Shown one piece after another: positions 1 through 64,000 of a DNA stretch of 64,000 nt; within the stretch, counting starts at the first letter, position 1, and every line of letters starts with the position of its first letter. The notes beneath the pieces were generated by a model, which was given only the letters and a program-made list of their open reading frames with translations, did not search any database and was not told where the DNA came from. The DNA is taken from the IMG/VR virus record IMGVR_UViG_3300021400_000046, positions 32,001 to 96,000 of that record, one strand, 5' to 3'. This DNA is from a virus. Lineage: Duplodnaviria > Caudoviricetes. Both the position numbers and the translations under genes were made by a program.

Positions 1-2
1 AT

Positions 3-1118
3 ACTACATACGAACTGAACAATATTCGTAAGGACGCTGATCTGTTCGACGGTAAGTTTAACAAAACTTCCCCCGTTGTTGAAGTGTTCGCTGCTATGAC
101 CAATGGTGAGTCCCTTAACCGTTTTGGTGCGAAGGCCGACAAGGCTGTGGCGTATATCAAGGAGCTTGGCTCTCGCGCTGATAATGGCGATCCCGTTGCC
201 GTTGCCGAACTGAATACCATTCGTCGGTTTGTGATTGAAACTCCTATCCTGGAAGAAATGAAGCTGCTTGGTATTTTCGGTTCTTACCAGAATGTTGGTT
301 ATGATGAAAGCATTGAGCGCGAGATTTATACTCATGTTGGTGAAATGTCTCGTGAGCAGGCTGCTGGTGGCGACGTTGTGTTCCCTGCCATCACTAAGGA
401 AACCTATCCTGTTGGTACTACTACCGTCTCTGGCGGTTATGCCGTTGATTATCGTCGGGTTGCGCTTGGCGATATGAGCAAGGAAAACGAAGGTCTTGCT
501 ATGGTTAAGACTGACATCCGCAATAAGGCTGTTCTATACGTTATTAACAAGGTTTATAACGCGATTAAGAACGCTACTGGTGTTAAGTATCAGGCTGAGT
601 TTGCTGGTCTAACTAAGGCCGGTGTCGATGCTATTCTGAACGCTGTGCGCAGAAACGGTAAGCCTACTGTTGTTGCTGATTATGCTATCCTGTCTCAGTT
701 TACCCCGTGGGCTGGCTACAAGGGTTCTATTGACAACACTACTATTACCGGTATGTCTCAGAAGGTTATGGACGAGCTGGCTGCTAATGGCGCTCTGTCT
801 ATGTACAATGGCGCTGTCTTGGCCGAGCTGCCGAATCCTTACAACGAGTATGATATGAGCGGTTCCTGGACTCCTGATGGCGGCACTACCACTCTGCCTA
901 ACTTCAAGACCCTGCTTCCTGCCGGTCTGGCTTTTGTTGTCCCTGCTGGCGTTAAGTCTCCTATCGCTACCTGGACTCGTGGTGGTCTGACTTCTGTGAC
1001 CGGTACTAACGTTAAGAACGGTAAGTATGAGACTCGCTTCGACCTCGAAGTTGCCGCTGATGTGGCGAAGGGTCAGGAGCATCGTATTGGTTGCTTCAAG
1101 GACACCAATATCGGCTAA
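3..1118 (+). CDS. Major capsid protein (5'-truncated by the window)
   Basis: Frame is open from base 3 (TTYELNNIRKDAD...) through the called GTG at 84; strongly biased high-expression codon usage; lies ahead of the connector genes. Confidence 0.8.
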   Translation, partial: TTYELNNIRKDADLFDGKFNKTSPVVEVFAAMTNGESLNRFGAKADKAVAYIKELGSRADNGDPVAVAELNTIRRFVIETPILEEMKLLGIFGSYQNVGYDESIEREIYTHVGEMSREQAAGGDVVFPAITKETYPVGTTTVSGGYAVDYRRVALGDMSKENEGLAMVKTDIRNKAVLYVINKVYNAIKNATGVKYQAEFAGLTKAGVDAILNAVRRNGKPTVVADYAILSQFTPWAGYKGSIDNTTITGMSQKVMDELAANGALSMYNGAVLAELPNPYNEYDMSGSWTPDGGTTTLPNFKTLLPAGLAFVVPAGVKSPIATWTRGGLTSVTGTNVKNGKYETRFDLEVAADVAKGQEHRIGCFKDTNIG

Positions 1119-1168
1119 TTCAATAATAGAGTTTGCAAATAGTTATTTGTATCTTTATTGACATAAAT

Positions 1169-1192
1169 GGGACACCGTATTAACGGTGTCCC
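1169..1192 (+). terminator. Perfect 10-bp hairpin after the capsid gene
   Basis: GGGACACCGT-ATTA-ACGGTGTCCC; U-tract is weak. Confidence 0.55.
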
Positions 1193-1220
1193 TATCTATA
1201 AATAACGCAGGAGAAATCAA

Positions 1221-1409
1221 ATGGAAGATAATGTAAATTTTTATTGCTATTCCTTGCGGCTTTTTCATTTCTTATCGGCATTTTCTGAAAAGTGCTATAT
1301 CTCAAAGGTAAACACAAAGAGCGGAAATCGTTATTGGGTGTTCCGCAAGTCAGAACGGCTCGATAAGATTATTAAGTTATATAATGAAGTAAAGCACAAA
1401 ATTAGTTGA
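1221..1409 (+). CDS. Small DUF5659-like phage protein
   Basis: RBS GGAG; FYCYSxRL...RYWVF pattern; 62 aa. Confidence 0.6.
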   Translation: MEDNVNFYCYSLRLFHFLSAFSEKCYISKVNTKSGNRYWVFRKSERLDKIIKLYNEVKHKIS

Positions 1410-1447
1410 AATCAGACAAAGATAATTGAAACGAGGTATTGATATAT

Positions 1448-1963
1448 ATGGCAGAAAAGACTACTGCAAAAGCAAAAACTGAAACTGCAAAAGAAGAATA
1501 TGATCTTGACAATCTAAATCTTGATGCGAAAGTTACCGTTAAAAACCTTGCTGGGTGGACTGTATGTTTTACAAGAATCCATGATGGTATTGGTGATGTT
1601 AATATTGCGCCGAACGGAAAACAGCGGTTATCAAGAAATGAAGTCCAAGCACAGGTACTTAATAACAATCGTTTGTTCGCCGGTACAGATGGGCAAGGAA
1701 GCCATGCGACCATTTATGTTGAAGATGCTGCGACCCGCAGGCTATTAGGCTTCGAGGAAGATGGGCGCGAACAGGTTATCTTTACGGATGAAACCGCAAA
1801 GAAATTGTTTAATATGAGTAATGCTGCCTATGAAAACGCACTTCCAGAGTTGGTAAAAACCGATGCAGAGCGAAATGCGTTAATGGATGCAATTCGTAGG
1901 CTTGGACTAAATGATTATAGAAAGATCGTTTTTGCAGAGAAATATACTGGTTATAGATTTTAA
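1448..1963 (+). CDS. Hypothetical head-associated protein
   Basis: ORF with GAGG RBS between capsid and connector genes. Confidence 0.65.
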   Translation: MAEKTTAKAKTETAKEEYDLDNLNLDAKVTVKNLAGWTVCFTRIHDGIGDVNIAPNGKQRLSRNEVQAQVLNNNRLFAGTDGQGSHATIYVEDAATRRLLGFEEDGREQVIFTDETAKKLFNMSNAAYENALPELVKTDAERNALMDAIRRLGLNDYRKIVFAEKYTGYRF

Positions 1964-1987
1964 TATAAAATAAAGGCGGTGCTATAA

Positions 1988-2380
1988 ATGGCTAATACAG
2001 TAGCACAAGAAGTCTTTGATAGTTTTGAATCATCTTTTAAGGATAAGGTAGAAATCCCGCAAAGTTTAGAATTATTGTGGCTGAAAAAGGCTGTTGGTCG
2101 TTACTCTGTTGAACTTGATGAATTATCGTTTGATGGAGAAACAATGGAATTTAATACTGAACTAAATCAATATGTAATTGATACTCTTGCTGCTTTTATG
2201 AAGCAATACTATCAAGAGCGTGAGGTTTCAAGAGTGAATAAGCAAATTTCTATTGTTGGGCATGATCTTAGCATTGATGGAGCTGGTCATACAAAAACAG
2301 CCGCAAAGAATGAACTTGATTATTGTGATACTCAAAGCAATTTGATGGTTTCAAATCAAAAGCCTACCGCTTATTCGTAA
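1988..2380 (+). CDS. Putative head-tail adaptor/connector
   Basis: 130 aa; position in head-tail module. Confidence 0.55.
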   Translation: MANTVAQEVFDSFESSFKDKVEIPQSLELLWLKKAVGRYSVELDELSFDGETMEFNTELNQYVIDTLAAFMKQYYQEREVSRVNKQISIVGHDLSIDGAGHTKTAAKNELDYCDTQSNLMVSNQKPTAYS

Positions 2381-2389
2381 AGGCGGTGT

Positions 2390-3484
2390 TTGCAAATGAA
2401 AGATTGGTACTTAATGAACACTAATCACGATACAGTTAGTGGTTTTGAAAGTGATGATTTTGATAACCTTGCAAGCGACGCTTTTGAAGAAGCTATCGCT
2501 TCGTCATTAGGAATTGATGTTGAGATTTGTAACTACGACTTGTCTGAGCGGACAAGCACACGAATAATTGTAGAGGGCAATGTTCAAGATACTAAACTAA
2601 ATTCTATTCAACGGAGATTACTTGCGAGAATCGGTACTTGTGAGGCCGGACAATATGTTTATTATAAAAATAGATACTGGTTAATTATTGGGCTTGTGGA
2701 TGACAACGGTTTATATGAAAAAGGTGTTATGATTGTTTGTAACCACCTTTTAACTTGGGAAAACCAATATGGAGATATAATCCAGCGTTGGGTTTCTGTA
2801 TCATCTGCATCACAGTACAACAATGGTGAAACCACTTCCGGCAGAGAAGCGGAAATGACATACCGCAGCGATCAGCTTATGGTACTTACTCCATGTGATG
2901 ATGAAAGTATTTTAATCCCACATGGTAAGCGTTTTATCATTGATCTTAGATGTAAAATATATGAAAGAAATTTTGATGATGGTACTAAGGTTGATACATC
3001 AAAAGAGGTTTTGACATATCGAGTTACACGCCTTGATAATATCTTATATAACTATGAAGATAGTGGTCATGCTGAGTTTATGGCTTATCAGGATGAACAG
3101 CATGAAAACGATGGCTATTATGTTATTAATGGCAAAGGTTATTGGTTGTGTGATAAACCTATAAAATTTGATGATGGCGAACAGCTTGTCGGCTCTACCG
3201 GTACTTGCGTTATTGAATGTGAAGAACCAGTTGTTTATTGTGGATTTGGCGAGTCCATTTTCTTCGCAAGATTCTTTGATGAAAATGGGAACTCTATATC
3301 TGCTAATCCTGAATGGGAAATTAAGTGCGGATATATAGACAGTTTAATGGTGGAGAACGTTGATAATTCAATTTGCATTTCTGCCGATAACACTAAATTG
3401 ATCGGTGAATCGTTTGAGTTATCGTTGCACTCTGACGGATATGAAACAACGTCTATTACTGTTAGTATAAAGGCGTTAATATAG
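2390..3484 (+). CDS. Putative head closure/neck structural protein
   Basis: GQYVYYKNRYWLI / CNHLLTW motifs typical of SPbeta-like neck proteins; position. Confidence 0.55.
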   Translation: MQMKDWYLMNTNHDTVSGFESDDFDNLASDAFEEAIASSLGIDVEICNYDLSERTSTRIIVEGNVQDTKLNSIQRRLLARIGTCEAGQYVYYKNRYWLIIGLVDDNGLYEKGVMIVCNHLLTWENQYGDIIQRWVSVSSASQYNNGETTSGREAEMTYRSDQLMVLTPCDDESILIPHGKRFIIDLRCKIYERNFDDGTKVDTSKEVLTYRVTRLDNILYNYEDSGHAEFMAYQDEQHENDGYYVINGKGYWLCDKPIKFDDGEQLVGSTGTCVIECEEPVVYCGFGESIFFARFFDENGNSISANPEWEIKCGYIDSLMVENVDNSICISADNTKLIGESFELSLHSDGYETTSITVSIKALI

Positions 3485-3493
3485 GTGTCATAA

Positions 3494-3985
3494 ATGAAAA
3501 CGAAAACGACAAAAGAACGCGGAGACTATAAGCAAAAGATTAACGCGGCTTTTTATAAAAGCATTCCAATAAAGGATTTGCTTTTTGACGGTATTGACAT
3601 ATCCGGCATGAGCGCAAATGAATTGAGAGATCAATTCAAAAAGCACGTTAAATCTCATTTGTTTATAGATGATACTATTAAAGATACTGGGTCGTTCATT
3701 TATTATGACATTCGGATGCTTTATTTGCATGAGAATATAAAAACCTGTACGCTTGTCGTTTACGCAGTTTGTCATAGAGATATTCTTGATAATTACGAAT
3801 ACGAAGGGTATTATGGAAATCGTGCTGATATTCTTTCTGAAATGATAGAAGATTGTTTAATAAATGACGAGGAAGTAGTAAATAGTTTCGGAATTGGTAG
3901 ACTGACTCTTGACAGCGTAGATGTCTACAATTCATCCAGATTTTATGGGTGCGTTATGACATTTAACGTGCCAAATTTCAGATAA
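3494..3985 (+). CDS. Putative tail terminator/neck protein
   Basis: 163 aa; NRADILSEMIE motif; precedes the tail tube gene. Confidence 0.5.
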   Translation: MKTKTTKERGDYKQKINAAFYKSIPIKDLLFDGIDISGMSANELRDQFKKHVKSHLFIDDTIKDTGSFIYYDIRMLYLHENIKTCTLVVYAVCHRDILDNYEYEGYYGNRADILSEMIEDCLINDEEVVNSFGIGRLTLDSVDVYNSSRFYGCVMTFNVPNFR

Positions 3986-4764
3986 TGAAATTAGATTATG
4001 GGACTCAAATTAGCCCTGTTCCTGTAGCGCTGTCAATTGGTTCAATAAAAAAACCAACACTTAAAGAGATTGCAGAAATAACATTTGACAAATTTGCCTT
4101 TTATGAAATGTTATTAAAACTTACTCCTGAGTTCTATTATGAAAAAATGGGCGATGCTGATGACAAGAAGTATTGGGAAGCATTGTCTGATATAGAGAAA
4201 ACAACGGAAACCATATTTAACATTATTGTAAAGAAAGGCAATGTTGCAAGTTTATATGCTGAAATGTTGGATTATTTTTTTGTTGAAACTGTAATCTATA
4301 AAGAGGGCTATTTTATAATATTAAATCCTGGTGTTGATCCAAATGGCGAATTGAATAAAGATAGCATAAAAAGCGCCATAAATAAAGATACATTTCAGGA
4401 GACACTTGAACTAATACAACAAATTTGTGGAATATACGAAGGAAAAGTTGAAGAAGAAAAGTTCAAGAACAATGTAGCAAAAGCTATCTATGATAAAATA
4501 TCTAAAGGGAACAAAAAAAGAGAAAAGAAAATAGATAAGAATTTGTCATTGCCTAATATTATTTCTGCTCTATGTAATAAGCATCCATCATTGAATTATA
4601 CAAACATTTGGGGTTTGACAGTGTTTCAATTGCTTGATGCGTTTAACAGGATGCAAATGAACTCAGTGTATGATATTGAGTCAACGCGGGTTTCTGTTTG
4701 GGGCGACGAGAAAAAAACTTTTGATGCATCCCTTTGGTATAAAAATAATTACGATACACATTAA
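3985..4764 (+). CDS. Conserved phage tail-module protein
   Basis: TAATG overlap with upstream gene; NIWGLTVFQLLD motif. Confidence 0.6.
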   Translation: MKLDYGTQISPVPVALSIGSIKKPTLKEIAEITFDKFAFYEMLLKLTPEFYYEKMGDADDKKYWEALSDIEKTTETIFNIIVKKGNVASLYAEMLDYFFVETVIYKEGYFIILNPGVDPNGELNKDSIKSAINKDTFQETLELIQQICGIYEGKVEEEKFKNNVAKAIYDKISKGNKKREKKIDKNLSLPNIISALCNKHPSLNYTNIWGLTVFQLLDAFNRMQMNSVYDIESTRVSVWGDEKKTFDASLWYKNNYDTH

Positions 4765-4792
4765 AGTCGATCTATTTGATCGGCTAATTTTT
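4765..4792 (+). terminator. Hairpin with T-tract before the tail tube gene
   Basis: AGTCGATC-TATTT-GATCGGCT followed by AATTTTT. Confidence 0.45.
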
Positions 4793-4810
4793 GTTTAGGA
4801 GGAAAATAAT

Positions 4811-5566
4811 ATGCCTGATCTGAATAAGGCCAATCGCCAAGTCTGTGATGTTGACATTCGTATCTTAAAGACTATGGCTCCGTTTTTGAATTTTGATACT
4901 GCTAATACTACAACTGCCGGTCTGTCAAGTGATAGTGTTTACGCTATGGCGAAGGGTTCCCGCAAGATTGCTTTCCAGAATCCTATTCAGGGTACTATGA
5001 GCATTGAAGCCCAGGTTTATCCTTTCAAGATGTTTGCCCTGCTGTCTGATGGCGTTATTGAGACTTCTGCTGCCTATGCCGATATTAAAACCATCACTTG
5101 CGAAACTGCTGGCGAGCTGCCCCTTACCGTTGCTTCTGGCGACGAAATTAAAGCCGGTACTGTTTTTGCTTATCCTGCTGGTTCTTTCGGTGATGAAAGT
5201 GCGGTTATTGCCGGTACTTATGCTTCTAACAAGTTTACCGCAACTACTGCATCTGATATTGCTGTAGGCTCCAAGTATGAGGTTGGTTATATTGTTACTC
5301 GCAATTCTGGCGTGAAGAAGGTCACTTTTAATAATAAGAAACTGCCGAAGGATTATTACATCACCATGAAAACTCTGGATAAGGACGAGGATGGTGTTCT
5401 TACTCCGTTTGTTATGACTGCTTACAAGGCAACCATTCAGCGTAGTTTTGATTTGTCCTTCAGCTCTGAGGGCGATCCCGCTTCTGTGACCCTGAACTTC
5501 GATCTGATGGAGGACAAGGAAGGTAACGTGCTTGATATTATCGAGCTTACCGATGATGCCGAGTAA
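4811..5566 (+). CDS. Major tail (tube) protein
   Basis: Strong AGGAGG RBS; same codon bias as capsid; C-terminal FSSEGDPASVTLNFD motif. Confidence 0.8.
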   Translation: MPDLNKANRQVCDVDIRILKTMAPFLNFDTANTTTAGLSSDSVYAMAKGSRKIAFQNPIQGTMSIEAQVYPFKMFALLSDGVIETSAAYADIKTITCETAGELPLTVASGDEIKAGTVFAYPAGSFGDESAVIAGTYASNKFTATTASDIAVGSKYEVGYIVTRNSGVKKVTFNNKKLPKDYYITMKTLDKDEDGVLTPFVMTAYKATIQRSFDLSFSSEGDPASVTLNFDLMEDKEGNVLDIIELTDDAE

Positions 5567-5586
5567 TAGCAACATTTTTGTTTGAG

Positions 5587-5610
5587 AATGGGGGCGACAC
5601 CCCCATTTTC
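5587..5610 (+). terminator. Rho-independent terminator after tail tube gene
   Basis: AATGGGGG-CGACA-CCCCCATT then TTC. Confidence 0.6.
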
Positions 5611-5627
5611 TATAAAGGAGCATTGAC

Positions 5628-5900
5628 ATGGTTAAAGAATGTGTTGTCAAGCTCAACAATGACGCTGTTACTGTCGTGAATTTTGATGGAATTGATGTGC
5701 AATTCCCAGCTATTAACAAGGACGATAAGACTGTTTTCGTGAGTTTCGAGAATGGAAAATACGCCATTGTTGACAAGGACTATAAAGAACAACGCACCGA
5801 AAAATTAAAGAAAAAGGGTGCTAATAAGAAAACAACTAAAGAAGAAAGCGTAGAAATAACAGAAGAAGATGCGGCTGTTGAAGTAACACCTGATGCTTAA
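5628..5900 (+). CDS. Hypothetical protein
   Basis: AAGGAG RBS; 90 aa. Confidence 0.65.
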   Translation: MVKECVVKLNNDAVTVVNFDGIDVQFPAINKDDKTVFVSFENGKYAIVDKDYKEQRTEKLKKKGANKKTTKEESVEITEEDAAVEVTPDA

Positions 5901-6004
5901 AGTTGTATTGTATTTTAACTGATAGGGAGAGTAATACCTATACAACAATGTATGTATCTGGTGTACTCTCCCTTTATTTTTGCGTTTTAATTATGGAGAG
6001 AAAG

Positions 6005-6259
6005 ATGAAAAGCATAAATTTTAAGACACTTGAAGAATGTGTTGAATGTTATGGACGTGAAAATTTAGTTGCAATAGATAATCTTAGCCAAATCATTCAA
6101 TACACGCGCAATGGTTGTCAGCCAAAATTTGTATACGAAAACGAAACAAAACCAGGAAAAATCACTTGTTGGTTTTTGAAAAGTGAGTCGATGTATGTGT
6201 ACAAAAAATGGATGAACAACAGGCCAAATAATAATGAAAAACATAGGGAAACAGTTTGA
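6005..6259 (+). CDS. Small DUF5659-like protein
   Basis: Start reassigned to ATG 6005 after GGAGAG RBS; the upstream part of the called ORF is a hairpin. Confidence 0.55.
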   Translation: MKSINFKTLEECVECYGRENLVAIDNLSQIIQYTRNGCQPKFVYENETKPGKITCWFLKSESMYVYKKWMNNRPNNNEKHRETV

Positions 6260-6743
6260 GGCACAAATCAAAGCGTCCACTCCTGAATATGCACTTCTTT
6301 ATCGTTTACCAGATTCAGCACAGTCTTTTGGTGGAAGTAATAAATTGAGATTTAGTAATAAACCACCGTTTGATTTTCTTTTATGGGATTCGCTTCGTCA
6401 TAAATTGTACGCATTAGAAACGAAAACGGTACAAGGTAAATCAATATCGTTTGAGCGGAGCAAAGATGAACACGCTGAGATACATTATCATCAAATTTGC
6501 GGGTTAAATAATTGGAACAAATATGATGGAATTACTTGTGGCTTTATTATTGAATTTCGAGCATTGGAAAAGACTGTATTTATAGAGATTGAAGAAATGA
6601 ATAAGTTGATTTCACTGATTTCAAAAAGAAGTTTTAATTATAATGACTTAAACGAATTGGGTATTCTCTATGTTTTAATCGGGCAGAAAAAGGCTCGAAC
6701 AAGATATACATACGATCTTGACGAGTTCCTAAGAAATCAATAA
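6234..6743 (+). CDS. recU: Holliday junction resolvase RecU
   Basis: NxGKQFE, PPFDF, ALETKT and IHYHQI motifs of RecU. Confidence 0.85.
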   Translation: MKNIGKQFEAQIKASTPEYALLYRLPDSAQSFGGSNKLRFSNKPPFDFLLWDSLRHKLYALETKTVQGKSISFERSKDEHAEIHYHQICGLNNWNKYDGITCGFIIEFRALEKTVFIEIEEMNKLISLISKRSFNYNDLNELGILYVLIGQKKARTRYTYDLDEFLRNQ

Positions 6744-6789
6744 AAGGATAGTTTTATCATAGAAGATTAGTTAGAAAGGAAACATAAAA

Positions 6790-7344
6790 ATGATTGAATA
6801 CAAGAATAAGATTGAATTAGCTGAATTTTTGGCAATTTCCGAAATTATTGCCGATGGGTATTTCGATGAAACCGGTGCTTATGCGCCGCATTATGGCATT
6901 ATGAATGCCTATCGAGTTTTTTACAATGTGTGTGTTACAAAGAGTCCATACGATGAAACTTATGGACACAATATTATCAATATCGAAGAACTGAGCGAGA
7001 TCGTTTCTGACGATGAATTTGTTACTAAGTTTGAAACTTGCGTCAATAGTGGCAAGCAAGGTTTGACTTTTAGTGCTGCCTTCAATAATGCTATGCAGAT
7101 GGTTGATGCCAGAAAGTCCTCTATCGGTTCTGCTGTAACCATGATTGTTGATGCAATCCAGGGCATTGCTGACCGAGCTAAAAACGTTATGAGTGACGAG
7201 AATATGCAGCATATCGCGTCAATTGCAAAGGATATTGGTAACGGTAAAATTACCGCAGATGATATTGTGAATGCATATGGTAAGCAGCTCGAAGAAAAGG
7301 CTGGCAAGATTAGTGTTGTTTCGGATAAAAAGGTAGAGGATTAA
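6790..7344 (+). CDS. Hypothetical protein, possible tail assembly chaperone
   Basis: RBS AAGGA; lies between tail tube and tape measure. Confidence 0.5.
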   Translation: MIEYKNKIELAEFLAISEIIADGYFDETGAYAPHYGIMNAYRVFYNVCVTKSPYDETYGHNIINIEELSEIVSDDEFVTKFETCVNSGKQGLTFSAAFNNAMQMVDARKSSIGSAVTMIVDAIQGIADRAKNVMSDENMQHIASIAKDIGNGKITADDIVNAYGKQLEEKAGKISVVSDKKVED

Positions 7345-7345
7345 A

Positions 7346-7753
7346 ATGCAGGCAACCAGTTTAGAAGAACTGGAAAAGATGATAGAGAATGAGATCAAAA
7401 AAGCCCTCGCAGAATCAGCTTCACAATCATTACTGATTATGTCTGATGCTACGAGGGAATTTTATGATGGTGGTACACCAACGATGTATGTTAGAACCGG
7501 CGCATTAGGTAGAGCGCCAGCCATTGATCCACCGAAGAAAACTGGTGACGGCTATGAGTTCAAGGCATACATGGACAAGGATCATACTTATGATACCGGC
7601 AAGAAACCGACGATGGAACAGGTTTTAAGCCTTACGAATGATGGGCATTATAAAGGCTTGCGTCCTGCTGTTGGCGCAAAAGGTTATTGGGATAGAGCTT
7701 TACAGAAAATGAAAGATGCGACAAGAGATACGTTTATTGAGCATTTTGGTTGA
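7346..7753 (+). CDS. HK97 gp10-like tail-completion protein
   Basis: YVRTGAL motif and C-terminal YWDRAL. Confidence 0.5.
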   Translation: MQATSLEELEKMIENEIKKALAESASQSLLIMSDATREFYDGGTPTMYVRTGALGRAPAIDPPKKTGDGYEFKAYMDKDHTYDTGKKPTMEQVLSLTNDGHYKGLRPAVGAKGYWDRALQKMKDATRDTFIEHFG

Positions 7754-8524
7754 TTATTTCTGGATTGAAGTTACAATACCATCTTCTAAATAAACGTATC
7801 TATTATTTGAATAGCACCATTGTTCAGTAGTGTTGTATGCCGTAATTGTTGTATTAACATCTTGTGGTTCGCCCCATGTAGAGTTACGGACTTCTTCTGC
7901 TGTCATACCGATTTGCGGTTCAGTTGGGAACCCGTAATCGTCAGGCATTTTTCGCAGACTTTCATAATGGTCAGCCGTTGAAGAATGTGTAGGTGTTTTG
8001 CCGTAAGAGTAAAACTCAACAGTGCCATTGCGGATTACAAAAGCGTATGTCCCATAATATCCTTCTGCAACAAGTCTATTTTCATTATCTTTATTTTCAA
8101 AGTATAGTGTTTTGAATTGGGTTGTGTTGTAACTCCCATCCATTACTGTAACAATTCTTCCTATTTCAAAAATGAATTTTTCTTTATTATGTCTATAAGT
8201 ATAGAATCCAGATAACTGTGTAATAAGATTACAAGCATCTAAATATTCTGTACTTCTTTCATAATCCCCAAGGTATTCAAATATTGGAATTGCGGAAGTA
8301 TAGTTACCTTCAGAGAAATAGTTAATTGCTTTTTCGTACATAATATCTGGGCTATCTGTTTCAAAAATTGCAGAAGTTGTTTGTAGAATAGTAGTTTCTT
8401 CTTGTTTAATAGATTCTGTTTGTTTTGTTGTTTCGCTTATTGATTGCTGCGGAGAACATGAACACATAATTAGCGCAAAAAGCATGACAAAAATACTACA
8501 AAAAATAATAAACTTTTTACCCAT
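7754..8524 (-). CDS. Antisense lipoprotein moron (TPR-like repeat, C-terminal SmpA/DUF2845-like domain)
   Basis: Signal peptide with lipobox IMCSC, Thr/Gln linker, YEKAINYF...GDYERS repeat, IGMTAEEV...WGEP...EQWCY. Confidence 0.75.
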   Translation of the reverse strand: MGKKFIIFCSIFVMLFALIMCSCSPQQSISETTKQTESIKQEETTILQTTSAIFETDSPDIMYEKAINYFSEGNYTSAIPIFEYLGDYERSTEYLDACNLITQLSGFYTYRHNKEKFIFEIGRIVTVMDGSYNTTQFKTLYFENKDNENRLVAEGYYGTYAFVIRNGTVEFYSYGKTPTHSSTADHYESLRKMPDDYGFPTEPQIGMTAEEVRNSTWGEPQDVNTTITAYNTTEQWCYSNNRYVYLEDGIVTSIQK

Positions 8525-8547
8525 AAAAGTACACCACCTTTGAAATA

Positions 8548-8576
8548 ACTATACCACATTATTGTAATTATTTCAA
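8548..8576 (-). promoter_or_regulatory. Sigma70-type promoter of the lipoprotein moron
   Basis: TTGAAA-17 nt-TATAGT with extended -10 TG. Confidence 0.7.
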
Positions 8577-8593
8577 GAGAAAGGAGTGAGAAT

Positions 8594-9646
8594 GTGGCAA
8601 ATAAAAAGGATGGAAGAACAACCGTTTACAACGAAATCACGTCTAAAGAAAAACTTGCACAAGTTAATGAGGATAATCTGCAATTAGAAGAAGATTTCAT
8701 TGAATACTTAACATCAACTGATAAAGCTACTTCGACAATTACACAGTATAAGGCTGTTTTACATATTTTCTGGTGTTGGAATTTAGAAAACAATAAGAAT
8801 AAGCCATTTGTAGAGCTTACAAAGCGTGAAGTGACGCGGTTCCAAAACAATGCTTTGAACACATGGGGATGGTCGCCTCGCCGGATTAGAATGGTCAAGG
8901 CTGTCATGCGTAGTCTTGAAAACTATATATCCAATATTCTTGATGATGATTACCCTGATTATAAAAAGATTTGGGACAAGATCGAATCGCCGGTGAATGA
9001 GGCTGTTCGTGAAAAGTCTGTATTTACCCGTGAAGAATTGCAGAAATTATTAGATTACCTTGTTGAACGAAAAGAATATATGAAGGCTTGTTTTGTTTCT
9101 CTTGCCATGAATAGTGGACGGAGAAAAGCGGAGCTTGTAAGATTTAAGGTATCATATTTCTCTGGCGCAAACTTAATTTGTGACGGAGCTTTATATAAGA
9201 CACCTGAGAAAATGCGGACGAAAGGAAGCGGCCAACGCGGTAAACTTCTTGATGTTTTTACATTGGCGAAACCGTTTAATCCATATCTCAAATTATGGTT
9301 AGAGCAGCGTGAGGAATTTGGCATTCAAAGTGATTGGCTTTTCCCGAAATACGAAGATGGGAAATGGCAGGATGAACAAATGCCAATTAGCACAGTTGAT
9401 TCTTGGTCAAGGACTTTTTCAAGAGTTTTAGGCCGGAGTTTTTATTTCCATAGTATGAGACATTTCTTTACATCGTACCTTTCAGAGCAAAATATCCCGG
9501 ACAATGTTATTAAAGATATTGTTGGTTGGAGTAATGTCGATATGGTTGACATTTATAGAGATACGAAAGCAGAAGATACTTTCGATAAATACTTTGGAGC
9601 TGAAGGTATTAAAAATGTTGAGAAAGGATCAATTCAAAACTTATAA
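8594..9646 (+). CDS. Tyrosine recombinase in the tail module (not the att integrase)
   Basis: SGRRKAEL (R), HSMRH (HxxR), VGWS, VDIY (Y) catalytic motifs. Confidence 0.9.
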   Translation: MANKKDGRTTVYNEITSKEKLAQVNEDNLQLEEDFIEYLTSTDKATSTITQYKAVLHIFWCWNLENNKNKPFVELTKREVTRFQNNALNTWGWSPRRIRMVKAVMRSLENYISNILDDDYPDYKKIWDKIESPVNEAVREKSVFTREELQKLLDYLVERKEYMKACFVSLAMNSGRRKAELVRFKVSYFSGANLICDGALYKTPEKMRTKGSGQRGKLLDVFTLAKPFNPYLKLWLEQREEFGIQSDWLFPKYEDGKWQDEQMPISTVDSWSRTFSRVLGRSFYFHSMRHFFTSYLSEQNIPDNVIKDIVGWSNVDMVDIYRDTKAEDTFDKYFGAEGIKNVEKGSIQNL

Positions 9647-9653
9647 TAGTTGT

Positions 9654-9677
9654 TCGCCTGTAATGGGCGATTTTTTA
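9654..9677 (+). terminator. Terminator after the recombinase gene
   Basis: TCGCCT-GTAAT-GGGCGA followed by TTTTTT. Confidence 0.55.
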
Positions 9678-9710
9678 TTGCCAAATTTTGAGGAAAGGAG
9701 GTAAAACATA

Positions 9711-12700
9711 ATGGCAAAAAACGATTTTTCGTTGCTTGTGAAAGCTAAGTTAGACGCAAGCCAGATTCAATCAGACCTTGAAAATATTAAAAATAAATAT
9801 GGGAATTTCAAGATTAAATTAGAGTTTGATAAAATGCCAAACTTGTCTGGACAGATGCAGAAGGAAGGTGGCAAGGCTGGACAAGCGTATTCAGATGCAT
9901 TCAAGAAAGCAATGTCTGATAAGATTCAGTTTAAGTTAGATACTGGTGATTTCCAAACAAAGATTAACAGTATCGAAACAAAATTGAAATCATTAAAGGG
10001 CGTTTCTGATGTTACTAAAACAAATATTGAAATGCTAAAGGGCGCATTTTCAACACTTAGTTCAAGTGATGCGAGTATCGAGGATAAGATTGCTGCCTTC
10101 AAACAGTTTAACTCGTTGCTGCCTACTATTCGCTCGCAACTAACTCAAAGCGCACAGGCAGGGCGAGAGTATGAAAAGACAATCAAGCAGGCTGCCCAAG
10201 AGCAATTAACACTTACAAAATCAAGTACATTGTCTAATAGCATCCAGGCATGGATGAACAACAATGAAAAGGCTGCAAAACAATATGGAGATCGGTTAAG
10301 AGAACTTCAAAATCAACTGCGTAACAATACTGACCCAAGTAAGTTAAGAGAAGTTTCTGCTGAGTTCCAAAATATAAAATCAGAAGCCGGTGCTGCTGGA
10401 TTAACTGTTAGTAAATGGGGTTCGCAATTCAGTAGTGCCATCAAGATGGCTCTTGGTATTGGCAGTGTTTATCAAATTCTTAATAAGGTAATTCAAGTTA
10501 CAAAAGAAATGGTCAAACAGACTATTGAACTTGAAGATGCTATGGCGCAGTTCCGAATTGTTACAAAAGCAACGGAACAGCAAATGAACAGTTTTTATCA
10601 GACAACCATCAAGAATGCCAAGGAAATCGGTGGTAATGTCAGAGATATGACCGATGCGGCAACCGTGTTCGCAAGACTTGGTTTTAGTATTGACGAATCA
10701 AGTACCTTGGCAAAATACACGAGTATGTTACAGAGCGTCGGTGACATTGATGTTTCAACCGCAGAAAACGCACTAACTGCTATTTTCAAAGCATTTGATT
10801 TGAATATCAATGATATTGAAAGTATCATGGACAAATTGATTGAGGTAGGCAACAACTATCCAATCAGTGTAGCTCAACTTGCGGAAGGTATCAATAATGC
10901 TGGTAGTATGCTTGCTTCTGCTGGTAATAGTTACGAAGAAACTATTGCTATGCTTGCTGCCGCAAATACGACTGTTCAGGATATTTCAAAATCATCTACA
11001 GGTTTGAGAACAATCGCAGCCCGTATTCGTAACACCAAGACAGAGCTTGATGATCTTGGTGAAGCAATGACAGATGCAGACTACGATGCACTTGTTCGTG
11101 GTTTGACAAAAGCAAATGTTGCGCTTACTGATGCGCAAGGTAATTTTAGAAGCACTTATGATATTGTGAAAGACTTGGCTAAAGTCTGGAACCAGTTATC
11201 AAATATTGACCAGGCTGCTTTGGCAAAGACGTTAGCAGGCACACGGCAGCAAAATGTGTTTTTCTCGCTCATTGAACAATTCCAGGAAGCAGAAAATGCA
11301 ATGGATTCAATGGAAAATAGTATGGGTGCTTTATCCAGCGCCATGTCTATTTATGAGTCAACGGCAACAGCACATATTAATTCATTAAAAACTGCATTTC
11401 TTGATTTAGCGCAAAGCATTATAGATAATGGGTTTATAAATGAACTTACTGATATTGGTCAGTGGATTATTGAACTAATAAAGAAAATAGCCGATTTGAT
11501 TAATGCTCTTGGCGGATTAAAAACTATTATAATTGGTGTTGGTGTTGCGTTTGCAACAATTAAAATTATAAAAGTAATTGGATGGGTTAAAGAGTTATAT
11601 ACAGGTATTACAGCTTTTATAAAACTAATCCCTTATCTTGGATTATTAAAAGCAAATAGTATATCTGTTGCACAGGGCATAGAAAATATTTCTGGTTCTG
11701 CAAAGGCCGCAACTGCCGCAATGAGTGCAATGAAAACAATGGTTGTTGCTGTGATTGCGGTTTCTGCAATGTTAATTGCAAATCATATTAAGAAAATTAA
11801 AGAAGCCAGAGAAGAAGCTAAACGATTAAAACAAGAAGCGGTAGAAAATTCGAGAGAATCTCTTGCTAATAGCACTTCAAGACTAAATTCATTATATGAA
11901 TTACGTCAAGAATATCAAAATATTATTGATAGTGAAAGAGATGAAGCAACAAAAACGCAAGAGCTTGACAACTGGAAACAAAAACTAATAGAGACATACG
12001 GGTTCGAAAAAGATGCAATAGCTGATGTTAATAAAGAACGAGAAACTGGTCTTAAATTAATTGATGATGAACGAAAGAGGAATGTCCAATCTGCTCTTGC
12101 TGATGCAACTGCGGCATACAATGATTCTGTTAAAACATTAAGCAGAACATATATATGGGATGGGAGAGTATCAACATCTGAATCAAGCCAAAGTGCAGTT
12201 GCCGATGTTATGAGCAGATACTTCCCAAATGTATCAAAACATGATGACAAAGGTACAGGATACTTTTATGAAGATTGGGCGCGTAGTCTTGGTATCCAAG
12301 ATACACAATATTGGGTAAGTGGCAGTAGTGGTGCTGGAGTATATGGAGATATTGATTCGTTAAAACAATATCTTGATATAATTGAAACAGCTATTAATGA
12401 TCTACAAGCTAAGAAACTACGTGGAGAAACACTTACATCAGCAGAAAATACGGTTTTAACTTCTCTATCGCAAAATGTTGGTGGTATTAGAAAAACATAC
12501 GAAGAAGCAGCACAGGCTTATGATAACTATAATAGGTTACTTGCAGAGAATTATATTCTGCAAATGGATATTAATTCTGGTACAATTAAGACAGCAGATG
12601 ATTATAACAATCTTAGAAATACTATACAGAATTTATATGGCGACAATCAACCTGTTATGGAACAAATGCTTGATATTGTTTCAACATTGTTCCCGAGATT

Positions 12701-15700
12701 TAGCGAAGAAGCAGATAGTGTTGTTTATGATGGTGATCGTATTAGTGTTTCTTTCCAAAACATTAGTGCTTCTGTATCTAAAGCCACTGAAAGTTTTAAT
12801 GCAACAACAAAAGGCATTTCTTCTTTACAGAGTGTTTTATCAAAGCAATCTACTGGAAGTTCATTATCATTAGATGATTTCAACTCAGAAGAACTAAAAG
12901 ATTATACTTCTGCACTTGAATATCATAATGGCGTTTTACAATTAAATGCAGAGAAAACAAGAGAACTTGTAGAAGCAAAAACACAAGATGAACTTGCAAC
13001 AATAAGCAAGAACAAAGCTCTTGCTCAATCTAAATACTTGCAAAACGCAAAAGAAATCCAGCGTTTAACAGATAAAATCAAAACCAACACTTATGAGACA
13101 GGTGAAAACAAAGAAGTTATTGAAGAACAGATTAGCAAATTACAAGATGAAAATAGTTCTTTACTTACAACTTGTTCTCAGTATGATTTAATGTCTGCGT
13201 CTCTTAGAGAAGCAACAGATGCTTACCACAACTGGCTAAATGCTCAAAATGCTTCACAAGCTGGCGATATGTTTGATGATACGCTCGATGCCATTAACAG
13301 AATTAACGATACTCTAAACAATAAAGATTCTGATTATTTTGGCAGAGTTGGCAGAACAGATTATCAAGCAGCTATTGATTTTGTAATTCCAGATACCGTT
13401 GATAGAGAAGATGCTGATGCTATTAACTCCTATCTTGAAAGTGTTTCAGATTTATTTACCTATGACGATAATGGGAACCGTGCTGGACTAAACATTACTA
13501 ATTTCTGTAAACAAGCTGTTAAACAGGGATTAATGGTATTTGATGAAGCATCTGATTCGTACCTTGTTGCCGGTCAGACAACAATGGAGGACTTTGCAGA
13601 AGGTATGAACCTTTCTCTCCCTCTTGTTCAGGCCATGTTTGGTGAGATGGAAGAATTTGGCGGTGAATTTTCATGGGCTGATGAAGCAGTAAAAACATTA
13701 GGCGATCTTGCTATTTCTGCTGATGTTGCGGCGAATAGACTTCGTGAATCGCATGGTGAATTTGGCTTTGATATTAAACTTGATTATTCTGATTTAGATA
13801 CAACAGAGGAAAAAATAGGAGCAATCGAACAGACAATAAGCAATATGAAGTTTATGCGCCTTGATGTTGGCTCCTATGACCCAAGTGCTGTAGAAGATTG
13901 TGATGCTGTTTTACAGTATTTAATTACGCAGAAACAGCAATTAGCCGCCCCAGCAATAATGAACATTGATATTTCAAAAGTATCTGAAAACACTGGTGCT
14001 GCATTACAATTATTAGTTGATTTCCAAAATGCTTGTAATGAGCTTGAATTAAAGCAAGAACTTGGTCTTGACACAACTGACGCACAAGCAAAAGTTGATA
14101 CGCTTTATGCTGAGATTTCTGGTAGTGATAATGATGCTATATTAACGCTTGGTATTGATACTTCGTCTGTTGAAACTGTAAAAACATCTCTTGCTGAGTT
14201 ATCACAAGAAGAAGTATTAACAAAGTTGCAACTTGATGCAAGTGTTGTAGAAGGTTATACACCAGAAGATAAAAGTGCCACATTAACATACATCGTTGAT
14301 TCTTCAAATGTTGATGCGTATAACCCGAAGAATTTACAACGTACAGTTACTTATTATGTTAGAACTTCTGGCATGGACAAACTCAATGGAACAGCCCATG
14401 CTGCCGGTACTGCAATGGCTTCTGGCGATTGGGGTACTGCACCTGGCGGCGAAACCTTAACTGGTGAGCTTGGTCGTGAGATAGTTGTTGATCCGCATAC
14501 TGGTAGATGGTATACAGTAGGCGATAACGGCGCTGAGTTTGTCAATATTCCTCGTGGCTCAATTGTATTTAATCATAAACAAACAGAACAACTTTTGAAA
14601 AATGGTTATGTTTCTGGTCGTGCTTCCGCTCTTGTTGGTGGTACTGCTATGGTTACTGGCGGTATTGGAGCGGGTAATGCTGATAATGGTAGCCATTCTG
14701 GTGGTAACAAGCCGCATAGTGGCGGTAGTTCAAGCGGTTCTGGCAGTTCAAGTAGTTCATCAAAACCAAGTTCTTCATCTTCTAATTCCTCTAATTCATC
14801 TTCAAAGTCAGATAAAGAACCGCAGATTATTGACTGGATAGAAATTGCGATTGCTCGAATTGAGCGAGAAATCAAGAAACTAAAAACAGTTGCAGAAAGC
14901 ACATATAAGTCACTAAAAACAAAACTTGGTGCGTCTTATGATGAAATCGCAAAGGTTAATAAAGAGATTGCGGTTCAGCAACAAGGTTATAATCGGTATT
15001 TGAAACAGGCCGAGTCTGTTGGATTATCTTCTAATCTGAAAGCGAAGGTTCGTGATGGAACTATTGACATCAATCAGTATGACGAGGACACACAGAAGTT
15101 AATTAAAGATTACCAGCAATGGTTTGAGAAAGCCTTAGATTGCGCCGATGCTGTTGACGAGCTTCATGAATCTCTTGCAAAACTCTATGAAGATAACTTT
15201 AATGCTACACAAGAAGATTTTGAAAATAAACTTTCTCTGATTGAACATTTAACAAAAATGTATCAATCAGGCATTGATCTGTTTGAAGCGAAAGGTTATC
15301 TTGAAAGTACGAAGTTTACAAAAGCAATGCAAGAAGCAAATGCGCAAAGATTATCTACACTTAATCAAGAATTATCGGCATTAAAGCAGAAATTCTCTGA
15401 GGCTATGGCTTCTGGTGAGATAGAGGTTGGATCGGAGTCTTGGTATAAGATGCAGCAAGAAATAAATGCTTGCAAGGAAGCGATTGCTGACGCTAATGTT
15501 GAGGCTGCTGAACTTGCAAAAACTGTTCGAGAAATCGAATGGGGTTATTTTGACTATGAGCAAGATCGCATATCTCAACTCACGCAAGAAGCAGATTTCT
15601 TGATTGACCTTATGAGCAATCAAGATTTGCACGATGATAGAGGTCAATTAACTGATTACGGCATGGCTACTATGGGCTTGCACGGACAGAATTATAATGT

Positions 15701-17225
15701 CTATATGGCGCAAGCAGATGATTATGCCAAGGAAATTCTTGCTCTTGATAAGCAAATTGCTGATGATCCGTACAATACTGATCTTATTAAACGCAGAGAG
15801 GAACTTATCAAACTGCAACAAGAATCAATCAAGAATGCGGAAGCTGAAAAACAAGCAATGATTGAGCTTGTGAAGCAAGGTATTCAGATTGAGCTTTCTG
15901 CTCTAAAGGATTTGATTGATGCCTACAAGGAATCTCTTGATAACGCTAAAGCTCTTTACGAATATCAAAGTAATGTCACGGATAAAGCCGCTGAAATTGC
16001 AAGACTCCAAAAGCAGCTCTCCGCTTATTCCGGTGATACTTCTGCTGAAACACAAGCAACAGTTCAGAAGCTGCAAGTTGATTTATCAAAAGCGCAGGAA
16101 GATTTAGCGAAAACAGAATATGAGCAATTTATCAGCGATCAAAAGAAATTGCTTGATGAATTATACGACGAGTACGAGGAAGTCCTAAACCAAAGGCTTG
16201 ATGATGTTGACGCTCTGATTTCTGATCTGATTGATGGTGTAAACTCAAATTCAGATAAGATCAATGAAACCATTGGTGGCGTTGCTGCCGATGTTGGTTA
16301 TAATCTTACTCCGCAAATGCAGGAAATATGGAACAACTCAACCGGTTCAACAGAGGGCGTTATTTCAAAATATGGCGACGATTTCTCTGAAAAACTAACT
16401 GCGGTTAATAGTGTTCTTGCTGGTATTCACGCGAATGTTGCTGATATGATAGAGCATAGCGACGAGGAAGCTGATGCCGATGTTGGAAGTCAAACTCCAA
16501 CAACCGAACCTACTCCTCCTTCTGATGGTGGTGGTAATCAACCTCCTGCGCCAAAGCCGTCAGATGATGGTGGCGGTGGTGGTGCAACACTTGACGAACA
16601 AACAAAGAAGAAAGTTGCCGCCGCTATTTGGCGTGGTGGTCTTGGTTGGGGTGTTAATCCTGATAGAGCAAAACGCCTGAAGGAAGTCTTTGGTGCAAAC
16701 AATGGTATTCAAGCGCTTGTAAATAAAGGCGTTGGTAAGAATGATGGCGGCTCTGACGTTAAGAACTATACTTATCTTGCAATGCGTAAAAAGTTCAAAG
16801 GTTATAAGACTGGTGGACTTGTTGACTATACTGGTTTGGCACAGGTTGACGGCACACCGCAGAAACCAGAACTTATGTTGAATGCGAATGATGCACAGAA
16901 CTTCATTGCACTGAGAGACGTATTGAGAAACTTGTCTATGCAGCCAATTTCTCTTGGTAAACAGTTTGACTTAGATACACCGTTATTTAGTGGAATTGCT
17001 GATATGTCAGAGCGTCTTGCCTCTATGAGAACGCCGGTTGGTAATTCTGGCACTACCTTCGGTGATTTTGAAATCAACATCCCGATTGAGAATGTGCAGG
17101 ATTATAACGATTTTGTGCAGCAGTTACGTAATGACCCACAATTTGAAGAAATGATTATTGGTATGACACTTGGTAAAGCGTTGGGCAAAACCTCGCTTTC
17201 AAAGTATAAGTATCAATGGAAGTAA
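9711..17225 (+). CDS. Tail tape measure protein (TP901 family core)
   Basis: 2504 aa, helical; TP901-type core (GNNYPIS...GLRTIAARI, LAGTRQQN), hydrophobic segment, GELGREIV and GLVDYTG motifs. Confidence 0.92.
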   Translation: MAKNDFSLLVKAKLDASQIQSDLENIKNKYGNFKIKLEFDKMPNLSGQMQKEGGKAGQAYSDAFKKAMSDKIQFKLDTGDFQTKINSIETKLKSLKGVSDVTKTNIEMLKGAFSTLSSSDASIEDKIAAFKQFNSLLPTIRSQLTQSAQAGREYEKTIKQAAQEQLTLTKSSTLSNSIQAWMNNNEKAAKQYGDRLRELQNQLRNNTDPSKLREVSAEFQNIKSEAGAAGLTVSKWGSQFSSAIKMALGIGSVYQILNKVIQVTKEMVKQTIELEDAMAQFRIVTKATEQQMNSFYQTTIKNAKEIGGNVRDMTDAATVFARLGFSIDESSTLAKYTSMLQSVGDIDVSTAENALTAIFKAFDLNINDIESIMDKLIEVGNNYPISVAQLAEGINNAGSMLASAGNSYEETIAMLAAANTTVQDISKSSTGLRTIAARIRNTKTELDDLGEAMTDADYDALVRGLTKANVALTDAQGNFRSTYDIVKDLAKVWNQLSNIDQAALAKTLAGTRQQNVFFSLIEQFQEAENAMDSMENSMGALSSAMSIYESTATAHINSLKTAFLDLAQSIIDNGFINELTDIGQWIIELIKKIADLINALGGLKTIIIGVGVAFATIKIIKVIGWVKELYTGITAFIKLIPYLGLLKANSISVAQGIENISGSAKAATAAMSAMKTMVVAVIAVSAMLIANHIKKIKEAREEAKRLKQEAVENSRESLANSTSRLNSLYELRQEYQNIIDSERDEATKTQELDNWKQKLIETYGFEKDAIADVNKERETGLKLIDDERKRNVQSALADATAAYNDSVKTLSRTYIWDGRVSTSESSQSAVADVMSRYFPNVSKHDDKGTGYFYEDWARSLGIQDTQYWVSGSSGAGVYGDIDSLKQYLDIIETAINDLQAKKLRGETLTSAENTVLTSLSQNVGGIRKTYEEAAQAYDNYNRLLAENYILQMDINSGTIKTADDYNNLRNTIQNLYGDNQPVMEQMLDIVSTLFPRFSEEADSVVYDGDRISVSFQNISASVSKATESFNATTKGISSLQSVLSKQSTGSSLSLDDFNSEELKDYTSALEYHNGVLQLNAEKTRELVEAKTQDELATISKNKALAQSKYLQNAKEIQRLTDKIKTNTYETGENKEVIEEQISKLQDENSSLLTTCSQYDLMSASLREATDAYHNWLNAQNASQAGDMFDDTLDAINRINDTLNNKDSDYFGRVGRTDYQAAIDFVIPDTVDREDADAINSYLESVSDLFTYDDNGNRAGLNITNFCKQAVKQGLMVFDEASDSYLVAGQTTMEDFAEGMNLSLPLVQAMFGEMEEFGGEFSWADEAVKTLGDLAISADVAANRLRESHGEFGFDIKLDYSDLDTTEEKIGAIEQTISNMKFMRLDVGSYDPSAVEDCDAVLQYLITQKQQLAAPAIMNIDISKVSENTGAALQLLVDFQNACNELELKQELGLDTTDAQAKVDTLYAEISGSDNDAILTLGIDTSSVETVKTSLAELSQEEVLTKLQLDASVVEGYTPEDKSATLTYIVDSSNVDAYNPKNLQRTVTYYVRTSGMDKLNGTAHAAGTAMASGDWGTAPGGETLTGELGREIVVDPHTGRWYTVGDNGAEFVNIPRGSIVFNHKQTEQLLKNGYVSGRASALVGGTAMVTGGIGAGNADNGSHSGGNKPHSGGSSSGSGSSSSSSKPSSSSSNSSNSSSKSDKEPQIIDWIEIAIARIEREIKKLKTVAESTYKSLKTKLGASYDEIAKVNKEIAVQQQGYNRYLKQAESVGLSSNLKAKVRDGTIDINQYDEDTQKLIKDYQQWFEKALDCADAVDELHESLAKLYEDNFNATQEDFENKLSLIEHLTKMYQSGIDLFEAKGYLESTKFTKAMQEANAQRLSTLNQELSALKQKFSEAMASGEIEVGSESWYKMQQEINACKEAIADANVEAAELAKTVREIEWGYFDYEQDRISQLTQEADFLIDLMSNQDLHDDRGQLTDYGMATMGLHGQNYNVYMAQADDYAKEILALDKQIADDPYNTDLIKRREELIKLQQESIKNAEAEKQAMIELVKQGIQIELSALKDLIDAYKESLDNAKALYEYQSNVTDKAAEIARLQKQLSAYSGDTSAETQATVQKLQVDLSKAQEDLAKTEYEQFISDQKKLLDELYDEYEEVLNQRLDDVDALISDLIDGVNSNSDKINETIGGVAADVGYNLTPQMQEIWNNSTGSTEGVISKYGDDFSEKLTAVNSVLAGIHANVADMIEHSDEEADADVGSQTPTTEPTPPSDGGGNQPPAPKPSDDGGGGGATLDEQTKKKVAAAIWRGGLGWGVNPDRAKRLKEVFGANNGIQALVNKGVGKNDGGSDVKNYTYLAMRKKFKGYKTGGLVDYTGLAQVDGTPQKPELMLNANDAQNFIALRDVLRNLSMQPISLGKQFDLDTPLFSGIADMSERLASMRTPVGNSGTTFGDFEINIPIENVQDYNDFVQQLRNDPQFEEMIIGMTLGKALGKTSLSKYKYQWK

Positions 17226-17230
17226 GTATT

Positions 17231-17250
17231 GGGAGGTGGGAACACCTCCC
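17231..17250 (+). terminator. GNRA-capped hairpin after the tape measure gene
   Basis: GGGAGGTG-GGAA-CACCTCCC. Confidence 0.55.
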
Positions 17251-17269
17251 TCTTATATTAAGGTGAGAT

Positions 17270-17569
17270 ATGAAAGATAGTGAGAAAATTAAAATTTTGC
17301 AAGAAGCCTTACGAGAATTGCGAGAAGAAAATAGTTCTCTAAAAAAGCAGATTGAAGCTGATAAAAGTGAGGTTTTATCTATGAGAGCCGCAATAGAAGA
17401 AAAACAACGGATGATGGAAGATGTTATCCGGGCGCACAAAGAAGCTATTGGCGAAGTACGAGAAATTGGAATGAATTATCGGGCTGCCATCAAAGATGCG
17501 AATAAAGTAAAAGCAGATTACGAAAAGCAAATGAGAGAACAGTTGCAACGAATTAAGAAGCAGAAATAA
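17270..17569 (+). CDS. Coiled-coil hypothetical protein
   Basis: AAGGTGA RBS; heptad-rich 99 aa. Confidence 0.6.
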   Translation: MKDSEKIKILQEALRELREENSSLKKQIEADKSEVLSMRAAIEEKQRMMEDVIRAHKEAIGEVREIGMNYRAAIKDANKVKADYEKQMREQLQRIKKQK

Positions 17570-17591
17570 CTATGAAGGGAGGCTTGCCTAA

Positions 17592-18413
17592 TTGTACGCC
17601 ATAGATTTTGAATATGACGGACAATATCTGAGTGATTACGGATTGATTATTTGTCATTTTGATTATTCTACCGGAACTGCTGTCGCAGATGCCGGTTCAA
17701 GAATTACCTTTGAAAAGGTTTCAAGGAATTATGGCAAGTCATATAGTTTGGCAAGTACACGCTATAATGAGTGTATTACTACCACATTTGATATTTGTAA
17801 GAACCCGGATTTGTACGAAGAATATGAAGATAGGCAAATCTCTAATGATGAATACCGCGATCTCATGCGCTGGTTAAATCGTAGGGAGTTCCTAAAATTT
17901 CAGGTATTTGACGAGGACGATAAAGAGAGGGACACTTGTTACTACAATGTTAGTTTCAATGTAGAGAAAATAAAAATTGCGGAAGTCTTATATGGATTAC
18001 GACTAACCCTTGAAAGTGATAAACCATTTGGATATGGACAAGAACAATCTGTATCATGGACATTTAGCGATACTTCTGTTGCAAAGATTTTAAGTGATAT
18101 GTCTGATGAAATTGGCTATATTTATCCGAATGTAAAGATTACTTGCTATGCAAATGGCGATTTATCAATTTATAATGAGTTACTTGATAGTACGACAGTC
18201 ATTAAGAATTGTAAGGTTGGCGAAGTAATTACGCTTGATGGTAATGCTCAAATTATTGCAACAACATATTCATCTCATGATATTTGTGATGATTTTAATT
18301 ATGAGTTTTTCAAAATAGGGAACACAATCAATAATAGGAATAATCGAATTACTGTTTCTGCGCCTTGTGCATTAGAAATAAAGTATGAACCTATTATAAA
18401 AGATACACCTTAA
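17592..18413 (+). CDS. Distal tail protein (Dit)
   Basis: DFEYDGQYLSDYG start, RWLNR and SDKPFGY motifs; follows the TMP. Confidence 0.75.
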   Translation: MYAIDFEYDGQYLSDYGLIICHFDYSTGTAVADAGSRITFEKVSRNYGKSYSLASTRYNECITTTFDICKNPDLYEEYEDRQISNDEYRDLMRWLNRREFLKFQVFDEDDKERDTCYYNVSFNVEKIKIAEVLYGLRLTLESDKPFGYGQEQSVSWTFSDTSVAKILSDMSDEIGYIYPNVKITCYANGDLSIYNELLDSTTVIKNCKVGEVITLDGNAQIIATTYSSHDICDDFNYEFFKIGNTINNRNNRITVSAPCALEIKYEPIIKDTP

Positions 18414-18431
18414 CGAAAGGAGGAGCGCATT

Positions 18432-21400
18432 TTGTCAATAAGGATAAAATTTGACTCAACGCATAATGCGGAATTACCTACTTTTGTTCTTGCTACACGC
18501 AGCGGCAGATTGCTTGGTAAAATCCCATTAACGTCTCCTACGTTTAAGGACACACTAAATGCGGCCTCCTCTGCCGTTTTTACTGTTTACAAGAGCGACT
18601 GTATTTCTTCGATTAAAGAAACTGATAGAGTTCAAGTAAATCCAATCAGCCTTCATGCAATCGTTAATTCAATATCAAGCAGAACAAGAGCCGGACAATT
18701 AAATCAAGTTGATTTGTTAAGTATACGAAATTACTTTTCAACACCAGAAACAATTAACGATCTAAATATTAGGGTTGTAAGCAATCAGAATAGTCGCCAG
18801 TATAATCAAGATCAGCTTGATTATATATATGATACCATACAACAGACGTTTACTGTTACATACAACAATTTAGAAATATTATTTGTAGATGCTGATGGCT
18901 ATGTGTTTATCAACAATGCAAGCACTCTTGGGTTATCGAATGATGATTCATACCTAATTACAATGTCATTTACTGTCCCGGCAATATCAAAGGCATTGGA
19001 TTTTTGGGAACAAATCAAGGATTTCAAACTGGTTTGGGCGAGAGAGTGGAATAAGTGGTTTGAGGCTTATGTTGAAATATCTGAATCAGATAGTACAATG
19101 AAATCTGTAACTCTGACTTCTTTAGGTGAAGCTGAGTTGTCGCAGATAAATTTATATAACATCGAGATTAACACGGAAGATGATATTGACCGTGATGATT
19201 ATGTTGTCACAACACTCTTTAATGAAACAAATCCAAAAGGCTCATTGCTTAATAGGATTATGGAGAAAGCACCGCATTATACAATTGCCCATGTTGATTC
19301 CACTATTGCCGGTATTCAGAGGACGTTCAGTTTTAATGGGAAAAGTATTTATGATGCTTTCAAGGAAATCTCAGATGAAGAAGATATTTTATTCCAGATT
19401 GATTGCTATACAAATAGTGATGGTGATTTAGTACGAGAAATCAATGTATATGATTTGGAGTCAAATTGTTTGGATTGCGGCCATCGTGGAGAATTTGTAG
19501 ATAAGTGCGAAGAATGTGGAAGTATAAACATCAAGTCCGGTTATGGCGAAGATACTACGATTATTGTGTCTGTAGAAAACCTTGCTGACAATATTAAATT
19601 CTCAACGGATAATGGATCAGTAAAAAACTGTTTTCGTCTCGAAGCTGGCGACGATCTTATGAGCGCAACAATAGCAAACTGCAATCCAAATGGAAGCCGA
19701 TATATTTGGTATATTTCAGACGAAGTTAAAAGTGATATGTCTGACGAGCTTGTGCAAAAACTTGAAGAATACGATGAACTATATCGTTATTATCAAAAAG
19801 AGTATGAGGTTGTAATTGATGCTGATTTGCTTGAACGTTATAACGCTCTTGTTGACAAATACTCTGTTTTTTCTGATGATTATTCTCATTTACCAGATAC
19901 AATTACAGGGTTTCCAGCATTGATGCAGGCATATTACGATACAATTGACTTTTTCCTGTTTTTGAATGACACACTTATGCCGAGCGTTGAAATATCGAGG
20001 ACTACGGCGGCATTGCAGGCAGCGGAATTGAACACCCTTAATCTGTCTCCTGTGGCCGTTCAAAAACTTGAAAACTGTTCTGTATCAACTGCTTCAAGCG
20101 CCGTACTTGCTATGGCTAAAACTATCATTGATCCGAGATACCAAGTAAAAATCAAAGATAGTTCTTTTGCTGAAAACACATGGGTCGGTACATTTACTGT
20201 GACGAATTATTCAGACGAAGAAGATACTTCTACTACAAATCAAGTTTATGTTTCTATTAATGATGATTATGAGAAATTTGTAAAACAGAAGATCGACAAG
20301 ATTTTGAATAAGCAGAGCGAAGAAGTAACTGATATTATCGGTTTGTTCAAACTCAGTCTTGAAAACTTCAAAATTGAACTAAAACGGTATTCTCTTTCAC
20401 GGCTTACGTCTTTTTATGATTGTTGCCAGAGTTGCCTCGATATTCTAATTGAGCAAGGTATTGCAGATCGTGAGACTTGGGCTGACCATGATCCTGATAT
20501 GTACAGAGACTTGTATGTGCCTTATTATCAGAAACTAAATGCAATTCAAGATGAAATCAAGGTGCGCGAAGAAGAAATTGAGGTTATCGCCGGTGTATAT
20601 GACAGTGACGGTGATTTAGCTACTCATGGTGTTCAGACATTCCTTGGGGAAATTAGGAACGCTATCCAGGACACGCTTAATTTTGAGAAATACCTTGGAG
20701 AAGAATTATGGCTTCAATTTGTTTCCTACCGCAGAGAGGACACATATAGCAATAGCAATTACATTTCAGATGGTTTGAATAATTCAGAATTGTTTGAGAA
20801 CGCTCTTGACTTTATTGAAGTCGCAACAAAAGAGATTTATAAGTCTGCAACATTACAACATTCAATAACAGCATCGTTGAAGAACTTGCTTGTTATGAAA
20901 GAATTTGAGCCGTTGCTTGATATGTTTGAGGTTGGAAACTGGATTAGGATTAAAGTTGATGGCAAAGTTTATAAATTGCGAATTATTGAGTACGAAATCA
21001 ATTATGATGATTTACAACAATTAAACATTCGTTTTTCTGACGTAAAAATGGCACAAGGAACAGAGACAGATATTGAAAGTGTTATTCAGCAAGCCGCGTC
21101 TATGGCTACATCTTATGATGCTGTTATTCGTCAGGCAAGTAATGGTCAAAAAGGTAATGATAGGCTAAATGATTGGGTAAACAAAGGTCTTGCATTGACA
21201 AAAATGAAGATCATTGATAGCGCAGACAATCAGAATATTACTTGGGATAGTCACGGATTACTGTGCAAAGAGTATTTGCCGATAACTGATACCTACGATG
21301 ATAAGCAGCTCAAAATCATTAACAAAGGTTTGTTCTTAACAGATGATAATTGGCAGACTTCAAAAGCTGGAATCGGTAATTTTGCGTTCTATAATCCAGA

Positions 21401-22109
21401 AACAGGTGAAATGGAGGAAGCATACGGCGTAATTGCTGATACCCTTGTTGGAAATTTGGTTCTTTCTGAAAAGGTTGGTATCTATAATCAGAAGAATAGT
21501 ATTACACTTGATGATAACGGCGTTACTATTACAGCAGATGGTATTAATACTGGTGAAAATCAAATTGTTTTTACAATTCAGAAAAGAGAACTAAATGGAG
21601 ACGGGGATGAAATCATTTCGCGTTCAATGTACATTGATGCAAATGGTAATCTCGTTTTGAATGGCTCTATTCGGATTAACTCTGCGGCAGATCAAGGCAT
21701 CTCTACATTGGACGAACTTACTGATGCAAGTAGATATACGGAAGAATTTTCCCAGATAGTTTACAATGAATTACATGGTGAAAACGGTGTCTATAACAGT
21801 TTAGATGAAATGGCTGCTGAACAACGAAATTATACTGATGAACAATTAAATGGTTATAAGGCAGATGTTGGTCAGTATTTAAGATTTGATGAAAATGGTT
21901 TAACACTTGGAGCATTGAACAGTAATTTTAGTACGGTTATTGATAATCAGCGGCTTGCGTTTATGGATGGCAATAGCGTCGCTGCTTATATCAGTAACAA
22001 TCAATTGTATATTCCAAATGCTGTTATTCAAAGTACATTATCTATTGGTAACTTTTATTTCTTGCCAAGAGATGATGGCGGCGTATCTTTGATATGGGGT
22101 AATGATTAG
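18432..22109 (+). CDS. Tail spike / Tal-like baseplate hub protein
   Basis: 1225 aa after Dit; EAELSQ, VGNWIRI...LRIIEY and GVIADTLVG motifs. Confidence 0.75.
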   Translation: MSIRIKFDSTHNAELPTFVLATRSGRLLGKIPLTSPTFKDTLNAASSAVFTVYKSDCISSIKETDRVQVNPISLHAIVNSISSRTRAGQLNQVDLLSIRNYFSTPETINDLNIRVVSNQNSRQYNQDQLDYIYDTIQQTFTVTYNNLEILFVDADGYVFINNASTLGLSNDDSYLITMSFTVPAISKALDFWEQIKDFKLVWAREWNKWFEAYVEISESDSTMKSVTLTSLGEAELSQINLYNIEINTEDDIDRDDYVVTTLFNETNPKGSLLNRIMEKAPHYTIAHVDSTIAGIQRTFSFNGKSIYDAFKEISDEEDILFQIDCYTNSDGDLVREINVYDLESNCLDCGHRGEFVDKCEECGSINIKSGYGEDTTIIVSVENLADNIKFSTDNGSVKNCFRLEAGDDLMSATIANCNPNGSRYIWYISDEVKSDMSDELVQKLEEYDELYRYYQKEYEVVIDADLLERYNALVDKYSVFSDDYSHLPDTITGFPALMQAYYDTIDFFLFLNDTLMPSVEISRTTAALQAAELNTLNLSPVAVQKLENCSVSTASSAVLAMAKTIIDPRYQVKIKDSSFAENTWVGTFTVTNYSDEEDTSTTNQVYVSINDDYEKFVKQKIDKILNKQSEEVTDIIGLFKLSLENFKIELKRYSLSRLTSFYDCCQSCLDILIEQGIADRETWADHDPDMYRDLYVPYYQKLNAIQDEIKVREEEIEVIAGVYDSDGDLATHGVQTFLGEIRNAIQDTLNFEKYLGEELWLQFVSYRREDTYSNSNYISDGLNNSELFENALDFIEVATKEIYKSATLQHSITASLKNLLVMKEFEPLLDMFEVGNWIRIKVDGKVYKLRIIEYEINYDDLQQLNIRFSDVKMAQGTETDIESVIQQAASMATSYDAVIRQASNGQKGNDRLNDWVNKGLALTKMKIIDSADNQNITWDSHGLLCKEYLPITDTYDDKQLKIINKGLFLTDDNWQTSKAGIGNFAFYNPETGEMEEAYGVIADTLVGNLVLSEKVGIYNQKNSITLDDNGVTITADGINTGENQIVFTIQKRELNGDGDEIISRSMYIDANGNLVLNGSIRINSAADQGISTLDELTDASRYTEEFSQIVYNELHGENGVYNSLDEMAAEQRNYTDEQLNGYKADVGQYLRFDENGLTLGALNSNFSTVIDNQRLAFMDGNSVAAYISNNQLYIPNAVIQSTLSIGNFYFLPRDDGGVSLIWGND

Positions 22110-22126
22110 GATAGGAGGTGTAATAT

Positions 22127-23638
22127 ATGGCATTGAGCGGAAGTTTATATAGTTCTACTTGGACTGGTGAAACTTATTGGGGAAGATTGTATTTTTATTG
22201 GACAGCAACTCAGAACGTTGCCAATAATACATCTACTATCTCATGGAGCATTTCTGCAAATGTTGGTAAGAATAGTGGCGGTAATAGTGGTTGGATTACA
22301 TTTAGCGAACTAAGTGTAAAGATTAACAATGAGTCTGTATATTATAGAAGTGCATCTAATCATACAAATTGTAGTAATGGCACGTCGTTGGCAAGTGGCA
22401 CAAAAACACTAACGCATAATTCAGATGGTACTTGTACTTTTTCTGTTAGTATTGGTGCTGGTATTTATAATTATTCAATTAATAAAACTGGTAGTTCTAC
22501 TTTTACCCTAAACACGATTGCTCGTGCATCATCAATTGATGCTGCATGGGATGGCGTTCTTGGTGGGACTTGCGGAATAAAATGGACTCCGGCATCATCT
22601 TCATTCAAATTCAAACTGAAATTTGTTCTTGGTAATTGGAACTACACAACGGGAATTATTTCTCCAAATACAACATCACAATATTTGTATAACAGTTATA
22701 CAATTTCTTTAGAAGCAGCAAATCAGATACCGAATGCAACATCCGGTACAATGACAGTTTATCTATATACTTACTCTGATAATGGTAGTACGCAAATCGG
22801 ATCAACGGCAAGTAAAACATTTTCTGTTGCTGTTCCTTCCTCTGTGATCCCAACAATATCAAGAGTCAATGCCTCTATTGTCAATTCAAATTCTGTTGTT
22901 AATGGATGGGGTGTTGCCGTAGCTGGATATACAAAGGTTAAGGTTGAAGCAACGGCAAGCGGCGCTTATAGCTCAACAATCAAAAGTTTTTATGTCGGTG
23001 GTTACAATGTAACAAAAACGGGAACTTCCTTATCGTTTACAGGTGATGTAATTACCAAATCGGGGAACCATGTATTTGATGTTGTGGCAACGGATAGCCG
23101 TGGGCGAAAATCAACACAGGTATTATCAAGTCAGATCTATTTTTACCCATATTCAAAACCAACTGTTTCCGCATTTTCTGTTGCCAGAAGTTCATCGAAT
23201 GCTCAACAGATTGTTGTTAAGGCAAATTGGAGTTATGCAAGCGTAAATAGCAAAAATAGCGCGACGGCGAAATTGTATTATAAGAGATCAACTGCTTCAT
23301 CGTGGACACAATATGGTGATATTACTTCTTCAAAGAACACAAACATTACTTTGAGCGGAGTGACATTTAACGAAGCATATTCTTATAATTTCAAAGTTGT
23401 TGTTACAGATGCTCTAAGTAATAAGGCGCAAGAAGAAGCATTTGTTTCTACAATTGAGGTATTGATGGATTTCCGAGCTGGTGGTAAAGGGCTTGGCATT
23501 GGTAAAATTGCTGAGACAGATAATCTTGAAGTTGCTCTTAATTCAGTCTTTATTGGAGATGTTTACATTAAAGTTGGGAACACAAATGTACCATTGGTTA
23601 CTTATATTAAAAATGCTGTAAATGGAGATTACGATTAA
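22127..23638 (+). CDS. DUF859-like minor structural / baseplate protein
   Basis: MALSGS...QNVANNTSTI, TLNTIARAS, TDSRGR and GLGIGK motifs; Ser/Thr-rich beta domains. Confidence 0.75.
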   Translation: MALSGSLYSSTWTGETYWGRLYFYWTATQNVANNTSTISWSISANVGKNSGGNSGWITFSELSVKINNESVYYRSASNHTNCSNGTSLASGTKTLTHNSDGTCTFSVSIGAGIYNYSINKTGSSTFTLNTIARASSIDAAWDGVLGGTCGIKWTPASSSFKFKLKFVLGNWNYTTGIISPNTTSQYLYNSYTISLEAANQIPNATSGTMTVYLYTYSDNGSTQIGSTASKTFSVAVPSSVIPTISRVNASIVNSNSVVNGWGVAVAGYTKVKVEATASGAYSSTIKSFYVGGYNVTKTGTSLSFTGDVITKSGNHVFDVVATDSRGRKSTQVLSSQIYFYPYSKPTVSAFSVARSSSNAQQIVVKANWSYASVNSKNSATAKLYYKRSTASSWTQYGDITSSKNTNITLSGVTFNEAYSYNFKVVVTDALSNKAQEEAFVSTIEVLMDFRAGGKGLGIGKIAETDNLEVALNSVFIGDVYIKVGNTNVPLVTYIKNAVNGDYD

Positions 23639-23665
23639 AAAAGCAACCATTTTCGGTTGCTTTTT
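23638..23665. terminator. Bidirectional terminator
   Basis: AAAAAGCAACC-ATTTTC-GGTTGCTTTTT. Confidence 0.75.
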
Positions 23666-23706
23666 GAAAAAACAATCGTTTTTAGTTGCGATTTTAGGAG
23701 ATAGGT

Positions 23707-23913
23707 ATGGAAAATGAGATTAGAAAACCGTTATCAGTAGCAAAAGAGGAATTTGTTAATGCATTAACTGATATGATTAACAATTCTGCTTTGCCTCGTT
23801 TTATTATTGAAAGCGTACTAAAAGATATGTATGCTGATATGAAAGTCATTGCAAGAAAAGAGTATGAAATTGATAAGAGACGCTATGAGGATTCATTAAA
23901 GAATAACGAATAA
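23707..23913 (+). CDS. Small conserved phage protein
   Basis: AGGAG RBS; KPLSV...INNSALP motif. Confidence 0.65.
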   Translation: MENEIRKPLSVAKEEFVNALTDMINNSALPRFIIESVLKDMYADMKVIARKEYEIDKRRYEDSLKNNE

Positions 23914-23932
23914 ATGATTGGTGGCGATATTT

Positions 23933-24313
23933 ATGACAGAAAAGAAATATCGTCAAGAGTTAGAGAAAGCAAAGAGAAGAAATGTTGTAAAAGAGTATAA
24001 GCAAGAAATAAGAAAAGAGAAGATGAAGTATCGTGTGGTTCATCATATTGAGACAAGTAAACTGTTTGCTGGTTATTTGTTCGCACTGATGAACGCTATT
24101 ATTGTTTATGCTATGGTTGCAATGTGGAAGTTTGCCGATTTGTCTTACCTCGGTGTGCTTATCACAGATATTGCGGCTCAAATTCTCGTATATGCTATTT
24201 ACTGTCTGAAGGCGTACAAAGGTAAAAACGCAGAAGAAGAAATGAAATTCAAGCGTGAAACGATGCTGATTGATAATAATGTAAATGCCGATACCGAAGA
24301 TGGTATTGGCTAA
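23933..24313 (+). CDS. Membrane protein, holin-like
   Basis: Two hydrophobic helices; in the lysis cassette. Confidence 0.6.
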   Translation: MTEKKYRQELEKAKRRNVVKEYKQEIRKEKMKYRVVHHIETSKLFAGYLFALMNAIIVYAMVAMWKFADLSYLGVLITDIAAQILVYAIYCLKAYKGKNAEEEMKFKRETMLIDNNVNADTEDGIG

Positions 24314-24333
24314 TTTTATATTTGGAGGTAATT

Positions 24334-24720
24334 ATGTTGGACGGCCTGAAAAACTTTTTATCTTTTATGAATGATAACTGGACAACTATCGTTGTTATTA
24401 TTTCTTTGCTCATTGCTCTTTATCAGAAGATTCGATCTTTTATTTCTAAATCAAATGAGGAAAAGATTGCCTCTGCGAAAGCGCAGATTAAAGAAATTGT
24501 GTTGAAACTTATTACTGACGCAGAAATTGATTATGAGCATTGGAATAAAACAGGCTCTATTAAACGTTCACAAGTCATTCAGAAAATTTTTGAGGAATAT
24601 CCAATCTTGGCTAAAGCGGTTGACCAGAAAGCCGTTATTGCCTGGATTGATGAATTTATTGATGAATCCTTAAAAGAATTAAGAAAAGTTCTCGCTGAAG
24701 GAGAGAATGTACAAGAATAA
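24334..24720 (+). CDS. Putative holin (single N-terminal TM helix)
   Basis: GGAGG RBS; TM helix then AEIDY...GSIKRSQV; upstream of endolysin. Confidence 0.6.
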   Translation: MLDGLKNFLSFMNDNWTTIVVIISLLIALYQKIRSFISKSNEEKIASAKAQIKEIVLKLITDAEIDYEHWNKTGSIKRSQVIQKIFEEYPILAKAVDQKAVIAWIDEFIDESLKELRKVLAEGENVQE

Positions 24721-24730
24721 ACTATTTTGG

Positions 24731-24760
24731 ATGGGCGGCTGAGAGGCCGTCCATTTTTAT
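24731..24760 (+). terminator. Hairpin with T-tract before the endolysin gene
   Basis: ATGGGCGGCT-GAGA-GGCCGTCCAT then TTTT. Confidence 0.55.
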
Positions 24761-24777
24761 ATTTGGAGGTTATTCAA

Positions 24778-25953
24778 ATGAAATATAATGAAAACAATAA
24801 GCCTATGGTTTGTATGTTGACGCAAAGCACCTGTTATAAAGGTACAAGTATTGGTAGACCTGTTGGTGTTCTTTGGCATGATACAGCCGGTGGGAATCCA
24901 TATTTGAAACGCTATGTACAGCCAAGTGACAATGATCCGAATAAGGCGAAACTATTACAGTTACTTGGTAAAAATCAATATAATAACGACTTTAACCATA
25001 TTTACCGTCAGGCTGGACTTAATGCGTGGATTGGTAAACTTGCTGATGGAACTATTACAACTGTTCAGACTATGCCGTGGAATTATCGCCCATGGGGTTG
25101 CGGCGGTGGAAGTAAAGGTAGTTGTAACGGAAGTGCAAGCGTATCTAATTCGCCATTTTGGATTCAGTTTGAAATCTGTGACGATGGTTATAAAGATGAA
25201 AACTATTTCAAGAAGGTGTACAAAGAGGCTTGTGAGTTTACTGCTTATATTTGCAAGATGTTTAACATTGACCCCAAAGGTTACTATACTTACAATGGAG
25301 TAAAGGTTCCTACTATCCTTTGTCATAAAGATAGTCACGATCTTGGGCTTGGTTCAAATCATGGCGACGTTTATTTGTGGTTTAAGGCATTCAAGAACTG
25401 CAAAAAGACTATGAATGATGTGCGTAATGATGTTTCTGCTTTGATGGCAGATGGTGCTACCGCTTCTGATCCTGCACCAAGTAATCCCGCTCCGGCTCCG
25501 AGCAATCCTTCTCCGGCTACAAGTGAAATCAAAGTTGGTTCTCTTGTGAAGATTGCAAGTAATGCTACATACTATTCTGGTAAAACAATCCCTGATTGGG
25601 TAAAGGCGAAAAATTGGTACGTTAAATCAATGAGTGGAGATCGTGTTGTTATTGACAAATCAGAAGATGGTAAAACTTCTATTATGAGTCCTGTTAATAA
25701 GAAATATCTTTCTGTTGTTGGTGCAACCACGGCTCCATCTCCAAATACTTTTGAACCGTACAGGATTAGAGTAACTGCAAACGTATTGAATATCCGTAAA
25801 GGTGCTGGAACAAATTATTCTGTTGTTGGCTCAATTAAAAAGGGCGGTGTTTATACGATGGTTGATGAAGCGGCTGGTGCTGGCGCTACTAAGTGGGGCA
25901 AATTAAAATCCGGTGCTGGCTGGATTAGCCTGGATTATGTCGAAAAGGTATAA
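24778..25953 (+). CDS. Endolysin: N-acetylmuramoyl-L-alanine amidase with SH3-type cell-wall binding domains
   Basis: WHDTA, FEIC and ILCH...SNHGD Zn-amidase motifs; Pro-rich linker; LNIRKGAGTNY...GWISLDY SH3b; GGAGG RBS before ATG 24778. Confidence 0.88.
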   Translation: MKYNENNKPMVCMLTQSTCYKGTSIGRPVGVLWHDTAGGNPYLKRYVQPSDNDPNKAKLLQLLGKNQYNNDFNHIYRQAGLNAWIGKLADGTITTVQTMPWNYRPWGCGGGSKGSCNGSASVSNSPFWIQFEICDDGYKDENYFKKVYKEACEFTAYICKMFNIDPKGYYTYNGVKVPTILCHKDSHDLGLGSNHGDVYLWFKAFKNCKKTMNDVRNDVSALMADGATASDPAPSNPAPAPSNPSPATSEIKVGSLVKIASNATYYSGKTIPDWVKAKNWYVKSMSGDRVVIDKSEDGKTSIMSPVNKKYLSVVGATTAPSPNTFEPYRIRVTANVLNIRKGAGTNYSVVGSIKKGGVYTMVDEAAGAGATKWGKLKSGAGWISLDYVEKV

Positions 25954-25965
25954 GGAGAAAATAGA

Positions 25966-26424
25966 ATGGATAACCAATCTGCTATTGATACGTTATCCAG
26001 TATTTCGGTAGGACAGATAATTGCATGGTTCTCTGTGATAAGTGCTATTATTACTGCTATCTGTACTGGAACAATTAAACTTTATAAGGTGTTTACAAAG
26101 TACAGAGAAGCGAAAGATAAGAATGAGAAACAAGAAAAAATTATTGAAAGTCATGAAACAACTTTGAAAGAGATAGACAAAACTCTACAAGAAATCAAGA
26201 AATCCCTTGAAGAACAAAAAGACGTTAATTTGAAACAAGTTCGGCACACTATTGTACATACGTGTGAGGACGCATTGGATCGCGGCGAAATTTCAATCAA
26301 TAAACTCAGATCACTTGAAGAAATGTACGAAGAATACATTGACATATTCCACGGAAACGGATATGTAAAAACACTTGTAGAAAAGGTACGGCAACTCAAA
26401 GTTGTTGGGAAAGTGGACGATTAA
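25966..26424 (+). CDS. Holin-like / lysis accessory membrane protein
   Basis: N-terminal TM helix, coiled coil, YEEY...GNG motif. Confidence 0.6.
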   Translation: MDNQSAIDTLSSISVGQIIAWFSVISAIITAICTGTIKLYKVFTKYREAKDKNEKQEKIIESHETTLKEIDKTLQEIKKSLEEQKDVNLKQVRHTIVHTCEDALDRGEISINKLRSLEEMYEEYIDIFHGNGYVKTLVEKVRQLKVVGKVDD

Positions 26425-26452
26425 ATAAAATCATGGTTTTATTAGCATTTTA

Positions 26453-26500
26453 ATTCAATATATTGTGGTGTTAAGAAACATCTTACACTATATATAGTGG
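26453..26500. promoter_or_regulatory. Tandem NrdR-box-like operators
   Basis: attCAATATATTGtgg (26453-26468) and acaCTATATATAGtgg (26485-26500); cores 32 bp apart. Confidence 0.6.
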
Positions 26501-26565
26501 TATTTCGTGGCGGCTTGCAACTATTGGTTGTTTTGTCGCCACATTATTGTATTTGGAGGAGTTAC

Positions 26566-29500
26566 ATGGATATATTAGTTAATGTTGCGAACCAAAAACT
26601 TAAAATCGCAACAAATCTAAAAAGCCTGGTCGCCGGAACACAGGAATTTGTGCGTTTCGTGTTTAACTTAAACGGTGATTGGGATGGCCTTATGACTTTT
26701 GCGCAATTCAGACAAAATGGTGTTGCATACAATCAGTATTTGGATGAAAACAATAGCGCATACCTCCCGTCAGAGATTGGTGTAGGTACTTGTACTCTTA
26801 TGCTTTATGGTAGCAATCAGAATACGATTGCTACGACAAACTATCTTACTTTGACGGTGGATGAAAATATTTTAGTCTCTGACGCACAAAGTACAGAGAT
26901 TTCACAATCTCTTTATCAGCAGCTCGTTACCCGCGTTAATACGCTTCTTACATGGAACGAACAAAACGCGGCAGATTTGAATGCTGTTGACAGAGATTTA
27001 CAACAACAGATTAACACGAAGGCTGCTGCTTCTGATCTTACAACTGAAATTGCTCGTGCAAAGGCTGCTGAAAAATCCAATGCCGATGCGATTGCTACAA
27101 AGGCTTCACAGTCAGAAGTCGATCAGCTTTCTATTAAAGTTACACAGCTTGAAAGTAATGAAGTCGTTGCGAACTTAATTCAGCAGGCCGTTGAGAATGA
27201 GATTGAAACCTATCTAAACAATGGTACTCTCGCAAGTATGACCATTGGAGATGGAAGTATTGCTCGTGCAAAGGTTAATTCTGATTTTGAAGCTACACTT
27301 ACGAAAGCTGACACTGCAATGCAGCCAAGCGTATATGACCCACAGAATTTAAGAGTTGATGTTTTCTCTTACGCACAAGGTAGAGCTGATATGGTGCAGT
27401 TAAATGTCAACAATGTTGTCAATGAAATTCGTGGTGCATATTCTTTGACTGACACTATTTCATATACAAATCTTGGCGACGCTTTACGCGGGGCTGTTAC
27501 ACTTTCAAGAAATTATGCCCAAGCACTGCTTGCTGATTATAAGGCATTTACAATTTCGATTGTTGACGATCTTCCTCTTGTTGGTAATTCGCAGACATTC
27601 TACCTTGTTCCAAAAGATAGCGGTACTGGCTATGATAAATACTGGTATATCACAGACAGTAACGGTGATGCGGTTTGGGACGTTTTCGGTGGTTCATCTA
27701 CTGTTGTTGTAACAGAGTTGCCGGTGACTGGCGAAGAAGATGTTGATTATATTCTAAGATCATCTTCTGGATGCTTGTACTACAAGTGGATTGATGGTGT
27801 GTGGCAAGTTGTCGCTGGCTCAATTGCATCTGTTATCAGTTCATTACCGGCAACTGGTAATGAATTTACCGACTACTATCTTCTTACAGAGAATGGCGTT
27901 TATGTCCATTATCGGTATATCAATGGTCATTTTCATAGTATTGGTACGGAAACGTATACATCTGATGAACTCGACACGATGCTTGCCGGACTTAGGGAAG
28001 ATATTGATAGAAATGAACAATCTATCGAAACAAATACAACAAATATTGCATCTTTGAGCCGGACAGTAGATCGTTTGCGCAGTGACTTAGACGAAATTGA
28101 TACAGAGGGATATACTTACTATCACACTATTACAACGGATGATAATAACAACAAAGTATTAACCTTATGGCAAGTACATGGTTCTGACGAGGAAATTGCA
28201 AGCCAAACAATTTTGCCTGCAACTGGCGGTGGTGGCGGCTCAACGCCATCAACTTCTACAACTCTTACCGTAGATAGAGTTACACCGTCTCCGCTTATTA
28301 TTACGACAACGGATTCAGCTAATATTACTATTGATTTCTCGTCTGTTGATGGTGATGGAGAAACTGTTGACGGTGTTTACACTTGGAAAAGTGGCAGTAA
28401 TGTAATTATGAGCGGCACACTTGTCCAGGGTAGAAACACTTTTGATCTTTCTCAATATGTTTCTGTTGGTACTCAGAAATTCACACTGATTGTTACAGAT
28501 GAAGGCGGTTCAACTGTTGTTAAATCTTGGACTGTGCAAAAGGTTGATGTACGCATTGAATCATCATTCAGTGACCGCTATACTACGGCGATTGGTAGAA
28601 GTGTATCTTTTACTTATACACCTTATGGTGCAGTAAATAAGACAGTACACTTCAAACTGGATGGCGTTGAAACTACTACAACAACGTCTGCGTCTGGTAC
28701 ATTACAATCATACACAATTACACCGCAAACTCATGGATCACATTTGCTTGAAGTTTGGATTACTGCTACTATCAATAATACTTCTGTTGAAACGAACCAT
28801 ATTTACAAGGACATTATTTGGTATGACTCAGAAGAAGATGATGCTGTTATTGGTTGTATTTATAGATACGATTATTACGGTACTGTAACGGCGCGGCAGT
28901 ATGATACTACTTCAATCGTATATAACGTGTTTGATCCAACAACAAGCTATCCAGTTGTAAAGCGTTATATTGATGATGTTCTTATTGATACTTCTACCTT
29001 AACAACTTCTAATAACACATGGAATTATAAGTCTGATACCATTGGCACTCATACGTTGAAAATTGTTTGCCGTAATACTATTGTCACAATCGAAATGAAT
29101 ATCGTTGAGCTTGGTATTGATGTTTCTCCTATTACGGGTGGATTGGAACTTGATTTTAACCCTACTGGTATAACAAATAGTTCTGATAATAGGTTGTGGT
29201 CGAATGAAAACTATCACATGAGTGTTTCAAACAATTTCGATTGGGCGAATGGTGGTTATAAGACTGATGAAAATGGGCATTCATATTTCCTTATTAAAGC
29301 TGGTACAAGAGCTACATTTGACTATAAGATGTTCTCTGGCGGCATTGATGGAAACCCAAGTGTTGTTGGCGCAGAAATGAAAATTATCTTCAAGACTGAG
29401 AATGTGCAAGACGCTAATGCTGTGTGGCTAACAAATGTCGAAACTACTACAACGGATGTTGAAGGTCAAACAACAACTACTAATGTTGGCATTCAAATGA

Positions 29501-32500
29501 GCGTCCATAACGGGTGGCTGAAAACAAATAATGCTTCTGATACAGACGTTGAAGAAGGCGAAGGCGACGATTCCGAAACTGTTGCCGCCACGAATACGTA
29601 TTTGTATATGCCATACTCAGAAGAAGATATTATTGAAATGGACATCAATGTTGATACTCTTAGTAGAGAAGATGAAACAGCCAAAGCGTTTGTTATGGCT
29701 TATGAAGATGGTGTTCCAAGCAAGGCTTATGTTTATGATAGTGGTGACAGATTCTATCAATACGATCCAAAGAATCTTGTGATTGGTTCTGATTATTGTG
29801 ATGTTAGGATTTATCGCTTGAAATTCTATTCTACCTCACTTAACACAAATGGCATTATGAGAAACTTTATTGCGGATGCTCGTGATTCTACCGAAATGCT
29901 TGACAGATATGACCGCAATAGTATTTATTACAATCGTGAAACGAATAAGTACACGCCGTATAGTGGTGAGGGAGTTCTTGACCCGGAGCGTTTGGCTCCC
30001 GTTGTCCCAAATGTCAAGATTTTGATGCTCGACACAGACCATTTTACAACTTCAAAGAAAACCTTTGTCAAGTCTACACTTAGATGCATTCATGCTCCTG
30101 GCGGCGATTTATATGAAGGTGATCCGTATTACGATAACTGGCTATTTGAAAATGGGTATCATGCTGGGCAGGGTACGACCTCTGACAACTATGGTAATGC
30201 CGGACGAAATGTTGACTTTTTGTTTAATGCAGACGGAACACATAAACCAAGCGATAAGGTTGATGCAGAAGCAGGATATGTTTCACAGGTCACTCTTGGT
30301 TATAATACAGAGAATGCTACAACTGAACGGGTTACAGACTGGAAGGGAGATTCTGGCAAGATCACTCTTACAAGAGGTTCCATTCCTAACAACTTCTTCA
30401 ACTTAAAAGTTAATATCGCTTCTTCTGAAAATGTGAACAATGCTCTTTTGCAAAAACGATACAACGATTATCTCCCATACATCTCTCCTGCAAAGCGTCG
30501 TGATCCACGGACAAAGAATGATATGGAGTTTGTTCCAGCTATCCTATTTATCCGAGAAAACAATCCTGATGTTACAACTCATAATGAGTTCCTTGATACC
30601 GAATGGCATTTCTATGCTTTGGGTAATATTGGTGACTCTAAAAAGACGGACTATACAAGAGCGTATGACCCGACTGATATGAATGAGTTTACCATTGAGA
30701 TTTCTGATAACACAAAGAACAATGCTACATTCCAAACTGGTGTTTATCTTGACGGTAATAACCAGCGCCAGATCGAAACATTTACAATTGCAGATGATGG
30801 TTCTCCTGTTTCTGTTGAAAAGCCGAGCGCATTCGTGTACCCTATAACACTTTCTGAATGGAATGACTCACGGAATATGCGTCGGTGGGCGCTATACAAT
30901 GAGGATTTCGATGGCGACCATTCATTTGAACCTCGTTATGCTTGCTGCGGTGATTATCGTGATGGTAAACTTGTTAATGATACAAGTGGCAGAGGTAAAG
31001 CACAGGTTAAGATTAACAACGATGTTTGGAGAGCATTCTACCGTTGGGTTGTTACTTCAACGGATCAGGAATTTGTTGATGAACTTGCCGAATGGGTTGT
31101 CCCAGAGGCGATGGAGTTTTTCTATGCGTTTACCCATAATTACACGATGATGGATAACCGTGCGAAAAATACATTCTGGCATTTTGCGAAAACTGGTACT
31201 TACCGTAAAATGTCTAAGCCTGTAAAAGAATTGCTGCACGTTTACTGTGAGTTAATTGACGATGAATATGTGCTTACAGAGGACACAGAAATTGATAGCA
31301 ATAAGACCTATTATTCTCAGTATGCGTTTGATCTCTGGTGCTATGATACTGACACTGGACTTGGCATTAATAACAATGGCGAGCTTGTTTTCCCGTATGG
31401 TAAGGAAGATACGGACTATAACATCGAAGGTAATCCTTCTTCTGGTTATGTTTTTAACGGTGCAACTTCTGTGTTCTGGTGCAGACTTAGGGATTTACTT
31501 CCTGGCGAAATCAGAACGATGTTTAATACGACTGTTGCCGCTGATTGCTTTAGTTCTACAAGCCTTATCAACCAATTCGATGCATTCCAAGAATGTTTCC
31601 CAGAAGAAATTTGGCGGCTTGATATTCAGAGAAAATATATCCGCACATTCACCGGTGAGTCTATTGATAATTCAAAACCAAAGCATGACGTGCAATATTT
31701 GCGAGACATGATGCAGGGAAGAAAGAAATATCAGCGTAGACAGTGGACACGCGATCAGGAGATTTACTTCGGCACAAAGAACCTAATGAATACAGTTGTT
31801 GGTGACGATAACCGTATTACTTTCAGATGCTTTACGCCTACTGGTGATGATATTGTTGTCCCGCCTGATTATACACTGCGTATTAAGCCATATTCTGATA
31901 TGTACCTTTCTGTTATGTTTGGTAATGGTGGTACGCAGCAAGTCAGAGCAAAGGCCGGAGTAGAATACACGATTGAATGCCCATTAAGCACGATGGATGA
32001 TACTCAGGTTACGATTTATGGCGCAAATAGAATCCAGGAATTAAGTGATCTTTCAGCTTGTTATATTGCAGCCAATAACTTCTCTATGGCTACAAAATTA
32101 AGAAAATTGGTGCTTGGCAATACTACTGAAGGATATAACAACTCTCGTCTTGTTTCTCTTACACTTGGTAACAACAAACTTTTAGAGGAACTTGATATTC
32201 GTAACTGTGCGAATTTGACTGGTTCTCTTAACCTATCACAATCAAGCAATCTTTTAAGGTTATATGCCGAAGGCACAAGAATTACCGGCGTTACTTTTGC
32301 GACTAACGGCAAGGTGCAGCTTGCTCATTTGCCAAATACTATCAATACATTGATTATGAGAAATCTGAACGATCTCGTTGATTTCGATGCAAACTTAAAT
32401 CGTCTTGAAACCCTTACATTACAAGGTGGTACACTTAACAGTCTTGACGTTGTTACTGATTCAATTAATACATTACAAGTGCTTTATTTGTATGATATTG

Positions 32501-34554
32501 ATTGGATTGTCCCTGATACTACAATTCTGAATGCAATGGCGAATATGTTCTATTCTCTCGTGACTGGTAGTGTTTATGTTGGCGGCGCAATTAGAAATCA
32601 AGAGCTTGCCACTTATGCACAGAAATGGAACGATCTTGAAGTTACATATGAAGCTACTAACCTTGTTACACAGTATTTAGTCACATATGTGAATGCAGAC
32701 GATGAAAGCACGGTTTTATATACTACCTATGTTGATAGAGGTTCTGTACCGCCTGATCCATATGCAACTGGCGCAATTTCTAAACCAACACTTGCAGAGG
32801 ACGAACAATATTCTTACAGCTTTGGTACGGTAGAAGATGGAGAATACGTAGCAGGAAGCGGCTGGACTGATATGAGTGACCCTGTTCTTGCTGCAAAAAC
32901 AATTACTGCTGTTTATACTAAAACGCCACAAGTTTACACAGTCTCTTGGTATTTAAGACCTGGTTTGCGTATTACATCTGTCTCTGCTAATTACGGAGAT
33001 GAAATTGTCTATGAAGGTGATACGCCCGTTAATGAGGACGAAGAAGGTCAATACATTTATAATGTTTTCAAGGGTTGGGATAAGTCAACAGGATATATTC
33101 GTGGGAATACTGATGTGTATGCTCTTTGGGAACGTGCGCCATTACCGCCAGTTGGAAAAGATATGGCAGATATGACTCCTGGAGAAATCTTCGCTGTTAC
33201 AAAGTCAGGTAATTCAGCCAATTATTTCGAGGATAAGGATAGAACCATTATTACGCTTGGCAATGATTTTGAATTTACGAATGTTGAAAGTGAAGTTCTT
33301 GCACAAGATTTGTATTTGGACGGTACAACTACAGTTGTGAAGGATATTGTGTTGTTTGGTGAAAACTCACCTTCGTTTACGCTTGCAGTTGATTTCAGGT
33401 TTACTAATTTATCTGATGCAAACAATACTTTAATCTCGTGCTATGAAGAAGATGGTTCAGAAGGATTTAGACTCAGATTTAATACCAATCCTGATATTCA
33501 ATGGGGCGACAAAACCCTCAATGTTGGTTATAGAGGGTATAGAGATATTGTTGTTCTCCGTCATACCGCTGGTGATGATAAACTGTATGTGTACAGTTCA
33601 AATGGTAGTGCTTCTTCATTTAGAAATGATGTTTCATCAAATGTTCTTACAAGAAGTAGATCAACAGTTTCGTCACAAAAACTTACTCTCGGAGCAATTC
33701 GGTTTGTTTCCGATGGTGGTTTTGATGATTATGGACGTGGATATATCTATTGGGCAAAAATTTGGTTTGATGATCTTGGCGAGACAAATGCTAAGTTGCT
33801 TGCGGCTTGGACGCACGATCAGTTACCATACGAATATTGCGGCACAGAAAGATATAGAATCACTGGTGGAAGTCAAAGAACAAACGCATCTTTCATTCAG
33901 AACTGTGAATTTGGTGATAGACTGAGACAGATGAACAGTTCAAATACAAATGTTGGTGGTTGGGACGATTGCCAAATGCGTAAAAATTTCTTCCTTAATC
34001 GGTTCCCCAATGCTTATCCACAAGTTTGGCGTTCAATGATTAAGAAGGTTAAGATTAGTGCAACTGCTGGTAATAAGTCAACATCAATCACTGTTTCTGA
34101 TGATTACTCCTATCTTGCTGCTTATGCTGAGATGTTTTCCACGTCTGATACAGCTTATGTTGCTGAAGGTAGTAAGATTTCTTGGTTTACAACAGACATT
34201 CGTAGGGCAAAATTCAGAGGCATTCCGATCCCGGAAGATGTAACATACTATACTGATAGTTCTGATCCGTCTACAGTTTCAGGGCGTACAATTTCGGTTG
34301 GCGACGTATGGAAAAAAGGTACTGGTACAGTGTACATTTATGCTGACACGGAAACAATTCGCTATTATGGTTTGTCAACTTCTGATGCAGTTAGTGCTTC
34401 AATAGGAGGCTATTGGATTGCGGCCTACAACTTCTGGTTGCGCTCTCCGTATGTGACGAGCACCGCGTACTTCTGGTTTGTCAATACCAGTGGTAGCGCC
34501 AGCAACAACGGCGCGAACAACTCCTATGCGGTTGTTCCCTGCTTCTCTATCTGA
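26566..34554 (+). CDS. Giant multidomain tail adhesin / receptor-binding protein; DGR target
   Basis: GGAGG RBS before ATG 26566 (2662 aa); BppU-like N-terminus, CotH-kinase-like region, LRRs, InlB-B-like repeats, LamG-like domains, C-terminal DUF6273/CLec-type domain ending FWLRSP...VVPCFSI. Confidence 0.85.
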   Translation: MDILVNVANQKLKIATNLKSLVAGTQEFVRFVFNLNGDWDGLMTFAQFRQNGVAYNQYLDENNSAYLPSEIGVGTCTLMLYGSNQNTIATTNYLTLTVDENILVSDAQSTEISQSLYQQLVTRVNTLLTWNEQNAADLNAVDRDLQQQINTKAAASDLTTEIARAKAAEKSNADAIATKASQSEVDQLSIKVTQLESNEVVANLIQQAVENEIETYLNNGTLASMTIGDGSIARAKVNSDFEATLTKADTAMQPSVYDPQNLRVDVFSYAQGRADMVQLNVNNVVNEIRGAYSLTDTISYTNLGDALRGAVTLSRNYAQALLADYKAFTISIVDDLPLVGNSQTFYLVPKDSGTGYDKYWYITDSNGDAVWDVFGGSSTVVVTELPVTGEEDVDYILRSSSGCLYYKWIDGVWQVVAGSIASVISSLPATGNEFTDYYLLTENGVYVHYRYINGHFHSIGTETYTSDELDTMLAGLREDIDRNEQSIETNTTNIASLSRTVDRLRSDLDEIDTEGYTYYHTITTDDNNNKVLTLWQVHGSDEEIASQTILPATGGGGGSTPSTSTTLTVDRVTPSPLIITTTDSANITIDFSSVDGDGETVDGVYTWKSGSNVIMSGTLVQGRNTFDLSQYVSVGTQKFTLIVTDEGGSTVVKSWTVQKVDVRIESSFSDRYTTAIGRSVSFTYTPYGAVNKTVHFKLDGVETTTTTSASGTLQSYTITPQTHGSHLLEVWITATINNTSVETNHIYKDIIWYDSEEDDAVIGCIYRYDYYGTVTARQYDTTSIVYNVFDPTTSYPVVKRYIDDVLIDTSTLTTSNNTWNYKSDTIGTHTLKIVCRNTIVTIEMNIVELGIDVSPITGGLELDFNPTGITNSSDNRLWSNENYHMSVSNNFDWANGGYKTDENGHSYFLIKAGTRATFDYKMFSGGIDGNPSVVGAEMKIIFKTENVQDANAVWLTNVETTTTDVEGQTTTTNVGIQMSVHNGWLKTNNASDTDVEEGEGDDSETVAATNTYLYMPYSEEDIIEMDINVDTLSREDETAKAFVMAYEDGVPSKAYVYDSGDRFYQYDPKNLVIGSDYCDVRIYRLKFYSTSLNTNGIMRNFIADARDSTEMLDRYDRNSIYYNRETNKYTPYSGEGVLDPERLAPVVPNVKILMLDTDHFTTSKKTFVKSTLRCIHAPGGDLYEGDPYYDNWLFENGYHAGQGTTSDNYGNAGRNVDFLFNADGTHKPSDKVDAEAGYVSQVTLGYNTENATTERVTDWKGDSGKITLTRGSIPNNFFNLKVNIASSENVNNALLQKRYNDYLPYISPAKRRDPRTKNDMEFVPAILFIRENNPDVTTHNEFLDTEWHFYALGNIGDSKKTDYTRAYDPTDMNEFTIEISDNTKNNATFQTGVYLDGNNQRQIETFTIADDGSPVSVEKPSAFVYPITLSEWNDSRNMRRWALYNEDFDGDHSFEPRYACCGDYRDGKLVNDTSGRGKAQVKINNDVWRAFYRWVVTSTDQEFVDELAEWVVPEAMEFFYAFTHNYTMMDNRAKNTFWHFAKTGTYRKMSKPVKELLHVYCELIDDEYVLTEDTEIDSNKTYYSQYAFDLWCYDTDTGLGINNNGELVFPYGKEDTDYNIEGNPSSGYVFNGATSVFWCRLRDLLPGEIRTMFNTTVAADCFSSTSLINQFDAFQECFPEEIWRLDIQRKYIRTFTGESIDNSKPKHDVQYLRDMMQGRKKYQRRQWTRDQEIYFGTKNLMNTVVGDDNRITFRCFTPTGDDIVVPPDYTLRIKPYSDMYLSVMFGNGGTQQVRAKAGVEYTIECPLSTMDDTQVTIYGANRIQELSDLSACYIAANNFSMATKLRKLVLGNTTEGYNNSRLVSLTLGNNKLLEELDIRNCANLTGSLNLSQSSNLLRLYAEGTRITGVTFATNGKVQLAHLPNTINTLIMRNLNDLVDFDANLNRLETLTLQGGTLNSLDVVTDSINTLQVLYLYDIDWIVPDTTILNAMANMFYSLVTGSVYVGGAIRNQELATYAQKWNDLEVTYEATNLVTQYLVTYVNADDESTVLYTTYVDRGSVPPDPYATGAISKPTLAEDEQYSYSFGTVEDGEYVAGSGWTDMSDPVLAAKTITAVYTKTPQVYTVSWYLRPGLRITSVSANYGDEIVYEGDTPVNEDEEGQYIYNVFKGWDKSTGYIRGNTDVYALWERAPLPPVGKDMADMTPGEIFAVTKSGNSANYFEDKDRTIITLGNDFEFTNVESEVLAQDLYLDGTTTVVKDIVLFGENSPSFTLAVDFRFTNLSDANNTLISCYEEDGSEGFRLRFNTNPDIQWGDKTLNVGYRGYRDIVVLRHTAGDDKLYVYSSNGSASSFRNDVSSNVLTRSRSTVSSQKLTLGAIRFVSDGGFDDYGRGYIYWAKIWFDDLGETNAKLLAAWTHDQLPYEYCGTERYRITGGSQRTNASFIQNCEFGDRLRQMNSSNTNVGGWDDCQMRKNFFLNRFPNAYPQVWRSMIKKVKISATAGNKSTSITVSDDYSYLAAYAEMFSTSDTAYVAEGSKISWFTTDIRRAKFRGIPIPEDVTYYTDSSDPSTVSGRTISVGDVWKKGTGTVYIYADTETIRYYGLSTSDAVSASIGGYWIAAYNFWLRSPYVTSTAYFWFVNTSGSASNNGANNSYAVVPCFSI
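34417..34545 (+). repeat. DGR variable repeat (VR)
   Basis: 129-bp copy of 35538-35666; all 12 mismatches fall at TR adenines. Confidence 0.97.
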
Positions 34555-34571
34555 CAATCGTTAATACAAAA

Positions 34572-34638
34572 CAACGGCTCACTCCTTGGCAATACAATGG
34601 GTGGGTCGTTGCATTATATCTGGCGGCTTTGACCGCCA
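34572..34638 (+). promoter_or_regulatory. Hairpins downstream of VR (candidate DGR homing/IMH-associated structure)
   Basis: CAACGGCTCACTC/GGGTGGGTCGTTG stem (34572-34611, with G-T pairs) and TGGCGG-CTTTGA-CCGCCA (34621-34638). Confidence 0.55.
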
Positions 34639-34660
34639 TATCTTGAATGGAGAAAAAGAA

Positions 34661-35452
34661 ATGTCAGTTTTGCGCAGTAAAAGAAGTATTGCTCAAACAG
34701 AGTTTGAAAATACTTTTGAAAAATTATATCAACATAGTAAATCGCAAACATCAAAAGTTCCTAAGAGAAGAAAAAGATGGATTTGCTATAATATTGATAG
34801 GATAATGAACGAGTTATACAATGAAATAATGGAACTCAATGAAGGGATTTATTTAAGAGAATATACAGATGAAGAAAAAATTGAACATCTGCGGAAAATC
34901 CTAATCTTGTTACATTCTATAGAAAAACCATTATTTGTTTTCTGGAATATCCAAGATTACGAAATGAGAAAAATGATTTCTTGGTGTAAACTCCTTCAAT
35001 CAGAATTTGATTTACTAATTAATATGTCTGGATTTAAGAAAAAATACAGATTTTGCGTTTTAGATCGGAAAAGAATTAGAGAAGTTGACTTTTTAAGAAA
35101 CATGAGCGAATTTCATAAATATGTTCATGGGAAAGTAGTAAATGCTCCATGCGCACATGATGATACTTCTGGCAGTTTGTTAATTAAATTGGTTGATGAT
35201 GCTTTTTATGATGTAATGGAAGCAAATAAGAAAATACCAGAAACAAGTTCTCAATTCAAAAAGAGAAAAGAACATATTGCTCATGCAATTAAGAGTTTAT
35301 ACAAAATACAACGTCAAACAATCTTCTATTTTAATTTGATGGGATATAGCGAAAATGTAATGAATGAATGGAGCAATTATCTAACTACTGAAATTAAATT
35401 ATTACAGGCGTTGCAAAAATCTGATTCAAAAAGATTTCAAGATTTAGAATAA
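34661..35452 (+). CDS. avd: DGR accessory variability determinant with two tandem Avd-like domains
   Basis: MSVLRSKR start after GGAG RBS; lies between VR and TR; 263 aa made of two alignable ~130-aa halves. Confidence 0.8.
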   Translation: MSVLRSKRSIAQTEFENTFEKLYQHSKSQTSKVPKRRKRWICYNIDRIMNELYNEIMELNEGIYLREYTDEEKIEHLRKILILLHSIEKPLFVFWNIQDYEMRKMISWCKLLQSEFDLLINMSGFKKKYRFCVLDRKRIREVDFLRNMSEFHKYVHGKVVNAPCAHDDTSGSLLIKLVDDAFYDVMEANKKIPETSSQFKKRKEHIAHAIKSLYKIQRQTIFYFNLMGYSENVMNEWSNYLTTEIKLLQALQKSDSKRFQDLE

Positions 35453-35537
35453 TTTAGGTTTTGTGCGGCAATATGCCGCTTAAAATATTTGGTTATGTTT
35501 TATAAATACACCGCTGTTTCGGTTCGCTGTGTTGAGT

Positions 35538-35666
35538 ATTGCGGCCTACAACTTCTGGTTGCGCTCTCCGAATGTGACGAACACCACGAACTTCTGGAAT
35601 GTCAATACCAGTGGTAGCAACAACAACAACAACGCGAACAACTCCTATGCGGTTGTTCCCTGATTC
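35538..35666 (+). ncRNA. DGR template repeat (TR)
   Basis: Intergenic AAC-rich copy of VR (13 AAY codons) between avd and RT. Confidence 0.95.
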
Positions 35667-35947
35667 CCATATATCAAGTAACCATATTATAAGGGCGAAG
35701 GGTTATTCGATGGAATAAATATATGAGAAGGAAAATATAACCATCTGTGTTTGTCACAGTAAATATGCTGTTGTAACGGATTAATTACAACATAGTTTTG
35801 GTACTATTTCGTATGCCTATGGAAGTCATGCTTATTTTTAGCAATTCATAGAACAATCCCTATCAGTTCTTACGAAGTTGCAGAGGCATTTGTTGGCGCA
35901 AAATAGGGATAAAATCAGCCAACACGGAAGCTACCAAATCAAGTTTT

Positions 35948-37273
35948 ATGAAGGAACGAGGAATGAATAAGTATCAAAGAATTAAGAAAAGAATAGAGCG
36001 CGACAAACTGCGCAAACAAATGAAATTACTTGAACGCAATATTTTATATGGTGATTTTGATGGTATTATTACTTATCAAAATTTTGTTGAAGCATTGAAG
36101 AAATGTAAAGTTGGAGTAAATTGGAAAGGCAGTGTTCAAGTATATACAGAAAAGCCTATTAGTGAAATATCAAAAGCGAGAAAGAAACTAATAAAGCGTG
36201 AACTGCCTAAAATAACAAGTTTCAAAAAGATAGTAATTTATGAGCGTGGTAAAGCTCGAATAATTGTACCAATAAAGATTCAAGATAGGATGATTCAAAG
36301 AGTAATTTGCGACAACGCGCTTGTTCCAATGTTTAAGGATTATCTTATCTATGATAATGGAGCAAGCACTAAGGGTAAGGGCGTAGAATTTGCAAGAGCA
36401 AGATTAGAAACTCATATTAGAAAGGCACAAAAGAAATACGGATCAGATAACCTATACGCTCTTGTGTTTGATTTTAAGAATTTCTTTGGAAGCATCCCAC
36501 ATAAAACTTGCCTTAATGTATTATATGAGAAGTTTATAGATAGCAGTCTTATAAATATCATTATGGATATTATTAAATCATATAGCCGAAATGATATAAA
36601 TACTTTAAGCGACAAAGAATTGCGAGATAGAAAACTCAAATTATTAGAAGGGAATAACCTCGCAGGCATTTGCCTTGGAAGTCAAATATCGCAGATAATG
36701 GCTCTTGTTGTTCCAAATAAATTGGATCATTTTGTAAAAGACCAATGTGGTATGAAACATTATATGCGGTATATGGATGATGGAATTATCTTGTTTAATG
36801 ATAAGAAAGCATTAAAGAAACTATACTCGCGCATGAAAACAGTTTGTGAAAGTCTTGGTTTAACATTTAACAGTAAGAAAACGCGGATTGTGAAAATGAC
36901 AAAGGGCATTACATTTATGAAGATCAAGTACAAAATAGTTGGAGACAGGCTTGTGAAAAAACTTTCTCGATCAAGTATAGTGCGAATGAGAAGAAAGCTA
37001 AAGAAGTTCAGAAAACTCGTTGACAATGGCAAAATGAAATTAGATGATGTATACAATTCTATCCAATCTTGGGTTGCTCATTCAAAACGTGCAATGTCGT
37101 ATAAAACAAGGAATGAAATGCTTGAATTATATGATAAACTGTTTGATGGTTATAAAATGACAAAGAGATATTACTATTTGGTAGAAAATAAGATAAGAGG
37201 GAGGAATGTACCTGATGAAGTATTACAAGATGATAAGTGGTACGAATATCGTTGGGGTAGTTACGCAGCTTAG
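35948..37273 (+). CDS. DGR reverse transcriptase
   Basis: ERGKARII, DRMIQR, FDFKNFF, GICLGSQISQ (DGR-type SQ) and YMRYMDD motifs; adjacent TR/VR; start may be ATG 35963. Confidence 0.95.
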   Translation: MKERGMNKYQRIKKRIERDKLRKQMKLLERNILYGDFDGIITYQNFVEALKKCKVGVNWKGSVQVYTEKPISEISKARKKLIKRELPKITSFKKIVIYERGKARIIVPIKIQDRMIQRVICDNALVPMFKDYLIYDNGASTKGKGVEFARARLETHIRKAQKKYGSDNLYALVFDFKNFFGSIPHKTCLNVLYEKFIDSSLINIIMDIIKSYSRNDINTLSDKELRDRKLKLLEGNNLAGICLGSQISQIMALVVPNKLDHFVKDQCGMKHYMRYMDDGIILFNDKKALKKLYSRMKTVCESLGLTFNSKKTRIVKMTKGITFMKIKYKIVGDRLVKKLSRSSIVRMRRKLKKFRKLVDNGKMKLDDVYNSIQSWVAHSKRAMSYKTRNEMLELYDKLFDGYKMTKRYYYLVENKIRGRNVPDEVLQDDKWYEYRWGSYAA

Positions 37274-37982
37274 TTTTGTAAGATTCCGACCAAAACATAA
37301 GACACTAAATAATTGTGAAATAAGTGTCGCTCAATATGTTCTTTATGACGGAAATTTATATAGGGATAGTTGGCTGTTCAAATTATCTGGTTCTGAGGGG
37401 CTTGAATATTCAGAGGTTAAGATCGTTGAAATAGGCGAAGAAGAATATAACACACTTATTGCAGCATTTGAAAAGAATGAAGAAATTACTGAAACCACGC
37501 AAGAGGAAGAAGTGCAAATCCCAGAAGAACAGGTAGAAGATAACCCAACCATTGATTTTGTAAAAGCATCAAAACTCGCAGAGATTAGTCATGCGTGTAA
37601 TGTAATTATCACTAATGGTTTTGATATTGTATTAAGTGATGGCGAAACACATCATTTTTCACTAACTACACAAGACCAATTAAACCTAATTACATTATCT
37701 TCAATGGCTGCGAGTGGAGAAACTATGATCCCATATCACGCAGATGGCGAACTCTGTAAGTTCTATTCACCGGAAGATATAACTTCAATTGTTAATTATG
37801 CAACACAGTTCAAAACATATCATGTGTCTTATCACAATGCGCTTAAATTATATGTTGAGTCGCTTGATGATTTAGCACAGATTGGAGGTATTGAATACGG
37901 AATTGACATTCCGATTGAATTTCAATCAGATGTATTGAAAGTGTTGAATGGGAGAAGTGAAGAAAATGAAACAAATCCATAA
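37215..37982 (+). CDS. DUF4376-like tail fibre-associated protein
   Basis: KLAEISHAC...HFSLTTQDQLNL...YHADGELC; overlaps the RT 3' end. Confidence 0.65.
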   Translation: MKYYKMISGTNIVGVVTQLSFVRFRPKHKTLNNCEISVAQYVLYDGNLYRDSWLFKLSGSEGLEYSEVKIVEIGEEEYNTLIAAFEKNEEITETTQEEEVQIPEEQVEDNPTIDFVKASKLAEISHACNVIITNGFDIVLSDGETHHFSLTTQDQLNLITLSSMAASGETMIPYHADGELCKFYSPEDITSIVNYATQFKTYHVSYHNALKLYVESLDDLAQIGGIEYGIDIPIEFQSDVLKVLNGRSEENETNP

Positions 37983-38415
37983 AAGAATGTTTTTATTTCT
38001 TCTTGGTTTCATGGCTTACATTACTATCGAGGTTTGTTTCCGTGGTTATTCATATCCGCTAATGGGGCTTTGTGGCGGTTTCGCATTACTTATCATGGAT
38101 CAAATTAATAACAAAATTTCTTGGGACTTTGATTTGCTATTGCAAGGGCTAATCGGCTCTGCACTAATAACATCGTTTGAGTTTATTATTGGAGAACTAT
38201 TCTTACATGGGTATCTTCCTGTTATGTGGGACTATTCGCATTCTTTTCTTAATTATAAGGGTATTGTCTGTCTGCCCTTTAGTTTATTATGGTTCGTTCT
38301 TTCTATTGGCGCGATTTTCTGTGCCGATGCAATAAACTATTATTTTTTTAATGAATTACCTGTTCCGCACTACAAAGTGTTTGGAAAAACTATCTTCTCG
38401 TTCAAGCAAAAATAA
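37966..38415 (+). CDS. Multi-pass membrane protein (family often annotated as putative ABC permease)
   Basis: IEVCFRGYS..MGLCGG and WDYS...NYKG.VCLPFS motifs. Confidence 0.65.
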   Translation: MKQIHKRMFLFLLGFMAYITIEVCFRGYSYPLMGLCGGFALLIMDQINNKISWDFDLLLQGLIGSALITSFEFIIGELFLHGYLPVMWDYSHSFLNYKGIVCLPFSLLWFVLSIGAIFCADAINYYFFNELPVPHYKVFGKTIFSFKQK

Positions 38416-38431
38416 GATCATTTATATATAG

Positions 38432-38470
38432 AGGGCTATAAGATGTTCAGTCTTATAGCCCTTGATTTTT
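38432..38470 (+). terminator. End-of-late-operon terminator
   Basis: AGGGCTATAAGA-7 nt-TCTTATAGCCCT then TGATTTTT. Confidence 0.75.
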
Positions 38471-38721
38471 GCGCTTTAGAGTTGTATAATACAGATAGCA
38501 CTCAAATGGTAACGGAATAATTCTGCTGTCATTTCAATGTTATTTGTTGGGTAATTGTTGCCGCTTTTCATCAACTGTTTTCTAACAATTTTTCTAACCA
38601 AATCGTTAGAAATTAAAATACCAACCTTTCGATGTTTGCGAATCAGTATTGGTTTTCTACTGATTTACCGGCTAATCTGCAAAATAGCAATAGTTGGGGA
38701 CTTACTTTCGATATTGTCAAA

Positions 38722-38777
38722 AGACTGTAAATCTGCTGGCACCGCCTTCGGTGGTTCGAATCCACCTTCCCCCACCA
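38722..38777 (+). other. att core: 3' half of tRNA-Tyr(GTA)
   Basis: AGACTGTAAATCT anticodon arm, variable arm, GGTTCGAATCC T-loop, CCA end; D-arm and 5' acceptor strand absent. Confidence 0.9.
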
Positions 38778-38785
38778 ATACGATT

Positions 38786-38820
38786 AACCGCTGAAAACGC
38801 TTGTTTTTGGCGGTTTTTCT
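38786..38820 (+). terminator. Terminator after the tRNA fragment (could also end integrase transcription)
   Basis: AACCGCTGAAAAC-GCTT-GTTTTTGGCGGTT then TTTCT. Confidence 0.65.
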
Positions 38821-38893
38821 TATGTTTTCGCAACTTTTTGGCACAGAATATTATCAACTAAGTCTTGAAAACATTTATGCGTTTTGCAGCTTT

Positions 38894-40072
38894 CTAACAG
38901 TTTTCTAACAATTCATCTATTGCAGTTGCCATCTTAGTTTTCGTTTTTGCTTGGAGATGCCCGTAAATGTTCATGGTTGTACTGATTGTGCTGTGTCCAG
39001 ACCACGCAGAAATTTCTTTCATATTCATATTCTTTTCAAGCAAGAGACTAACATTGGTATGGCGCAGTTCGTGCAGCCGGAGCCGTTTCATTCCTGCATT
39101 CTCGCACATCTTTGGGAAAACTCTGGTAACATACTCCAATGGAATCAAGTCGCCATTTACACGAACACAAACATAATCAGCCCATTCAAGGTTATACCCT
39201 GGATATTGTTTGCGCTTATCTTGCCATGCCTTTACGTTCTTCAAATATTCGATAGTTGCATCACTCATTGGGAAAGCACGGTACGAAGCGTCAGTTTTTG
39301 CAGTTGGTTTATAATGCGTGTTTGCTACTTTAGAGCCGCTTGACCCCCTATCCGACATTGTACCTCTGATATAAAGCACTTTGTTTTCAAAGTCAACACA
39401 GTCCCATCTTAGGCCAATGATTTCGCCACGCCTCAACCCAAACTTCGCAGCAAGATAAACAACAACTTCGATCTTTGAACTTTTGGCTACTTCAAGAATC
39501 TTCTTGCAATCTTCAATGGAGTAAAAATTTGCAAGATGTTTTTCTTTGGATGGAAGCTCAACTTTGTCTGAAGGATTGCTTTTAAGCCTATCTGTCTTTA
39601 CGGCGTATGAAAGACACTTATGGATATTTGCGTGATAATGATGGATTGTATTTGCCGATACCTTATCAGTCTCCATTTTGTAAGCATAGAAACTCTGAAT
39701 ATCAAATCCTTTAAGGTCACAGAGTTTAATTTTGCGTTCTCTGAAATAAGGACATATTACATTTTTTACTGTATTACGATAACTGTAATATGTTTCTTCG
39801 GAAATTGTATGTTTAGTTTCTTCTAACCATAAAAGAAGATAATCAGCAAATAAAATATCATTATCAAGGCTTGCGATTTTGCTATCCCATTCTGCAAGAA
39901 GTTCTTGCCGTTTCGCTTCAATCTTTCTTTTGTTGTTACCAGACGCACTTAGATCAGTCTTGATCCATTTTTGTTTTCTTTTTCGATTATCTCCAAGCCC
40001 AACATAATAACCAATTACGATGTAATAAACATCTCCTTTGGTTGCAATGCTTGCTGTTACTTTTGCCGCCAA
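38894..40072 (-). CDS. int: Site-specific integrase (tyrosine recombinase)
   Basis: GLRRGEI, HELRHT and GHSTISTTMNIY motifs; adjacent to att core; TTG start after AAGGAGG. Confidence 0.95.
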   Translation of the reverse strand: MAAKVTASIATKGDVYYIVIGYYVGLGDNRKRKQKWIKTDLSASGNNKRKIEAKRQELLAEWDSKIASLDNDILFADYLLLWLEETKHTISEETYYSYRNTVKNVICPYFRERKIKLCDLKGFDIQSFYAYKMETDKVSANTIHHYHANIHKCLSYAVKTDRLKSNPSDKVELPSKEKHLANFYSIEDCKKILEVAKSSKIEVVVYLAAKFGLRRGEIIGLRWDCVDFENKVLYIRGTMSDRGSSGSKVANTHYKPTAKTDASYRAFPMSDATIEYLKNVKAWQDKRKQYPGYNLEWADYVCVRVNGDLIPLEYVTRVFPKMCENAGMKRLRLHELRHTNVSLLLEKNMNMKEISAWSGHSTISTTMNIYGHLQAKTKTKMATAIDELLENC

Positions 40073-40113
40073 TTTGATAAACCTCCTTCTTTGCGGCAAC
40101 AATTACCGTTTGA

Positions 40114-40142
40114 ATTATAGCACATTTTATTTCTGCTTTCAA
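40114..40142 (-). promoter_or_regulatory. Sigma70-type integrase promoter
   Basis: TTGAAA-17 nt-TATAAT with extended -10 TG. Confidence 0.75.
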
Positions 40143-40195
40143 TCATTATTTTGCCTCCTTAATTGTAAAATATTAGAAAACAGATCGTTCAAATA

Positions 40196-40230
40196 AAAGG
40201 CAGTCAGCGAAAGCCAACTGCCTTTATTTT
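40196..40230 (-). terminator. Terminator ending the leftward early operon
   Basis: AAAGGCAGT...ACTGCCTTT with A/T flanks on both sides. Confidence 0.65.
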
Positions 40231-40612
40231 ATCGGCTTCTTCTCCACAAACAATCTATGTTCTTTTCAGCTTCATCTTTTGATTTGTATACTCTTAAAAT
40301 CAAATTGCTTTTGCTTGAAAGAACCAAACTTGGGCGCGGATTTTCGCTATCTAAATCTGTTGAAAAACAATAGCATAATCGTTTCTTGTTTGTAATCCTA
40401 TAAAGTCGCATTTCTTCAATTTTCGCATGATATTTCCCGTCTGGCATCAAAACGAAATATCTTTTGCCGATAACGTAATCTTCATCGGAGTATTGCAAAA
40501 CAATATCAAGAGCATCCGATAGACCTGACACATATGCTTGCTGCTCTGCCGTCATATTGCTTGTGGTTTCAAGTGTTATCAGCTTATTTAATTCATCTGT
40601 TATTTTGCTCAA
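40229..40612 (-). CDS. Hypothetical protein
   Basis: 127-aa ORF abutting dut. Confidence 0.6.
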   Translation of the reverse strand: MSKITDELNKLITLETTSNMTAEQQAYVSGLSDALDIVLQYSDEDYVIGKRYFVLMPDGKYHAKIEEMRLYRITNKKRLCYCFSTDLDSENPRPSLVLSSKSNLILRVYKSKDEAEKNIDCLWRRSR

Positions 40613-41743
40613 CTAATTTGTACCTGTGCTTCCAAAGCCGCTGCGATCTTTTTCTCCTAAATCTTCGACTTCTATAAATTCAAGTTCTGGTTGGCGTTTT
40701 ACAATTCTAAACTGGCAAATTCTATCATTTGTTTTGATTTCCGTATCTCTTGTAGCAAGTGCCGGGAATCTCCAAATATCATTATTGCCGCAGTATGAGT
40801 TATCAACAACCCCCATGTGATTAGTTTGTAGAACGCCCCAAGTCTTAAATGTAGAGCTGCGTGGTACAATATGTGCCTCATATCCTTCAGGTAGCTTCAT
40901 CGAAATTCCAAGGCTAATTAACTTAAATTCTCCTGCTTTCAAAGAAATATCTTTTGCCGCTCGGAGATCAATCCAATCACCAACGGAAATCTTCTCAATT
41001 CTTGTTAATTCTTTATTGTGGTATTTAATCTTAATCCGTTCCATTTCTTCTTCATCCTCTATTTCGTGTAAGTATTGTAAAGAAATATTCATAGTTTGAT
41101 TTGTATTATAGAGATATGTGAAATACCCATTCCCACTATCATCGTTTATAACTTTCAGAAAACGTGCTTCACCAATGTTTCGATCACTTTCTAAAAATCG
41201 CACCAGAGATACAATGCATTTACTTGAATTTCCGTTATCATAAATATAATAATATGGTTTATTTAAGTGATATGTGATCCCATTAATTGTTTTACCATTG
41301 TCTATTTGGTATGGTTTTACTTCATGTACACTTACATAGTATTTATTTGGCTTGTAATCAGCATATAAGACTGGTTTCTTTTGGTAATATATTTTAATTT
41401 TGCTACCATCATTTACAGTCAACCAAATGTATTTTACATTTTTGCTATACCGTTCATCGTTAATTCTATACTCTTGGCCTGGTGCAACAATAAAAGCCGC
41501 TTGCTTTGCAGACGCTTCATTAAATTCAATAAACGCTCCATAATCGCCAATAACAATTCTATCATAACAATATGCTATTAGCTCTCCGCTTTTTGTTGCA
41601 AGCATCTGATCTGCGCCATTTTCATTTAGCCACGAAGGGATATTATCTTTGAAGAATTGTCTGTATTTATCTGACAATCCATCTTTTAATGGTTTGTATT
41701 TGTACTTCTTTGCAAGTAATGCTTCGATTTTTAATGTGTTCAT
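40613..41743 (-). CDS. dut: Trimeric dUTPase fused to a ~230-aa unknown N-terminal region
   Basis: GDWIDL, PRSS, GVVDNSY, DRICQ and RSGFGSTG dUTPase motifs in the C-terminal part. Confidence 0.85.
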
Positions 41744-42216
41744 CTGTTTATCTCTTTTAGATATTTGCTTTTTGAGTGTGCCAAATAATTCTCTATGAGC
41801 CTGCTCTGGTCTTTCGTTTTGCTGTATGCAATCACATTGATCGTTTCTTGCCCTTTGCGGTTAATACCGTGATTTGCTAAATACTTGATATTGTTTTCTA
41901 CTAAGTAATTGCAAAGTTTTAATACATCATCTTTATCGCTGCTCGTTAAGTGGAATTGCCATTTATCATCTTTTTTGCATTTTTCAAGAATAGGGAACGC
42001 TATTAGATTCCCTATTCCTGACGCGACAGCTATGATGATTATTGTTAGAATCGAATCATCTTCTACAACTTTTGAAATGATAAAGTAGAATAATAGTTGG
42101 GAGATAATAACCATGATTGAAGAAATGATTTTAGCACCACGATACTGTAATATTGATTTCGCCGTCAAGATGATATTGTCAAGTATTTTAATAATAAATA
42201 GAATAATGTAAATCAT
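41740..42216 (-). CDS. Membrane protein (DUF5698-like)
   Basis: Three N-terminal TM helices plus a soluble C-terminal domain. Confidence 0.55.
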
Positions 42217-42411
42217 TTATTCTGTTTCAAAAACATATAATCCGCAATGGCAAAGTCCAGTTTTACCTTCATTAATCATGTCTCTGAACTCCTTACACAT
42301 ACATTTGGTGTCTGGTGTTTTTAAGATTCTACAAGGGCAATAGCCATTATTCTCTTTCAGCTTATTTTTGATTTCTGTTACAAGTTCTGTATCTGGATTT
42401 AGTTTTATCAT
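42217..42411 (-). CDS. Ferredoxin:thioredoxin reductase catalytic-subunit-like protein
   Basis: GYCPC, CMC and CHC motifs. Confidence 0.8.
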   Translation of the reverse strand: MIKLNPDTELVTEIKNKLKENNGYCPCRILKTPDTKCMCKEFRDMINEGKTGLCHCGLYVFETE

Positions 42412-42418
42412 GTCACAC

Positions 42419-42898
42419 CTATATTTCTTTTGCGTACTGGTTTTCGCTTTTTAGTACAACTCCAAGTATTTCATCAAAGTGAGAAGTGCTATTTGGTACA
42501 AACCGCCCGTACTTAATAATAATTGGGCTATATTGTTTTAGATCAGAAAATCTAATGATTGTAGCAACTTCATCTTCTGTATATCCAGTGTAGATTACAA
42601 TATCATCGTTACAACCTTTTTCTCTAAACAGTTTGATAAGAGCGATAACATCAAGAATATCGTCAAGTGGTTCAAGTCCAGCAAATACAATTGCGCTTGT
42701 AATCTCGTTTTCAAGATAACGGTTTACAATTCTCTCATAGCTTATTTCAATATCCGGTGCAGTAGCAAGTGCGCTATTTTGGCACACTTGCATACCACAC
42801 TCTTTGTCACACTTGAATGAACAGGTTGGGAACATTAAAACCATACTTGGTTTTTTGTAATTTACAAAATCTTCATCAAGCAGACCTTTGACAATCAT
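42419..42898 (-). CDS. nrdG: Anaerobic RNR activase (radical SAM)
   Basis: CSFKC..EC cluster motif, GLEP, IYTGY, KYGRF, SENQ; follows nrdD. Confidence 0.85.
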   Translation of the reverse strand: MIVKGLLDEDFVNYKKPSMVLMFPTCSFKCDKECGMQVCQNSALATAPDIEISYERIVNRYLENEITSAIVFAGLEPLDDILDVIALIKLFREKGCNDDIVIYTGYTEDEVATIIRFSDLKQYSPIIIKYGRFVPNSTSHFDEILGVVLKSENQYAKEI

Positions 42899-44859
42899 TC
42901 TCGCATCATCTCCGCATATTCGTACCATCTGCGTGTATTAAACTCTCTGAACCGATCTTTTGAATAACTACGTGTCGGAACAAGATAACCAACAATGCGT
43001 TGATAAGTGTCAAATACAGGCTTGCCACAAATCGGGCAATAATCAGTTCCAACAAAACCATGATGATTTTCGCATTCATTGATTCTTGTGTTAAATGCGA
43101 AGTAAATAACATTTGACAATGCAATGGTGTTAAGAATATCCCAGGCTGCATCTGTGTTTGGGAAATTAGCTTCGAGGTTAATGTGGCTAATTGACCCGCC
43201 AGAGCATTTTGCATCAAGTATTGAACTTAACCGTAGTTTCTCTTTTAGAGTGCATTTTGCAGAAAGCGGAATCCATTGATTAGAGTAAATGAATTTATCA
43301 TTCAAACTGTACAAGAGGTTATCTTTTTGGCACAAAATGACTGCGGCACGTTCAGCCGGTACACTTTCGATGTTAAAAGAAAATTCTTTTGTAAAATTGT
43401 CTTTAACATCATTTAGTACATCAAAAATCTTACTTGCAAATCCAATACCTTTATCGGTATATGAAATATTGCCAAATTCATCTGTTTCCGTATAGCCAAA
43501 CTTTTCAATTACTTCAAATAACCCAAGAATACCGATTGTGCAGTATTGCTTATCCATCTCAACTGCGCCATCTTGATAATTGGGCAAAAGACCCTTTTCA
43601 ACATTCCGCTTAATAATGTGTCGCACAATTTCAAGAGCCTTACAACACAAGACAGCGCGTTTACGGAGCAACGCAAGGTACTTCTTTTCGTCGCATTCGG
43701 TTTCAAGTGCAATACGCATAAGGTTAATCGTATTTACTTTAACGGAACCAATGGAAAGGGCTGTGCCGCCAATTGAATTAATGAATGCGCTGAGTTTAGA
43801 TGTATCAGATAGAAGCCTACAACAATTAGAAAGCGTTGTCACATCTTCGCTGATGAAGAAGTTGCTATCATTCCATGTTACATTGTGGTCAGAACACCAT
43901 CTTGCAAAATCTTGATCTACAAATACTTTATAATTCTTTGTCTTAATCATTTCTTCTGCTTCTTCTTTTGAAATATCATTTCGTTTCAAGAGAGAGTAGG
44001 TAAGCACAGGGAATGTAAATAAATTTTCTTCTCTAATTTTTGAAACGACTTCCATGAATACTTTTTGGTGTTCAATCAAATTTTCAACATTATCAATGAC
44101 AAATGAACCATCTGGATATTCAACACCACCAAAAAGTGATTCAATGTAATTTCTATCGAAGATTGAAACATTTACAAAGGCAGTTTGATCTATGCGCATA
44201 AAAGGCTGGTTCAAACGGTAAATCAGTTTTTGGAAAGTTTGTCGTAAGTAATACTCTGGACTCTTGATATAATATCCAGTCTCACAATCATGTTTCCAGA
44301 AGTAATATGTCCAAATCAAAATGTTTGGGATTCCAACTGCACCTGACGATCTATTAGACATATAGCTAATGTACTCAATTACATCATCAACAAAAGTTGT
44401 TAAGTGCTTCGGTGGCTGGTTATTATAATTCTTCAAGAAAAACAAACCTTCGGTTGCAAGGCGTGTAAGGTCATACGCATAGCAATAAGGGATATATGTA
44501 GTTGATGGAGCATCGTGCATATAAAAGCCGCCATTATACTCAGTTTCAAGCCATTCTCTTGCTGTGCGGAGATTATATCGTTTTTTAAGCTCATAGAAAA
44601 TCTTGTTAAAGGCAAACAGTTTATCTTCTGACTTCCCCTTTTCACTCAACAAACTACGAATATCTTTGCTTGAAGCATTTGCATTAGCGTCAATTGTTAC
44701 GTCTGCAACATTCTTATCAATAAATCCATCAATGAAATCAGAAAAGTTTAACTGTGACTCATGGATTCCATTAAGAATATCAAAATCTTCACCGTACTTA
44801 TCACTTAATGCCTGGACTGTTTTTTCAAAGTCTTTATTTACTTTAATAGGTATATTCAA
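42895..44859 (-). CDS. nrdD: Class III (anaerobic) ribonucleotide reductase
   Basis: TFPV, SNCCRL, ESVPAE, SGGSI, C-terminal Cys/His metal site, RIVGY glycyl-radical motif; TTG start overlapping the upstream stop. Confidence 0.95.
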   Translation of the reverse strand: MNIPIKVNKDFEKTVQALSDKYGEDFDILNGIHESQLNFSDFIDGFIDKNVADVTIDANANASSKDIRSLLSEKGKSEDKLFAFNKIFYELKKRYNLRTAREWLETEYNGGFYMHDAPSTTYIPYCYAYDLTRLATEGLFFLKNYNNQPPKHLTTFVDDVIEYISYMSNRSSGAVGIPNILIWTYYFWKHDCETGYYIKSPEYYLRQTFQKLIYRLNQPFMRIDQTAFVNVSIFDRNYIESLFGGVEYPDGSFVIDNVENLIEHQKVFMEVVSKIREENLFTFPVLTYSLLKRNDISKEEAEEMIKTKNYKVFVDQDFARWCSDHNVTWNDSNFFISEDVTTLSNCCRLLSDTSKLSAFINSIGGTALSIGSVKVNTINLMRIALETECDEKKYLALLRKRAVLCCKALEIVRHIIKRNVEKGLLPNYQDGAVEMDKQYCTIGILGLFEVIEKFGYTETDEFGNISYTDKGIGFASKIFDVLNDVKDNFTKEFSFNIESVPAERAAVILCQKDNLLYSLNDKFIYSNQWIPLSAKCTLKEKLRLSSILDAKCSGGSISHINLEANFPNTDAAWDILNTIALSNVIYFAFNTRINECENHHGFVGTDYCPICGKPVFDTYQRIVGYLVPTRSYSKDRFREFNTRRWYEYAEMMRE

Positions 44860-45068
44860 ACCGTTTCCTCTCTTTCGTTTACCCAAGCTGCGGCATCCTG
44901 GAAATTTAATAATTTGCCATCAACCGACAATACAGGAACAGCATCAATACCAAGAGATGCCATTTGTTTTACGTCATTCACTTCCGAGTAAACAATATTC
45001 TTAGCCGCAAGTTTCTTTTTAAGAACATTGCATTTCGGACAACCAGTAGAATACAAAATAACTGTCAT
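44856..45068 (-). CDS. nrdH: NrdH/glutaredoxin-like redoxin
   Basis: YSTGCPKC and VPVL motifs; coupled to nrdD. Confidence 0.8.
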   Translation of the reverse strand: MTVILYSTGCPKCNVLKKKLAAKNIVYSEVNDVKQMASLGIDAVPVLSVDGKLLNFQDAAAWVNEREETV

Positions 45069-45079
45069 TTGTTTTCTCC

Positions 45080-45532
45080 TTAAATCAGGGCAAGATTTGT
45101 TATATAGTCTACTGCATCTTCCATGCTTGTTTCAGTATGTGAAAATACAGTTGATAGCCACGGATGATCTATTTTGCTTTCGCCAAATCCGATAACCGTT
45201 ATATTTTTGCCGAGCCGGTTCAGGCCAGCAATAAACCCTAATTGAAATGCAAGCTCTGTAAAACAGGTTGCGCTATCATTTATCCCATCTGTATTCACAA
45301 TCACAATATCGCTATCTTGAATATTGCTTTGTTCCCAAATCAAATGATCTTTTGAACTTAAACCGTGTAAGTCAGATGAAATAACGTATTCGCTATAATA
45401 CGGTGGGTGTGCGAAAGATAAATCTTTGTCTGTTGATCGACGAAGCATTACTTCAATTTTTCTTCGCCAATCTAAATTGTCATAATGATTGCAACAAGAG
45501 CCGCAAGTAAAAATCTTAAATGTTTTGCTCAT
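45080..45532 (-). CDS. Nucleoside 2-deoxyribosyltransferase-like protein
   Basis: KIFTCG...DWR...SDIVIVN...ELA...G fold pattern, degenerate. Confidence 0.55.
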   Translation of the reverse strand: MSKTFKIFTCGSCCNHYDNLDWRRKIEVMLRRSTDKDLSFAHPPYYSEYVISSDLHGLSSKDHLIWEQSNIQDSDIVIVNTDGINDSATCFTELAFQLGFIAGLNRLGKNITVIGFGESKIDHPWLSTVFSHTETSMEDAVDYITNLALI

Positions 45533-46094
45533 TCTCTTTTCTCTCAATCTCGATATAGGTTATCAGAATTTTACACAGTTCGTCGATTGAAAACACATAG
45601 TTTTCATTGTATAATGTTTTGTCTGCTTCTTTATCAAAAGAGTCAAATTGCCCAACATCTGATAAACTTCTTCGATATGCTTCTTCAATATTGTCTCCGC
45701 GTTTAAGAATACTGACAAGCCTTGAACGGCGATCAACATTTAGATAAACAACACGGATAAAATCAAGCAAATTATGTTGTGCTGCATAACGCCTTAAAGC
45801 TCTTGCGCCAGCGGGTGTAAGAATAATAATCTTATCTTCGTCCTTGCTAAAATTTGCCGCAGTTCCGTATTGCCATTCTCTATACTGTGCGTACTCAAAA
45901 AAGAAACCCTTTTGTTTCAAATCATCGAATGTATCATTATCAATAAAATGATAATCAATACCATTCGTTTCTCCTGCTCTCATTGGTCGAGTAGTATATG
46001 TAACAACTTTTGAGAATGAAGGTTTTAATTCTGATAACCGTTTGGCAAGGCTTGATTTGCCGCAGCCACTCTCTCCAACTAATACAATTACTAT
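45516..46094 (-). CDS. gmk: Guanylate kinase (probable ATA start)
   Basis: GESGCGKS P-loop, TYTTRPMRAGE.NGIDYHF and WQYGT motifs; ATA lies 9 nt after AGGAGG. Confidence 0.85.
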   Translation of the reverse strand: MVIVLVGESGCGKSSLAKRLSELKPSFSKVVTYTTRPMRAGETNGIDYHFIDNDTFDDLKQKGFFFEYAQYREWQYGTAANFSKDEDKIIILTPAGARALRRYAAQHNLLDFIRVVYLNVDRRSRLVSILKRGDNIEEAYRRSLSDVGQFDSFDKEADKTLYNENYVFSIDELCKILITYIEIERKENEQNI

Positions 46095-46107
46095 CGCTAA
46101 CCGCCTC

Positions 46108-46353
46108 CTAATCGCATATTTCTGAAAAACTGATGTTTAGCAATTCTGCTTTTTCTGAAAGAGTTAGATCATCCCATGCTTCTTCTATTCTGCTTTTGGC
46201 GCATTCTTCACAACAGTCGTTTCCGTCAATTCTATAAGTTGCTCCATCTTCGCCGCAATCGTCGCAATAGTAAACCAGAACATCTATGTAAGGGCATGAT
46301 TTCCCAAGGCACGGTAAGCCACAATCAACACAATGGTTTTCAATTGCTTTCAT
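46108..46353 (-). CDS. Cys-rich small protein
   Basis: Multiple CxxC motifs; coupled to thyX. Confidence 0.65.
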   Translation of the reverse strand: MKAIENHCVDCGLPCLGKSCPYIDVLVYYCDDCGEDGATYRIDGNDCCEECAKSRIEEAWDDLTLSEKAELLNISFSEICD

Positions 46354-47030
46354 TGTTTACCACTTTTCCCAGGCATACGACCACAGCCCTTCTTTTCTGG
46401 ACAGTAGCCAATGTATTCACACTTGGGCATGAATTGAGTTTTGACAATATACGCCCATTGCTCTGAGTATTCAGAAAGAGCGGCGCAAAGATCGCGGAAC
46501 ATCTCTCTATACTCCCAATATGCTCTGTTGCACATTCGTTGGCGAGACATATCAATTAGGTTTCGCATATTATGCTTACAAACAATCTTTGTCTCCATAC
46601 CAAGAGGTAATACAAGCGCACTATCTTCTCGTGGTACACCAAGTTCTTCAAGTGCTTGACCGGCATCTGAAATCTTCTCCATAATGTCTGTGTAGATTTC
46701 TTTTGCTTGTTCATTTTCTTCAATTTTGTGTGGGACAATATAAGAGAAATCGTTGTAGTCTATGTATCTTGTTGATGCTTGAAGTCTTGTTGGCAAGCCT
46801 CCAATGTGTGTGTACCATTCTCTGATTACTCTTGCTGAATACCCTTCGATTGTTAAATAAACATCTGGAAATTCAAATGTGCGCCCATGCTGGTTTTCGA
46901 TACATTCAAGACCACGTTTATAGTTTTTTTCATCATCACTTGTATCTACGTTGCGGCAAACACCAGCTTCATATCCGATCATTATAATAGGTTCTTTAGT
47001 TGTGAATTTTTGGATAGTAACCTTTCCCAT
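46350..47030 (-). CDS. thyX: FAD-dependent thymidylate synthase
   Basis: HGRTFEF, SARVIRE, QASTRY, LPLG, NMRNL and RMC.RAYWE motifs. Confidence 0.88.
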   Translation of the reverse strand: MGKVTIQKFTTKEPIIMIGYEAGVCRNVDTSDDEKNYKRGLECIENQHGRTFEFPDVYLTIEGYSARVIREWYTHIGGLPTRLQASTRYIDYNDFSYIVPHKIEENEQAKEIYTDIMEKISDAGQALEELGVPREDSALVLPLGMETKIVCKHNMRNLIDMSRQRMCNRAYWEYREMFRDLCAALSEYSEQWAYIVKTQFMPKCEYIGYCPEKKGCGRMPGKSGKQ

Positions 47031-47039
47031 TGCTTCTCC

Positions 47040-47276
47040 TTATATTGTTTTCTTCTCTCTCGCTTCTTTAAGCCGTTCTGCCGCAGCTTCGCGTTGTTCC
47101 GGTGTAAGTTCTCTTTTTGTAAATGGGTTCTTTCCAAATCTGAATGGGTAGATAGGGCAACTTACAATTGGGCAGTTTTTAACTTCTGAAATGCTGTCAC
47201 AAGAGCAATCAAGGCATTTCGCCCTGATTGCTTTAAGCGGAGAGTGTTCATATTCAATTTCATTCTCTTTGCTCAT
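47040..47276 (-). CDS. Zn-binding phage protein
   Basis: PLKAIRAKCLDC...C...CPIYPFRFGKNP. Confidence 0.65.
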   Translation of the reverse strand: MSKENEIEYEHSPLKAIRAKCLDCSCDSISEVKNCPIVSCPIYPFRFGKNPFTKRELTPEQREAAAERLKEAREKKTI

Positions 47277-47394
47277 AATTGTATTCCTACTTTTCAATAT
47301 TGCATCTAAAAATGCCGTGTGAATAAAACAGCTCTTTTATTGTCAAAAATGTTCGAGAAACACCGCAATAATTGGGTGTTATATAGGGTTCTAA

Positions 47395-47670
47395 TTACGA
47401 TTTCCCGCAATTTTTGCGCTCATAGGCCATATTTTGAAATTCTATGGTGTTTTCTCTGTCGATCCAGCGATTTTCGTATGTATCATAGAGCCTAAATGGT
47501 GTGCTTACCTTCAGCTTCATTGGCAGACTATTATTTGACATTACTTTACCGAGCCTGGTGATCTCTTGAATAATGACAATCTTAGGAGCTGTTAATACTT
47601 GTCGTTCTATTGTGTCTCCGTGTGAAAACTCAAAGACACACTGTACCGGCTGCAAATCATTTACAAACAT
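47395..47670 (-). CDS. Hypothetical protein
   Basis: GAGG RBS; directly downstream of a consensus promoter. Confidence 0.65.
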   Translation of the reverse strand: MFVNDLQPVQCVFEFSHGDTIERQVLTAPKIVIIQEITRLGKVMSNNSLPMKLKVSTPFRLYDTYENRWIDRENTIEFQNMAYERKNCGKS

Positions 47671-47707
47671 TATAGTGCCTCAACTTTTCTATACTATTTC
47701 TAAAGAC

Positions 47708-47736
47708 ATTATACACGCATTGTCTGAATATGTCAA
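47708..47736 (-). promoter_or_regulatory. Perfect consensus sigma70 promoter
   Basis: TTGACA-17 nt-TATAAT reading leftward into the nucleotide-metabolism genes. Confidence 0.85.
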
Positions 47737-47756
47737 GGTAGTTTTCACAACAGTAT

Positions 47757-48973
47757 TTAATTACGTAATTCAACAAGATATTTGATTGTGCTTTGTTCCT
47801 CTTTGTAAACGATGATTTCATCATTTCGCAACATTGATCCTTCGTGTGCGTGTAAGCAGTTTGCGCCCGGACAGGCACTTTGCAGTTTATCATAAGTGAA
47901 ACTATTGTACTTACTATCAAAGGAATATACATCGAATGGTTTACCGTAGGCCACATTCATAAGTGCCATAAAACCAGAGTTTGAATTTCCTTTTGCCCAA
48001 TAGCTCCCTGTTAAGCTCGTATATCCAAGTGATTTTCTTGCTTTGGGTGCATAGTAGATACCATATCCGAACATTTCCCGGTGATTACTGCATTCGTTGG
48101 GCGCAGCACTAAGCCGCTTTGAATAATTGACCACCAATTCTCATTCCTGGAACCGTGAAATAGTAAGCGAATATCTTTGATATTGTTTTCTTTCACAAAA
48201 TCATCGAACCGCCTTTGTGTTTTTATGTTCTTGACTACCCATGCTTTGTAGAACTGGCCTGCACAAGAACCAAGCGCAACCTTAATTCTTGCAATATCAT
48301 CGTTTGTACATTCTTCAAATTCAAGCCCAAGCTGTTCAAGAATTGTTTTGTCATTTACAGGATCAGTTGTAGTAGTTTTATCAATCGTTTGTTTTTCAAC
48401 GATTTGACCCTTCATAACATCAAGCAAATCCTGTTCACGCTGGATTATTTTAGCAAAATCATCGGGGGACTGAGATAAATAATATCTTACAGTAGACATT
48501 TTTCGCGGAATGGTTGTGAACAGCTTTAGAAGCTGCTCGTTGAAAATTGAAACACTTGTTATTTGCAGAAGTCCGGTGATAATATCTTGCGCCTCATTAA
48601 CCATAGCATGAGTAACCTTATTAGATGAAATAGTGTAGTTTTCACTAATTGCTTTTCTTGCCATGCTTTGTAAACGTTCAACAATCTCTGCAATAGCTTT
48701 GTTCTCAATTTCTTTGTATTCTGGCTGGCCTTTTGGTTTCTCAACGGAGATCAAATCTTTTACAAGGTCTGTCTGATCTGTGTAGCCCTTCTTGATTTTT
48801 TCGTTGTACTTCTTTTCCCATTCATACTTGGAATAGGAGCGGGATTGTGAACCGCTACCTATGCGGCCATATTCAGCGATCCACCTATCACCATTTGGAG
48901 TCATTTTATAATACTTGTTATGGTTGTCGCCAGAAGTAACCATAACTAAATATCTTGGAGTGTAATCAATCAT
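47757..48973 (-). pseudogene. WGR-domain PARP-family ADP-ribosyltransferase interrupted by a 1-nt frameshift at 48074-48076
   Basis: WGR domain (NKYY...YGRIG), regulatory helices (LFTTIP) and LFHGS in one frame; MFGYGIYYA and NDEIIVY in the -1 frame; adding one A gives a 405-aa ORF. Confidence 0.85.
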
Positions 48974-49796
48974 TGCTTTTACCATTATAATATGCAAATT
49001 TACATCCGTGGACGGTATTGATTTTCCCAGAACAACATTTTGATATACTTCCAGAATCAAATCCTGTCTCACTTGCCGCCTCTTTTATTGAATTGTAAAT
49101 TGTGTTTGTGTCTAAGCAAATCACACTTTTTGAGCCAATATGTTTTCTTTTTCTTGTCTCACTAATTTTTGCTTTTACCGAATCATCTAAGTGTTTCCCG
49201 TACATTGGACTGTTTTTACCTAATAATTTATGGTTATTATAGTTTGGATTTAACGCTCCCGTTCTTGATGATGCCAGTTTACTCAAAATAGATCGTGTCT
49301 CTTTACTATGATGTTTGCCATAAAACCCGTTGTTCTCTCCTACATTCTTACCGCTTCGTTCTTTTGACCATTTATCTTTTTGCTCCTGAGAATGTGTTTT
49401 ACCATAAAAATTATTCTTTATCCCTTTGTGAGAAACAGACATTTTATCTCTTGTTTCTTTTGAGAATTTTACGCCAGCAAATCCATCACCACCAGCAGTA
49501 ATGTTATAACCACAGGATTGTTCTTTGCAAACTTGCGTATTATACTTTTTAATCAATTCTACTTCTTTTTCTTTTGCTTCGCTTTCTGATAGATTTGTAA
49601 AAAGAATAATATGCTCAAAGTTATCCCACCCATATTTTTTAATAGCATTATAAAAATACGGGTTTTTCTTTTTGGTATATTGGTTGCCGTTTTTGCCCCA
49701 TCTAATTTCTGGTTTAAGATGTGTGATGCCAATGTACATCTTACCGTTTATCTTGTTTTTATGAAGATAAACTGTCCATGTATTTACAGGTAGCAT
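48966..49796 (-). CDS. GIY-YIG homing endonuclease with NUMOD3 repeats
   Basis: VYLH.NKINGKMYIGIT, FYNAIKKYGW and repeated N.FYGKHHS motifs. Confidence 0.88.
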   Translation of the reverse strand: MLPVNTWTVYLHKNKINGKMYIGITHLKPEIRWGKNGNQYTKKKNPYFYNAIKKYGWDNFEHIILFTNLSESEAKEKEVELIKKYNTQVCKEQSCGYNITAGGDGFAGVKFSKETRDKMSVSHKGIKNNFYGKTHSQEQKDKWSKERSGKNVGENNGFYGKHHSKETRSILSKLASSRTGALNPNYNNHKLLGKNSPMYGKHLDDSVKAKISETRKRKHIGSKSVICLDTNTIYNSIKEAASETGFDSGSISKCCSGKINTVHGCKFAYYNGKSND

Positions 49797-50221
49797 ACGA
49801 GAATATCAATATCAGTATCTTCAAATACATCTTTTATCATTTCACGTACACTATCCCAATCTAATTTGTCAAGCCCCGAAGCTATTTTTGGCATGGCAAG
49901 TTTGTTTACGTGGAGTGTTTCGCATTGCTCACGAAGATCGAGTAGTGTGTCATAGAGATCATCATAACGCGGCTTATGATAGCATAGAGGCTTTGTGACG
50001 AGGTTAAATACGTTCCCAACAAGCAATGCTCTGCCAACATTTGCGTACCTATCTCCCGTTGGAATCGGATAGTCTCTATGCAGCCTGAACTTCATATCGA
50101 AAATATTGTTAAACTGCTTTGCAATGCCAGCTCCAAGAGCATAATCGCCGCTGATGCAATGCACTAAGTAATATCCTTGTGGAGCAAGGAATAAATCTTC
50201 TTGAACTTCTGTAAAAGTCAT
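49784..50221 (-). CDS. TARG1/OARD1-like macrodomain ADP-ribosylhydrolase
   Basis: LVHCISGDYALGAGIA, NLVTK and MPKIASGLDKLDW motifs. Confidence 0.88.
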   Translation of the reverse strand: MTFTEVQEDLFLAPQGYYLVHCISGDYALGAGIAKQFNNIFDMKFRLHRDYPIPTGDRYANVGRALLVGNVFNLVTKPLCYHKPRYDDLYDTLLDLREQCETLHVNKLAMPKIASGLDKLDWDSVREMIKDVFEDTDIDILVCYL

Positions 50222-53200
50222 TTTGTTCCTCCATTAAAAGAAAAATCTAATCCAGTAGTATAATCTGTAATCCACAATTCAAGGCTATCTGGTATCTGTT
50301 CCCATTCACCATCTTCATTTTTGCGCACCTTTGGTTTTCTACTGGTTCTGTTTATTTTTACTATTTCACCAACATTAAGATGTTGCTTATTAAATGTTCT
50401 TTTATCAATCTTGCAATCTAACACTTCTCCGCTTTTCAACGAATACATTTTTAAGCGTGGTGAGTATTTTGTGTCAACTGATACAACTACTGCAAACCCT
50501 GCATATCGTTCATCTGCAATATTGATATAGCCCAGGTGTTCAATTTGTGCTTTTACTTTTTCTTTAACTGTTCTTCGTTTGAAAGTGATTTGTTTTGAGA
50601 TTGCAGATAGAAGTGAAATACTATCAACGCCGGTAAACATTTTCTCTGTTTCTTTGTTTGCAAAAAGCCGCACGGTATCTTCGTTAATCCCAAGAGCTTC
50701 AACTTTATCCTTTTTAAGTTGCTTTTTGCCGTAAAGATCATCAAACAATACTGAAAGACGTTTTAGGTAATTTGCGTCCCCAAATTCTTCAAAGAAATCA
50801 AGATCAATTAGAATACCTAATTGGCGAGAATTGAGAGAGGTCTTATCTTTTAGATCGCAAAGTAAAGCAATAAAGTCATCGTACTGGTTATCTTTTAGCG
50901 CATACATTTCATCTGCAACAATACTGTTCATATATTTAATAGAAGAAATGCCCTTGAATATTTCTTTTGTTTCTTTGCTAAAACTATATTGAGAGATTGA
51001 ATGCCTAAACTTGATTGGTGAAATTTTTATACCAATGCTTTTTGCGTAATTGATAATTGCAAGACTTTTTTCTTCTTTGCCCTCAAAAATGTTTAGAGCC
51101 GTAGTAATAAATTCATACGGATAGTAATATCTCAAATAGCCACAAATATAACCAATCCATGAGTAAGGATCAGCATGGTTTTTAGAGAACAGATACGCAC
51201 TTGCATCTTTTATAACCTGTATAAAGTTCTCAATTAGTTTATCTGATTCATCTGGCTGCACATTATATTTTTCAAGCATTGTCTTTGTGAAGCCTTCTTT
51301 AATTTTTGGTATAAATTTTTCTGTACCTGTTTTCTTTGCAAATCCTCTACGAACAATATCAGCTTCGCCCATTGTGTAGCCACAGAACGAGTGCAAAAAT
51401 TCAATAACCTGTTCCTGATAAACAAGGTAGCCGAGTGTTGGTGACAAGAATTTGTTTAGAGCCTCATGCCCATTGTCTTGGTAAATACCTTTTGCCAACT
51501 TATCACGGTATGATTCACCGGCTGGCCTGATAGCACCATTACCGATAGAAAGCAAATCCATGTAGGATGCATTTGGGTTTTTATCTCTGATACTTTTAAT
51601 AGTCTCTGGACTAAAGAGCTGCTTTAGATACGACGTTGCGCTCTGAGATTCCCATTGGAATATCATTGTTGTATCGTTTACAATGCTATTCCAAACATCA
51701 ATATCGTCTGCCGGAATATTATCAGGTGTAGCAAATGGAATACCGGCAGCATCACAGGTTTTGTAAATAAGCCCAATGTTGTCAAGCCCAAGAATATCAA
51801 GTTTAACAAAGTTGAGTGAATCAATTTCCTTCATGTTAAGGAGCGAAACTGGATATTCGTCTGTTGCAGTTGTAAACGTACCAAACCATTCATCTACTGG
51901 AACGGGAGACACCACGCATCCGGCAGGGTGATTACCAACAGAAACAACAACACCATTTACCATATCTGCGTACTTAAATAGTTTTTTGTATTGCTTACGA
52001 ACATGATCTGGTGCTACCTGTTTACCATTGATAGTTTCAACTTGATCGCTTATTGCTCTTACTTCTGCCAAAGGAATATCTAAGGCTCTGCCTATATCTT
52101 GGATCGCCCCTTTTAGTGCAATTGTGTTGAATGTGACAATATCACAGCAAAAAAGACCTTCCTTGCCGTAGAGATAGTCTTTGACCGCTTTCCTATCCTC
52201 AGATAGCCAATCTGTATCAACGTCTGCAAGGCTCACTCTTTCACGGTTCATAAACCTGTCAAAGTTCAAATTGTACTTTACGCTATCAATTTCTGTAATA
52301 CCAAGAATATAGGCAATGATACTACCAGATACAGAACCGCGACTATAACCAAACTTGATATTTTTGCGGCGCATTTCGCTTTTATAGTTTTCTTCAAGCA
52401 ACATAAAGTCGATTGCACCATTGTGCTTATATGTATCGTATTCGTAATAGATACGATCAATATATTCTTTATAGTTCGGTTTCTTATTTATTTTGCGCCG
52501 AATAATCCCTTCATTGATTTTCTGCTTAAATACGCTTTCTGAATCAGCATATAGCTTTGGGTACTTAGGAGAATAATCAATAGTAAACGGTTCAACCATT
52601 TCTGCCATAACATTTGTATTTTCTATGGCTTCCATGACAACATCAATTGGTAATGATCGTTGTTTTTTATATGCTGTGATTAATTGATCCAGGGACTTAA
52701 ATGTTAAGTCCCACTTTTCTTCATTGGCGAAACGAACATCTTTTGCTTTCTGTAACATGGCTCTGCCATCCATGTGTTCATCATTTAGTGCGTGTGTATC
52801 AGTTCCGGTAATCAAAGGTACTCCAATCTCTTTTGATAATTCATACATCAGATGATTGTATTTGATCTGCTCGTCAACATTATGATGCTGAATTTCGAGG
52901 AAACACCTATGTTTATTTCTTACCAGAAACGATAGGAATTTTTCTTTTGCTGTATCTGTCCCGCTATTTAATACACCGCCAAGGCAAGCCGTTGTAATTA
53001 TTACATTATCAGAAGTTGCGAACAATTCATCAAATGAAACACGAGGCATATAGTAGAAATGATTATCTGTTCTGTTGAAAGATTGCGATACAAGTTTATT
53101 AATTTCTTTTACACCGTCATAGTTTCTTGCAATCAAAACACAATGGTAATTGTCGCGCTTCTTTTCAGACAAATCTTCTGTAAGATATGCCTCGACACAA

Positions 53201-53406
53201 TGAATATATTTCATCCCACAGGATTCAATATATTCTTTCTTTTTAAGCCATGCAAATAACGATCCGTGTTCACTGAAGGCAAACGCTTTCATGCCAAGCT
53301 CTTTTGCTGCGTCTACATAATCATGAAAATCTGTTATGCTATCAATGTTTGTAACGCCATTACTTAGCATGGAGTGTATATGATATGGAGTATAATTATT
53401 TACCAT
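50218..53406 (-). CDS. dnaE: DNA polymerase III alpha subunit
   Basis: PHP domain (HIHS, TDTH), SRGSVSGS, ADVDTD, KLDILGL, YQEQ and FSKNHA motifs. Confidence 0.95.
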   Translation of the reverse strand: MVNNYTPYHIHSMLSNGVTNIDSITDFHDYVDAAKELGMKAFAFSEHGSLFAWLKKKEYIESCGMKYIHCVEAYLTEDLSEKKRDNYHCVLIARNYDGVKEINKLVSQSFNRTDNHFYYMPRVSFDELFATSDNVIITTACLGGVLNSGTDTAKEKFLSFLVRNKHRCFLEIQHHNVDEQIKYNHLMYELSKEIGVPLITGTDTHALNDEHMDGRAMLQKAKDVRFANEEKWDLTFKSLDQLITAYKKQRSLPIDVVMEAIENTNVMAEMVEPFTIDYSPKYPKLYADSESVFKQKINEGIIRRKINKKPNYKEYIDRIYYEYDTYKHNGAIDFMLLEENYKSEMRRKNIKFGYSRGSVSGSIIAYILGITEIDSVKYNLNFDRFMNRERVSLADVDTDWLSEDRKAVKDYLYGKEGLFCCDIVTFNTIALKGAIQDIGRALDIPLAEVRAISDQVETINGKQVAPDHVRKQYKKLFKYADMVNGVVVSVGNHPAGCVVSPVPVDEWFGTFTTATDEYPVSLLNMKEIDSLNFVKLDILGLDNIGLIYKTCDAAGIPFATPDNIPADDIDVWNSIVNDTTMIFQWESQSATSYLKQLFSPETIKSIRDKNPNASYMDLLSIGNGAIRPAGESYRDKLAKGIYQDNGHEALNKFLSPTLGYLVYQEQVIEFLHSFCGYTMGEADIVRRGFAKKTGTEKFIPKIKEGFTKTMLEKYNVQPDESDKLIENFIQVIKDASAYLFSKNHADPYSWIGYICGYLRYYYPYEFITTALNIFEGKEEKSLAIINYAKSIGIKISPIKFRHSISQYSFSKETKEIFKGISSIKYMNSIVADEMYALKDNQYDDFIALLCDLKDKTSLNSRQLGILIDLDFFEEFGDANYLKRLSVLFDDLYGKKQLKKDKVEALGINEDTVRLFANKETEKMFTGVDSISLLSAISKQITFKRRTVKEKVKAQIEHLGYINIADERYAGFAVVVSVDTKYSPRLKMYSLKSGEVLDCKIDKRTFNKQHLNVGEIVKINRTSRKPKVRKNEDGEWEQIPDSLELWITDYTTGLDFSFNGGTK

Positions 53407-53418
53407 GAAACACGTCCT

Positions 53419-54222
53419 TTACTTCTTTTTCTTTGCATTTGCGTATTCGCAAGAATTTCTGAAATTGCATAGATTATTACAATAGAAAAAATCTTGTGAT
53501 GGCTCAAATTCTTCTTCATTTTCTATTGTTTTTAGCGTAGTTCTAAACCATTCAAGTGTCGCTTCATATTCACTTTGCACAAATGGGATTGTTGCAAAAA
53601 TACCGCCATCCTTAAAATGATTCCACGTTATTTCTTTTGGCGTTTCTCCATATAATTCTTTCACTGCATGGCAGTACAAATACATTTGCTTTTTATAGAG
53701 ATTAAAACTGTGTTCTGATTTCTTTTTCACGGTTTTACCATCTTGCTTAAATGGATATTCTGTGCTTTTGTGATCTAACACAACAATTCTGCCGTCTTTC
53801 TTATCTCTTAAAAGCAAATCTATGTAGCCTATGAAATTATAGTTATCAACCTTGAATTTGACTTCAAGTTCAACGCCAATTATCTCATAATCGTCTAACC
53901 AACTCAGATCAAGATTGTCAAAATAATCTACAACAGAATAAAATGTTTTGTCCATCGTGGCTTGTTTAACTTTATAGAAAACATTGTTATCATAGTTATC
54001 TATAAAATATTTCGTTGCATCTTCTGGCTTTATTTCGCCGGAGAATATTTTTGCAAGAATATCATGGACGAAACTACCAACTTCTGCGTAGTAGTTGTTT
54101 TCTGATAAGTAAAGATCATCGTCATTGATAACATAATCAAGGTAGTATTCATATTTACAATGAGAAAAACAGGTGGTGCGGGAGTACGACCAACGAGTTT
54201 TGTGTTCATTGTTCTGCGCCAT
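53419..54222 (-). CDS. PD-(D/E)XK RecB/Cas4-like exonuclease
   Basis: WSYS, GSFVH, GYIDLL, LDHKS, QMYLY motifs and C-terminal Cys cluster. Confidence 0.85.
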   Translation of the reverse strand: MAQNNEHKTRWSYSRTTCFSHCKYEYYLDYVINDDDLYLSENNYYAEVGSFVHDILAKIFSGEIKPEDATKYFIDNYDNNVFYKVKQATMDKTFYSVVDYFDNLDLSWLDDYEIIGVELEVKFKVDNYNFIGYIDLLLRDKKDGRIVVLDHKSTEYPFKQDGKTVKKKSEHSFNLYKKQMYLYCHAVKELYGETPKEITWNHFKDGGIFATIPFVQSEYEATLEWFRTTLKTIENEEEFEPSQDFFYCNNLCNFRNSCEYANAKKKK

Positions 54223-54224
54223 TC

Positions 54225-55232
54225 CTACACCACCTTTCTTTTATTAAGATAGAGTTCATTCCATATATCTAAACCGCAATCTGCGGGTGAGTTTTTAGCA
54301 TCTTTACCGCCAAGCAGCCCATCTTTGTCCTGGATGATATAGACATTCGTTATTCGTCTAAGGCGTTCTATATCTTCCCATACTTCTCCTTGCTTATAGT
54401 CAATATCTGAATCGTAGGCGAGTACAACGTCTACTTTTAATTTAGCCAAAAGAGAAATCTGTTCAGGTGTTAGTGTGTGCTTTTCAGCAGATGCGCAGTT
54501 TTTGTAACCCCATCCATAGGCTTTCATAACGCTCTTAATTGATTCAAATATAATGATCTCATTCTTTTCTTTTATATACGGCAATGTTATTTCCAGACCT
54601 TGAAAATAATCCATTGTACCAACTTTGTAGTAGTTCATATATTTAGCAAGTTTGAGCGCCTTATAGTTTGCGTACCTTGTTCTGCCTTTAATATTGATTA
54701 GGTTGCCGTCTATATCATAAACAGGGTAAACAATCCTATTGCCGTATGTGTCTATCCTTATTCCAAATAAATCAAGAACATCTGGTTTAATACCCTCGCT
54801 TATCCATTCTGTTGCTTTCTCTGTTTTAGAGAATTTTTCTAATTCTTTTTTGGGTATAATCTCATGTTTGACTACTTCAATCTTTGGCATTAAAGCTGTT
54901 CTCCATCGTTTCAACATGGAGATCGTTCTTGATTGACACATTTTTGACATATCAACATTTGCAAGAACAGAAGCCTTTTCAACTGCGCTATCAAAATCAA
55001 GACCCTCAAAGTCAATTAGAAAACCAATCATTCCTCCTGATCTACCACAGGAAAAACAATAGTATGAATTTTTGGCGGGAGTAAACGACAATGATGCGGT
55101 TTTATCTTGATGCAGCGGGCAATGTGCGAAATAGTCATTGCCGCGCTGTTCAAGTTCCATAGTTTGTTGGGCGTAGGCTAATAGGTCAGCGTTATCGTTG
55201 ATTTCGCGGAGCATATCATCATCATATTCCAT
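54225..55232 (-). CDS. dnaG: DNA primase
   Basis: CPLH...CFSC zinc finger; TOPRIM motifs FESIKS and AYDSD. Confidence 0.9.
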   Translation of the reverse strand: MEYDDDMLREINDNADLLAYAQQTMELEQRGNDYFAHCPLHQDKTASLSFTPAKNSYYCFSCGRSGGMIGFLIDFEGLDFDSAVEKASVLANVDMSKMCQSRTISMLKRWRTALMPKIEVVKHEIIPKKELEKFSKTEKATEWISEGIKPDVLDLFGIRIDTYGNRIVYPVYDIDGNLINIKGRTRYANYKALKLAKYMNYYKVGTMDYFQGLEITLPYIKEKNEIIIFESIKSVMKAYGWGYKNCASAEKHTLTPEQISLLAKLKVDVVLAYDSDIDYKQGEVWEDIERLRRITNVYIIQDKDGLLGGKDAKNSPADCGLDIWNELYLNKRKVV

Positions 55233-55253
55233 CCAACCGTTTGCCTCCCGTCA

Positions 55254-56594
55254 TTAGAATGTGCTATCTTTTTTGTGTTGTGCAGCCTCAACAATTGTCA
55301 TTGTGTCGCCCGAAAATACAAAGTCGATATAATCATCTTCATCGAGCATCTGTTGCCCCAATCTGTTCACATAGATTTTTGCATAAGCATTACCACAAGC
55401 CATTCCGTCATTTGCTATCATTTCTTGTGTCTTATAACCCCACTTAATGCCAACAGATAGATAACGGTTGATCTTGTCTGAGTCTGCAACCTCACCAACA
55501 CGGTTGAGCTGGCAAGCAGATAGGACGGCAAGATCAAGCTCACCGGCAATTCTATTCTTTAGGAAATCGCACTTCGCACCGAGGATATTGTAGTTATCGC
55601 TTGTGCTGGTTTCATTTGATTTGATATAGTCATAAACCACAAATGCAAGCCCCATCTTGTATTTTAGCATTTTGCAGATCGAGTAAAGTTTTTCATTTGT
55701 CATGTTTGGATCATAAATATGAACAAATGGTTGGTCTTTGATCCATTTAATACACGCTTTAATCTTTTCTGCTTCTGCATCAGTGTAGTTACCGTTTTTG
55801 ATGCGTTTAATTTCAATTCCGGTAATGTGTGAAATAAGTCTTTCTGTATAAAGCCGTGTTTGCATTTCTGTATCAATTACAAGAGTTGGTACACCATTTT
55901 TAAGTTTATGAACAACTTCATTCATAAGAAAAACAGTTTTGCCGTTTTTATATTTTGCTTGTAGAACAACTAATTCACCAGTTTCATATGAAAAGAAGTT
56001 ATTAAACAAGCTATACTTTGATGGGATGCCATATGTACCGTTATCATTTCGCCGGTCACATATTTCTTTCCAAATATCATCAATTTCTGAGCCAAGTGTA
56101 TGCACTTCGTTAGAAGAAATGTATTTTTGAGTCAATTTGTCAAGTTCGTCATATACTTCATTGCTTAACGCATCTAAACTTTTATTCTTCTTAAAGCACT
56201 TAGCGGAAATGCCGTTTAATGTTTTAATCAGATCACGCTTGAAGGCGAATGTTACAATGTTCTCTGCAAGCATGATATATTCTTCTAATGAATCTCGTGC
56301 AGTTTCTTTATATAGTTCTAAAAATTCTTGGACAGATGGGAGGTTATATTTCTCAATGGTTTTAGAAACGCCTGGGTGACTTTGGAGCTTATTTGAAATG
56401 TTATAAGCATCAATATTTGTTATGCCCTCTTTGTATAACTCTTGTATCGCCCAATAAATGCAGCCGTTTTCTACACCATAAAAATAGTTAGGATGGAGAT
56501 AATCAGTGTGTAGTATAAAATCTGGATGTTGAATCAGTGTCCCGATTACTCCGCTTTCAGATTGAATATCGGATAGTTCATTTATATCCATCAC
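55254..56594 (-). CDS. dnaB: Replicative DNA helicase
   Basis: ESGVIG N-terminus; GKT, DTEM, YDYIK, QLNR and NRLG motifs. Confidence 0.9.
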   Translation of the reverse strand: MMDINELSDIQSESGVIGTLIQHPDFILHTDYLHPNYFYGVENGCIYWAIQELYKEGITNIDAYNISNKLQSHPGVSKTIEKYNLPSVQEFLELYKETARDSLEEYIMLAENIVTFAFKRDLIKTLNGISAKCFKKNKSLDALSNEVYDELDKLTQKYISSNEVHTLGSEIDDIWKEICDRRNDNGTYGIPSKYSLFNNFFSYETGELVVLQAKYKNGKTVFLMNEVVHKLKNGVPTLVIDTEMQTRLYTERLISHITGIEIKRIKNGNYTDAEAEKIKACIKWIKDQPFVHIYDPNMTNEKLYSICKMLKYKMGLAFVVYDYIKSNETSTSDNYNILGAKCDFLKNRIAGELDLAVLSACQLNRVGEVADSDKINRYLSVGIKWGYKTQEMIANDGMACGNAYAKIYVNRLGQQMLDEDDYIDFVFSGDTMTIVEAAQHKKDSTF

Positions 56595-57103
56595 TTATCA
56601 CCTCCAAATACACTACCGAAACCAAATTTCTTTTTTGGAAGATTAAATGATGGCGTATCGTCACTATCTTTAGCAGTAAAACCATTGAGATCAATTTTGT
56701 TCTCTTTTGCTTTCTGCTTCTGGTAAGCATCCTGGATTTCTTTCTTGTTTACGAAATACTTAAAGCCGCCAGGAAACCTTAATGGCATTTTGTTTTTAAC
56801 TACATAATCAAAAACAAACACTAAATATTCGGATGAAATACCTCTTACGAGAAGATTGTTTAGCTCACGGAACAACTGACTAAAGACAACTGTTTGGTCG
56901 ATATGTAATACCCATTGATTTTTGATATACTGAAGGTCGGACTTTGTTTTTTCGTCTTTCCATTCTCCGGCTCTCTTTTTCTTCAAGCATTCCGTATGGT
57001 AATACATTGATTTGCCAACAAGGGTATAATCATCTTTTGTTATATCAATCGTCTTACATGGACACATTTCATATCTGCAAGTCTTAATGTCAGTTTTTCT
57101 CAC
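56591..57103 (-). CDS. Hypothetical replication-module protein
   Basis: Cys/His N-terminus; coupled to dnaB. Confidence 0.6.
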   Translation of the reverse strand: MRKTDIKTCRYEMCPCKTIDITKDDYTLVGKSMYYHTECLKKKRAGEWKDEKTKSDLQYIKNQWVLHIDQTVVFSQLFRELNNLLVRGISSEYLVFVFDYVVKNKMPLRFPGGFKYFVNKKEIQDAYQKQKAKENKIDLNGFTAKDSDDTPSFNLPKKKFGFGSVFGGDK

Positions 57104-57104
57104 T

Positions 57105-57722
57105 TTATTCCTCTCTTTCTAACAAATATGTTGATTCAAGATCGGATAAGTGTAATGCAAGAACAAGAGGGTATTTACGAATTGCAAGGCCAAGCGCATT
57201 CCAATTCTCTTTTGGCTCTGTAAAACCCATATGCCAACGAATCGCATATCTCTCTGCTGGTTGCAATTTGATAAATTCTTCAATCATCATTACGGACTTT
57301 TCACCATGCCCATAAGGAATTTTATCGTCTACGGTATAGCCAGGAACGGAAACCCAATCAAATCTACCGTTTGAGTCTGACTTCGCACCAGTTTCGCTAT
57401 AAACCTTCTTATTTTTGAACTCCGTAACATAGTAATAGCATTTACACAAATCATGGAGCAATGCTGCAATAATTAAGCTATCTTCTGTCAGGTTTCCAAA
57501 AGAGTCCTTCCAAACACTATCTTTTACTTTTTCTATAAGACGGTCATAAACATTAAGCGTATGTTCTAACAAGCCACCTTCATGACAAGAGTGAAACCTT
57601 GTTGAAGCCGGGGCGGTATAGAAGTCTGACTTTCTAATAAACTCAATCAGACTATCTACACCGTCACGTTTTGTACTCTTTAATAAATGTTCAAACCGTT
57701 CTACATTTTTGTTCTCTACCAT
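57105..57722 (-). CDS. HD-domain phosphohydrolase (YhaM-like)
   Basis: APASTRFH...GGLLEH, LLHDLCK, GHGEKS and RWHMG motifs. Confidence 0.85.
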   Translation of the reverse strand: MVENKNVERFEHLLKSTKRDGVDSLIEFIRKSDFYTAPASTRFHSCHEGGLLEHTLNVYDRLIEKVKDSVWKDSFGNLTEDSLIIAALLHDLCKCYYYVTEFKNKKVYSETGAKSDSNGRFDWVSVPGYTVDDKIPYGHGEKSVMMIEEFIKLQPAERYAIRWHMGFTEPKENWNALGLAIRKYPLVLALHLSDLESTYLLEREE

Positions 57723-57727
57723 GATAA

Positions 57728-58216
57728 TTAGAACGGCAGATCGTTGTCGTCATCATCTTCTTCAACTTCCTTCTTCTTTTCCTTGGAAGCCTTTGAAGCG
57801 GCTGACTTCTTCGCAGAGCCAGACGAAGCGTTGCTATCAAGCAGATCGAAGTCATAAATCACATAATTGTTATAACCCTTCTTGGTTTCTGCGTTGTAAG
57901 GAGTGGTAGCTTCACAATTCGTAATCTGAATACCTACACCCTTTTCAGAAACTTCGATGTTCTGTGCCTTGTTATGTGCTTTGCCAACAAGACGAACAAA
58001 ACCAGACTGGAAATCAGTCTCATAACCTTCGCCATCTCTGCGCTTTTTGCTCGTAGAAACCTTGGCAACGGAGTACCGCCCATTATCCTCAACACTCCAA
58101 ATTCGCGCAAAGCCGCCAACTTGATTAGACTTTAGCGCAGCTTCTAACTTGTCCTGGTCAACCTTCAGCGCAGCGGCGGCCTTTTCAAGATTATAACTAT
58201 TACTTCTAAATCCCAT
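57728..58216 (-). CDS. ssb: Single-stranded DNA-binding protein
   Basis: OB-fold-like core and acidic tail DDDDNDLPF; follows the Sak gene. Confidence 0.7.
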   Translation of the reverse strand: MGFRSNSYNLEKAAAALKVDQDKLEAALKSNQVGGFARIWSVEDNGRYSVAKVSTSKKRRDGEGYETDFQSGFVRLVGKAHNKAQNIEVSEKGVGIQITNCEATTPYNAETKKGYNNYVIYDFDLLDSNASSGSAKKSAASKASKEKKKEVEEDDDDNDLPF

Positions 58217-58223
58217 GTTTTTC

Positions 58224-58859
58224 TCACTTTCTAACAGCAAGAAGCTGTTTCCTTAACTTTTCAAGCACATCAGCATCATTGATGTTTGAAATCTTACCAG
58301 TAATAAATTCATCTTCCATATCGGGGTTTACAGACTTCTCAGCAGCTTTACAAAGCTCAATAGCCTTTCCCTTCGCCTTTTCAGACAATGCAGACTTCTT
58401 CTTCGCAAGTTCTGCAACTTCATCCTGAAGGTCAATTACTCTCGAAACCAATTCAGGGAGTTCTTCGCCCTCAAAGAGATGGAGTGACAATCCGTGCATA
58501 GCACAGGCTTTAACAAGGCAACGCTTCATACTCTTGTTAGCATCAACGCTTGTAATCTGATCTGCCGGAATAGATTTATTCTTAAAATCCATGATCGCAA
58601 GCGTTTCAACGATTTCAAGACCTTCAATAGTAACACCAACTTCAACCCAACCAGTACGGCCATCATCGTGCCAATAACGGGTGTTGCCATTTTCATCAAC
58701 TTGTGGATAAACCTTGAATGTTGCATCTGGATAAGCCTTTTTAACTTCTGCCCAAGCGGAAGCCCAAGCGAGGTATTTCAGGCCGTTCTTCTCTTTGAAC
58801 TTGTCAGATAGGTCAATCTTGCTCAATGTTTCAAAGACATTTGTTTTATTTGCGTCCAT
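58224..58859 (-). CDS. Sak3/DUF1071 single-strand annealing protein
   Basis: KNGLKYLAWASAW and NKSMKRCLVKACAMHGL motifs. Confidence 0.85.
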   Translation of the reverse strand: MDANKTNVFETLSKIDLSDKFKEKNGLKYLAWASAWAEVKKAYPDATFKVYPQVDENGNTRYWHDDGRTGWVEVGVTIEGLEIVETLAIMDFKNKSIPADQITSVDANKSMKRCLVKACAMHGLSLHLFEGEELPELVSRVIDLQDEVAELAKKKSALSEKAKGKAIELCKAAEKSVNPDMEDEFITGKISNINDADVLEKLRKQLLAVRK

Positions 58860-58869
58860 TAACTAACTC

Positions 58870-59658
58870 CTAATCATCTTCTATAATTTGGAAATGTAAA
58901 TTACCTGTATGTTTCCTTTTACCATGACATACCGCAGATATTTTACTCATACTACATCCAGTATCTATCGACGCTTCTTTAACTGTTTCATACACTTTGC
59001 CAGTATCTAAACAAATAACACGTCTTGCATTTGGATTTTGAGCGCCAGAATACCAGATTTTGTTTTTCTTCATCTTCTCTATCGCTTCTTTTGATTTTGA
59101 AGCATGATTCAATTTTTCAATATGCTCTTTTGACAGTTTCTTACCATACATAGGATTATTTTTACCAGAACAATCATAATGGTTGTCTTTCATTTTATCT
59201 TTGGTTTCCTTTGAGAAAACTCTACCTTTTAATGCTGCGCTTATTTTTATCCCGAATCCGTCTGGTTTTGGTATACCTTTTCTGCTTTCGCTCATTTTTC
59301 TTTTCGCTTCTTCTGTGTGATGTTTACCAAACCACGGGCTATCGCTACCAGAATAACCTTCGCCACCAGGAGTTACATTGTAGCCATAATCAGTATTTCT
59401 GGTTTTATATTGAGAAATCATTTCTATTTCTCTTTCTTTTGCAGTTTTTTCATCAAGATCAGAAAACAGTATTTCATGTTCAAAGTTACTCCACCCATAT
59501 TTTTTAATTGCGTTATTAAAATGTGGAGAACTCTTATATCCTTTACCGTTTCTAAACCTTTGATTTAATTCTTGGCAAGTAATCCCTATATACTTTTTGC
59601 CGTTTATCTTATTAGTATGGCAATAAACAACATATTTTTTATCTTCATTATGCTTCAT
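58870..59658 (-). CDS. GIY-YIG homing endonuclease with NUMOD3 repeats
   Basis: VYCHTNKINGKKYIGIT, NAIKKYGW and GKHHTEE motifs. Confidence 0.88.
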   Translation of the reverse strand: MKHNEDKKYVVYCHTNKINGKKYIGITCQELNQRFRNGKGYKSSPHFNNAIKKYGWSNFEHEILFSDLDEKTAKEREIEMISQYKTRNTDYGYNVTPGGEGYSGSDSPWFGKHHTEEAKRKMSESRKGIPKPDGFGIKISAALKGRVFSKETKDKMKDNHYDCSGKNNPMYGKKLSKEHIEKLNHASKSKEAIEKMKKNKIWYSGAQNPNARRVICLDTGKVYETVKEASIDTGCSMSKISAVCHGKRKHTGNLHFQIIEDD

Positions 59659-59761
59659 AATAAATCACAGCCAATGCGGTATGCCGTTAATAAACAAACA
59701 AATTAACCACCTCCAAATAATTTGGTATCTATATATCATCACTCAAAAGAGTGTAATTGTA

Positions 59762-60751
59762 TCAATGTGCCTGTTCATCTGCAAAATGAAGAAGCATAAT
59801 ATCATTCATCATATCTTCACCGAGCAAAGCAACATCTCGTTTCTTTGCCTTTTCAGATTGTTTCCATTCCATATATGGAGCCATGTGATAATAGATAAGG
59901 TTTATTACTCTAACCATATCTTTATAAGCTCCGATCTGGTTTATGTAAAACATTGCATTATAAGCGCCTACATTTTGATGATTGTAGTAATGGTAATCTC
60001 CATCAAATTCACGCTTTGAATTTAGCCGCGTTTTCGTGTACAGTTTGCCATTATCATGTAATAATGCTGCCAGTTGCAAAGCATAATCATCTGGCCTTTG
60101 TTTCTTCACATACTCATAGGCTGCAATGCTATGCCCACCAAGAGTAAGAGTATGATGCTTGTTATCCTGGCTAAAACCATTTGCTTTTTTCAAATACGAT
60201 TGGAGATCAAATTCTTTTTGTGGTGTATGAGTAATGTTTTTATTCTCGTCAAGATATGAGAACACAAATTGAATATAGTCAAAGCCCTCGTTGAAATCAG
60301 GCGGTGCAAAGCTCATTTGCATACGTTTGATAACGTCTACAGGAACCTTACGCTCTCTTTGATTGTTATTGTGCAAACAAGCGTCAAAAGTTGTTGCAAA
60401 ACAAATACAGTATTTCTCGCAATTAATATTCTTTAATTCTGAAATGAACTGTATACGGGTTTTCTTTTTTAAGCAAGTTGCATCATAAACAACATCTTTA
60501 CCAGAAGAAAGATCACGTTTAATTCTTGCATGAAGTTCATTAAACAGTTTGCCATTATCGCCTTGGATTGCCTCGTCTCCATACAATTCTTTTCGTAGAG
60601 CATCGGACGAATGAATAACAGGTCGAGTTGTTCTTCCGTCTGGATTGGTAATCTCAATGTTCTTTGCGTATGTACTCTTTCCACTACCAGGCAAACCAAT
60701 AGTCATAATCAAAATTGGGTTGTCATGGTATTTATTGATAATATCACTCAT
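59762..60751 (-). CDS. Polynucleotide kinase (AAA_33) fused to an HD phosphoesterase
   Basis: GLPGSGKST, SSDALR, YDAT motifs; HH...LLHDNGK...H HD motifs. Confidence 0.85.
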   Translation of the reverse strand: MSDIINKYHDNPILIMTIGLPGSGKSTYAKNIEITNPDGRTTRPVIHSSDALRKELYGDEAIQGDNGKLFNELHARIKRDLSSGKDVVYDATCLKKKTRIQFISELKNINCEKYCICFATTFDACLHNNNQRERKVPVDVIKRMQMSFAPPDFNEGFDYIQFVFSYLDENKNITHTPQKEFDLQSYLKKANGFSQDNKHHTLTLGGHSIAAYEYVKKQRPDDYALQLAALLHDNGKLYTKTRLNSKREFDGDYHYYNHQNVGAYNAMFYINQIGAYKDMVRVINLIYYHMAPYMEWKQSEKAKKRDVALLGEDMMNDIMLLHFADEQAH

Positions 60752-61059
60752 TCTTCATCTTTCTTTGCACTTATGGGATTAATTTCTTCTTCTGTAACTT
60801 CACCGTTATTCTTTTCCTGTGGTGCTTGTTCTTGCTTTTCATCTTTGATAACAAGTTTACCGTTTTGTAGATTTCTACCGCAATACTTCTTCGCAGATTC
60901 AAGACGTTTCATAAGTGGAAGCGAACTGTCTGTAAGCAAATCATAAATAACTTTACTAACAGACTGTGCGCCAACAGACAACCCACGGTAAAATTGCTTT
61001 TTCATTGCGTCACGCAACACTTCATCAAATTTGTTTTCTTGTTCTTTAGTAAGTGCCAT
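60748..61059 (-). CDS. Hypothetical protein
   Basis: AGGAGAG RBS; coupled to the pnk gene. Confidence 0.65.
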   Translation of the reverse strand: MALTKEQENKFDEVLRDAMKKQFYRGLSVGAQSVSKVIYDLLTDSSLPLMKRLESAKKYCGRNLQNGKLVIKDEKQEQAPQEKNNGEVTEEEINPISAKKDEE

Positions 61060-61069
61060 TTTTCTCTCC

Positions 61070-62245
61070 TTAACCGTTGTGCTTCAAAAGATATTCTCTT
61101 GAAACATTTTTGAAACTAAAGTCATTTGTCGGATCACGAAGTACAACACCTTCGCGCATTACATTAGGATTGACAACAGACTTCGCCGTTGCATATTCCT
61201 TAAATTCCTCCATATCATTCGGCACATGATAATCAACATCGAGAATTGGAACAAATTTCATACCAAAACCAACAATAATCTTCTCTGCATCTACCGATGA
61301 TAAACGCCCTTTATCAGAACGAATGAAGTTAAACACATATAGATCATCTTCTTTTAGTTTTAGAGGATTACCTTGAACGCTACCTACGGACTCCCCCTGA
61401 ATACACACATATTTCAGCTCTGGATTATCAAGTAAATATTGCTTCAACTTTGCCTCAATGTTGTATTTAAGTGCCATTTCCCAATAAATGTTCTTGTCGT
61501 GATAACACTTTTGGTCAATGGATTTCTGCCGGACGTTCCTGGAAAGAACATAGAACTCAAACTTCTTTCTCCCTTTGCGTTCCATGATATATGTAGATGA
61601 AGTTCCATCCAGCTTTTCAGTAACAATCAGAGGTCTTTCATAACCAAGTACCCACGGAATATTTTCGCAGCGTTCCTCGTCTGTCTTATGTACAAATGGA
61701 AAATGAGTAGGAAATGCAAGAGGCTTATCTTTCTTCTTACCAAAGAAAAAGAACATGATCTTTCTGCCGATTTTTGTTCTCATAATCTTGCGCACAATCG
61801 GCTTTCTGAAAATCTTTTGGTGACGAGCTGCCATTGCCTTATACTTATCATTTGGGTTTGCTGTATTTGACTTTCGCACATTATCTTCTGCAACAGCATA
61901 AGTCACTTTCAGCAGATCAGTAACATCGCTACCAACTTCTAACCCGTCCAATTCAGGGAACATGGAAACTGGTAGGAGCAGCCCTTGTGAGTAGACCTTG
62001 CACATCTTCTGTGTTTTGATCTTGTAATGTTTTGCTTGAAGGAATGCAAATCTTTCATCAGTCTCAGGCACTTTGCTATCAACCTCGAAATACACAGCCT
62101 TTTCGCCAACCTTCAACTCACCAAGTCGAATAACACACCACCAACCGTTAGTTCGTGCGTGTTCAACTCTGTCATAGTTTGGGATAGGCCGGACTTCATC
62201 AACGGTTACGATATAAGCCAACGCTCTTTTATCGTTTATAATCAT
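61070..62245 (-). CDS. ATP-dependent RNA ligase (DRB0094/Rnl2-like)
   Basis: N-terminal OB-like domain (YFEVDS, SQGL); KTDEER, TEKLDGTS, QGE, EGVV and SFK motifs. Confidence 0.88.
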   Translation of the reverse strand: MIINDKRALAYIVTVDEVRPIPNYDRVEHARTNGWWCVIRLGELKVGEKAVYFEVDSKVPETDERFAFLQAKHYKIKTQKMCKVYSQGLLLPVSMFPELDGLEVGSDVTDLLKVTYAVAEDNVRKSNTANPNDKYKAMAARHQKIFRKPIVRKIMRTKIGRKIMFFFFGKKKDKPLAFPTHFPFVHKTDEERCENIPWVLGYERPLIVTEKLDGTSSTYIMERKGRKKFEFYVLSRNVRQKSIDQKCYHDKNIYWEMALKYNIEAKLKQYLLDNPELKYVCIQGESVGSVQGNPLKLKEDDLYVFNFIRSDKGRLSSVDAEKIIVGFGMKFVPILDVDYHVPNDMEEFKEYATAKSVVNPNVMREGVVLRDPTNDFSFKNVSREYLLKHNG

Positions 62246-62456
62246 TTGATTTCCTCACAGTCTTATTTTTCTTTTTATTATTTGCTTTCTTTCTTGCCAT
62301 CCTTGTTTTCATAACTATTTCTTGCGGAGTAAAAATTAGCGGAATTGGTTTTGTTTCTGAATAGCACTTCGGGCAACGATATAACTTATATGACTTTTTA
62401 TTCGGCTCAAATCTCATAACTGATCGCATAAGCGTGTTGCAATGCTTACAAAACAT
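62229..62456 (-). CDS. Zinc-ribbon protein
   Basis: CKHC...CPKC. Confidence 0.6.
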   Translation of the reverse strand: MFCKHCNTLMRSVMRFEPNKKSYKLYRCPKCYSETKPIPLIFTPQEIVMKTRMARKKANNKKKNKTVRKSNDYKR

Positions 62457-62458
62457 TT

Positions 62459-63031
62459 TTATCCCTCCTGTACAGGCATTTCATTTCCCCAAACATCGAA
62501 ACCTGGATGCTCATAACGGGCATATAATTCAAGTTTTTTCAAGTTTGGATAAAGGCGATTGATAATTTCGTATGAAAGCTCTGGCTTTTGGCTATGCCGC
62601 CTAACTTGTTCTGTAAAAACAGTATGTATTTTACCGCGTTCATCTGGTGCAACTGGAATAAGTTTACCTTTGTACATATAAAGCAGATACTCATGCCCAA
62701 ATCTAACCGTGAATGCTGCTGGAATACCAGTGACTTTATTCCAGACCATCCTTGCATGAAGTTTATAACCCAATTCTTCGGCTATTTGTTGTGCTTCAAA
62801 TAGGTATTTATCAATAGTCCAAAGAAACAAAATTGAGTTCTCCCCCGGAGCAAGGCTTGTAGCTTGCCGCAAATGATCTTTGATTTCTTCAAGTGAACAC
62901 ACCGGGTAATCAAGCTCTGTGCCACTGCTTTGTGGTCTAACACTTTTCTTCCCGCCTTTTGCTTGCCTCCAAGGTGGATCGGCAAGAATTAGATCATATT
63001 GCCTATCTGTTTTCCAAATATCAACTCGCAT
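62459..63031 (-). CDS. MT-A70 family adenine methyltransferase
   Basis: ADPPW, LFLW, WNK, HEYLL, HSQKP, LELYAR and WGNE motifs. Confidence 0.9.
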   Translation of the reverse strand: MRVDIWKTDRQYDLILADPPWRQAKGGKKSVRPQSSGTELDYPVCSLEEIKDHLRQATSLAPGENSILFLWTIDKYLFEAQQIAEELGYKLHARMVWNKVTGIPAAFTVRFGHEYLLYMYKGKLIPVAPDERGKIHTVFTEQVRRHSQKPELSYEIINRLYPNLKKLELYARYEHPGFDVWGNEMPVQEG

Positions 63032-63266
63032 GGTTTACTCCTGTGAATAGTTGAATTGCTGTGTAAATCAAAAACACAATTATTAAGATAAATATAGAGC
63101 AAAGTGAAAAGAACGAAACCGCAGCAAGTATATTTGACACTTTCTCATTCTTATTTTTGTTTCCTTTCGCTCTGTCTGAGAAATATCCGCAAAAGAAGAA
63201 TGAAACAATGGTCATTAACGCCAATGCAATGAAAATCGCTAATGAAATATCAAATACTCTACTCAT
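63021..63266 (-). CDS. Small two-TM membrane protein
   Basis: Two hydrophobic helices; overlaps both neighbours. Confidence 0.6.
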   Translation of the reverse strand: MSRVFDISLAIFIALALMTIVSFFFCGYFSDRAKGNKNKNEKVSNILAAVSFFSLCSIFILIIVFLIYTAIQLFTGVNHAS

Positions 63267-63958
63267 TGTAATGCAATCCTTTTAACTGTGTTATATACTT
63301 CTTCCCATGAATTAACACGAATCATGTCATTTAATTCTGCATTATAACTTTTATTGTGTGGTGCAGACATTAAAATTTTGTGATAATCGCCGCCTTCTAA
63401 ATTATGAGTCCCATCATCAATCAAGAAATCAGCTTTAATCATTTGCTTATTATGTGCTACAATAATTTTTCGCCAATCAATAAACGGGAAGTATCTCTTA
63501 ATAATAGCTTCATATTTTGGTTTTACATTTCTGTAATCTGTAGAAGTGCAAAGATAAACATTAAAACCATCATTCACCATCATTTCCAAATACTTGATCG
63601 CCCCCGGTATCGGCTCAATCGTGTACCAGAAATCATCATCATGCAGCGGTTCATAAACCTGTTCTTTTGTTAGAGAAGGAAAGAATTTAGATACATCCCA
63701 ATCTGTAATATCCTCATGCTTGACGAATGTGCCATATCGTTCATTAAGCCATCTACACCAAGCACCGCACAAATCTTCAATCGTATCATCAATATCAACC
63801 AAGACGGTAAAATCTTCTGGTTTCTTACCATCGTTATCAATCCACTTTCCCATATCAAGATAACCTTGCACATATGAAGTAGCCACAGTATAAATTCTTT
63901 GCCCGCAGCAATTACATATTCCATATATCTTTTCGCCGTCATATTCATAGTGGAACAT
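63263..63958 (-). CDS. 5'(3')-deoxyribonucleotidase (NT5C, HAD fold)
   Basis: VDIDDTI, LIDD and APHN motifs; short Cys-containing N-terminal extension. Confidence 0.85.
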   Translation of the reverse strand: MFHYEYDGEKIYGICNCCGQRIYTVATSYVQGYLDMGKWIDNDGKKPEDFTVLVDIDDTIEDLCGAWCRWLNERYGTFVKHEDITDWDVSKFFPSLTKEQVYEPLHDDDFWYTIEPIPGAIKYLEMMVNDGFNVYLCTSTDYRNVKPKYEAIIKRYFPFIDWRKIIVAHNKQMIKADFLIDDGTHNLEGGDYHKILMSAPHNKSYNAELNDMIRVNSWEEVYNTVKRIALQ

Positions 63959-64000
63959 ATTAGAGCCGCATTCACACGGGTTCTTCTGACCTTCAATAAA

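Follow-up and report, generated by a model that had tools for sequence, protein, structure and literature searches.

The DNA comes from a 150-kb phage of gut-type Clostridia, of which a stretch of 64,000 nucleotides, here called the window, was analyzed. On its minus strand, genes for a DnaE-type DNA polymerase III alpha subunit, a macrodomain protein, a GIY-YIG/NUMOD endonuclease and a PARP follow one another in that order (Table 1), and the coordinates bear out an earlier, sequence-only reading in which each gene of the series overlaps its neighbor. The dnaE stop and the macrodomain start share 4 nt (ATGA), the macrodomain and endonuclease genes overlap by 13 nt, and the PARP gene, which starts with the ATG at 48973 and ends at 47757, overlaps the endonuclease gene by 8 nt. 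A perfect sigma-70 consensus begins 21 nt past the PARP stop, before orf91; as a consensus match only, it probably marks the start of the next transcription unit, in which case PARP would be the last gene of its own unit. The surroundings are rich in functions of DNA metabolism, with DnaB, DnaG, a PD-(D/E)XK nuclease, DnaE, ThyX, NrdD/G and a Sak annealing protein encoded near the macrodomain-PARP pair. An RNA ligase and a PNK-like kinase are also encoded in the window, and the phage encodes an integrase.

Table 1. Positions of the features of the macrodomain-PARP locus in the window.
Feature	Position	Strand	Basis
DnaE-type DNA polymerase III alpha, 1062 aa	50218-53406	-	Pfam DNA_pol3_alpha, PHP, finger, HHH_6
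TARG1/OARD1-type macrodomain, predicted eraser, 145 aa	49784-50221	-	Pfam Macro, profile, AF2 model
GIY-YIG/NUMOD homing endonuclease, free-standing, 276 aa	48966-49796	-	Pfam
PARP N-terminal frame: WGR, predicted helical domain, first part of ART with His (LLFHGS)	48074-48973	-	Pfam WGR, PARP
PARP frameshift site	48074-48076	-	Codon-by-codon comparison with relatives
PARP C-terminal frame, 105 aa + stop: rest of ART with Tyr (GYGIYYA) and Glu (NDEIIVY)	47757-48074	-	Pfam PARP
Perfect sigma-70 consensus (TTGACA, 17 nt, TATAAT)	47708-47736	-	12/12 in consensus scan

The PARP is encoded in two pieces. Pfam matches WGR and PARP positions 28-81 in the N-terminal piece and PARP positions 79-198 in the C-terminal piece. 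When these two pieces were scanned together with 41 intact relatives, all 43 sequences matched PARP and 42 matched WGR, with no match to PARP_reg in any of the 43. The regulatory part that the sequence-only reading had named alongside the WGR and catalytic parts is thus invisible to Pfam, but it does align by profile and by structure prediction: positions 118-240 of the PARP profile align to the helical domain of PARP1 CAT structures, and an AlphaFold (AF2) model places helices at residues 91-187, in a region that aligns with the helical domain of PARP1/2. Searched against the WGR-HD-CAT region of PARP2 and PARP1, the profile gives an E value of 1e-19 with H, Y and E aligned, and the top Foldseek hits of the model are PARP2 and PARP1 bound to DNA breaks. 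The motifs LFHGS, GIYYA and NDEIIVY that had been picked out by eye are all present and align with the H, Y and E of known PARPs, while the WGR motif reads YGRVG against WGRVG in the profile alignment. By profile and model, therefore, the writer is a compact clade-1 PARP of predicted WGR, helical and H-Y-E ART domains, with a PARP2/3-like architecture.

All three catalytic residues are encoded, as had been claimed, but they are distributed over two reading frames. Intact PARPs of about 404 aa, encoded on 80 phage contigs, share 53-76% identity over their N-terminal 300 aa with the N-terminal frame; the C-terminal frame matches the C-termini of relatives at 52-90% identity, and in these relatives the N-terminal part lies in the same frame. 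Where all relatives have GGN AAR ATG, the window has GGG AAA TG.., that is, one A is deleted, and the deletion falls between the codons for the catalytic His and Tyr. The N-terminal frame ends in ...NAVITGK and the C-terminal frame begins with MFGYG, with base 48074 common to the last Lys codon of the one and the Met codon of the other; past this site, reading in the N-terminal frame continues out of register for 20 more codons, until a stop is reached at 48011. With the triad split in this way a full-length enzyme is impossible as sequenced, and the only product that could be made is a protein of 320 aa with WGR and predicted helical domains and no predicted catalytic activity, next to an intact eraser. 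Programmed frameshifting was considered and rejected, as GGGAAAT does not lie in the slippery X XXY YYZ register and all relatives have one continuous frame.

The deletion may instead be an error of assembly or sequencing, the real phage having an intact PARP with the endonuclease insert as its sole oddity, and this reading has a substantial, if less than even, chance of being correct. The lost base lies within a run of A, the shift is found in no relative, and 164 of the 167 columns of at least 90% conservation are retained across both halves. Against an artefact, no frame break occurs in eight long ORFs that cover 28.6 kb of the window and contain 406 homopolymer runs of at least 4 bases, which indicates that the assembly is not prone to indels, and genuine null alleles of PARP recur elsewhere. 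Three other lineages have independent nonsense alleles of PARP with the eraser intact, and identical PARP-null alleles recur in two or three separate metagenomes. Each stop in these alleles is one transition away from a TGG or CGA codon, and sister contigs of near-identical sequence keep the sense codon, so that nonsense mutation seems a simpler reading of the in-frame stops than stop-codon recoding. A further candidate for a broken PARP, in L101, proved to be free of stops, with only a short insertion in the helical domain that keeps the frame. The persistence of PARP-null alleles in nature implies that phages can do without the writer, at least over short periods. The count of four writer-null and zero eraser-null alleles was rejected as a significant asymmetry, the writer gene being 2.8 times longer.

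The reading frame of the macrodomain is intact in the window. Its Pfam Macro score of 22.5 bits is barely above the cut-off. A profile of 35 homologues matches human TARG1 (4j5r) over its full length with an E value of 2e-36 and is far closer to it than to DarG (E 7e-8). Foldseek with an AF2 model of the protein (pLDDT 96) likewise returns TARG1 first, at a TM score of 0.87-0.92 and 36-37% identity, with DarG macrodomains second at a TM score of about 0.82. The catalytic Lys and Asp of TARG1 had been recognized in the motifs NLVTK and GLD, correctly in both cases: K77 aligns to K84 of TARG1 and is invariant in 35/35 homologues, and D118 aligns to D125 and is shared by the window protein and most homologues. 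In a divergent subclade of about a quarter of the non-redundant homologues, the Asp equivalent to D125 is replaced by G, N or E. Profiles and model together make the macrodomain a close TARG1/OARD1 homologue and a predicted ADP-ribose eraser, and the two genes a predicted writer/eraser pair of the kind first proposed. A search of this phage for PARG, ARH-type glycohydrolases, Nudix proteins and NAMPT/NAPRTase found none, which leaves the macrodomain as its sole recognizable ADP-ribose-processing enzyme.

The two genes are linked well beyond the window. A macrodomain gene lies directly upstream of the intact PARP at 76 of 80 loci by tblastn and at one more, L065, by profile (77/80), and a PARP lies downstream of all of the 80 best macrodomain relatives, so that the predicted synteny in related phages holds from either side. 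The two stay together in far more than a hundred related phages and also on 14 contigs of Clostridia-type genomes, with a gap between eraser and writer of -10 to +13 nt in loci that have no inserted endonuclease gene. Cultured isolates with the pair on a contig are Ruminococcus sp. YE282, Lacrimispora amygdalina and Lachnospiraceae bacterium TWA4. Pairwise distances of writer and eraser are correlated (Mantel r 0.67, with 0 of 2000 permutations as high), and the eraser evolves at about 1.6 times the rate of the writer. That neighboring genes are inherited together is no proof, though, of a shared substrate. More distant PARPs of phages and bacteria, among them those of Cellulophaga phi4:1, XacN1, LR756500, L059, L062, L064, L081 and Paenibacillus, have no adjacent TARG1-like macrodomain; profile-profile comparison of the neighbors of PARPs lacking a macrodomain matched only L065 (97%), with probabilities below 2% for the neighbors of L059, L062, L064, L081, LR756500 and Cellulophaga phi4:1. 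The pairing is thus a feature of one clade, and a TARG1-like eraser is not obligatory for PARP. Neither megablast nor blastn of the locus against the GenBank phage collection gave a match, and that collection contains no close relative of the clade, whether cultured or deposited.

The other members of the overlapping series are less constant. The endonuclease (Pfam GIY-YIG, three NUMOD3 and I-HmuI_NUMOD) occupies the eraser-writer junction at only 6 of the 80 related loci; L080 has the insert and L075 does not, with PARPs that are 97% identical, and a second copy, 36% identical to the one at the junction, lies at 58870-59658. On these comparisons the endonuclease gene is an optional mobile insert that splits the pair. 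The single unit postulated for all the overlapping genes thus stands for eraser and writer, which stay linked in relatives, but does not extend to the endonuclease. Coupling to dnaE, and with it the proposed tie to the replisome, is not conserved either. The dnaE gene lies at most about 5.5 kb upstream in 20 of 36 non-redundant relatives (median distance 1.1 kb), and the immediate upstream gene is not constant (LigA, an ATP-dependent ligase, DnaE, NT5C, SPFH and others), many lineages having unrelated neighbors. Direct abutment of dnaE is a local feature. Two unrelated classes of ligase, the NAD-dependent LigA and the ATP-dependent type, are among the genes found directly upstream of the macrodomain gene in other lineages.

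Both proteins have known counterparts. The phage PARP has the same predicted WGR-helical-ART order as human PARP2 and PARP3 and the PARPs of Herpetosiphon aurantiacus and Clostridioides difficile CD160, and its H-Y-E triad, GxMFGxGIY and xEIIVY align with those of human PARP2 and PARP1, whose WGR-CAT chains on DNA breaks are the best matches to the predicted fold. As with most bacterial PARPs, Pfam PARP_reg gives no match, and a predicted helical region occupies that position (PMC8120803). Bacterial WGR-PARPs are active in vitro, and the Herpetosiphon PARP requires DNA (PMC8120803, PMC5966428). Relative to PARP2/3 and the bacterial PARPs, the phage protein is phage-encoded, is only about 404 aa long, lacks an N-terminal extension, zinc fingers and BRCT, reads YGR in the WGR motif and has a shorter ART between Tyr and Glu. 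Its partner is a TARG1-type eraser, whereas PARG has been reported beside bacterial PARPs (PMC5966428). The macrodomain (145 aa) is close in length to human TARG1/OARD1 (C6orf130; 4j5q, 4j5r, 4j5s; about 146-152 aa), superimposes on it with an rmsd of 1.2-1.9 A, and has LVTK for LITK around the Lys and the same GLD at the Asp; unlike human TARG1, it is phage-encoded, in an operon with its presumed writer.

An ADP-ribosyl writer beside a macrodomain eraser is also the arrangement of DarT/DarG, in which the DarG macrodomain is TARG1-like, and of sirtuin (SirTM)/Macro pairs. In those systems the writer is DarT (DUF4433) or a sirtuin, in contrast to the PARP-family H-Y-E enzyme with WGR found here, where the eraser comes first and is a stand-alone protein of 145 aa; membership of the DarTG-type type II toxin-antitoxin systems was rejected on the identity of the writer. 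Cellulophaga phage phi4:1 (gp031), Xanthomonas phage XacN1 (ORF414) and Aeromonas phage Aeh1 encode homologous WGR-PARPs with 22-30% identity across the N-terminal 300 aa, which appear as phage PARPs in annotations or in the literature (PMC4245714, PMC7824862). Unlike the pair described here, none of these three adjoins a gene for a TARG1-like macrodomain. The phi4:1 PARP gene adjoins that of a CCA-adding enzyme, and a DNA ligase is encoded two genes downstream of it.

What the pair might do can be approached from these likenesses. The most likely reading, to which we give about an even chance, is that eraser and writer form a conserved two-gene ADP-ribosylation module of large phages of gut and rumen Clostridia, and that its role is a break- or nick-triggered, reversible ADP-ribosylation in phage DNA metabolism. 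In intact relatives, the WGR domain would sense nicks or ends in phage or host DNA that arise from replication, recombination or packaging, and sensing would release the helical domain and so turn on the ART domain. The active ART could then ADP-ribosylate itself, other proteins on Glu/Asp, or phosphates at DNA ends. The TARG1-like eraser, translated first from the shared message, would strip ADP-ribose, as single units or as a whole chain, from ester or phosphate links and reset the system. To the observed domains, catalytic residues, linkage and position among DNA-metabolism genes, this scheme adds DNA activation, targets and reversal by analogy with the biochemistry of PARP1/2/3, the Herpetosiphon PARP and TARG1; in the literature searched, no phage PARP had biochemical or genetic support. 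A reversible cycle had been attributed to this phage itself; it is plausible for the relatives but not demonstrable here, where the writer is broken as sequenced. A more specific proposal, which we consider unlikely, is a switch at DNA ends and nicks, in which the WGR-PARP caps phosphorylated ends or nicks in the linear genome during replication or in its packaged state, or modifies proteins bound there, and thereby shields them from host exonucleases or times ligation, the eraser uncapping them for the ligase that several lineages encode upstream.

Other roles must be weighed against break-triggered signaling. The pair could resemble a toxin-antitoxin or exclusion module, in which a PARP made toxic by its host targets or by NAD+ drain is curbed by the upstream macrodomain as 'antitoxin', and which would serve a temperate phage in superinfection exclusion, abortive infection or host shut-off. 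The order with the eraser first, the tight coupling in loci without the endonuclease, the faster evolution of the eraser, the four independent writer-null alleles with an intact eraser and the integrase are all consistent with such a module, and phage Sirtuin-Macro and ART toxin-antitoxin systems have been described (PMC9503650). However, the pair is placed within the replication and nucleotide-metabolism module rather than in a lysogeny or moron region, its WGR and predicted autoinhibitory helical domains point to a regulated, DNA-triggered activity and not to a constitutive toxin, and related PARPs occur with no TARG1-like macrodomain. Nor is the asymmetry of the nulls significant, as only about 1.4 eraser-nulls would be expected against the 0 seen. 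A module of this type is improbable on the present evidence.

Slightly less probable still is that two independent functions travel together, the macrodomain as a counter-defence against host ADP-ribosylation (of DNA by DarT-type enzymes, of RNA or of protein) or against ADP-ribose-derived metabolites, and the PARP as a separate modifier of host proteins in take-over. Lactobacillus LP65 and LpeD, Fusobacterium Fnu1 and Bacillus phage G do carry homologous macrodomains (35-46% identity) on their own, DarG macrodomains come next after TARG1 in structure, and a DarT modification can be undone by TARG1 (PMC9411070, PMC9967889); the retention of the eraser where the writer is broken, and the RNA ligase and PNK-like kinase of the window, would also fit. 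Yet the macrodomain is far nearer to TARG1 than to DarG, and adjacency persists from both sides while identity falls to about 53% for PARP and about 29% for the macrodomain. Such near-perfect two-way adjacency over so much divergence is hard to explain without functional coupling.

PARP signaling and its reversal by TARG1 are central to DNA repair in eukaryotes; to our knowledge, almost nothing has been established about what either does in viruses or prokaryotes. Neither phage PARPs nor viral TARG1-like macrodomains are new, and both parts belong to known families, but the reviews and surveys searched treat them separately and do not describe an operon of the two. We infer the function of the pair in its entirety, and the copy in the window has a broken writer. 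If the switch at DNA ends and nicks were true, the pair would be the equivalent in a prokaryotic virus of the eukaryotic PARP/TARG1/ligase axis of break repair, and could be its evolutionary source, and the recurrent writer-null alleles would mark hosts in which the cap is costly. The identity of the macrodomain to human TARG1 bears in any case on the origin of the eukaryotic enzymes. A conserved PARP and TARG1-type operon of abundant gut and rumen phages, with no PARG, HPF1 or accessory domains, would be a minimal and genetically tractable model of break-triggered, reversible ADP-ribosylation.

The TARG1-like macrodomain gene (eraser) and the WGR-helical-ART PARP gene (writer) form a conserved pair. 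The window's PARP has relatives of 53-76% identity on 80 IMG/VR contigs; in 76 of these the gene immediately upstream of PARP encodes a TARG1-like macrodomain, and contig L065 has a more divergent macrodomain at the same place; conversely, PARP lies directly downstream in 80 of the 80 best relatives of the macrodomain. Synteny across related phages, a check named in the sequence-only reading, thus finds the genes linked from both sides (77/80 and 80/80). In loci without an inserted endonuclease gene the gap between them is -10 to +13 nt, and their pairwise distances correlate (Mantel r 0.67), with the macrodomain diverging ~1.6 times faster. The pair also occurs in bacterial genome collections, where 14 contigs from Clostridia-type MAGs and isolates carry it, the isolates including Ruminococcus sp. 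YE282, Lacrimispora amygdalina and Lachnospiraceae TWA4. The macrodomain partner is absent beside the more distant PARPs of Paenibacillus, Microscilla and Bacteroidales, and, unlike the present family, the cultured phages Cellulophaga phi4:1 and Xanthomonas XacN1 and the huge-phage record LR756500 have a PARP without an adjacent TARG1-like macrodomain. Two contigs carry paired PARP genes (see the table); the copies in L062 are ~31% identical over their N-terminal part and separated by a 185-aa ORF. Ahead of the PARP genes of L059 and L064 lie ORFs of 195 and 262 aa, respectively. Contigs of the family binned to CPR/DPANN MAGs (L089, Candidatus Absconditabacterales; L107 and L108, Nanoarchaeia, Pacearchaeota) are probably mis-binned phage contigs.

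The assignment of the eraser as a TARG1-type enzyme retaining the Lys (NLVTK) and Asp (GLD) was borne out by a profile of 35 homologues, which matches human TARG1/OARD1 over its whole length (E 2e-36), aligning NLVTK with LITK (K84) and GLD with GLD (D125), and which reaches DarG macrodomains at only ~1e-7. When the AlphaFold model (pLDDT 96) is overlaid on TARG1, TM is 0.87-0.92, rmsd 1.2-1.9 A and identity 36-37%, and DarG macrodomains rank next; the catalytic Lys is invariant across homologues, and the Asp is substituted in a divergent subclade. For the writer, a profile of 41 intact relatives matches the WGR-helical-catalytic chains of PARP2 and PARP1 (E ~1e-19) and lines up the His, Tyr and Glu of the triad. 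A WGR domain, a regulatory part and a catalytic part with the H-Y-E triad had been claimed; WGR, ART domain and triad stand (Pfam PARP in 43/43 sequences scanned, WGR in 42/43), and for the regulatory part a model shows a helical domain, yet Pfam PARP_reg matches 0/43, in agreement with reports on most bacterial PARPs (PMC8120803). That model, of the closest intact relative (pLDDT 76), has a beta-rich WGR domain, the helical domain and an ART domain, and Foldseek ranks structures of PARP2 and PARP1 on DNA breaks highest against it.

The source IMG/VR virus record (149,631 bp, direct terminal repeats, judged complete) carries, in the window (bases 32001-96000; GC content ~36-38%), structural genes on the plus strand, including two giant ORFs, and a replication and nucleotide-metabolism module on the minus strand. 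The minus-strand order is NT5C, MT-A70 methylase, RNA ligase, PNK-like kinase, GIY-YIG endonuclease, Sak annealing protein, DnaB, DnaG, PD-(D/E)XK nuclease, DnaE, macrodomain, second GIY-YIG endonuclease, PARP, orf91, ThyX, nucleotide-metabolism enzymes, NrdD/NrdG, dUTPase-domain protein and tyrosine integrase. Pfam matches (Macro, GIY-YIG/NUMOD3, WGR, PARP) confirm the claimed domains, and the serial overlap of the four genes is real. Because a perfect promoter consensus follows the PARP stop, PARP is plausibly the last gene of its transcription unit; several relatives have a weakly similar counterpart of orf91 (32-37% identity) past their PARP gene. The kinase and RNA ligase of the module are a probable RNA-repair pair, a pathway that the macrodomain could in principle serve as well.

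Coordinates of features in the window and in contigs carrying related PARP and/or macrodomain loci (L numbers)
Contig	Feature	Position	Strand	Remark
Window	dnaE	50218-53406	-	ATGA (4 nt) shared with macrodomain gene
Window	Macrodomain gene	49784-50221	-	13-nt overlap with GIY-YIG gene
Window	GIY-YIG gene	48966-49796	-	8-nt overlap with PARP start codon (48973)
Window	PARP, N-terminal frame	48973-48074	-	
Window	PARP, C-terminal frame	48074-47757	-	
Window	TTGACA-17-TATAAT	47736-47708	-	21 nt past PARP stop; consensus match only
Window	orf91	47395-47670	-	91 aa, behind the perfect consensus promoter
Window	GIY-YIG/NUMOD homing endonuclease	58870-59658	-	Between Sak and PNK-like kinase genes
Window	PNK-like AAA_33 kinase, RNA ligase	59762-62245	-	Ligase: PHA02142 OB-fold plus RNA_ligase
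L041	NAD-dependent ligase	3577-5559		Directly upstream of pair
L071	NAD-dependent ligase	3340-5355		Directly upstream of pair
L063, L067	NAD-dependent ligase			Directly upstream of pair
L053	ATP-dependent ligase	4241-5521		Directly upstream of pair
L072	ATP-dependent ligase	4204-5532		Directly upstream of pair
L008	dnaE in two same-frame pieces	1457-5530		GIY-YIG ORF between
L019	dnaE in two same-frame pieces	1479-5513		GIY-YIG ORF between
L062	Two same-strand PARP genes	4086-7224		No adjacent TARG1-like macrodomain
L114	Two same-strand PARP genes	4998-7701		No adjacent TARG1-like macrodomain
L078	PARP stop allele	6811-6813		TGG to TGA, Trp before catalytic His; ten cluster mates intact
L173-L175	PARP stop allele	L173:1115-1117		TAG at conserved Trp of WGR domain; three metagenomes
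L188, L189	PARP stop allele	L188:3243-3245		CGA to TGA, helical domain; two metagenomes; L187 intact
L082	PARP 3' third inverted	6795-7543		Directly after 5' two-thirds

Neither of the two further genes proposed for the unit is a conserved part of it. dnaE adjoins the pair in a few lineages only; the gene directly upstream is elsewhere a ligase or an unrelated gene. The ligases are of two classes unrelated to each other, ATP-dependent enzymes and NAD-dependent LigA with BRCT, which occupy the same position in different lineages, and we take this as the best contextual hint of a role at nicks or breaks; the LigA gene of the window's genome lies ~35 kb from the pair. The GIY-YIG gene at the eraser-writer junction is an optional mobile insert, present in 6/80 loci and polymorphic between L080 and L075 at 97% PARP identity. 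The homing endonuclease beside the Sak gene is 36% identical to the junction copy, and the split dnaE of L008 and L019 could be a homing-endonuclease split gene or contain an intron-borne endonuclease.

The endonuclease insert and a broken writer are the features peculiar to the window. The N-terminal PARP frame ends ...NAVITGK at 48074, the C-terminal frame (MFGYGIYYA) runs from the same base, and the site reads GGG AAA TG against GGN AAR ATG in relatives, so one A is missing between the catalytic His and Tyr. Programmed frameshifting was rejected, as GGGAAAT is no slippery heptamer in register and the shift is present in none of the relatives. Because 164/167 PARP columns at least 90% conserved are kept across both halves, the other three being conservative changes, the lesion is either very recent or an artefact. 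An artefact, assessed separately from function, is a real possibility towards which we do not quite lean: eight long ORFs (28.6 kb, 406 homopolymer runs of at least 4 bases) contain no frame break, so the assembly is not indel-prone, and the roughly 116 distinct PARP sequences include three other null alleles of independent origin, two of them recurring across separate metagenomes, which make a real deletion likelier. The macrodomain is unbroken in every contig with a PARP stop allele, and no eraser-null allele was seen alongside these, an asymmetry that is not significant once the 2.8-fold shorter length of the macrodomain gene is taken into account. The rearranged PARP of L082 reflects either a genuine inversion or chimeric assembly.

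Phage PARPs are already known (PMC4245714, PMC7824862, PMC9503650), as are viral TARG1-like macrodomains (PMC4245714); no description of a conserved PARP and TARG1-type operon in phages was found in the literature. Bacterial PARPs are reported to be accompanied by a PARG in the same organism (PMC5966428), whereas the phage PARP is accompanied by a TARG1-type eraser, and searches of this phage for PARG, ARH, Nudix and NAMPT found none. A large virus survey argues that phage macrodomains chiefly target soluble ADP-ribose derivatives (PMC9503650).

Directly established are the domain identities, catalytic residues, tight conserved eraser-then-writer order and DNA-metabolism context. That the pair is a toxin-antitoxin-like or exclusion module is unlikely, and independent counter-defence and take-over roles for the two genes are more doubtful still. 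To our knowledge, no HPF1 homologue is expected in bacteria. Human TARG1 cleaves Glu/Asp and DNA-end phosphate linkages and can release whole chains. By analogy with the established biochemistry of PARP1/2/3, the Herpetosiphon PARP and TARG1, we regard it as an even call that the pair provides a break-triggered PARP activity reversed by its eraser: DNA breaks would activate the writer through its WGR domain, the writer would modify Glu/Asp or DNA-end phosphates, and the TARG1-type enzyme would strip the ADP-ribose from these same sites.
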